Shown here: piece by piece, positions 1 through 6,700 of the stretch
Position numbering within the stretch: the first letter of the stretch is position 1
How the letters are laid out: each line of letters starts with the position of its first letter
DNA from: a virus
Taxonomy: Duplodnaviria; Heunggongvirae; Uroviricota; Caudoviricetes
Virus record (IMG/VR): IMGVR_UViG_2534682222_000016
Strand: one strand, 5' to 3'
Length of the DNA: 6,700 bases
Program-made: the position numbers and the translations under genes
The notes under the pieces: generated by a model
What the model was told of the DNA's origin: nothing
Database searches by the model: none
What the model saw: the letters and a program-made list of their open reading frames with translations, nothing else

Positions 1-19
1 CTATTTGATAAATATTAAA

Positions 20-1315
20 TTAATTTTTCATTGCTTCGTTATGGGGCATGGTTGGGGCAAACTCGCTTAACTGTGTATTTAACAAAGCTACCTGTGCATT
101 ATTGTTTTCAGACATCCATTTTCCGTATACCTGAAATACCATTTGCGCATCTGCATGGCCCATCTGGTTTGCTATAAATGCCGGGTTAGCACCAGCTGTC
201 AGCGACCAGCAGGCATAAGTATGTCTCGACTGATATGATTTTCGATGGCGGAGTCCGGCACGTTTTATCGCTGCGTCCCACATCTGCCTTATTGAGTCAA
301 CGGTAAAATGGTCACCATAATTTTTTACTCTCGCTGACACTTCAGGTTGAAAAACAAAGGTGCATTTTTGTTTTTCTGTTCTGCCATACTCTCTGAGGTG
401 AACATCAATGATATGCTCTTTGCTCAGTCTCGTTAATGTCATCTGGCTCCGGAGAGCGTCGATTGCTGGCTTAATAAGATGAATGACCCGATTGGTTCCC
501 GCCTGTGTTTTTGGTACCGTGAAACGGTCTTTTGCTAAATTTCTCCTGATCATCATTGTTCCATTTTTCAGATCTATGTCCTCCCATCCAAGTGCACACA
601 GCTCACCAGGGCGAACGCCAGTATAAACAGAAACACACCATAAATTTTTTGCTTGCTGATTTCTGCACGCATCGATAAGACGGATAAATTCCTCCCGCGA
701 AAGAGGATCCGGAATGGTTCTTGATTCCTTTAATGGCGAGATCCCCTTAAGCGGATTATCTGGCAGGTAACCGTTATCAACACCAAACTGGAACACGGCG
801 TTAAGATTTGTCATGTAATTATTTACAGTTACAGCCGATCGCCCTGGTTGTGTAACAATATAGTTACTTTTGGGGATCTGGTATCCAGTCAGTAGCTCTT
901 TACGAACCTCCAGTAATTTTTCTTTATTAATCGATGAGGCAAGATTTTTTTCACCGATTATGCTCAGGATATTTTTGATGACGGCACGGTATGTGTTGAG
1001 TGATGTTTTGGCGACTTCAGTTTCTTTCAGTGCCAGAAATTTTTCAGCCAGTTCTTTTATGGTTAAATCTTGTCGGGCCTCACCAAATTTTTCCAGATTG
1101 CGTGAGGAGGGAAACTGTTTTGCATAGTCGAAAACACCAGTTTTTATTGCGTAACAAACAGAGGAGCGTAGTTCACCTGCAACGCGCCTGTTTTTTGCTG
1201 TGTCAGGAACCCCCAGATTTTCCCTGACTCTTACGCCTTTATAAACAAACCAGATACGTAATTTCCCTCCATGGTTTTCCACGCCTGTCGGATATTTCAT
1301 TTCAACTTCTCTCAT
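20..1315 (-). CDS. int: Phage-type tyrosine integrase (site-specific recombinase), 431 aa
   Basis: Long minus-strand ORF from the track. The C-terminal part contains tyrosine-recombinase catalytic-type residues (Arg in TGVRPGE, RHRKSYQSRHTYA, GHADAQMVFQVYGKW with the putative Tyr nucleophile). It sits at the prophage end, next to an excisionase-like gene. An alternative start is Met6 at 1300. Confidence 0.9.
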   Translation of the reverse strand: MREVEMKYPTGVENHGGKLRIWFVYKGVRVRENLGVPDTAKNRRVAGELRSSVCYAIKTGVFDYAKQFPSSRNLEKFGEARQDLTIKELAEKFLALKETEVAKTSLNTYRAVIKNILSIIGEKNLASSINKEKLLEVRKELLTGYQIPKSNYIVTQPGRSAVTVNNYMTNLNAVFQFGVDNGYLPDNPLKGISPLKESRTIPDPLSREEFIRLIDACRNQQAKNLWCVSVYTGVRPGELCALGWEDIDLKNGTMMIRRNLAKDRFTVPKTQAGTNRVIHLIKPAIDALRSQMTLTRLSKEHIIDVHLREYGRTEKQKCTFVFQPEVSARVKNYGDHFTVDSIRQMWDAAIKRAGLRHRKSYQSRHTYACWSLTAGANPAFIANQMGHADAQMVFQVYGKWMSENNNAQVALLNTQLSEFAPTMPHNEAMKN

Positions 1316-1334
1316 TAGTTAGTGTGGCTTTTAG

Positions 1335-1586
1335 TCAAGTAAGATGACGTCTTGGTCTCGCTGATGCCTGGCGCTCAATCCAGCGATCAATTTCTTCCAG
1401 GTTGTAAAAGCATGGACTGTTATCCCATGGCATACCGTCATGAGCGACATGCTTATATTCCCTTCCTTCCATAAACGATTTTTCCCGGGCCTTTTTTAAC
1501 GTACCTTTTTTTATTCCTTTCAGCGCAATTAACTGCTCTTCGGATACCCATTTGCCGGGAGAGACAATCATGATTACTTCGCTCAT
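1335..1586 (-). CDS. xis: Excisionase-like small DNA-binding protein (Xis), 83 aa
   Basis: An 83-aa basic ORF immediately upstream of int on the same strand, 19-bp gap. Purine-rich stretch (AAGAGATAAAGAAA) upstream of the ATG. Position and size fit a lambdoid Xis; the family assignment is by position and composition. Confidence 0.7.
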   Translation of the reverse strand: MSEVIMIVSPGKWVSEEQLIALKGIKKGTLKKAREKSFMEGREYKHVAHDGMPWDNSPCFYNLEEIDRWIERQASARPRRHLT

Positions 1587-1615
1587 CGATTTCTTTATCT
1601 CTTACATCAGACGAG

Positions 1616-1647
1616 CGCCGGTTGCAGAATACCAGTCACAACCGGCG
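1616..1647. repeat. Perfect 9-bp inverted repeat (CGCCGGTTG / CAACCGGCG) with 14-nt loop, in the exo-xis intergenic region
   Basis: Read directly: left arm 1616..1624, right arm 1639..1647, exact reverse complements. Lies 12 nt downstream of the exonuclease stop codon on the minus-strand transcript. No U-tract follows, so it is not a classical intrinsic terminator. Confidence 0.6.
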
Positions 1648-1658
1648 ACAGTTGAACA

Positions 1659-4130
1659 TTAAGAATCAGCCTGACTCGGGATCAGTTTTTGCCAGATAAC
1701 TGAAACGTATTTTGCCTGGTAACGGGCGTCATCAAGTGCATTATGGCGCTCACCTTCGAATGGAATAGCCGTTCTGGCATCGAAGTCTATGGCTTTCCCC
1801 AGCTCAACGATTGTGCGTACATCGCGATCGTTGTAGTAACGCCACGGGCAGGGGATCCCCTGCCGTTCGTATGAACGGCGCAAAATCGTGTTGTCGAAGT
1901 TGGCTCCATTTCCCCAAACCTGAACAAAAAATTCACCGGAGTTTTCGTCGATAAATTCCCGCAATTGTAACAGTGCATCATCTAACGGGATTTCATCGGT
2001 CATAATGGCAGATTGCGCTTCGCGTGATTGCTTAAGCCACCATTTAATGGTGTTCCGATCAATGACTCCGCCAGCAGTTTCCAGATCGATAGTCTTACTA
2101 AATTCCGGTCCCATATCTCCGGTTTGCGGATCGAAAAATATTGCACCTATTGAGATGATCGGGGCATCAGGATTTTTTCCCATGGTTTCAAGGTCGATCA
2201 TTAGATGGTCACACGTCCTGCTGGTGGATGTGATTTCGTGATGACCGTTCACCTTAATTGAGTGATCTGCCGTCTCGCCAGTTTCATTATCGCTATTGTG
2301 ATGCTGATTGCCGCCAGTGTTCTCCTTGTGTGGATGTTCAGCGCCTTCCATTTCCTCCGGATCATCTTCCTGAACTTCAACCTGATATTCTTCATCGAAT
2401 GTTTCTTGATATGTTGCGTCGCCCATCACCGCGCCACAATCAGGGCAGTTGCCGCCGCCGGTCTGACCGCAGGCGGTGCAGACTTTTTCCACTTCCTGTT
2501 GCGCCACTGGTTCAGGCTGTTTCGTTTCTGGCTCGTTTTGTAACGCATTTGTGCTGTTTTGTTCCGCTTTTTGGTAGTTCCGTTCCGATTCATGCTGGTT
2601 CTGGTTCACAGAATCGCGGGTCTGGATCCCCTTAACCCATTTCGGATCATTCGGGTCACTAATCCCTTCAACAAATTCACCACGTGATGCAGCAAGCAAC
2701 TTATCGGCGTCAGGCTGGCTGATATTGGCTGCCTGCATAATTTTGTTTACTTCGTCAGCGGTAACTTTTATCGGCTCTGGTTGTTCTGAATCTTCAGCGG
2801 TATCTACATTTTGCGGTAAGCCCGTGTATGTGCCATTTTTTCGGGCAAAATATTCTTCTTTTGTGATTTCAGTGGCGCCAGCAGCCAGTGCCTTATCCAG
2901 ACCAGAAAGTTTGTTTGCGCGACCGTATTTTTCTCCGTCCTTATCTGCGAAGAGGAAATAGAACGGCCCCTCACGCTCTACAGATGGTTCAGCTTCCGGC
3001 GCGGTTTCATTTTTTGGGATATCAGATACCTCAGTTTCCACTGCATCAGTTTGTGTTTCTGATGACTGGAGAACATCAACAGTGCCCAGGTCTGTTTCTT
3101 CATTCTCAAACACGCCCTTTGTCGTCAGGTATTCGCAGATATATTTGTTCAGTGCTATGGGATCTTTGTGAATGTCGATCGGACGCTCACGGACAAGGCC
3201 AAAAATAGTCTGGCGGTCGTAGCGAAGGGCATCAGGCTGTTTGCGCATTGATGCCGAGATACGCTTCCAGTCTTCGCGGTCGTTGTCGATAACTTCTTTT
3301 TTTGCCCAGCGATGGATGCTGCCGTCAATGTTTCCGGCATCCACATCACTAGGCCAGAGAGCGTAGGCCAGTTCGTCATCCAGTGTTTTCCATGTCTGCT
3401 TGTATTCGCGATGAATGGCAGCAATGACCGGGCTGATTTTTCCTGTTGAATTTTCAGTGTACTGTTGATTGGCTCTGGCGCGGGCGAGATCAACAACAGA
3501 CGTGTATTTTCCGGTTTCCTTGCGTTCACCTTCGCGACGTTTTTTCCAGATGCGCATCTCTGCCTGAATTTCGGGCCATTTAGCACCAGGAATACATTTA
3601 TGCTTAACCCACCCAATGGCGTGCAACTTAAGCTCCGGATACATGGCGTTAACTTCTGGCATTTTCATCAACGCTTCAACGATATGTCCGTCGAATGTTG
3701 CCATGTCTTCCTGCAACAATTCCTGTGCGCTAATAACCATATCAACGGTGATGTTTTCACATGTGTCGAACTTAACCATGACAGCGTTCTGTACTTCAGG
3801 GGCCAGCTTGTCAAAAGTGACGTTCATCGGATCGGATTCAGTCTCAACCGGGACAAAAGAAGCAGACTCCTCATCCCAGCGGTTTTCCTGCATATATTCA
3901 GCATCCCATGAATCGAGGGCAGGGCGGGGTATGCCAGGTTTATCCTCGCAGACAATAAATTTATAAGCGCAGTCCTGAGCAGCCGGATAATGTTCCAGGA
4001 ACTGCCAGTGAAATTTTGCTCGAGCACGGCGTTCGTCGCCAGCTTCAATGGCTGTGGCTACAGCCACAGCGCCTTCTTCCCTTGTTGCCAGTTCGTCAGG
4101 AATAGCGGCGCAAATAAAGACTTTACTCAT
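1659..4130 (-). CDS. Prophage exonuclease-like protein, 823 aa (often annotated exodeoxyribonuclease VIII/RecE-like; N-terminus YdfE-like), with C-terminal DEDDh 3'-5' exonuclease domain
   Basis: Single uninterrupted 823-aa ORF. C-terminal residues about 640-815 (nt about 1686..2213) carry the DnaQ-like motifs: Exo I MIDLETMG, Exo II WGNGANFD, Exo III HNALDDARYQ. Residues 551-565 (nt 2436..2480) form a CxxC-x7-CxxC zinc ribbon (CTACGQTGGGNCPDC). Residues about 340-640 are strongly acidic and low-complexity. Confidence 0.85.
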   Translation of the reverse strand: MSKVFICAAIPDELATREEGAVAVATAIEAGDERRARAKFHWQFLEHYPAAQDCAYKFIVCEDKPGIPRPALDSWDAEYMQENRWDEESASFVPVETESDPMNVTFDKLAPEVQNAVMVKFDTCENITVDMVISAQELLQEDMATFDGHIVEALMKMPEVNAMYPELKLHAIGWVKHKCIPGAKWPEIQAEMRIWKKRREGERKETGKYTSVVDLARARANQQYTENSTGKISPVIAAIHREYKQTWKTLDDELAYALWPSDVDAGNIDGSIHRWAKKEVIDNDREDWKRISASMRKQPDALRYDRQTIFGLVRERPIDIHKDPIALNKYICEYLTTKGVFENEETDLGTVDVLQSSETQTDAVETEVSDIPKNETAPEAEPSVEREGPFYFLFADKDGEKYGRANKLSGLDKALAAGATEITKEEYFARKNGTYTGLPQNVDTAEDSEQPEPIKVTADEVNKIMQAANISQPDADKLLAASRGEFVEGISDPNDPKWVKGIQTRDSVNQNQHESERNYQKAEQNSTNALQNEPETKQPEPVAQQEVEKVCTACGQTGGGNCPDCGAVMGDATYQETFDEEYQVEVQEDDPEEMEGAEHPHKENTGGNQHHNSDNETGETADHSIKVNGHHEITSTSRTCDHLMIDLETMGKNPDAPIISIGAIFFDPQTGDMGPEFSKTIDLETAGGVIDRNTIKWWLKQSREAQSAIMTDEIPLDDALLQLREFIDENSGEFFVQVWGNGANFDNTILRRSYERQGIPCPWRYYNDRDVRTIVELGKAIDFDARTAIPFEGERHNALDDARYQAKYVSVIWQKLIPSQADS

Positions 4131-4223
4131 TTTGTTTTAACCTCATGACAGATTTAAGGATGAACAAATCCCTGCCATTGCTGGCATATAAGAATGAAAC
4201 CGGATATTTATTACGGAACTGTT

Positions 4224-4415
4224 TTAAAGACCTGCCGGGATTTCGATATTATCCTGGTGAATAACTTTATCGACCGGGTAACAGTTACCGGGAATTTTCT
4301 GTTCGGTTGCTGCAGTCATACACTCCTGCATTGTCCTGTGAACACTGACTGCAATATCAACTGGCTCTCCGGAAACAAGAAAAACTGTCAGAACAAGCGC
4401 AAATGCTGAATTCAT
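4224..4415 (-). CDS. ydfD: YdfD-like small membrane/lysis protein, 63 aa
   Basis: Start chosen at the internal Met (MNSAFALVLTVFLVSG...), giving 63 aa with a hydrophobic N-terminal segment. Its ATG overlaps the dicB stop as ATGA (4412..4415), indicating translational coupling. Position directly downstream of dicB matches Qin ydfD; identity is by position, size and recall. Confidence 0.65.
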   Translation of the reverse strand: MNSAFALVLTVFLVSGEPVDIAVSVHRTMQECMTAATEQKIPGNCYPVDKVIHQDNIEIPAGL

Positions 4416-4600
4416 TGTGCACATCCTTTTGGCATCAGACGTAAACGAGCCAGCATTGAAACAATGCATATTTTATTTAATAGCTCCCGTTCTTGTTTTC
4501 TCTTGTTAATGGCATCTTCAGTAAATACAGGGTTACTGATAGTGACACCAATTTCAAAACAACCTTCAGACGTATTAACGTTTGGTAATAACGTTTTCAT
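4412..4600 (-). CDS. dicB: DicB cell-division inhibitor (MinC-dependent), 62 aa
   Basis: Internal start giving MKTLLPNVNTSEGCFEIGVTISNPVFTEDAINKRKQERELLNKICIVSMLARLRLMPKGCAQ, which I recognise as DicB. GAGGA lies 7 nt upstream of the ATG. Located immediately downstream of DicF as in the Qin dicB operon. Confidence 0.8.
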   Translation of the reverse strand: MKTLLPNVNTSEGCFEIGVTISNPVFTEDAINKRKQERELLNKICIVSMLARLRLMPKGCAQ

Positions 4601-4769
4601 TATCGCGTCCTCAACAATGAATTTTGTGATGCAGTGCCTGGTGCCTCCAGGTGACGTTAACCAGTTAACAATTAACGCCGGATACAGAGAATCCACCCAT
4701 AACACTGTTTTTGGTTTTAACTGTTCCGCGTGCGCTTAGCCGCATTCACCGCATCACAAAATTCACTTT

Positions 4770-4813
4770 AAAAACGGCGGCAGAGCAGTCACGGAGTAAA
4801 ACTGATACCGCCA
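4770..4813 (-). terminator. Intrinsic-terminator-like hairpin plus U-tract forming the DicF 3' end
   Basis: On the minus strand, GGCGG...(nested CAGU/ACUG)...GCCGCCG is followed by UUUUU (plus-strand AAAAA at 4770..4774). dicB follows downstream, so termination must be partial. Confidence 0.55.
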
Positions 4814-4827
4814 AACGTCACCAGAAA
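4772..4827 (-). ncRNA. dicF: DicF small regulatory RNA (Hfq-dependent antisense sRNA targeting ftsZ and other mRNAs)
   Basis: Reverse complement of 4775..4827 reads TTTCTGGTGACGTTTGGCGGTATCAGTTTTACTCCGTGACTGCTCTGCCGCCG followed by TTTTT. This matches the 53-nt DicF sequence as I remember it, and it sits between the ydfA-side genes and dicB. Confidence 0.85.
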
Positions 4828-5102
4828 ATTGATAACAGAGGGCGTTGCAGCGGGGTTGTCACTTAAGCGTATGGTCAACCTGACAACTCGGTGTCCTCAA
4901 CGGGGAAGGAATAACCCCGCCATACTTACCGCCGCGCCATTTCGCGGGTTGCCACAACCGGAAGCGCACGGTCGAATTAAATTTAACGACACCGTACAGT
5001 GAGACGAACTTCGCCGTGCGCTTTCGTGTTGTGTGCCTGCTTTTAACCACGTCAGGCGAGGTGGTATCCTTCTTATTCCGAATAACCAAGAAGGAAATCT
5101 AT

Positions 5103-5303
5103 ATGACTAAAGAAGAATTTGTCTCTTATATTTTTGATAAAACGGTTGAAATGTATGCCGCTACTTACGGGTCCTGTAATCCTCTGAATAAACCAGAGGG
5201 GAAAGATGATTTCGACAAAATTTACCGCTTCTTGGAGGACCGCTATATCAAAAGGTTAGAGGACGCAGGGATCAAATCCCCAGTGAAGTCACCATTGTCC
5301 TGA
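5103..5303 (+). CDS. Candidate small protein (66 aa), function unknown, antisense to the dicB-operon transcript
   Basis: ATG at 5103 is preceded by AAGGA (5091..5095) at 7-nt spacing. The ORF encodes a charged, helix-like sequence (MTKEEFVSYIFDKTVEMYAATYG...). Its 3' end overlaps the 3' end of the convergent 121-aa ORF by 32 nt. No homolog recognised; it may be a chance ORF. Confidence 0.35.
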   Translation: MTKEEFVSYIFDKTVEMYAATYGSCNPLNKPEGKDDFDKIYRFLEDRYIKRLEDAGIKSPVKSPLS

Positions 5304-5637
5304 GAACTTGCAGGACGTCATGATCGTAACTTCCATCCAAACCGCGACGGCAAATTGCTTCTCGTATTACCGGAAGCAGTTCGCTGGAAATCTCGGTGCA
5401 TATTTCACCTGCTAATACGCCTGGCTCAAGTGAGAATATTGGTGAACTTACGGTCTTGGTCTCGACAGTTTCAGAGTCAGTGCCAACATTATAAAGCTCA
5501 ACGAAAGCGGTCTTGATTTTCCGGGCCAGATCTTTTGCTGGCTCGCTTGCAATATCTTTCCCGATTTCTCGCAGCACAGAATGCAATGTATGAGCTGCTG
5601 TTTTCTGTACATCAGACGGTAAATCTTTAAATTCCAT
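5272..5637 (-). CDS. Hypothetical protein, 121 aa (position corresponds to ydfB/ydfC of Qin)
   Basis: Minus-strand ORF with codon composition typical of coding sequence. GAGG lies 6 nt upstream of the ATG at 5637. An alternative start at 5649 overlaps the ydfA stop as TGATG. Family assignment is by position only. Confidence 0.6.
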   Translation of the reverse strand: MEFKDLPSDVQKTAAHTLHSVLREIGKDIASEPAKDLARKIKTAFVELYNVGTDSETVETKTVSSPIFSLEPGVLAGEICTEISSELLPVIREAICRRGLDGSYDHDVLQVLRTMVTSLGI

Positions 5638-5648
5638 CGTCAGCCTCA

Positions 5649-5801
5649 TCAGTCAGTGTTTCTGGCTAACCAGCAACGCGCGCCAGATTCGGTTTTAAAC
5701 GTTTTGCTTTTGGTATATGTCATCGCGGTGAACGTACCGTCCTGGTTGGGGAACACGCCACATACCAGAGATTCGCTGTTGCCAAGATCGATAGTATCCA
5801 T
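5649..5801 (-). CDS. ydfA: YdfA-like small protein, 50 aa
   Basis: Internal ATG at 5801 with GAGG 5 nt upstream gives MDTIDLGNSESLVCGVFPNQDGTFTAMTYTKSKTFKTESGARCWLARNTD. The longer track ORF (start 5957) would contain the predicted promoter -35/-10 and operator, so the short form is preferred. First gene after the leftward promoter, as ydfA is in Qin. Confidence 0.65.
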   Translation of the reverse strand: MDTIDLGNSESLVCGVFPNQDGTFTAMTYTKSKTFKTESGARCWLARNTD

Positions 5802-5877
5802 GCTGACCTCATTTCCCCTTAACGCCGGGGTAGCGGAACTGTTTGCTGAGAACACCGTGCGGTGTGTTGATGGAGGT

Positions 5878-5960
5878 AATTTAGATTTCTCATTATTTTT
5901 CGTCAAGGTTTTTTGATGAGAAAACTCAAGTATTGGCGCAAGATAAAGCCAATACATTGA
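5878..5960. promoter_or_regulatory. Leftward early promoter (dicBp-like) with operator-like motif and adjacent inverted repeat
   Basis: On the minus strand: -35 TTGACG (plus 5901..5906), 17-nt spacer, -10 TAAATT (plus 5878..5883). Just upstream lies ATGAGAAAACTCAAGTATTGG (5916..5936), sharing a roughly 20-nt motif with the dicA/dicC intergenic region. It overlaps a perfect 8-bp inverted repeat GTATTGGC (5930..5937) / GCCAATAC (5948..5955), which could also act as a terminator-like hairpin after dicA. Confidence 0.5.
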
Positions 5961-5993
5961 AATGTAAGGCTTTAAAATTTTGTGAAGGGATGA

Positions 5994-6401
5994 TTATTGA
6001 TGCTTGTTGCGTTTGCGAGCCTCTAATAGCTCGGTGAACAGGCGATTAAAATTCTCAACGCGGGCGCGGAGTTCGCTGAGTTGTGCTTGTTGCTCTGATT
6101 TAGGAAGTGCGCGATACAAACGCAGCATCTCTAACTCATCTTCCGATAAGTCTAAGGCACTATCGAGTGAAACAGGGGGAGCTGGTGTTTTGTCCTCGTC
6201 GCCAAACAGTATCCAGGTTGGTGAACATTGCAATACCTCGGCGAGGCGATGCAAATTTTGCCCACGCGGGGCTGTATGGTCACTTTCCCATAATGAAATT
6301 GATGAGCCAGATACGCCAGCAGCTTTGCTTAAACCGTTTTGACTTAAGCCTACCTGCTTACGTCTTTCTCTAATGCGTTGACCTAAAGTTTTCTCGTTCA
6401 T
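5994..6401 (-). CDS. dicA: DicA-like XRE-family HTH repressor (prophage immunity repressor), 135 aa
   Basis: Start at the internal Met gives an N-terminal HTH (MNEKTLGQRIRERRKQVGLSQNGLSKAAGVSGSSISLWE...) followed by LQCSPTWILFGDEDK, which I recognise as DicA/RacR-family. It is divergent from a Cro-like gene. An alternative upstream ATG at 6452 has no RBS and would overlap the rightward promoter. Confidence 0.85.
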   Translation of the reverse strand: MNEKTLGQRIRERRKQVGLSQNGLSKAAGVSGSSISLWESDHTAPRGQNLHRLAEVLQCSPTWILFGDEDKTPAPPVSLDSALDLSEDELEMLRLYRALPKSEQQAQLSELRARVENFNRLFTELLEARKRNKHQ

Positions 6402-6478
6402 ATTTAGATATCTTAATAACCCTTGACTTGAGATTCCTTGAGTGATTAGCATTGAGAAAACTCAATATTGGAGGTGCG
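6402..6478. promoter_or_regulatory. Divergent promoter/operator region of the dicA-dicC immunity switch
   Basis: Rightward candidate promoter: -35 TTGACT (6423..6428), 18-nt spacer, -10 TAGCAT (6447..6452). The inverted repeat TTGAG-AAAA-CTCAA (6452..6465) followed by TATTGG overlaps the -10 and start region. TTGAG half-sites also occur at 6428 and 6438. GGAGG (6470..6474) is the RBS for the plus-strand gene. Confidence 0.6.
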
Positions 6479-6700
6479 ATGTTTAAATCAGACGTAATTA
6501 ATTTTTACGGTACGAAAGCCAAAGTAGCGAAAGCTGCTGGCGTTGACCCATCTGCTGTTTCTCAATGGCAAGAGCTGGTTCCTGAAGGTCGCGCGATGCG
6601 TCTAGCCAGGCAGGCTATAAAGATATGGGACCATTTGTGGCTGCAATACACGAGTGGGCGGACCTTGAATCATACTTTGAGGTGTATCGTGATAATCTGA
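6479..6700 (+). CDS. dicC: DicC/Cro-like small HTH regulator, 73 aa
   Basis: ATG at 6479 is preceded by GGAGG at 4-nt spacing. The N-terminus FYGTKAKVAKAAGVDPSAVSQWQ is a Cro/YdaS-type HTH. In-frame TGA at 6698..6700 ends the gene exactly at the window edge. Divergent from dicA across an operator region. Confidence 0.7.
   Translation: MFKSDVINFYGTKAKVAKAAGVDPSAVSQWQELVPEGRAMRLARQAIKIWDHLWLQYTSGRTLNHTLRCIVII

Follow-up and report, generated by a model that had tools for sequence, protein, structure and literature searches.

A Qin-family prophage remnant in ydfJ with an uninterrupted integrase-excisionase-exonuclease arm and both attachment junctions

The window analyzed here, a 6,700-nucleotide stretch of DNA, very probably comprises the integrase-proximal arm and immunity region of a Qin-family lambdoid prophage (mEp460_ev081/HannyBb type) that sits in the 5' end of ydfJ, has undergone extensive losses and would excise by the mechanism proposed below. 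Judged by its gene content, the element as a whole is a cryptic 20-kb remnant without replication, switch or particle genes. In this lineage, a prophage remnant can keep all structural requirements for excision despite having lost those genes.

Table 1. Features assigned within the window (position 1 is its first nucleotide)
Feature	Position	Strand	Basis or remark
P' arm end, att core to integrase stop codon	1..19		99.6% identical to HannyBb attP arm
Tyrosine integrase	20..1300	-	426 aa; ORF extends to ATG at 1315 (431 aa)
Segment absent from K-12 Qin	1180..3363		2,184 bp; BLASTN vs NC_000913.3, K-12 annotation, protein alignments
Excisionase, DUF1233 family, 83 aa	1335..1586	-	Pfam PF06806, 108.1 bits
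Full-length YdfE-type exonuclease, 823 aa	1659..4130	-	Pfam PF16473; precomputed PF27430 YdfE_N, PF27432 YdfE_C, PF16473
Exonuclease part surviving in K-12 as ydfE pseudogene	3364..4130	-	aa 1-256, 100% identical
ydfD, DUF1482 lysis protein	4224..4415	-	Pfam; RefSeq annotation of identical relative
dicB cell-division inhibitor	4412..4600	-	Pfam PF05358, 134.6 bits; annotation in relative
DicF small RNA	4775..4826	-	Rfam RF00039, 72.5 bits (gathering score 48)
ydfA-like DUF1391, first gene of leftward (dicB) operon	5649..5801	-	Pfam; 92.6% identity to K-12 ydfA; annotation in relative
DicA-family repressor, 135 aa, CI analogue	5994..6401	-	NCBIfam NF007257, 239 bits (cut-off 101)
Truncated cro/dicC-like gene fused to out-of-frame ybgA, 73-aa ORF	6479..6700	+	Native first 42 codons only
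Deletion junction 6604/6605, 2-bp TA overlap	6603..6604		7.67 kb missing relative to strain 13P460A complete prophage
Internal fragment of ybgA-family moron gene	6605..6700	+	Comparison with relatives

A close framework for reading the window is Qin of Escherichia coli K-12. The two elements occupy the same site between rspB/ynfP and ydfJ, share the att core and follow the order int-(xis)-exo-ydfD-dicB-dicF-...-ydfA-repressor-cro. The original prediction of a Qin-like context, with collinearity to Qin as its test, is borne out by dicB, ydfD, DUF1391/ydfA, the DicA-family repressor, DicF and the position between rspB and ydfJ, as well as by BLASTN against NC_000913.3, in which K-12 Qin is collinear with window positions 1-1179 (99.3% identity) and 3364-5044 (98.3%). 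Between these two blocks, K-12 carries a 706-bp IS2E remnant in place of window positions 1180-3363, a segment that holds integrase codons 1 to ~46, the entire xis gene and exonuclease codons 257-823. K-12 IntQ lacks its first ~46 residues, including the arm-type DNA-binding part, and K-12 YdfE consists of exonuclease residues 1-256 followed by 50 residues of read-through into IS2. The disruption of K-12 Qin (intQ, IS2, truncated ydfE) and the correspondence of K-12 ydfE to the N terminus of the window protein had both been anticipated, and the alignments agree. On this comparison K-12 Qin is the derivative, an IS2-associated deletion having removed 2,184 bp. Excision of K-12 Qin was undetected in an earlier study, which attributed this to inactive intQ (PMC3105296). 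The two elements carry different alleles of the ydfB/ydfC segment and of the immunity genes (the repressors are 57% identical), and K-12 Qin retains rem, Q, relBE and a complete dicC, all of which are deleted in the window lineage.

Within the window itself, int, xis and exo are uninterrupted and free of IS insertions, as predicted; the ORF list gives the integrase frame as 20-1315 on the minus strand (431 aa) and the other two as in Table 1, and Pfam domains support the assignments. Translation of the integrase probably begins at the second in-frame ATG, at 1300, rather than at 1315. RefSeq calls the 426-aa form in relatives, the alignment to Rac IntR starts at residue 2 of that form, and a purine-rich GAGAGAAG precedes the ATG at 1300, whereas no comparable element was found upstream of the ATG at 1315. 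By its domains the protein is a lambda-Int-like tyrosine recombinase with an arm-type DNA-binding domain (PF12167 Arm-DNA-bind_2, 82.9 bits, residues 9-72 in the 431-aa numbering) and a catalytic domain (PF00589 Phage_integrase, 66.2 bits against a cut-off of 27.1). R231, K264, R359, H382 and Y392 of the R-K-H-R-H/W-Y signature are present; the His-I position is Tyr (Y356), as in Rac IntR, and activity of the Y356 form is a prediction. The excisionase gene lies directly upstream, its stop codon 19 nt from the ATG at 1315 and 34 nt from the preferred start, and its product covers profile positions 1-69 of 70 of PF06806.

We also asked whether the sites on which these proteins would act are retained. 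The att core was derived from a comparison of attP with the two junctions and the unoccupied site. The window lineage was traced by looking up the 73-aa fusion protein (Table 1), and its sequences are designated L004, L005 and L014; L005 is 100% identical to the window, L004 differs from it by one mismatch, and window coordinates equal L004 coordinates minus 3522. The att core TTGAATTTATGGATTTC|AAGAG precedes window position 1 by 18-33 nt. A search for attL/attR repeats, as originally suggested, recovered an 11-bp common core, TTATGGATTTC, at both junctions (the near one at L004 3490, the far one at L014 15396), with the cores 20,059 bp apart, and both junctions are intact. Their phage-side arms are 98.5-99.6% identical to the HannyBb attP arms. 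Integration lies in the 5' end of ydfJ, between rspB and ydfJ, and a hybrid att site flanks the element at each end; the reconstructed attB translates as an uninterrupted YdfJ N terminus and occurs in 2,009 genomes. In an earlier study, PCR of the attP region yielded the attP of a ydfJ prophage (PMC8112680). Since both att junctions, int and xis are all present, excision of the 20-kb element is structurally possible, a prediction from structure.

An intact arm could also be taken to mean a live phage, with the Qin-type prophage still complete and inducible. Isolated phages have a nearly identical int-xis-exo arm, and in some strains, 13P460A among them, the ydfJ site holds an almost full-length prophage. 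However, the window contains a deletion junction at 6604/6605 across which the cro C terminus, ydaT, an O-like replication gene, DUF977, hokD, rem, ydfU, Q, a lipocalin gene and the 5' half of ybgA have been lost. In the source lineage an IS3 interrupts ybgA ~20 nt past the window end, a deletion has taken ~13 kb of the head and tail genes, terL survives as a 166-aa stub that runs into tail gene I, J is shortened to 529 aa, and the element totals 20 kb. Compared with 13P460A and HannyBb, it lacks the replication genes, Q and the complete head and tail sets of a viable phage. Deletions and IS3 refute a complete inducible prophage for the window lineage, and we regard that reading as exceedingly improbable. 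The identical terL-to-gpI deletion was not found in complete genomes, where only similar junctions occur. The original prediction had named a missing or degraded far arm as what would count against it; the 7.67-kb deletion, the IS3 and the ~13-kb head/tail deletion, which leave the far arm heavily degraded, bear this out in part.

A further reading takes the 6604/6605 junction as an artefact of assembly or of window construction and the prophage as really contiguous; in its favor, the junction was absent from complete RefSeq E. coli genomes and, in an exact scan, from GTDB species representatives. Yet public assemblies (NCBI, ENA and Logan) contain the exact 73-aa fusion protein in 129 index blocks, a 5.2-Mb NCTC contig with the fusion spans the whole element, and the joined segments belong to the same prophage, in the same orientation and 7.67 kb apart, as for a simple deletion. 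We reject an assembly artefact on the recurrence of the exact fusion, and it is almost certainly not the explanation.

The window carries a dicB-dicF operon under a DicA/DicC-type immunity region, in which DicB, DicF, a DicA-family repressor and the N-terminal part of DicC are all found. In K-12, DicA represses dicBp, Rem is its antirepressor, and DicA and DicC act like CI and Cro (10.1101/2023.04.14.536235). The Rem-DicA relationship was established for the K-12 alleles, and the window repressor is 57% identical to K-12 DicA. The cro/dicC-like ORF matches positions 1-43 of the 75 in the DicC model at 80 bits, below the cut-off of 130. The 7.67-kb deletion hits both known routes to derepression of the xis-int operon, in that rem is removed and the cro/dicC-like gene is truncated.

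From these features we infer the following mechanism, which assumes, on the model of the K-12 operon structure, that the DicA-controlled promoter drives xis and int. The leftward operon (ydfA-like ... dicF-dicB-ydfD-exo-xis-int) would be held off by the DicA-family repressor. On derepression, the arm-binding integrase would act together with the DUF1233 excisionase, and probably with host IHF, to recombine the two junctions across TTATGGATTTC, restoring an uninterrupted ydfJ and releasing a 20-kb circle. Such a circle would be unable to replicate or to be packaged, so the outcome would be curing and not phage production. Owing to the loss of rem and of a functional cro, derepression should be rare, and excision with it. 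If the element does excise, the only consequence would be that dicB and dicF are lost and ydfJ is restored.

Alternatively, the module may be functionally grounded and as fixed as K-12 Qin, either because xis and int are never expressed, the repressor not being SOS-cleavable and antirepressor and Cro having been lost, or because Int is inactive for a reason invisible in the sequence. Several features fit this reading: rem lies within the deleted 7.67 kb, the cro/dicC-like gene keeps 42 of 75 codons, and a scan with Pfam and NCBIfam models found an HTH domain and no peptidase domain in the repressor. There is also a T-to-C change at 6450 in a -10-like hexamer on the cro side; the consensus scan behind it was used only to place two plausible promoter-like sites, and its counts did not exceed shuffled expectation (promoter-like 7 vs 10.5; terminator-like 6 vs 7.3). 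Occurrence of the fusion ORF in the 129 index blocks further indicates a stably inherited remnant. On the other hand, dicBp is derepressed spontaneously and independently of Rem in a subpopulation of K-12 cells (10.1101/2023.04.14.536235), uninduced excision occurs at low frequency in other cryptic prophages of K-12 (PMC3105296), and heterologous antirepressors of co-resident prophages could act on the repressor. Moreover, Int departs from its HannyBb counterpart at only 3 residues and Xis at none. We give the grounded module an appreciable but minority chance. The predicted excision competence stands in its structural part (junctions, int and xis), while the degraded far arm and the loss of rem and cro tell against it.

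To place the arm in a wider context, we examined its distribution. Of 5,426 complete E. coli genomes, 2,286 have a contiguous int-xis-exo arm and 351 have the K-12 scar; among occupied ydfJ sites the intact arm is the majority state. The same arm is carried by the isolated phages HannyBb and mEp460_ev081 at 96.2-99.3% DNA identity (over window 1-6615, 99.3% to HannyBb and 96.2% to mEp460_ev081); PhiR42_1 and Tritos are further temperate phages of this kind. mEp460_ev081 is a functional temperate phage (10.1101/2023.04.14.536235). The genomes of these phages measure 45 kb and include genes for replication, Q, lysis, head and tail, whereas the window element is a 20-kb remnant without most of these. 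The idea that an intact arm is special relative to K-12 therefore does not hold: an intact arm of the Qin/mEp460 family in ydfJ is ordinary, very common in E. coli and already known. This corrects a K-12-centred view, the intQ'/ydfE' arrangement of K-12 being a minority scar.

Wider interest attaches only to the YdfE-type exonuclease, which is apparently uncharacterized; a whole-word literature search for ydfE found no functional study. The protein differs from HannyBb Exo by 5 substitutions. Its N-terminal region is of the YdfE type, its middle is shared with RecE, and it ends in a DEDDh 3'-5' exonuclease domain. The Rv2179c-like domain PF16473 matches end to end at aa 642-813 (225.7 bits), with the DEDDh motifs Exo I (D646-L-E648), Exo II (N-F-D746) and Exo III (H796-NALD-D801) in place. 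The C terminus also aligns to the closest solved structure, PDB 8KEL ("Exodeoxyribonuclease", 227 residues; E = 1.1e-6), which we take to be phage T4 DexA. The likeness to 8KEL and the Rv2179c-like family is confined to the C-terminal 180 aa: 8KEL appears to be small and single-domain, as presumably is Rv2179c, whereas in the window the domain forms the end of an 823-aa multidomain protein with a RecE-like scaffold.

Phage records label this gene exodeoxyribonuclease VIII, which raised RecE membership as a reading. We reject it, as the match is partial and the C terminus Rv2179c-like. BLASTP finds homology between aa 262-625 and aa 278-591 of K-12 RecE, and the RecE equivalog model NCBIfam NF007259 reaches 283 bits where its cut-off is 1269, over profile positions 271-602 of 877 only. 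The arm can also be compared with that of Rac (intR-xisR ... recT-recE). The Rac integrase is 43% identical from end to end and shares the active-site pattern, Tyr at His-I included, and XisR is weakly similar to the window excisionase (26% identity over 62 aa; the Pfam scan for DUF1233 covered the window protein only). However, the RecE C terminus is a 5'-3' nuclease domain whereas that of the window exonuclease is DEDDh 3'-5', the window arm has no recT partner, and the site is ydfJ here and ttcA for Rac. None of the window ORFs scanned matched the RecT, Bet or Erf families, the neighbors of exo being xis and ydfD/dicB. The 823-aa protein, originally proposed as the ancestral full-length form of ydfE, could conceivably be more than that: a domain-swapped cousin of RecE, in which a DEDDh 3'-5' domain replaces the 5'-3' nuclease, that could define a new kind of phage exonuclease module; we advance this tentatively from the domain layout and consider it somewhat unlikely. 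Occupying the recombination-module slot of a widespread phage family, the exonuclease may serve in recombination, DNA-end processing or anti-defense. Its RecE-shared central region includes a zinc-ribbon-like motif, CxxC...CxxC, at aa 551-566.

The integrase, excisionase and exonuclease ORFs of the arm are all real genes, and their coordinates in the six-frame ORF list are exactly as originally predicted. Pfam comparison placed an arm-type DNA-binding domain and a tyrosine-recombinase catalytic domain in the integrase ORF, showed a full-length match of the 83-aa ORF to the DUF1233 excisionase family, and located a Rv2179c-like 3'-5' exonuclease domain at the C-terminal end of the 823-aa ORF. 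The integrase has two in-frame ATGs, at 1315 and 1300, which give 431 aa (the maximal ORF) and 426 aa, respectively. We consider 1300 the more probable start because it follows a purine-rich stretch, is the RefSeq choice in relatives, and coincides with the start of the Rac IntR alignment; it has the better ribosome-binding context of the two and agrees with the Rac IntR N-terminus. To the right of the arm lie ydfD, dicB, the DicF RNA, a ydfA-like gene, a DicA-family repressor gene, and a DicC/Cro-like gene, and the proposal of a Qin-like context is therefore correct.

Features of the arm and its neighborhood in window coordinates
Feature	Coordinates	Strand	Description
Integrase ORF	20-1315	-	431 aa, uninterrupted
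Excisionase ORF	1335-1586	-	83 aa, uninterrupted
Exonuclease ORF	1659-4130	-	823 aa, uninterrupted
DicF RNA	4775-4826
Fusion ORF	6479-6700		73 aa, cro/dicC-like codon 42 into mid ybgA-family gene; stops exactly at window end

The original prediction also took the K-12 Qin arm to be disrupted and the 823-aa protein to be full-length YdfE. Both ideas held when the MG1655 Qin region was fetched and aligned to the window at the DNA and protein levels. The K-12 segments intQ' and ydfE'-ydfD-dicB-dicF match window 1-1179 (99.3%) and 3364-5044 (98.3%), whereas the intervening 2,184 bp (1180-3363) are missing in K-12, where an annotated 706-bp IS2E remnant exactly fills their place. As a result, xis is wholly gone from K-12 Qin, IntQ consists of 13 IS-derived residues followed by the equivalent of integrase residues 47-431, and the last 50 residues of YdfE are IS2 read-through. 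Residues 1-256 of K-12 YdfE and of the 823-aa protein are 100% identical, and K-12 ydfE thus corresponds to the exonuclease N-terminus. In the ydfB/ydfC segment and immunity genes, the window carries alleles other than those of K-12 (its repressor shares 57% identity with DicA), a pattern expected of lambdoid mosaics. Window 5045-5669, which has no K-12 Qin counterpart and stands in for the ydfB/ydfC region, contains two overlapping ORFs without a Pfam match, one of 121-125 aa on the minus strand and one of 66-95 aa on the plus strand.

Curators are already aware of the full-length form, since precomputed Pfam annotation assigns the YdfE_N and YdfE_C families to the 823-aa protein; a literature search found no functional study of YdfE. 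Phage records name the protein “exodeoxyribonuclease VIII”. Its residues 262-625 align by BLASTP to K-12 RecE 278-591, with the last ~150 residues very similar, and this region common to Rac RecE includes a CxxC...CxxC motif. The C-terminus, in contrast, is a DEDDh 3'-5' domain (aa 642-813; D646, E648, D746, H796, and D801) in place of the 5'-3' nuclease of RecE, and neither the window ORF list nor Pfam revealed an adjoining RecT-type gene. Judged by these sequence features, the exodeoxyribonuclease VIII labels are misleading. We rejected RecE identity, as the RecE equivalog model scored 283 bits against a cutoff of 1269 and matched the central part only. The closest solved relative of the C-terminal domain is PDB 8KEL, a 227-residue exodeoxyribonuclease that we take to be T4 DexA.

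A search for att repeats at both ends of the element, as originally suggested, found both hybrid junctions in the lineage of the window. We defined the core by comparing the attP of HannyBb, an isolated temperate phage of the same family (GTGAATTATGGATTTC followed by AAGAG), with the integrase-side junction (TTGAATTTATGGATTTC followed by AAGAG) and the K-12 far junction (GTGAATTATGGATTTC followed by CAGTT). All three share exactly TTATGGATTTC as their core, which grows to 16-17 bp when a one-T indel is permitted. Position 1 of the window falls 18-33 nt to the right of the near core, and the window itself therefore contains no att site; on the NCTC contig of this lineage, 20,059 bp separate the two cores. 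Compared with those of HannyBb attP, the phage-side arms show 98.5% (P) and 99.6% (P') identity. The expected attP of the element includes ACACCTGTGAATTATGGATTTCAAGAGTCATG, and the expected restored attB includes GCGCTTGAATTTATGGATTTCCAGTTATATTCGC. Within the 3' end of int, window 90-110 (ACCTGTGCATTATTGTTTTCA) matches the attP core region ACCTGTGAATTATGGATTTCA, 127 nt away, at 18 of 21 positions; a secondary core-type site or a chance match could explain this.

At the right end of the window, the cro/dicC-like gene is not continued, and the last 96 bases instead correspond to an internal part of a ybgA-family moron gene, which the complete prophage of strain 13P460A has 7.67 kb further on; this identifies a deletion within the same prophage, with a 2-bp TA overlap at 6603-6604. 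Lost with it are the Cro C-terminus, ydaT, an O-like replication gene, DUF977, hokD, rem, ydfU, Q, and half of ybgA. The junction was absent from all complete RefSeq genomes and all GTDB species representatives searched. However, 129 index blocks of public assemblies contain exactly this fusion protein, which shows the deletion to be real and a lineage marker. The window sequence is identical (100%) to that of GCA_020553905.1, and one base separates it from the 5.2-Mb NCTC contig; the NCTC isolate of assembly GCA_900450495.1 and SRR1816028 are members of this lineage. In the immunity region the sole substitution relative to 13P460A is T to C at base 6450, within a -10-like hexamer (6447-6452, TAGTAT to TAGCAT) of a promoter-like site before the cro/dicC-like gene.

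The rest of the element was read by walking along the NCTC contig (far arm, UGGI01000001.1, locus L014 10001-15396). IS3 lies ~20 nt past the window end, and the element still has its lysis cassette and small terminase gene. The large terminase gene (terL) is reduced to a 166-aa stub fused to tail gene I, with head and tail genes totaling ~13 kb missing, and J is a 529-aa fragment abutting tfa, followed by the pin invertase and ydfK-like genes. Beyond these the far att junction is intact, with ydfJ next.

The original prediction of excision competence thus stands in part. The prerequisites are all present: Int, Xis, and two hybrid att sites with near-native arms. The integrase retains R231, K264, R359, H382, and Y392; its first-His position is Tyr, exactly as in Rac IntR (43% identity overall), and Rac excises in K-12 (PMC3105296). 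The far arm, however, is degraded by the 7.67-kb deletion, IS3, and the ~13-kb head/tail loss, and the induction circuit is lost. As in K-12, xis and int appear to end a leftward operon starting downstream of the DicA-family repressor gene; promoter and terminator scans of the window returned nothing above chance. In K-12, dicBp is repressed by DicA, Rem is the antirepressor, and DicA/DicC resemble CI/Cro (10.1101/2023.04.14.536235). Because rem is deleted in this lineage, only the first 42 of the 75 residues of the Cro-like protein remain, and no peptidase domain was found in the repressor, derepression should be rare, dependent on spontaneous switching or a heterologous antirepressor. Excision, if it occurs, would restore ydfJ and free a circle unable to replicate, so that the outcome would be curing. 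The sequence evidence supports well a structurally excision-competent cryptic remnant, which may or may not excise at a measurable rate.

An intact arm is not unusual. Among 5,426 complete E. coli genomes, 2,286 carry int-xis-exo contiguously (a single location covering at least 80% of window 1-4200) and 351 the K-12-type ydfE'-IS2E-intQ' junction; the integrase-side junction occurs in 2,710, the far junction in 3,169, and the reconstructed empty attB (uninterrupted ydfJ) in 2,009. The HannyBb arm is 99.3% identical to the window in DNA, with an identical Xis and 3 and 5 substitutions in Int and Exo, respectively. That of mEp460_ev081, likewise an isolated phage and described as functional and temperate, with dicB, dicF, dicA/C, and rem (10.1101/2023.04.14.536235), is 96.2% identical. 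Qin, 11 to 97 kb in size, has been reported at the ydfJ 5' end in about half of strains (PMC6379469), the attP of a ydfJ prophage has been established by amplifying the attP region by PCR (PMC8112680), and the lack of detectable K-12 Qin excision has been put down to inactive intQ (PMC3105296). This is a well-known, very common prophage arm, mostly covered by the literature. In E. coli O26 RM10386 (locus L012, 1312-4269), the same arm has intact int and exo and an xis split by the IS66-family element ISCro1, an independent route to immobilizing a Qin-type prophage.

What the first reader, a model, noticed from the sequence alone, without database searches (positions are those of the whole stretch)
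4900..5021. Hairpin-dense, ORF-free leader upstream of DicF
The roughly 440 nt between the 121-aa gene and DicF has no convincing sense-strand ORF but contains several inverted repeats: CGGGG/CCCCG (4901..4919), CCGCG/CGCGG (4932..4947), an 8-bp stem GCGCACGG/CCGTGCGC (4964..4971 / 5014..5021), and enclosed within it a 20-nt near-palindrome GTCGAATTAAATTTAACGAC (4971..4990). DicF is known to be released from a polycistronic precursor by RNase III and RNase E, so these are candidate processing or stability elements. The near-palindrome could alternatively be a protein-binding site.
Basis: partly seen in the sequence, partly recalled or inferred. Interest (0 to 1): 0.4.

Follow-up and report, generated by a model that had tools for sequence, protein, structure and literature searches.

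The report
DicF precursor leader with processing hairpins
This stretch is the untranslated leader of the prophage small RNA DicF: its long hairpin matches the RNase III cutting site already mapped in E. coli K-12, and the two short hairpins belong to a conserved three-hairpin RNA module whose role is still unknown.

Summary
All four inverted repeats are present at the stated coordinates. They lie on the minus strand, in the early-left (dicBF) operon of an mEp460-like lambdoid prophage, just upstream of DicF (4775-4827).

- **H1, the long hairpin (4951-5036).** The 8-bp stem is the core of a 24-bp imperfect hairpin. Its 3' arm is identical to E. coli K-12 Qin. Two published K-12 measurements (a 190-nt DicF species; RNase III cut at +813/814) both map to window 4959-4965, inside that arm.
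- **Near-palindrome.** It is only the top of H1 and is not conserved as a palindrome.
- **The two 5-bp hairpins.** CCGCG/CGCGG and CGGGG/CCCCG are H2 and H3 of a three-stem-loop module (4840-4956). The module also occurs in lambdoid pL leaders and in the P1/P7 Pban leader.
  - 10 of 25 pairs show compensatory changes.
  - 96% of unique copies are followed by an intrinsic terminator, and the terminator sequence varies (here it is DicF).
  - The module has no Rfam family and its function is unknown.

The processing reading is right for H1 and already published. The module is a modest new lead. The "ORF-free" interval also carries a 66-aa gene on the opposite strand (5103-5303).

The parts
4951..5036 (-). 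H1: 24-bp imperfect hairpin (helices of 2+6+2+10+4 bp with one-base bulges), the inferred RNase III substrate. 5' arm 5036-5010, 3' arm 4976-4951.
   Evidence: Fold -38.6 kcal/mol, z -4.83. The K-12 orthologue folds the same way (-35.8, z -3.17). 99% of cells are paired in 87 distinct homologues. Hairpins with the same position and architecture but different upper stems occur in Salmonella, F1055, cdtI, 2H10, L188 and L200.
4959..4965 (-). Inferred RNase III cleavage position on the H1 3' arm, which becomes the 5' end of the 190-nt pre-DicF.
   Evidence: Transferred from K-12: 190 nt back from the DicF 3' end (4775) gives 4964. +813/814 counted from the dicBp start (TTGACC-17-TAATCT, L001 3608-3580) gives 4959-4965. 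Not mapped in this phage.
4971..4990 (-). GUCG/CGAC can form a 3-4 bp cap.
   Evidence: Pairs 99-116, 100-115 and 101-114 of alignment A2 are kept in 86-87 of 87 sequences. The AT core differs between variants.
4992..5009 (-). Hypervariable 5' half of the H1 apical loop.
   Evidence: At least 8 unalignable variants occur among loci that are otherwise 98-100% identical downstream.
4840..4956 (-). Three-stem-loop module (H2-H3-H4 plus conserved single-stranded motifs).
   Evidence: Covariance model R1 scores 146 bits here, with one copy per locus. 10 of 25 pairs show changes on both sides, reached by 0 of 500 shuffles. No Rfam family matches.
4932..4947 (-). H2: CCGCG/CGCGG, 5 bp (6 bp in P1).
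   Evidence: 99.3% paired; one G-C to A-U double change (L200) and U-G variants.
4889..4931 (-).
   Evidence: Outer helix is CGGC/GCCG in P7-type copies, seen at fixed offsets without alignment. Inner stem is re-made as CUGGG/CCCAG, CUGGGG/CUCCAG, CGAGG/CCUCG, CCAGGUG/CACCUGG and UGGUG/CACCA.
4855..4887 (-). H4: 7-bp stem GUUGUCA/UGACAAC with the invariant loop AGGUUGACCAU. It is separated from H3 by one nucleotide (4888).
   Evidence: At fixed offsets there are 13 distinct arm pairs, including 6 different fully complementary stems: GUUGCCA, GUAACCA, GCUACCA, GUUACCA, AUCACCA and AUUGUCA/UGGCAAU.
4842..4852 (-). 5' strand of helix H5, which pairs with 4747-4757 and brackets DicF.
   Evidence: RNAalifold consensus; 99.1% paired; G-C/G-U variation at one pair. 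The published 72-nt DicF 3' end made by RNase III would be at about 4756.
4747..4757 (-). 3' strand of helix H5.
   Evidence: As above.
4775..4827 (-). DicF sRNA (53 nt). The RNase E cut that makes its 5' end lies between 4828 and 4827 (UCAAU|UUUCUGG). The terminator U-tract is 4774-4770.
   Evidence: Rfam RF00039, 72.5 bits. The RNase E requirement was shown in K-12.
5103..5303 (+). Context: a 66-aa gene on the opposite strand inside the 'leader'. It converges on and overlaps the 3' end of the 121-aa gene (5272-5637, minus strand).
   Evidence: Annotated as WP_000159335 in E. coli CP53. PHROG 34441, E = 1.5e-50.

Best explanation
The interval is the 5' part of the untranslated pre-DicF leader, transcribed on the minus strand from the repressor-controlled early-left promoter of an mEp460-like lambdoid prophage. 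Three steps are proposed.

1. H1 (4951-5036) folds into a roughly 24-bp duplex that RNase III cuts, on its 3' arm at about 4959-4965. This separates the upstream mRNA (DUF1391 gene and 121-aa gene) from a roughly 190-nt RNA. That RNA has a 5'-monophosphate and about 12-17 unpaired nucleotides, followed by the three-stem-loop module (H2, H3, H4; 4840-4956) and DicF.
2. RNase E then cuts the AU-rich single strand at 4828/4827 and releases the 53-nt DicF, which ends at its own intrinsic terminator.
3. On read-through transcripts, RNase III can also cut the helix that brackets DicF (4852-4842 with 4757-4747).

Shown in K-12 by others: RNase III dependence of the 190-nt species, RNase E dependence of the 53-nt species, and the two distances. 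Shown here: orthology, the structures, their conservation and covariation, and where the published distances fall. Inferred: that this copy is cut at the same place, and that the 5'-monophosphate helps RNase E.

The module is a genuine conserved RNA structure that travels with an adjacent terminator. What it does is not known. My leading guess is that it shapes the fate of the 190-nt RNA, through stability or the choice between termination and read-through.
For: - **Context.** DicF, dicB, ydfD, exonuclease, xis and int lie downstream; a DUF1391 gene, a dicA-like repressor and a cro-like gene lie upstream.
- **Orthology.** Window 4771-5044 aligns with the K-12 ydfC-dicF spacer, and the sequence from the H1 3' arm to DicF differs at 2 positions.
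- **Published processing.** The 190-nt DicF species needs RNase III, the 53-nt species needs RNase E, and primer extension places the cut at 813/814.
- **Spacing check.** The supplement's 206-bp RT-PCR product reproduces window spacing 4990-4785.
- **Numbering check.** The K-12 dicBp promoter sits where numbering from +1 requires, so 813/814 maps to window 4959-4965 and 190 nt from the 3' end maps to 4964.
- **H1 stability.** H1 has 24 bp and z = -4.83.
- **H1 variation.** The differences between the K-12 and window 5' arms are C-to-U changes opposite G, or fall at unpaired positions. G-U variants reach 66 of 87 sequences, whereas A-C mismatches stay at 1-3.
- **H1 in other lineages.** A hairpin of the same architecture sits at the same place with different, complementary upper stems in Salmonella, F1055, cdtI, 2H10, L145, L188 and L200.
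- **H1 absent where not needed.** H1 is absent in P1 and P7, where the promoter lies about 35 nt upstream of the module.
- **H1 linked to DicF.** 103 of 104 unique DicF loci carry the leader through at least 5026.
- **Module.** 10 of 25 pairs have compensatory changes, reached by 0 of 500 shuffles. Six different complementary H4 stems were found without any alignment. 185 of 192 unique copies are followed by an intrinsic terminator, with at least 8 hairpin types.
Against: - The cleavage site has not been mapped in this phage. The green-marked nucleotide in the paper's figure is not readable in the held text, and Faubladier et al. 1990 could not be read. The position therefore carries about ±5 nt and rests on two distances.
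- The same paper gives 1,146 nt for the ydfABC-dicF transcript, which does not fit numbering in which DicF ends at about +1003. The numbering origin is my inference.
- Within the 87 E. coli-type sequences, H1 shows no change on both sides of a pair. The covariation for H1 comes from comparing lineages whose upper stems may not be homologous position by position.
- The one Salmonella DicF locus examined has no module, so the module is probably not required to make DicF.
- The module on its own does not fold better than shuffled sequence (z = -0.74).
- Alignment A4 was fitted to the model, which favours the inner H3 pairs.
Confidence: 0.8

Rival explanations
1. The three-stem-loop module, which includes the reader's CCGCG and CGGGG hairpins, is a cis-acting RNA that acts on RNA polymerase at the terminator just downstream. 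On this reading it works like the HK022 put RNAs and sets how much transcription stops at DicF and how much continues into dicB, exo, xis and int. H1 and RNase III would then be secondary.
For: - H3 and H4 are two adjacent stem-loops separated by one nucleotide.
- The module lies near the 5' end of early transcripts: about 35 nt after the P1 Pban start, and after pL in cdtI and 2H10.
- An intrinsic terminator follows in 185 of 192 unique copies.
- No N-like arginine-rich protein follows it in cdtI, 2H10 or F1055.
- It carries invariant unpaired motifs, as expected for a recognition surface.
- putL is likewise followed by terminator-like sequence.
Against: - There is no sequence similarity to HK022 putL or putR beyond a 9-mer (E about 0.9).
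- The covariance model finds nothing in the HK022 immunity region and only one copy per phage locus, with no twin on the pR side within the flanks.
- There is no functional data of any kind.
- K-12 Northern blots show that much transcription does stop at the DicF terminator.
Confidence: 0.12
2. The near-palindrome and the stems act at the DNA level, as an operator or promoter element. One candidate target is the plus-strand 66-aa gene that starts at 5103.
For: A plus-strand gene starts 113 bp to the right of the palindrome. On the plus strand the region folds as well as on the minus strand (z = -4.91 against -4.83).
Against: - The palindrome is imperfect and its left half is replaced in homologues.
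- H1 and the conserved 3' half are kept in K-12-type loci, which lack the 66-aa gene and have ydfC instead.
- No sigma-70-like promoter is found upstream of 5103 on the plus strand.
- The common U-G pairs of the minus-strand RNA would be A-C mismatches on the plus strand (66 of 87 sequences at one pair).
Confidence: 0.04
3. The small hairpins have no function of their own. They are chance inverted repeats in GC-rich sequence that spread with DicF.
For: The 5-bp hairpins are not significantly enriched. The module alone has z = -0.74. Within E. coli DicF loci the leader is nearly invariant, which says nothing either way.
Against: Compensatory changes occur in all four helices across P1, P7, lambdoid and Salmonella-phage copies. 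The module is retained next to at least 8 unrelated terminators.
Confidence: 0.04

Closest known systems
RNase III site upstream of dicF in the E. coli K-12 Qin dicBF operon (Faubladier, Cam and Bouché 1990; Ragunathan et al. 2023, PMC10448788)
   Same: It is the orthologous sequence. The 3' arm, the module and DicF differ at 2 positions, the 24-bp hairpin architecture is the same, and the distance to DicF is the same. The published 190-nt / +813-814 end falls in the 3' arm.
   Different: The 5' arm has 4 substitutions, all wobble-compatible or at unpaired positions. The apical loop is replaced. The upstream gene is a 121-aa protein plus an antisense 66-aa gene instead of ydfC. No experiment has been done on this copy.
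'dicF-like region' in the Pban leader of phages P1 and P7 (annotation in NC_005856)
   Same: It contains the same three-stem-loop module (R1 scores 88.6 and 98.1 bits), transcribed in the same sense from a repressor-controlled early promoter and followed by an intrinsic terminator.
   Different: There is no H1 hairpin, because the promoter is about 35 nt upstream. The terminator hairpin is not DicF (no RF00039 hit). tRNA genes and ban lie downstream.
RNase III sites in the phage lambda pL transcript (N leader, sib)
   Same: A long imperfect hairpin in an early-left transcript is cut by host RNase III, changing the fate of the flanking RNA (established knowledge, not tested here).
   Different: There is no sequence relationship. 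Here the product is an sRNA precursor, not control of N translation or int decay. No N gene or nut site was found.
HK022 put RNAs (factor-independent antiterminator RNAs; PMC9378689)
   Same: Two adjacent stem-loops lie in an early leader just before terminators.
   Different: There is no sequence or covariance-model similarity, a single copy per phage, and activity has not been tested.
Stem-loop-guided RNase E processing of 3'-UTR-derived sRNAs (MicL, CpxQ; reviewed in PMC9438474)
   Same: The sRNA is released by RNase E from a longer mRNA, and structured elements flank the cut.
   Different: Here an RNase III step comes first, and the flanking structure is a conserved module shared with loci that carry other sRNA or terminator hairpins.

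Membership tests
DicF RNA (Rfam RF00039), for the flanking sRNA | Covariance-model score above the gathering threshold (48 bits) | tested here: met
   72.5 bits, full length, 4826-4775 on the minus strand.
RNase III processing hairpin of the dicBF transcript | Sequence orthology to the K-12 ydfC-dicF spacer | tested here: met
   4771-5044 aligns with K-12. The 3' arm is identical and the 5' arm matches at 20 of 24 positions. 103 of 104 unique DicF loci carry it.
RNase III processing hairpin of the dicBF transcript | Double-stranded stem of about two helical turns (20 bp or more) | tested here: met
   24 bp with one-base bulges, -38.6 kcal/mol, z -4.83.
RNase III processing hairpin of the dicBF transcript | The published cleavage position falls in the stem | tested here: met
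   190 nt from the DicF 3' end gives 4964. +813/814 from the dicBp start gives 4959-4965. Both are in the 3' arm. Uncertainty is about ±5 nt.
RNase III processing hairpin of the dicBF transcript | RNase III-dependent cleavage of this RNA | not testable with these tools
   Shown only for K-12, by Northern blot and primer extension in wild type versus rnc.
RNase III processing hairpin of the dicBF transcript | Pairing maintained by compensatory change | tested here: inconclusive
   No change on both sides among 87 E. coli-type sequences. Across lineages the upper stem is replaced by other complementary sequences, for example GAGAGCAUUG/CAGUGCUCUC and GCAUUCC/GGAAUGC.
HK022 put antiterminator RNA | Sequence and structure similarity to putL/putR | tested here: not met
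   Only a 9-nt match (E about 0.9). Model R1 finds nothing in the HK022 immunity region.
HK022 put antiterminator RNA | Copies downstream of both early promoters | tested here: not met
   Exactly one copy per locus in 52 sources with flanks of up to 14 kb. The pR side was not covered in every locus.
HK022 put antiterminator RNA | Two stem-loops separated by one nucleotide, upstream of terminators | tested here: met
   H3 and H4 are separated by position 4888. A terminator follows in 185 of 192 unique copies.
HK022 put antiterminator RNA | Terminator read-through that depends on the RNA and on the beta-prime zinc-binding domain | not testable with these tools
   No experiment is available.
Lambda-type nut site | boxA/boxB followed by an N gene with an arginine-rich motif | tested here: not met
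   The boxA-like UGCUCUC in cdtI and F1055 is the 3' arm of the H1-type hairpin. The first proteins after the module are not arginine-rich.
Protein-coding sequence | A reading frame conserved among homologues | tested here: not met
   Length mod 3 classes are 49/33/5; open frames vary from 44 to 65 codons. No CDS is annotated in RefSeq.
Any Rfam 15 family, for 4828-5045 | A match near a gathering score | tested here: not met
   Only c4-a1b1 at 9.3 bits, E = 8.3. Nothing at E of 1 or below in the whole window apart from DicF and STnc100.

The most novel reading that the evidence does not exclude
The three-stem-loop module (4840-4956) is an uncatalogued RNA family supported by covariation. It forms a cassette: a long RNase III hairpin, the module, then an interchangeable sRNA with an intrinsic terminator. 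The cassette occurs in early operons of lambdoid phages and of P1/P7. The most novel reading is that the module is a factor-independent RNA acting on RNA polymerase to tune termination against read-through at the adjacent terminator. That would make it a second kind of put-like element, or alternatively an autonomous RNA of about 137 nt left over after DicF is released.
Probability: 0.15. Interest if true: 0.7.

Novelty: already known. Interest (0 to 1): 0.3.

Why it matters
For the finding as written, it adds little. It re-identifies from sequence alone the RNase III and RNase E maturation pathway of DicF that was established in K-12, and it shows that a functional-looking mEp460-type phage carries the same leader.

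What could matter is the by-product. The part of the 190-nt precursor that nobody has assigned a role to is a conserved, covarying three-hairpin RNA. It is shared with P1/P7 and many lambdoid phages, is nearly always followed by a terminator or sRNA of variable sequence, and is missing from Rfam. If it controls termination or sRNA output, it would explain how phages without an N gene read through the DicF-type terminator, and how toxic genes such as dicB and kil are kept low.

Tried and rejected
- **HK022 put homology.** I located putL in the HK022 genome and compared it by BLAST and with covariance model R1. There was no similarity.
- **nut/N reading.** The boxA-like motif turned out to be a hairpin arm, and no N-like protein follows.
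- **tRNA-like or known RNA family.** ARAGORN and Rfam found nothing.
- **Coding potential of the 76-aa minus-strand and 57-aa plus-strand ORFs.** No frame is conserved.
- **Plus-strand promoter for the 66-aa gene.** None was found by consensus scan.
- **Module in K-12 Rac next to the sRNA KilS.** Absent.
- **Literature search for the module's sequence motifs.** No paper found.
- **Original papers.** Faubladier 1990 and 1994 and the P1 genome paper are not held.
- **Genome-wide RNase III maps** (PMC6212723, PMC5371410). They cite DicF only.
- **Alternative long-range pairing** of the H1 3' arm with the second AAGCGCACG at 4729-4737. It is possible (9 bp), but it does not match the published 72-nt end. 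I left it as an observation.
- **Attenuator idea.** The module's GGCGGUA could compete for the terminator 3' strand (MFE). This is kinetically implausible and is not conserved in P1 or F1055.
- **Stx2c phage record.** It carries no annotation.

Full report
**Context.** The window is the early-left arm of a lambdoid prophage.
- It is 100% identical to E. coli CP53 and 99.3% identical to phage mEp460_ev081 over the region tested.
- On the minus strand, in order of transcription, lie: a dicA/cI-like repressor (5994-6452), a DUF1391 (ydfA-like) gene, a 121-aa gene (5272-5637), a 445-nt gap, DicF (4827-4775; Rfam RF00039, 72.5 bits), dicB, ydfD, an exonuclease, xis and int.
- The finding (4900-5021) sits in the gap.

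**The observation.**
- All four inverted repeats are at the stated coordinates.
- The 5-bp GC hairpins are not beyond chance on their own: 3 against 0.88 expected, with 8% of shuffles reaching 3.
- 8-bp inverted repeats are enriched: 5 against 0.22 expected, 0.2% of shuffles.
- The 8-bp stem extends. Folded alone, 4950-5036(-) forms a 24-bp hairpin (helices of 2+6+2+10+4 bp with single-base bulges) of -38.6 kcal/mol, z = -4.83. I call this H1.
- The near-palindrome is the top of H1. It consists of GUCG/CGAC plus an AT core whose centre is offset by one base.
- The sense strand has no conserved reading frame.
- The "ORF-free" gap does contain an annotated 66-aa gene on the opposite strand at 5103-5303 (PHROG 34441).

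**What H1 is.**
- *Orthology.* Window 4771-5044 is the orthologue of the ydfC-dicF spacer of K-12 Qin. From the H1 3' arm to the DicF terminator the two differ at 2 positions. A match to window 4700-5400 (leader, DicF and flanks) is present in 4590 of 5426 complete E. coli genomes. Of 104 unique DicF loci collected from genomes and IMG/VR, 103 carry the leader through at least position 5026.
- *Published experiments.* Ragunathan et al. 2023 (PMC10448788) confirmed Faubladier et al. 1990: a 190-nt DicF species needs RNase III, the 53-nt DicF needs RNase E, and primer extension puts the RNase III cut between positions 813 and 814.
- *First mapping.* 190 nt back from the DicF 3' end (4775) is 4964. 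The paper's 206-bp RT-PCR product (primer GTCGTTAAATTT... to the DicF probe) reproduces the window spacing 4990-4785, so the lengths are the same in both loci.
- *Second mapping.* The K-12 dicBp promoter (TTGACC, 17 nt, TAATCT; L001 3608-3580) puts +1 at about L001 3572-3578. Position 813/814 from there is L001 2760-2766, which is window 4959-4965.
- *Conclusion.* Both distances fall in the 3' arm of H1.
- *Caveats.* I could not read the marked nucleotide or the 1990 paper. The paper's "1,146-nt" transcript length does not fit this numbering.

**Evidence that H1 pairing is selected.**
- Among 87 distinct E. coli-type sequences the stem is 99% paired, and no pair changes on both sides.
- Variation is mostly C-to-U opposite G. 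One pair is U-G in 66 sequences and C-G in 21. A-C mismatches stay at 1-3 sequences. This fits an RNA on the minus strand.
- Conservation changes sharply inside the apical loop. Downstream of about 4991 the loci are 98-100% identical. Positions 4992-5009 are unalignable, with at least 8 variants. The 5' arm is again similar although its surroundings are not.
- Other lineages keep a hairpin of the same position and architecture with different, complementary upper stems:
  - the Salmonella DicF locus L005 (about 23 bp);
  - Salmonella phage F1055 (CACAACGA/UCGUUGUG plus GAGAGCAUUG/CAGUGCUCUC);
  - cdtI and 2H10 (UGAGGGCAU/GUGCUCUCA);
  - L145, L188 and L200.
- P1 and P7 lack H1. In those phages the promoter lies about 35 nt upstream of the next element.

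**What the two short hairpins are.**
- CCGCG/CGCGG (H2) and CGGGG/CCCCG (inner H3) belong to a unit at 4840-4956 made of H2, H3 and H4. H3 has an outer CGGU/ACCG helix. H4 is GUUGUCA/UGACAAC, 4855-4887.
- Invariant unpaired motifs are GGCGGUAAGUAUGGC, the H4 loop AGGUUGACCAU, and a CCCCRCYRCAAC tail.
- The same unit occurs in:
  - the "dicF-like region" of the P1 and P7 Pban leader;
  - phages cdtI, 2H10 and the Stx2c phages, where it lies after pL;
  - Salmonella phage F1055 and phage pPE4.
  In each it is in the sense of early transcription.
- A covariance model built from 26 sequences finds one copy per locus. It finds none in HK022, none in the Salmonella DicF locus and none in K-12 Rac.
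- On 56 distinct sequences, 94% of cells pair and 10 of 25 pairs have changes on both sides (53 cells). Shuffles average 4.0 pairs and none of 500 reaches the observed value. Slid controls give at most 4 pairs.
- Because that alignment was fitted to the model, I repeated the count at fixed offsets without any alignment.
  - The 7-bp H4 stem has 13 distinct arm pairs, including six different fully complementary sequences.
  - The outer H3 helix is CGGC/GCCG in P7-type copies.
  - The inner H3 stem is re-made many times.
- The module has no Rfam family.

**Architecture around the module.**
- Of 192 unique module-bearing sequences, 185 have an intrinsic terminator within 155 nt downstream. The median distance from H4 to the U-tract is 62 nt. 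The terminators fall into at least 8 unrelated hairpin types, of which DicF is one.
- Most lambdoid copies have an H1-type hairpin abutting the module upstream.
- The recurrent cassette is therefore: a long RNase III-type hairpin, the three-stem-loop module, then a variable sRNA with its terminator.
- In P1 the distance from the Pban start to the terminator is about 178 nt, close to the 190-nt K-12 species.

**Mechanism, with status of each step.**
1. RNase III cuts H1. Shown in K-12, inferred here. This yields a 5'-monophosphate RNA with about 12-17 unpaired nucleotides, then the module and DicF.
2. RNase E cuts at UCAAU|UUUCUGG (4828/4827) to give DicF. Shown in K-12. That the 5'-monophosphate promotes this step is my inference.
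3. A 10-bp helix (4852-4842 with 4757-4747) brackets DicF. The published 72-nt RNase III 3' end (about 4756) lies in it.

The role of the module is open. It is probably not needed to make DicF, since the one Salmonella locus examined has DicF without it. Its constant association with a terminator and its position near a 5' end suggest control of stability or of termination against read-through.

**Rivals.**
- *A put-like antiterminator.* Two stem-loops one nucleotide apart before a terminator, and no N gene, fit this idea. It fails the similarity and two-copy tests and has no functional support.
- *A DNA-level binding site.* This is contradicted by the non-conserved palindrome, by retention in loci that lack the plus-strand gene, and by the absence of a promoter.
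- *Chance hairpins.* This is contradicted by the covariation.

**Verdict.** It is unproven for the two short hairpins and wrong for the palindrome. Novelty: already known. The conserved module is a modest, testable side lead.

Noticed in passing
window 5103-5303 (+), 5067-5095: A 66-aa gene (PHROG 34441, function unknown; annotated as WP_000159335 in E. coli CP53) lies on the opposite strand inside the DicF 'leader'. It converges on the 121-aa gene and overlaps its 3' end by about 30 nt. Its Shine-Dalgarno sequence AAGAAGGA (5088-5095) is the 3' arm of a perfect 8-bp hairpin with 5067-5074. The operon transcript is fully antisense to it.
   Followed up: partly
window 4842-4852 with 4747-4757 (-): A 10-bp helix brackets DicF. 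The published alternative 72-nt DicF 3' end made by RNase III would fall at about 4756, inside its 3' strand.
   Followed up: partly
window 4992-5009 (-): The 5' half of the H1 apical loop is unalignable (at least 8 variants) among DicF loci that are 98-100% identical just downstream. This is either a mosaic boundary or a diversifying loop.
   Followed up: partly
window 5016-5024 and 4729-4737 (-): AAGCGCACG occurs twice in the minus-strand RNA, so the H1 3' arm (CGUGCGCUU, 4962-4970) could alternatively pair with a site 225 nt downstream, beyond DicF.
   Followed up: no
window 4568-4777 (-): A sub-threshold Rfam match to STnc100 (34.5 bits; gathering score 47) covers the dicF-dicB spacer and the start of dicB. 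A partial STnc100 match also occurs in the P1 locus (L131 135-254).
   Followed up: no
L005 3640-3850 (Salmonella enterica CP191473): DicF (60.6 bits) is preceded directly by an H1-like hairpin of about 23 bp, with no three-hairpin module. The 3' arm of the hairpin overlaps the DicF 5' end.
   Followed up: partly
L138 1322-1335 and 1415-1428 (phage vB_Apl-pPE4): The terminator unit after the module is duplicated in tandem, upstream of a kil gene. The phage is listed under an Actinobacillus host but has an E. coli-type DicA/YdaT region.
   Followed up: no
L259 7406-7503 (E. coli K-12 Rac prophage): The annotated sRNA KilS lies upstream of kilR at the position analogous to DicF upstream of dicB, but the three-hairpin module is absent there.
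   Followed up: partly
window 4913-4920 with 4850-4857 (-): A perfect 8-bp alternative pairing, GCGGGGUU/AACCCCGC, would enclose the H3 3' strand and H4. It is less well kept in P1 and F1055 than the H3 hairpin.
   Followed up: partly

Follow-up and report, generated by a model that had tools for sequence, protein, structure and literature searches.

The window, by which the whole 6,700-nucleotide stretch of viral DNA is meant, was found to be the early-left arm of a lambdoid DicB/Qin-type prophage of E. coli, and many complete genomes match its positions 4700-5700 at 100% identity. The genes run leftward in the order DicA-like HTH repressor, DUF1391/YdfA, a 121-aa gene, DicF, DicB, YdfD, exonuclease, xis and int. 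A gene of 66 codons on the opposite strand, designated gene A, lies between DicF and the 121-aa gene and overlaps the last 32 nt of the latter, all of its neighbours being oriented leftward. The features of the locus are:

4775..4826, minus strand: DicF sRNA (Rfam RF00039, 72.5 bits, E 5e-15), with no overlap with gene A
4962..5023, minus strand: long inverted repeat (AAGCGCACGG ... CCGTGCGCTT), a 10-bp repeat giving a long hairpin in the leftward RNA
5035..5070, probably two-sided: conserved element of about 36 bp upstream of gene A, GCCTG-CTTTTAACCAC-GT-CAGGC-GA-GGTGGTATCCT
5045..5657: mosaic module (predicted promoter element, gene A and 121-aa gene), replacing ydfB-ydfC of K-12 Qin
5091..5095, plus strand: Shine-Dalgarno AAGGA of gene A, 7 nt before the ATG
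5103..5303, plus strand: gene A, 66-aa CDS (MTKEEFVSYIFDKTVEMY...KSPLS), WP_000159335.1, PHROG 34441
5272..5303, both strands: overlap of the 3' ends of gene A and the 121-aa gene, 32 nt
5272..5637, minus strand: 121-aa gene (PHROG 33007), an N-terminal backbone-type domain plus the B domain
5275..5412, minus strand: partner domain B, the C-terminal ~46 residues of the 121-aa gene (GEICTEISSELLPVIREAICRRGLDGSYDHDVLQVLRTMVTSLGI), two predicted helices
5994-6452, leftward: DicA-like HTH repressor

The frame of gene A opens with ATG at 5103 and closes with TGA at 5301-5303. The original prediction, made from the sequence alone, had described this frame with its Shine-Dalgarno and the leftward neighbours, and all of these were present as described. 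It had also taken the gene to be unannotated, which did not hold. The PGAP annotation places WP_000159335.1, a 'hypothetical protein', at the exact coordinates of gene A in a strain that is 100% identical over 4700-5700. The gene is already annotated in the record of the induced phage mEp460_ev081, whose gene order matches the window and which encodes an identical 66-aa protein. The protein also belongs to the PHROG 34441 family, its profile matching residues 1-66 of 66 with E 1.5e-50. The literature search found WP_000159335 mentioned in no paper. The mechanical ORF list contained a longer, 95-aa version with a GTG start at 5016 (extension 5016-5102, plus strand), which was rejected because the upstream part is a conserved non-coding element and the homologues begin at the ATG.

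The window holds 73 ORFs of at least 30 aa and the length of gene A alone is within chance; the gene was rated above chance because of the comparative evidence and not because of ORF length. Homologues of 65-66 aa were found at 89, 88, 73, 57 and 54% identity in different prophage backbones, and in six diverged loci the frame and the length (65-66 aa) are preserved down to 54% identity. The Shine-Dalgarno region GAAGGAAA is conserved in 8 of 10 aligned homologous loci. Codon alignments of the six loci (15 pairs) gave dN/dS values of 0.08-0.28 at dS 0.25-2.8; the synonymous sites are saturated, most changes fall at third positions, and the first 16 residues of the protein are invariant despite synonymous substitutions. 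Intact homologues are present in Cedecea, Kluyvera, Atlantibacter, Klebsiella and Edwardsiella phage EPP-1, the group at 54-89% identity including different genera. As judged from these comparisons, gene A is almost certainly a real translated protein-coding gene under purifying selection. The small protein that the original prediction had proposed on this strand is supported by the dN/dS values, and the reading frame, whose conservation in related prophages it had put forward as a check, proved intact.

A paralogous 63-aa subfamily (PHROG 2605), about 30% identical to the gene A protein, includes WP_000159356.1 of CPS-53-like prophages, SfII_36 of Shigella phage SfII and an Edwardsiella phage protein. 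Only 25 family members were recovered by a profile search of 1.84 billion representative proteins; three of them are long, multi-stretch matches (722-2,124 aa) and the others are small proteins of at most 117 aa. All source names shown for members belong to Enterobacterales. In E. coli, gene A is carried by ~390 of 5,426 complete genomes (~7%), including the E. coli B and NEBExpress lineages.

The gene A protein is acidic (pI 5.3) and hydrophilic (GRAVY -0.68) without a transmembrane segment. Its AlphaFold2 model (pLDDT 78.8) is a helical hairpin, H3-22 and H31-54, with a short tail, and fold searches with this model returned generic helical hairpins only. There was no significant Pfam match, and no defence, exclusion, toxin or regulator family was matched in Pfam, NCBIfam, PADLOC or PDB sequences. 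When Pfam, NCBIfam, PADLOC, PHROGs and PDB were searched with A and B, with their paralogues and with ten further cargo proteins of the slot, only PHROGs of unknown function or sub-threshold zinc-ribbon matches were obtained. Three known classes were considered and rejected. A type I toxin-antitoxin calls for a small hydrophobic membrane toxin, which this hydrophilic protein is not; a type II system does not fit A and B, which are convergent and have no Pfam or PADLOC domains; and the SieB family is unrelated in sequence and size, with no Pfam match for gene A.

The comparison with related prophages revealed that gene A travels as part of a module. Identity between K-12 Qin and the window is 98% over 3364-5044 and 91% over 5658-5872, with nothing matching between; K-12 Qin carries ydfB-ydfC between these two flanks. 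In two unrelated prophages (L008 and L009) the homology to the window is limited to ~5017/5028-5637. These limits define the mobile unit as ~75-85 nt of upstream DNA, gene A and the convergent gene. Gene A is missing from K-12 Qin and from L007 between otherwise homologous flanks, which is the presence/absence pattern of a moron; an own terminator, another mark of a moron, was not found, the sequence scan giving no intrinsic terminator on either strand over 4600-6000. In L007, a related DicB prophage with a RacR-type repressor, the slot of gene A holds a 148-aa predicted membrane protein (PHROG 6315; 3261-3707, plus strand) ~200 nt after a degenerate element.

The convergent side of the module was analysed in the same manner. 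In every gene A locus the 3' end overlaps the 3' end of a convergent ORF, by 32 or 39 nt in 24 of 26 loci and by 56 nt in L002 and L005. Between contexts the 121-aa gene shares only its C-terminal ~45 residues, the B domain, which elsewhere is a stand-alone ORF of 54-68 aa convergent to a gene A homologue (in Cedecea, a CPS-53-like prophage, SfII, Kluyvera and other contigs). Residues 1-55 of the 121-aa protein match PHROGs 9419, 1363, 2151 and 6937, and the gene is therefore a chimera of a backbone domain and B. Outside the overlap, the B domain of the window compared with that of Cedecea has pS 0.86 and pN 0.23, and B is therefore constrained as a protein. The AF2 model of the 121-aa protein is all-helical with low confidence (pLDDT 50).

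Each B-domain search followed by neighbourhood inspection recovered an A-like 63-aa gene. Among the matches listed for the upstream element, 124 element-linked loci were available that had been sampled independently of A or B; the B-domain HMM matched 26 of the 29 loci with A cargo and 0 of the 95 with other cargo (Fisher p about 1e-24), a co-occurrence that could partly reflect tight physical linkage. The three A-cargo loci missed by the HMM carry B in their DNA, frameshifted in one and below the HMM threshold in two. Both A and B are predicted helical hairpins of ~45-60 residues, and because of this a direct A-B complex is tentatively taken as the likeliest relationship between them.

Several irregular forms of the partner gene were observed. 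The 121-aa gene of the IMG/VR locus L105 is frameshifted between its two domains. In L006 a 68-aa partner gene B (PHROG 15476; 3217-3423, minus strand) is absent from the RefSeq annotation of UPEC_U013, and phage SfII has no CDS annotated at the B position (L018 about 3654-3860, minus strand), a gene that callers predict elsewhere. In Cedecea (L003 3568-3897, minus strand) the stop codon of the B ORF is gone, and the frame continues antisense across the whole of gene A (109 codons). The Cedecea pair lies between cro and a cII-like gene, outside the left arm.

The block GCCTG(T)CTTTTMACCACNTCAGGCNNGGTGGTAT(C)CT at 5035-5070 is nearly invariant between both protein subfamilies and is invariant across loci whose proteins share only ~30% identity. 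On the plus strand it contains TTTTAA at 5041-5046, a gap of 18 nt, TG at 5062-5063 and TATCCT at 5065-5070, which together have the form of an extended -10 (TGnTATCCT) with a -35-like hexamer TTTTAA/TTTTCA; the predicted rightward start is near 5076-5078. Conservation in 79 distinct copies, among the matches listed, extends from TGCCTG as far as the -7 T (-44 to -7), and the -10 of these copies has the pattern TATnCT, as expected of a -10 hexamer. The site was not called by a simple consensus promoter scan (7 of 12 hexamer matches), because its -35 is weak (3/6). A look for TSS evidence in published tables came back empty. In L007, where gene A is absent, the -10 of the degenerate element is destroyed. 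The module boundary (5017-5047) leaves room solely for a promoter in the element. Gene A is thus likely to have a promoter of its own there, a prediction from the sequence. The original prediction had looked for a rightward start in the interval 5040-5100, and this is where the promoter-like element and the Shine-Dalgarno were found. The 5' region of gene A (5072-5140) is less structured than its shuffles (z +1.58), and a start near 5076 would give a short, unstructured leader. A hairpin at 5069-5097 was considered as a structure sequestering the Shine-Dalgarno and set aside, as with this start it probably lies outside the gene A mRNA.

On the minus strand the same element gives an RNA in which two 5-bp stems, ACCAC/GUGGU and GCCUG/CAGGC, interleave. 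Their first loop is short and the third rich in A, and in this form they may be read as a predicted H-type pseudoknot geometry. Single-base variants of the CAGGC arm are nearly absent (0 and 1 matches), and the rare single-base variants of the element comprise four changes that are wobble-compatible on the minus strand vs two mismatches. RNAalifold on the plus-strand upstream alignment gave a 4-bp stem only, with no covariation, and an Rfam search (E up to 10) over 4830-5450 returned nothing. The 'promoter' spacer is conserved far beyond promoter needs and, in the Rac variant described below, the stems persist without the -10; from both it follows that the conservation of the element may largely serve the leftward RNA and not gene A. 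The element is thus probably two-sided: one strand would serve as the cargo promoter, and the other would give the leftward RNA a structure that forms its 3' end. A repeat, GCCTG-N14-CAGGC, flanks the -35 and could hypothetically be a binding site for CII or another regulator; this candidate is unattractive because phages with YdaT-type vs CP76/YmfL-type regulators share the same sequence.

The 28-nt core pattern of the element was detected in at least 120 IMG/VR viral contigs. Among the matches listed, 124 of 133 copies of the element are followed by an ORF of 30 aa or more with an ATG start, which with few exceptions lies 27-38 nt after the TAT; these 124 ORFs form at least 19 unrelated families, among them A/A2, zinc-ribbon proteins, small membrane proteins and YmfI. 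Among the same matches a leftward repressor gene lies beyond the cargo stop in 109 of 113 informative loci (median 506 nt). The leftward neighbour gene has an N-terminus common to the cargo types and a C-terminus that varies with the cargo. Ten representative cargo proteins gave no Pfam match above the curated cut-off, and no hotspot cargo that was examined matched a known defence family. As read from the sequence, the slot near the repressor is a hypervariable cargo hotspot in which gene A is one of many alternative cargo genes. Both this position and the convergent partner domain had been missed by the original prediction. As an observation on the leftward partner genes of several other cargo modules, the N-terminus in L060, L086, L031 and L093 resembles a ClpX-type zinc-binding motif (CSFCG...ICSECV), and a partner with this motif is present in L006 (3483-3703) as a frameshifted remnant.

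Two occupants of the slot are found in K-12, for which RNA data are available. The e14 element (L020 3919-3962; NC_000913.3 about 1201418-1201461) is near-identical to that of the window. The Rac variant (L141 2565-2600; NC_000913.3 about 1418564-1418599) lies upstream of sieB and has compensated stems, GCCCGG/CCGGGC and ACCACC/GGUGGU, without the -10; this type of variant is abundant, with SieB as its main cargo. In MG1655 RNA-seq analysed with ExcludonFinder, ymfI-ymfJ (e14) and sieB-ydaF (Rac) are listed as convergent excludons (PMC12288877). Term-seq (PMC7815308, supplementary files 1-3) recorded a strong leftward 3' end at 1201423 in e14 under all three growth conditions, which is 2 nt past the CAGGC arm of the element, and a second strong one at 1418562 in Rac, 3 nt past the CCGGGC arm of the variant. 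Neither end has a U tract, and the e14 end was scored as not Rho-dependent (PMC7815308). The same data contain a Rho region in ymfJ together with a rightward 3' end antisense to that gene (PMC7815308); the e14 transcript analogous to that of gene A ends in the Rho region inside ymfJ. Late in the SOS response ymfJ rises by about 4.8 log2 and ymfI by about 2 (PMC11002266). The Term-seq 3' ends lie at a non-canonical, possibly pseudoknotted structure. With the element read as two-sided, its structure might set a stable 3' end or attenuate the leftward immunity/early transcript, and the other cargo families, at least 18, might be an unstudied reservoir; both proposals are doubtful. Two further observations were made in these prophages. 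A very abundant Term-seq 3' end (scores about 1e7) at NC_000913.3 1203751 (minus strand), antisense to the e14 cII-like ymfL, is reminiscent of lambda OOP RNA. The Rac sRNA KilS (L141 2406-2503, minus strand) lies immediately leftward of the element, where the window has DicF, and has terminator-proximal sequence (attcaccgcatcacaaaattcactttaaaaa) in common with window 4745-4826.

The relation of gene A to DicF was analysed on the basis of the K-12 processing pathway, in which the dicBp transcript yields a 190-nt DicF species by an RNase III cut and a 53-nt species by an RNase E cut (PMC10448788). By K-12 homology the 5' end of the 190-nt species maps to about window 4961-4964, and the RNase III cleavage site would map onto the base of the inverted repeat 4962-5023. 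The leftward RNA over 4940-5110 is unusually structured (z -3.5). DicF occupies 4775-4826 and its precursor extends to about 4964, and the predicted gene A transcript from ~5076 runs away from both; gene A as an antisense RNA to DicF was rejected. On the leftward RNA gene A is located upstream of DicF, and its own transcription proceeds away from DicF. By the architecture and by analogy with the K-12 pairs, its transcript must be antisense to the polycistronic RNA of the dicB operon as well as to the 121-aa gene at its 3' end. The original prediction had the transcript fully antisense to the DicF precursor or to the 3' end of the 121-aa gene. The second part stands, extended to the operon RNA, on the architecture and the K-12 analogues; the first falls away for both the 53-nt and the 190-nt species (about 4775-4964).

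The organisation was compared with known systems. The sieB gene of Rac, lambda and P22 has the same slot and orientation as gene A, following the repressor and the DUF1391 gene and convergent with the leftward genes, and in Rac it is preceded by the element variant with compensated stems. SieB is, however, a membrane protein of ~160 aa and not a 66-aa soluble acidic hairpin, with no sequence or fold relationship; in Rac the -10 of the element is lost and a distance of 69 nt separates the searched motif from the sieB ATG that follows it; and gene A, unlike sieB, has an obligatory partner domain B. The sieB genes of P22 and lambda carry an in-frame Esc product. The layout of e14 is identical, with a repressor (ymfK), a leftward ymfJ, a convergent ymfI overlapping it by 63 nt and a near-identical element 38 nt before the ymfI ATG; there the RNA data point to transcripts that overlap and to a leftward RNA that ends at the element. 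The proteins themselves are unrelated, and YmfI/YmfJ were rejected as distant homologues of A/B (hhalign probability below 1%). In K-12 Qin the ydfB/ydfC genes occupy the same position as the gene A module, between ydfA and DicF in a 91-98% identical prophage arm, but both are leftward, there is no reverse gene and the element is deleted.

Moron hotspots (P2, P4; BstA; Tha) resemble the gene A slot in their presence/absence polymorphism at a fixed position between conserved flanks, in diverse unrelated cargo and in orientation against the lytic operon. The bstA gene adjoins the phage repressor. Tha, cited in PMC12288877, lies in a non-contiguous operon and is a published precedent for a defence gene in reverse orientation that the lytic operon around it silences. 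The gene A slot differs from these hotspots in that no cargo matches a known defence family, no terminator was found, and the 3' part of the adjacent backbone gene is exchanged along with the cargo. As far as the literature was searched, the organisation as a whole, with a partner domain, a near-invariant element and a cargo slot shared with ymfI and, through the variant, with sieB, is undescribed.

Gene A is read here as a lysogen-expressed accessory gene that is convergent (excludon-like) with the dicB operon, uses the slot shared with ymfI and sieB and works with B; a rough probability of 0.55 is given to this reading. It would be a translated 'moron'-type gene of a lambdoid DicB/Qin-type prophage, transcribed rightward from its own extended -10 against the leftward early (dicB) operon, and it would act together with B, with which it shares convergent coding and overlapping 3' ends. 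The product would be made in lysogeny, while the early operon is repressed, and would be silenced once dicBp fires, because the two transcription units collide and overlap. By analogy with K-12 this interference, with gene A on in lysogeny and off after induction, may be granted an even chance. The A and 121-aa CDSs overlap by 32 nt with no intrinsic terminator between them, an overlap of transcripts being on record for the analogous K-12 pairs only. Transcription of gene A, together with the structured element, would, as we infer, damp leaky read-through towards DicF, DicB and YdfD. B, made early after induction or infection, could speculatively be a modulator or self-immunity factor, and a protective or exclusion role of gene A with B as its modulator is equally a matter of speculation. 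It is a tentative proposal, likewise, that the element and the repressor gene frame, in lambdoid prophages of Enterobacterales, a hypervariable hotspot of convergent pairs, each a cargo with the matching C-terminus of its neighbour and SieB being one, in which A/B would be a new two-protein exclusion/self-immunity module.

Instead of defence or exclusion, A/B might be a regulatory or toxin-antitoxin-like pair that tunes the lysis-lysogeny switch of the prophage or its early expression, for which modulation of the repressor, an antirepressor or host proteases could serve as examples. The pair adjoins immunity genes in every context, including Cedecea where it stands between cro and cII, B follows the repressor in the same orientation, as the next gene or the next but one, reciprocal control comes with the convergent overlap, and defence-family matches are absent. 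This reading is nevertheless unlikely: a slot with at least 19 cargo families including SieB is typical of dispensable accessory genes, close relatives such as K-12 Qin are without A/B, the convergent layout is unlike that of type II TA operons, and the gene A product is not a hydrophobic type I toxin.

The RNA might also be the main product, a rightward antisense RNA or transcriptional interference directed against the dicB-operon transcript, with the peptide incidental. The leftward polycistronic RNA is complementary to all of the gene A transcription unit, which also reaches into the 121-aa gene at its 3' end, no terminator follows gene A, the analogous K-12 pairs are called excludons, and the leftward RNA is strongly structured here. 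Against this stand the protein-level purifying selection with saturated synonymous sites, a start codon, Shine-Dalgarno and length conserved across loci whose DNA is about 70% identical, and an N-terminus of 16 residues kept invariant through synonymous changes, as an antisense-only role preserves no amino acids; the proposal is quite improbable. Of the choice originally offered between a small protein, an antisense RNA or both, the protein is upheld, and a pure antisense-RNA role leaves the protein-level constraint unexplained. Least probable by far is a chance or decaying frame picked up by gene callers and conserved through the recent spread of one module, for although ~395 E. coli records hold copies at least 99% identical and silent on selection, several database variants are truncated or frameshifted and functional annotation is absent everywhere, intact homologues at 54-89% identity occur in different backbones and genera with dN/dS well below 1, and the AF2 model is confident from a shallow alignment.

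The context matters more than the gene itself, which alone is an annotated hypothetical protein whose confirmation adds little. With the module, dicBp is separated from the toxic DicF/DicB/YdfD genes by a convergent transcription unit and a structured element, and control of DicF and DicB in carrier strains may therefore differ from that in K-12; the published dicBF work (PMC10448788) leaves gene A uncovered, because K-12 Qin is without it. With the element as a search sequence, many small uncharacterised gene pairs could readily be collected from the sieB slot. If such pairs are protective or confer self-immunity, prophage defence hotspots would be extended to lambdoid phages and to very small proteins that are missed by domain searches.

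Follow-up and report, generated by a model that had tools for sequence, protein, structure and literature searches.

A palindromic motif at 5916-5929 of the window (the whole 6.7-kb stretch of DNA that was analysed) is very probably, at a probability of roughly 0.85, one of two DicA operators, namely the promoter-distal one, at dicBp, the equivalent of PL, in a prophage of the Qin/mEp460 type with P22-like immunity. This assignment was made by sequence comparison. Site positions, conservation, co-variation with the repressor allele and positional homology to P22 OR/OL were observed and are described below, followed by the hairpin that overlaps the motif and by a model for repression of the locus.

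Locus and repressor

The window was assigned to the left arm of a Qin/mEp460-type lambdoid prophage, based on gene content, gene order, annotation and matches to Rfam and Pfam. The genes run int, xis, exonuclease, ydfD, dicB, DicF, ydfA and dicA, then the divergent dicC, an order which matches the Qin dic locus:

20-1315, minus strand: integrase
1335-1586, minus strand: excisionase
1659-4130, minus strand: YdfE/exonuclease gene, 823 aa
4224-4415, minus strand: ydfD, next after dicB, toxic cargo of the operon (ORF list; Pfam DUF1482)
4412-4600, minus strand: dicB, cell-division inhibitor, toxic cargo of the operon (ORF list; Pfam DicB; annotation)
4775-4826, minus strand: DicF sRNA, inside the repressed operon (Rfam RF00039, 72.5 bits, E = 5e-15)
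between DicF and ydfA, minus strand: ydfB/C-like ORF
5649-5801, minus strand: ydfA (DUF1391), first gene of the repressed operon (ORF list; Pfam DUF1391; annotation in CP53 and K-12)
5994-6401, minus strand: dicA-like repressor gene, 135 aa, with an Xre/P22 C2-type helix-turn-helix and no S24 peptidase domain
6479-6700, plus strand: truncated dicC (cro-like), of which residues 1-42 are authentic (Pfam P22_Cro match)

The repressor product matched Pfam HTH_3, HTH_19 and HTH_31 and was 55-57% identical to K-12 DicA, and its N-terminal domain matched the P22 C2 structures 1adr, 2r1j and 3jxb at E = 8e-16 to 1e-14. The C-terminal S24 autocleavage (RecA-inducible) domain was absent from the 135-aa protein, which aligns to the N-terminal ~70 residues of C2 only and ends in a short, different C-terminus. 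On these matches, the repressor was classified as the DicA subtype and is expected to operate its switch as C2 does. The DicA-type repressor of K-12, without an autocleavage domain, is controlled by the antirepressor Rem (PMC10448788).

Comparison with mEp460 DicC revealed identity over residues 1-42 and a break at 6605. From 6605 on, the dicC ORF consists of unrelated ybgA/DUF1722-like sequence (megablast of 6603-6700 led to ybgA), and the fused dicC-ybgA-like protein is present in many assemblies. With dicC cut after codon 42, the Cro arm of the switch is probably dead, so that the locus would be held in the repressed state. The mEp460-type allele is widespread: at least 80% of window positions 5600-6700, which span the immunity region, was present in 777 of 5426 complete E. 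coli genomes, and relatives of the repressor are encoded on 357 IMG/VR viral stretches. One contig of an E. coli assembly (L098; GCA_020553905.1) was 100% identical to the window, and the prophage adjoins rspB there.

Palindromes at the switch and at the leftward promoter

The motif ATGAGAAAACTCAAGTATTGG was located at 5916-5936. An earlier note on this DNA had taken it for one of two near-identical 20-mers, the other lying in the dicA/dicC intergenic region. This held for the 13-nt core TGAGAAAACTCAA at 5917-5929, which recurs exactly at 6453-6465 and is the sole exact direct 13-mer repeat of the window, but not for the 20-mers as units, since CTCAAgTATTGG and CTCAATATTGG are set apart by a 1-nt indel. 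The conserved unit is a palindrome of 14-18 bp, TTGAG-N4-CTCAA, and the flank is unconserved. The TATTGG (CCAATA) flank was rejected as part of the site, being not conserved in the loci L090, L006 or L007; in the switch it is the spacer before the dicC Shine-Dalgarno sequence, and at dicBp it is a hairpin arm.

Screening of the 6.7 kb for the palindrome at two mismatches or fewer yielded five matches, at 5880-5893, 5916-5929, 6403-6416, 6428-6441 and 6452-6465. All five fall inside two regulatory regions that together make up ~115 bp, three of them between dicA and dicC and two at the leftward promoter. A possible further copy in the 5' coding region of dicA (6384-6396, 3 mismatches to the 13-mer) was discarded; it deviates from the palindrome at 4 positions and lacks conservation (MNEK versus MNEM codons).

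The repeat could be a chance or historical similarity, left over from AT-rich intergenic homology and without present function. Taken alone, the exact 13-mer repeat is not significant, being present in 34.5% of dinucleotide shuffles of the window, and the number of palindrome matches (5) is no excess over the shuffle mean of 3.7. The non-randomness follows instead from the palindromic nature of the core, from the confinement of all five matches to regulatory regions (~115 bp of 6700) and from the conservation of the core in relatives. P22 and K-12 also have the sites at homologous positions, the motif changes along with the repressor allele, the cores are invariant and the flanks variable, and the same region is present in mEp460, a functional temperate phage with homologues of dicB, dicF, dicAC and rem (PMC10448788). 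A chance origin is consequently considered extremely improbable, and the palindromes are treated below as predicted operators. Those at the leftward promoter are arranged as follows:

5878-5906, minus strand: predicted dicBp-equivalent (PL-like) promoter; -35 TTGACG at 5901-5906, 17-nt spacer, -10 TAAATT at 5878-5883; 9/12 matches
5916-5929: predicted promoter-distal DicA operator, the copy flagged earlier; core ATGAGAAAACTCAA on the plus strand, P22-style 18-bp site at 5914-5931
5880-5893: predicted promoter-proximal DicA operator; core TTTAGATTTCTCAT on the plus strand, ATGAGAAATCTAAA in dicA sense

The pair of hexamers noticed earlier beside the motif was recovered as TTGACG-17-TAAATT (minus strand, 5906..5878, with the same 9 of 12 matches). 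Transcription from dicBp would start near 5871, and from gene order and strand the promoter is predicted to drive ydfA, the ydfB/C-like gene, DicF, dicB and ydfD. Its -35 hexamer aligns with TTGACC of K-12 and with TTGACC of P22 PL. Megablast homology of the window to K-12-type strains ends at ~5872, just downstream of the -10, and just 3' of the -10 the homology to K-12 begins again, at CATCAACACACCGCACGG. Since the K-12 homology stops at ~5872, the promoter, the operators and the repressor gene move together as a single immunity module.

The distal site lies 9 bp upstream of the dicBp -35, has 1 mismatch to TTGAG-N4-CTCAA, contains the exact 13-mer shared with 6453-6465, is conserved across 36 sequence variants and has the distal operator of P22 PL as its counterpart in the alignment. 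The proximal site, the inverted-repeat partner of 5916-5932 with 2 mismatches to the palindrome, overlaps both the -10 hexamer and the spacer of the promoter. It reads ATGAGAAAACTAAAT in 36/36 variants from relatives; the copy in the window carries a rare spacer substitution at 5885. Measured between centres, the two sites are separated by 36 bp and enclose the -35; in K-12 and P22 the distance is 35 bp. The motif had been placed just upstream of the promoter, which is correct for the distal copy, but the second copy at 5880-5893, overlapping the -10 and the likelier occluding site, had been missed. The site that blocks RNA polymerase is probably this proximal one.

A third operator at dicBp, as P22 OL3 or as implied by the "three operators" of the literature, was sought there and nothing convincing was found. 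The palindrome TACATT-TC-AATGTA (~5953-5966) was considered for this role and rejected: it is conserved, at a distance of 37 bp from the distal operator, but has half-sites without any relation to TTGAG, and it constitutes the inner stem of an alternative hairpin (see below).

The remaining palindromes belong to the dicA/dicC switch:

6452-6465: predicted switch operator nearest dicC (Oc/OR1-like); TTGAGAAAACTCAA, a perfect palindrome; 16-bp form ATTGAGAAAACTCAAT
6428-6441: predicted middle switch operator (Om/OR2-like); TTGAGATTCCTTGA, in the dicCp spacer; weaker palindrome, 2 mismatches
6403-6416: predicted switch operator by the dicA start codon (Oa/OR3-like); TTTAGATATCTTAA, 2 mismatches to the palindrome
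6423-6452, plus strand: predicted dicCp (PR-like) promoter; TTGACT, 18-nt spacer, TAGCAT; 9/12 matches

The three palindromes overlap dicCp, with centres 24-25 bp apart, and each aligns with a site of P22 OR. The site at 6452-6465, which abuts the dicCp -10, covers the expected transcription start and has an essentially invariant core in 14 variants, aligns with the cro-adjacent site; the site at 6428-6441 aligns with the middle site CTAAAGATTCCTTTAG; and the site at 6403-6416, with 82% identity to the proximal dicBp site over 17 nt, aligns with the c2-adjacent site. In the same alignment, the dicCp -35 is identical to the P22 PR -35. DicA of K-12 binds Oc (TTGTTAGTCATAACTAACAA) in vivo, and a single A-to-C change abolishes this binding (Yun et al. 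2012, PMC3441716); no DicA binding in vivo was found at K-12 Om and Oa (PMC3441716). Given this lack of binding at Om and Oa, the weaker sites of the window, 6403-6416 and 6428-6441, may also be non-functional on their own.

Comparison across repressor alleles and with known systems

For the comparison within the allele, 36 distinct post-dicA and 14 distinct switch variants were collected from 80 IMG/VR loci plus genomes, the functional phage mEp460 included. Operator cores and promoter hexamers were nearly invariant and the flanks varied. Alignment of both copies with these homologous prophages, which the earlier note had proposed as a check, resulted in the consensus TTGAG-(A/T)4-CTCAA, and the motif was conserved at both positions in the related prophages.

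The comparison between alleles covered 13 loci in 7 repressor allele groups, ranging from 100% down to 44% repressor identity and including Buttiauxella, Citrobacter, Yersinia, Rosenbergiella, E. whittamii and others. For each locus, the best 16-mer common to the switch and post-dicA regions was determined in regions of fixed length. In nearly every one of the 13 loci, this 16-mer was all or part of the operator palindrome of the locus itself. Matches within an allele exceeded those across alleles (mean 13.6 versus 12.1 of 16; Mann-Whitney p = 2e-4, with one representative for each of only 7 independent allele groups). A pair of sites on the two sides of a -35-like hexamer, spaced by 34-36 bp, was found in 11/13 loci; in the G-group (L015, L016), site curation was visual. 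Recognition helix and half-site change together: S(G/D)SSISLWE accompanies TTGAG in the window and in Buttiauxella, SHVSVSQWE accompanies GTTAGT in K-12, and SNVAISQWE accompanies TTAAG in P22.

The Qin prophage of K-12 (L001) has the same gene order (dicC/dicA/dicBp/ydfA/DicF/dicB/ydfD) and a 135-aa repressor without a cleavage domain. It likewise has Oc beside dicC, three switch palindromes and two Oc-like sites 35-36 bp apart around the dicBp -35 TTGACC, and the homology of its ydfA leader begins immediately past the -10. The two differ in immunity specificity: the DicA proteins are 55-57% identical, the helix reads SGSSISLWE in the window and SHVSVSQWE in K-12, and the operator is TTGAG-TTTT-CTCAA in the window and TTGTTAGT-CATA-ACTAACAA in K-12. 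K-12 Oc (TTGTTAGTCATAACTAACAA) could not be matched in any part of the window with up to 6 mismatches allowed, which indicates a different immunity allele at the same type of locus. Furthermore, no hairpin lies between dicA and dicBp in K-12, whereas the window has one, together with a truncated dicC and an intact left arm (int, xis, exonuclease).

In the P22 genome (L102), TTAAG-N4-CTTAA sites were found three times between c2 and cro; PL has two such sites, 35 bp from each other on the two sides of the -35 TTGACC, and a third beside them. The repressors share a homologous N-terminal DNA-binding domain (E = 8e-16), and the P22 sites resemble those of the window in being symmetric over 18 bp with a non-contacted 4-bp centre (PMC4267663). 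The window switch aligns site for site with OR and dicBp with PL/OL, including the -35 hexamers and the spacing of 35-36 bp, for example AATACTTGAGTTTTCTCATCAAAAAACCTTGAC of the window with AATATTTAAGTTTTCTTCAAAAATACACTTGAC of P22. The half-sites differ (TTGAG in the window, TTAAG in P22), as does the cargo of the left operon, which includes DicF and dicB in the window. Whereas P22 has a third PL operator, none was recognisable at dicBp of the window, where a hairpin occupies that position. C2 has 216 aa with a C-terminal S24/RecA-cleavable domain, unlike the 135-aa DicA, which lacks it (PMC10448788). The P22 repressor binds as a dimer to 18-bp sites; its contacts are at positions 2-7 and 12-17, and its recognition of the four central bp is indirect, with A-tracts preferred (PMC4267663). 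The AAAA/TTTT centres of the window sites fit this indirect-readout mode.

In the immunity region (5800-6604), the phages mEp460 (LR597641) and HannyBb are 99.4-99.5% identical to the window and share its operators, promoter and hairpin. Both phages differ from it in having a full-length dicC, followed by replication genes, and in the spacer of the proximal operator, where the equivalent of window position 5885 is A and not T (dicA sense).

In lambda and P22, repressor and Cro share operators, so a use of the window sites by Cro-like DicC would be complementary to operator function for DicA. A chief use by DicC, with the motif serving DicC control of the left operon, is very unlikely. ChIP-seq of K-12 DicC had its strongest signal at the dic locus, at its own promoter, with sites inferred on either side of dicA, and DicC prefers TT(A/C/T)G...C(G/A/T)AA palindromes (PMC11430063), both of which favour a role for DicC. 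Against this, deletion of dicA derepressed dicBp-lacZ 22-fold in K-12, while deletion of dicC was without effect (PMC10448788), and DicC of the window, truncated after codon 42, is unlikely to be functional.

That the same operator serves the switch and the leftward promoter in the style of lambda OL/OR, as suggested earlier, agrees well with the gene order, the homology to P22 C2, the alignment with P22 OR and PL/OL and the allele co-variation. Control of the switch and of the toxic operon by one repressor is the already published K-12 model, with reporter and ChIP support, and the window represents another immunity variant of it. As cited in PMC10448788, Bejar, Bouche and Bouche had postulated in 1988 that dicCp and dicBp of K-12 both carry operator-like sequences. 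Reg-Seq graded the DicA site for dicB as low-evidence with the binding location unknown (PMC7567609), so that even the K-12 dicBp sites are sequence predictions, and a cross-allele map of the two dicBp sites is useful. In the literature searched, no description of the operators of the mEp460-type allele was found. The predicted pair at dicBp is thus a P22/Qin-type OL operator pair in an immunity allele not described before, and its design is a known one; nothing is conceptually added to the P22/lambda paradigm. The comparison provides a probable operator set for the mEp460-type DicA allele, TTGAG-(A/T)4-CTCAA at three switch sites and two dicBp sites, and a concrete map, open to testing, of two sites that enclose the -35 at a spacing of 34-36 bp. 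DicF and DicB, both encoded in the controlled operon, affect cell division, metabolism and phage resistance.

The hairpin after dicA and a model of repression

Two mutually exclusive hairpins can be drawn between dicA and the leftward promoter:

5925-5961, minus strand: hairpin after dicA, candidate intrinsic terminator; 13-bp bulged stem in the RNA, inner 8-bp arms 5948-5955/5930-5937, 10-nt loop
5944-5974, minus strand: alternative hairpin; arms UAAAGCC/GGCUUUA; sequence invariant in all relatives

The 8-bp inverted repeat said to overlap the motif was exact, with GTATTGGC at 5930-5937 and GCCAATAC at 5948-5955. In the first hairpin, the TTGAG half of the distal operator supplies the 3' side of the outer 5-bp stem, and the U-rich tail UUUUCUCA (5924-5917) is the centre and right half of the same operator. 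The hairpin folded at -12.4 to -13.3 kcal/mol with a z-score of -4.25, and 0/200 shuffles folded as well. A relaxed hairpin-plus-U scan returned the 13-bp bulged stem, whose inner 8 bp include 4 G-C pairs, and the tail GUUUUCUC with its U-tract UUUUCUC (matched by none of 200 shuffles); the standard consensus scan for terminators called 0 sites.

A T-to-C change in the stem, giving an A.C mismatch, was present in 13/82 related loci; the remaining changes keep the pairing only as wobbles, and compensatory double changes in the stem were not seen among the related loci. In the 96%-identical L090-type allele the 3' arm is missing, and conservation of the hairpin as one structure is partial. In this L090-type allele, the alternative hairpin (-10.5 kcal/mol), followed by UUUUGCAU, is the best terminator candidate; its tail in the window is poorer (UCUUGCG). 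Clear post-dicA terminators were found in the distant alleles L015 (-16.1) and L006 (-14.1). No post-dicA hairpin or terminator was found in K-12, and no terminator in L008. Selection may act here for some terminator, not for this particular stem. The suggestion that the repeat doubles as the dicA terminator was therefore borne out in part: a good hairpin with a U-tract that beats shuffles is present, but the standard scan was negative, the loop of 10 nt speaks against a terminator and the hairpin is not conserved as one structure. Terminator function is plausible, with the balance tilting slightly against it.

The lambda terminator tIMM ends the repressor transcript before OL/PL. The window resembles this arrangement in having a hairpin and a U-tract between the repressor gene and the leftward operators, and differs from it in that the candidate terminator overlaps the distal operator and is weak by consensus criteria.

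This overlap allows a reading in which the flagged copy is mainly the dicA terminator, contributing 3' stem and U-tract, with a secondary likeness to an operator and with dicBp repressed by the -10-overlapping site alone. TTGAG does pair in the outer stem and TTTTCTC does form the U-tract, a repressor bound to the site, upstream of the -35, would not necessarily block polymerase, and the Buttiauxella locus L006 has the same hairpin-into-operator geometry (-14.1 kcal/mol). However, an operator-like palindrome is retained at the same position, with no hairpin, in K-12, P22 and several further alleles, and the palindrome core is more conserved than the hairpin arms. Both roles are also compatible with each other, and a site that is mainly terminator is unlikely.

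With the flagged copy taken as the distal DicA operator, the following model is proposed, in which DicA binding, cooperativity and the choice of the occluding site are deduced from site arrangement and homology. A DicA dimer would bind symmetric sites of ~18 bp through contacts with the TTGAG/CTCAA half-sites and an indirect readout of the A/T-rich 4-bp centre. Dimers would occupy five sites, three in the switch overlapping dicCp and two bracketing the dicBp -35. DicA at 6452-6465 would block dicCp, and DicA at the proximal site 5880-5893, covering -10 and spacer, would exclude RNA polymerase from dicBp; the distal site 5916-5929 probably adds occupancy via cooperative binding. As a result, ydfA, DicF, dicB and ydfD would be silent while dicA is expressed. 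Secondarily, and as a weaker part of the model, the hairpin and U-tract (5925-5961, tail 5917-5924) may end the dicA transcript and thereby spare the toxic operon from read-through.

The overlap of terminator and distal operator might also represent a functional coupling, which we regard as unlikely. DicA on the distal operator would then act as a roadblock enforcing termination of its own transcript or, conversely, read-through from dicA would strip DicA from dicBp; if true, repressor occupancy would be linked to insulation of the toxic operon. Related to this, and equally speculative, the substitution at 5885 in the proximal operator could be an adaptive change that retunes the leaky expression of DicF/DicB while the prophage is confined to the repressed state. 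This substitution was seen only in some of the dicC-truncated lineages.

Switch genes and the deleted prophage form

The features of the switch region considered here are the following.

5994–6452, minus strand: dicA, called as 152 aa (ATG at 6452) or 135 aa (ATG at 6401)
6403–6416: predicted switch operator (Oa/OR3-like)
6605–6700, plus strand: ybgA-like sequence continuing the dicC frame

Gene callers are split between the two dicA starts, and homology to K-12 DicA and P22 C2 argues for the shorter product. Upstream of the ATG at 6401, which adjoins the site at 6403–6416, neither a Shine–Dalgarno sequence nor a consensus promoter was found. The region is reminiscent of a weak, activator-dependent, possibly leaderless arrangement of the PRM type, such as was suggested for K-12 dicA (PMC3441716).

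In the window, dicC retains only codons 1–42 and is fused in frame from there to a sequence with 98% identity to chromosomal ybgA (DUF1722), giving a chimeric ORF of 73 aa, the end of which coincides with the window edge. With dicC truncated, the Cro arm probably no longer functions in the window's switch. In L097 (8001–9752), one of the compared sequences, the dicC chimera is followed by an element of the IS3 family and by a fragment of DUF1722, and the phage replication genes are absent, whereas these are present in mEp460, a functional temperate phage with the same immunity allele and full-length dicC. The chimeric protein has index entries in 129 blocks of the assembly collection, which makes the deleted prophage form a common one.

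Substitution in the promoter-proximal operator

A rare change was observed at 5885: the four central base pairs of the promoter-proximal operator (5880–5893, a predicted DicA site at dicBp) read AAAT instead of AAAA (dicA sense). The AAAT centre is carried by the E. coli contig L098, the source of the window, and by L099; it was found neither in L097, L100 and CP53 nor in any of 36 distinct downstream-region variants, which were obtained from 84 loci (IMG/VR, two MAGs, CP53, mEp460). As the P22 repressor reads central bases indirectly, the change could, by analogy, alter DicA affinity; the same position also belongs to the promoter spacer.

Palindromes and inverted repeats

Further symmetrical elements were recorded as follows.

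1847–1864: perfect 18-bp palindrome GGCAGGGGATCCCCTGCC within the exonuclease (YdfE-like) coding sequence
4618–4636 / 4747–4765: long-range inverted repeat, 19 nt, 95% complementary, arms separated by 110 nt
5953–5966: palindrome TACATT-TC-AATGTA, unchanged across all variants of the window's allele
6313–6326 / 6530–6543: perfect 14-nt inverted repeat in the dicA and dicC coding sequences (ACGCCAGCAGCTTT / AAAGCTGCTGGCGT)

The alternative hairpin (5944–5974, minus strand) has as its inner stem the palindrome at 5953–5966, which is conserved in part in Buttiauxella. The centre of this palindrome lies 37 bp from the distal operator (5916–5929), the same spacing, to within 1 bp, as between the two operators, and its half-sites bear no relation to TTGAG; it is possibly a protein-binding site.

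The long-range repeat is located between DicF and dicB, directly 3' of DicF on the transcript. Because RNase III and RNase E have been reported in the literature to process DicF, the duplex of the repeat's arms could be an RNase III substrate.

A KAAGV peptide occurs in the helix-turn-helix of both the dicA and dicC products, encoded by identical codons on opposite strands. The 14-nt repeat joining the two genes could have originated by chance, shared ancestry or gene conversion.

Follow-up and report, generated by a model that had tools for sequence, protein, structure and literature searches.

What operator controls the immunity switch of a Qin-like prophage in which the repressor and dicC-like genes diverge, and which of the two proteins does it serve? 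The window, by which we mean the whole 6,700-nt stretch of viral DNA analysed here, carries a palindrome between these genes. We conclude that a perfect dyad at 6451-6466 is very probably the high-affinity operator of the adjacent 135-aa DicA-like repressor, whose HTH is of the P22 C2 type. No occurrence of the operator word was found in the searched literature, nor any account of mEp460 immunity: mEp460 is named there only in prophage-prediction lists. The operator word and the immunity specificity appear to be new; the system itself reads as an ordinary DicA/DicC, P22 C2/Cro-type immunity region.

The prophage arm and its divergent gene pair

The DNA of the window forms the left arm of a lambdoid prophage of the Qin/mEp460 type, and near-identical E. 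coli loci are integrated beside rspB. It is identical to phage mEp460 up to position 6604, and the immunity type is common: among 5,426 complete E. coli genomes, 777 have most of the region 5600-6700. The genes are as follows.

20-1315, minus strand: integrase
1335-1586, minus strand: excisionase
1659-4130, minus strand: exonuclease of 823 aa
4775-4826, minus strand: full-length DicF sRNA (Rfam RF00039, 72.5 bits)
5649-5801, minus strand: DUF1391/YdfA gene
5994-6401, minus strand: DicA-like immunity repressor of 135 aa (HTH_3, E 2e-15), with a short DicA-type C-terminal domain
6470-6700, plus strand: DicC-like gene of the P22_Cro family with its Shine-Dalgarno sequence, ATG at 6479, native only to 6604 and followed by unrelated late-region DNA

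A ydfA-dicF-dicB operon lies downstream of the leftward promoter described below: the DUF1391 gene and DicF were found in the window, and dicB and ydfD are annotated in a near-identical locus.

Over residues 5-131, in effect its whole length including the short C-terminal domain, the repressor shares 57% identity with K-12 DicA. Pfam returned HTH families only, and no peptidase domain, for the 135-aa protein. Its N-terminal domain matches the DNA-binding domain of P22 C2 (E 8e-16; PDB 1ADR, 2R1J, 3JXB).

The partner gene is damaged. The window's dicC retains 42 native codons, which cover positions 2-43 of the 60 in the P22_Cro profile; an intact DicC has about 75 aa, and the intact Cro-like protein of mEp460 is 70% identical to K-12 DicC. 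At 6604 the homology with mEp460 and with every E. coli copy breaks off, and the DNA at 6605-6700 is found elsewhere inside a 319-aa gene between Q and holin. As read from the sequence, this arrangement implies a deletion of the ydaT, replication, nin and Q genes. Neither the 5,426 complete E. coli genomes nor the 97 collected loci contained the junction at 6604. With dicC cut after 42 codons by the deletion, the window probably has no working Cro arm, which would leave a one-sided switch. The repressor-operator pair appears to be intact, and would still guard dicB and dicF.

A palindrome repeated at both predicted promoters

The dyad between the HTH_3 repressor gene and the P22_Cro gene has a perfect 6-4-6 structure, ATTGAG-AAAA-CTCAAT (ATTGAGAAAACTCAAT), with half-site centres 10 bp apart. 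An earlier note on this DNA had reported an inverted repeat with a 4-nt spacer at 6452-6465, and TTGAG-AAAA-CTCAA (TTGAGAAAACTCAA) is present at exactly those positions; the symmetry gains one base on each side to give ATTGAGAAAACTCAAT. The overlap with the candidate -10 hexamer TAGCAT, which the same note had claimed, is borne out and amounts to 1-2 nt. The regulatory features of the region are these.

5878-5906, minus strand: predicted leftward promoter (dicBp, PL-like), -35 TTGACG at 5906-5901, 17-nt spacer, -10 TAAATT at 5883-5878
5879-5894: predicted OL1-like operator copy ATTTAGATTTCTCATT with 3 mismatches, across the leftward spacer and -10
5915-5930: predicted OL2-like operator copy GATGAGAAAACTCAAG, just upstream of the leftward -35
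5926-5959, minus strand: stable hairpin, probable dicA terminator, directly after the repressor stop codon
6402-6417: Oa/OR3-like imperfect dyad ATTTAG-ATAT-CTTAAT (ATTTAGATATCTTAAT), of putative function, matching the operator at 10 of 12 half-site positions
6423-6452, plus strand: predicted rightward promoter (dicCp, PR-like), -35 TTGACT at 6423-6428, 18-nt spacer, -10 TAGCAT at 6447-6452
6428-6432 and 6438-6442, plus strand: two extra TTGAG words in the promoter spacer, with a doubtful weak Om-like site at 6427-6442 (CTTGAGATTCCTTGAG)
6451-6466: predicted primary operator (Oc or OR1 equivalent), by its dyad, its conservation and a position like that of K-12 Oc

Between 5700 and 6700, TTGACT-18-TAGCAT is the sole plus-strand sigma-70-like site and TTGACG-17-TAAATT, which stands before the ydfA-dicF-dicB operon, the sole promoter-like site on the minus strand; the scan by itself is at chance level (2 sites against 1.5 expected). 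The rightward promoter whose -10 the dyad overlaps thus comes from a scan that is not above chance, and relatives retain its hexamers: CTTGAC at the -35 never varies, and the -10 keeps the form TAnnAT (TAGCAT, TACTAT, TAGTAT, TATCAT) with an unchanged spacer.

The dyad stands out statistically. The 14-mer pattern with at most 1 mismatch had 2 matches in the window against 0.27 expected, and the 16-mer with at most 3 mismatches had 3 matches against 0.16 expected, a number that none of 200 shuffles reached. Each of the three 16-mer matches sits at one of the two promoters on either side of the repressor gene, and none lies elsewhere in the window. An unbiased search for the best 14-mer common to the 110 nt upstream of the repressor gene and the 150 nt that follow it returned the ATTGAGAAAACTCAAT dyad with 1 mismatch, and shuffles equalled the window's score in 1 of 300 trials. 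The dyad word came out on top of this search not only in the window but also in two loci from Buttiauxella, L006 and L007 (0-1 mismatch; 1-3 of 300 shuffles gave a shared 14-mer with at most 1 mismatch).

The two leftward copies bracket the -35 of the predicted leftward promoter and span its spacer and -10. The earlier note had missed them, and they are the best internal evidence that the palindrome would be an operator. At the OL2 position L006 has a perfect ATTGAGAAAACTCAAT, and the OL1-like site reads TTAGTTTTCTCA in all relatives. Because OL2 lies upstream of the -35, a protein bound there need not repress. We also observed that the centre of OL1 reads AGATTTCT in the window, whereas mEp460, both genome-contig copies and 79 of 79 viral-contig loci have AGTTTTCT; the A at position 5885 is therefore a private substitution of the window, in a centre that is presumably not contacted.

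The 3' arm of the hairpin at 5926-5959 overlaps the OL2-like operator. This hairpin has a dG of -13.2 kcal/mol (z -4.6), none of 200 shuffles was equally stable, and it is followed by GUUUUCUC, so that it is probably the terminator of the repressor gene. A clearer hairpin with a T-run stands at the same place in the locus L015.

The hairpin also accounts for part of another observation. The earlier note had drawn attention to TATTGG after the palindrome. The hexamer is indeed present, at 6466-6471, with no detectable role there; it merges into the Shine-Dalgarno sequence GGAGG (6470-6474), which lies 4 nt ahead of the dicC-like ATG at 6479. TATTGG stands next to the OL2 copy as well, because it is one arm of the terminator-like hairpin. 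We rejected TATTGG as an extension of the operator: its register is shifted by 1 nt between the Oc and OL2 copies, and it is not conserved, the equivalents in relatives being TACTGG, CTTTGG, TATCGG and GTTTGG.

A scan with the repressor protein, taking one genome per species, yielded 13 loci. The cross-genus footprint consists of the two Buttiauxella loci, from two species whose repressors are 74-76% identical to that of the window and have the same recognition helix, S[G/D]SSISLWES. Both loci keep TGAGAAAACTCA at all three operator positions, and the flanking bases diverge. The dicC-promoter site is ATTGAGAAAACTCAAT in L006 and ATTGAGAAAACTCAGG in L007, and at the downstream promoter a perfect or near-perfect dyad lies upstream of the -35 and (A/C)TTGAGAAAACTAA(AT/CC) across the spacer and -10.

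No change was seen in the core TTGAGAAAACTCA across 79 viral-contig loci of this immunity type, which comprise 14 intergenic haplotypes, or across the two Buttiauxella species. Among the 79 loci the 14-bp core has no substitution and all six flanking positions, three per side, vary (hypergeometric P 0.045); most E. coli copies are near-identical, so that this within-species footprint is weak, supportive but not decisive. The AAAA centre of the dicC-promoter dyad is kept in every relative and species compared. The exact 16-mer has at least 122 matches in IMG/VR contigs, and among the matches listed 76 have this repressor type at a distance of at most 900 nt; an extra copy within 900 nt was found for 74 of these 76 and for 7 of the 46 others.

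The dyad also covaries with the recognition helix of the repressor. Several dyad families occur at equivalent positions, each with a helix of its own: the dyad is TTGTTGAGTTTATTTAACAA in C. braakii, TAACTTTTGTTA in E. whittamii and LSJC7, and TTGTTAGATTTTCCTAACAA-like in Yersinia, Rosenbergiella and Symbiopectobacterium. Sequence, positions, copy number, conservation and covariation of the dyad are all direct observations on these loci.

Two side observations were made in the course of these comparisons. Identical copies of the repressor (L004 and L005) occur in MAGs labelled Bacillota and Veillonella parvula, and a 58% identical relative (L009) in one labelled Collinsella; these off-taxon labels most likely reflect binning contamination. 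In addition, the unrelated phage contig L103 (region 1384-1706; likewise L160) has an XRE repressor gene (920-1303, minus strand) divergent from a cro-like gene (1465-1695, plus strand), and at operator-like positions it carries ATTTAGAAAACTCAAA, ATTGAGAAAACTCAAT and ATTGAGAATTCTCAAT. Its recognition helix, DPASISSYLSG, is loosely like SGSSISLWESD, and its use of the operator word may be convergent or distantly related.

Proposed occupancy of the dyad and its alternatives

The earlier note had proposed a palindromic operator of the DicA-like repressor over the dicC promoter, acting as an immunity switch, and the comparative evidence, together with the analogy to K-12 Oc, strongly supports that proposal. 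Since the repressor has a C2-like N-terminal domain, the half-site geometry matches and K-12 provides a precedent, we infer that a repressor dimer occupies 6451-6466. The dimer would place one recognition helix on each TTGAG half-site, one helical turn apart, across an A-tract centre that it would not contact. The bound site would span the end of the -10 and the expected start of the rightward promoter, and RNA polymerase would be excluded. Because the site covers these elements, the bound repressor is expected to keep dicC and the genes downstream of it silent. The same repressor would bind 5915-5930 and 5879-5894 and thereby silence the ydfA-dicF-dicB operon. One exchangeable immunity cassette, with a specificity unlike that of K-12 Qin, would comprise the three sites together with the HTHs of the repressor and of Cro. 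Both physical binding and repression by the repressor are predicted here from the DNA. The earlier note had also allowed for dicA autoregulation; positive autoregulation through the dyad is an expectation taken over from K-12 only.

The earlier note had further described TTGAG half-sites upstream of the palindrome at about 10-nt intervals, and had seen in the arrangement a pattern consistent with cooperative repressor binding. The words are there, at 6428 and 6438, but their spacing is not uniform, being 10 nt in one case and 14 nt in the other. Both words are oriented like the left arm of the dyad and are therefore direct repeats, not dyads; they have no acceptable dyad partner and are altered in relatives, which argues against calling them half-sites. 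One could still suppose a tripartite operator like that of lambda, in which the two words would be a weak middle site, filled cooperatively and stimulating the repressor promoter. We regard this as possible though rather unlikely. The 77-nt intergenic region is rich in TTGAG/CTCAA words (four words at a background of 0.0024 per nt, P ~3e-5, a post hoc value), and between the centre of the candidate at 6427-6442 and the centres of Oc and the Oa-like site there are 24 and 25 bp respectively, a lambda-like spacing. Three operator-like sequences were also described in K-12 by earlier authors (PMC10448788), but the corresponding K-12 sequences, Om and Oa, showed no binding of DicA when each was assayed by itself (PMC3441716). 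The candidate itself, the best 16-mer on the upstream words, matches the operator at 8 of 12 half-site positions. In Buttiauxella the words read CTGAG and TTGCG, and L090-type E. coli prophages have TTGAA for one of them, whereas the core of the main dyad is unchanged in both. Finally, the cooperativity domain of C2 and cI has no relationship to the short C-terminal domain of DicA.

The second alternative concerns the protein and not the DNA: the dyad could chiefly be the site of the DicC/Cro-like protein. Lambdoid Cro proteins share operators with their repressors (textbook knowledge; PMC10448788), and because such sharing is normal, sequence alone cannot say which of the two proteins the dyad serves best. 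The Cro helix PSAVSQW, moreover, is conserved in exactly the TTGAG-type loci, namely the window, Buttiauxella and C. braakii. Against these points, a site over the -10/+1 of the cro promoter is the first choice of the repressor in lambda, P22 and K-12 Qin, the Cro target to be expected would be the repressor-proximal Oa-like site, and the dyad is maintained in the window despite the truncated dicC. We therefore consider it improbable that Cro is the main ligand of the dyad.

The Oa-like dyad at 6402-6417 adjoins the repressor start codon. It is invariant in the window, E. coli and Buttiauxella, and nearly so in the C. braakii loci, which have a different immunity type. It resembles the P22 consensus ATTTAAGATATCTTAAAT (PMC5175364), with TTAAG in one arm only.

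An RNA hairpin in the dicC leader controlling translation or stability, or a chance palindrome, is very improbable indeed: a 5-bp stem with an AAAA loop could form 14 nt upstream of the Shine-Dalgarno sequence, but it is weak (centroid -3.1 kcal/mol) and indistinguishable from shuffles (z -0.37, 64 of 200 fold as well), on which ground we rejected a hairpin role, the word recurs in the leftward promoter DNA in both orientations with one copy imperfect as a hairpin, and chance predicts 0.16 copies where 3 were found.

Returning to the repressor as the ligand of the dyad, we noted a further property of the start of its gene. In every immunity type (the window and the equivalents in L006-L014) a -10-like TAnnAT precedes the repressor ATG by 8-9 nt, with no Shine-Dalgarno sequence. 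A -10-like hexamer this close to the ATG, together with the missing Shine-Dalgarno sequence, points to a leaderless repressor mRNA, as for lambda cI, and suggests that Oc would be centred near -57 of that transcript. In the window the hexamer, TAAGAT on the minus strand, 8 nt before the ATG, falls inside the near-P22-consensus dyad at 6402-6417.

A switch simpler than that of lambda or P22 may be sketched tentatively. A single strong PR operator would block dicC and, from about -57, activate the leaderless repressor transcript; the Oa-like site would be the Cro target, and TTGAG-N4-CTCAA would be a portable recognition code. The idea of portability comes from the unrelated XRE repressor/cro pair of L103 and L160, which reuses the word in three operator-like copies. 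We think that this scheme as a whole is less likely to be right than wrong by a wide measure.

Knowledge of the operator word would make the homo- and hetero-immunity of Qin/mEp460-like prophages predictable, and would serve the design of reporters and decoys and the reading of natural operator variants. The general picture of phage switches is unchanged by the finding.

Comparison with K-12 Qin, P22 and lambda

The closest known system is that of K-12 Qin (Bejar/Bouche; Yun et al. 2012, PMC3441716). Window and K-12 have the same gene order, dicC diverging from dicA and dicA followed by ydfA-dicF-dicB, and both lie beside rspB. K-12 carries Oc, TTGTTAGTCATAACTAACAA, at the equivalent place relative to the identical -35 TTGACT, the -10 and the dicC ATG, so that in both the dyad begins at the -10 end and stops 12-14 nt before the ATG. 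In both, two further operator copies flank the dicBp -35, those of K-12 being related to Oc. K-12 Oc overlaps the -10 of a dicC promoter mapped by 5'RACE, and single-base changes in it abolish DicA binding in vivo (PMC3441716). Repression of dicC by K-12 DicA is about 700-fold, and the weak promoter of dicA is activated by the same protein (PMC3441716).

The words themselves differ. The K-12 Oc word is TTGTTAGT-N4-ACTAACAA, of 20 bp, whereas that of the window is ATTGAG-N4-CTCAAT, of 16 bp. The K-12 operator, TTGTTAGTN4ACTAACAA, has no match within 3 mismatches in the window, and the window word likewise has none in the K-12 locus, suggesting that the specificity differs from that of K-12. The recognition helices differ too (SGSSISLWE in the window, SHVSVSQWE in K-12), and dicC is truncated in the window, unlike in K-12. 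An alignment of the two loci shows about 95% identity from 5640 to about 5872 and, after a sharp border at about 5873, some 50-60% rightward. The low similarity runs through the leftward operators, the repressor N-terminus, the intergenic region and dicC, with the DicA C-terminal domain as a partly conserved island. This pattern has the form of a classical immunity-cassette mosaic. Because the border lies immediately beside the leftward promoter, the operators appear to travel with the repressor gene as one cassette.

P22 C2 offers the structural parallel (2R1J). C2 dimers read TTAAG-N4-CTTAA, with an uncontacted 4-bp A/T centre and half-sites one helical turn apart (PMC5175364). The window is like this system in its homologous HTH, its 5-bp half-sites, its 4-bp A/T centre and the TTxAG-N4-CTxAA geometry. 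The half-site is TTAAG in P22 but TTGAG in the main dyad of the window, and residues V33 and Q37 of the C2 helix are S and L in the window repressor, according to an alignment of the two sequences. Knowing the operator word would allow the helix changes V33S and Q37L to be related to a single-base change of the half-site, TTAAG to TTGAG. C2 also has a C-terminal S24 peptidase/cooperativity domain that the window repressor lacks, its short DicA C-terminal domain being unrelated, so that RecA-mediated cleavage and pairwise cooperativity of the C2 type are not expected. K-12 DicA is induced by the antirepressor Rem (PMC10448788). For a 135-aa repressor with no peptidase domain, induction by an antirepressor, as by Rem, is probable rather than cleavage through RecA.

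Lambda, with its OR/OL-cI-cro region, is the more distant parallel. The window shares with it a divergent repressor/cro pair, operators over PR-like and PL-like promoters, and an immunity cassette exchanged as a mosaic block. It differs from lambda in having one evident strong site at PR, two rather than three sites at PL, and a much shorter repressor.
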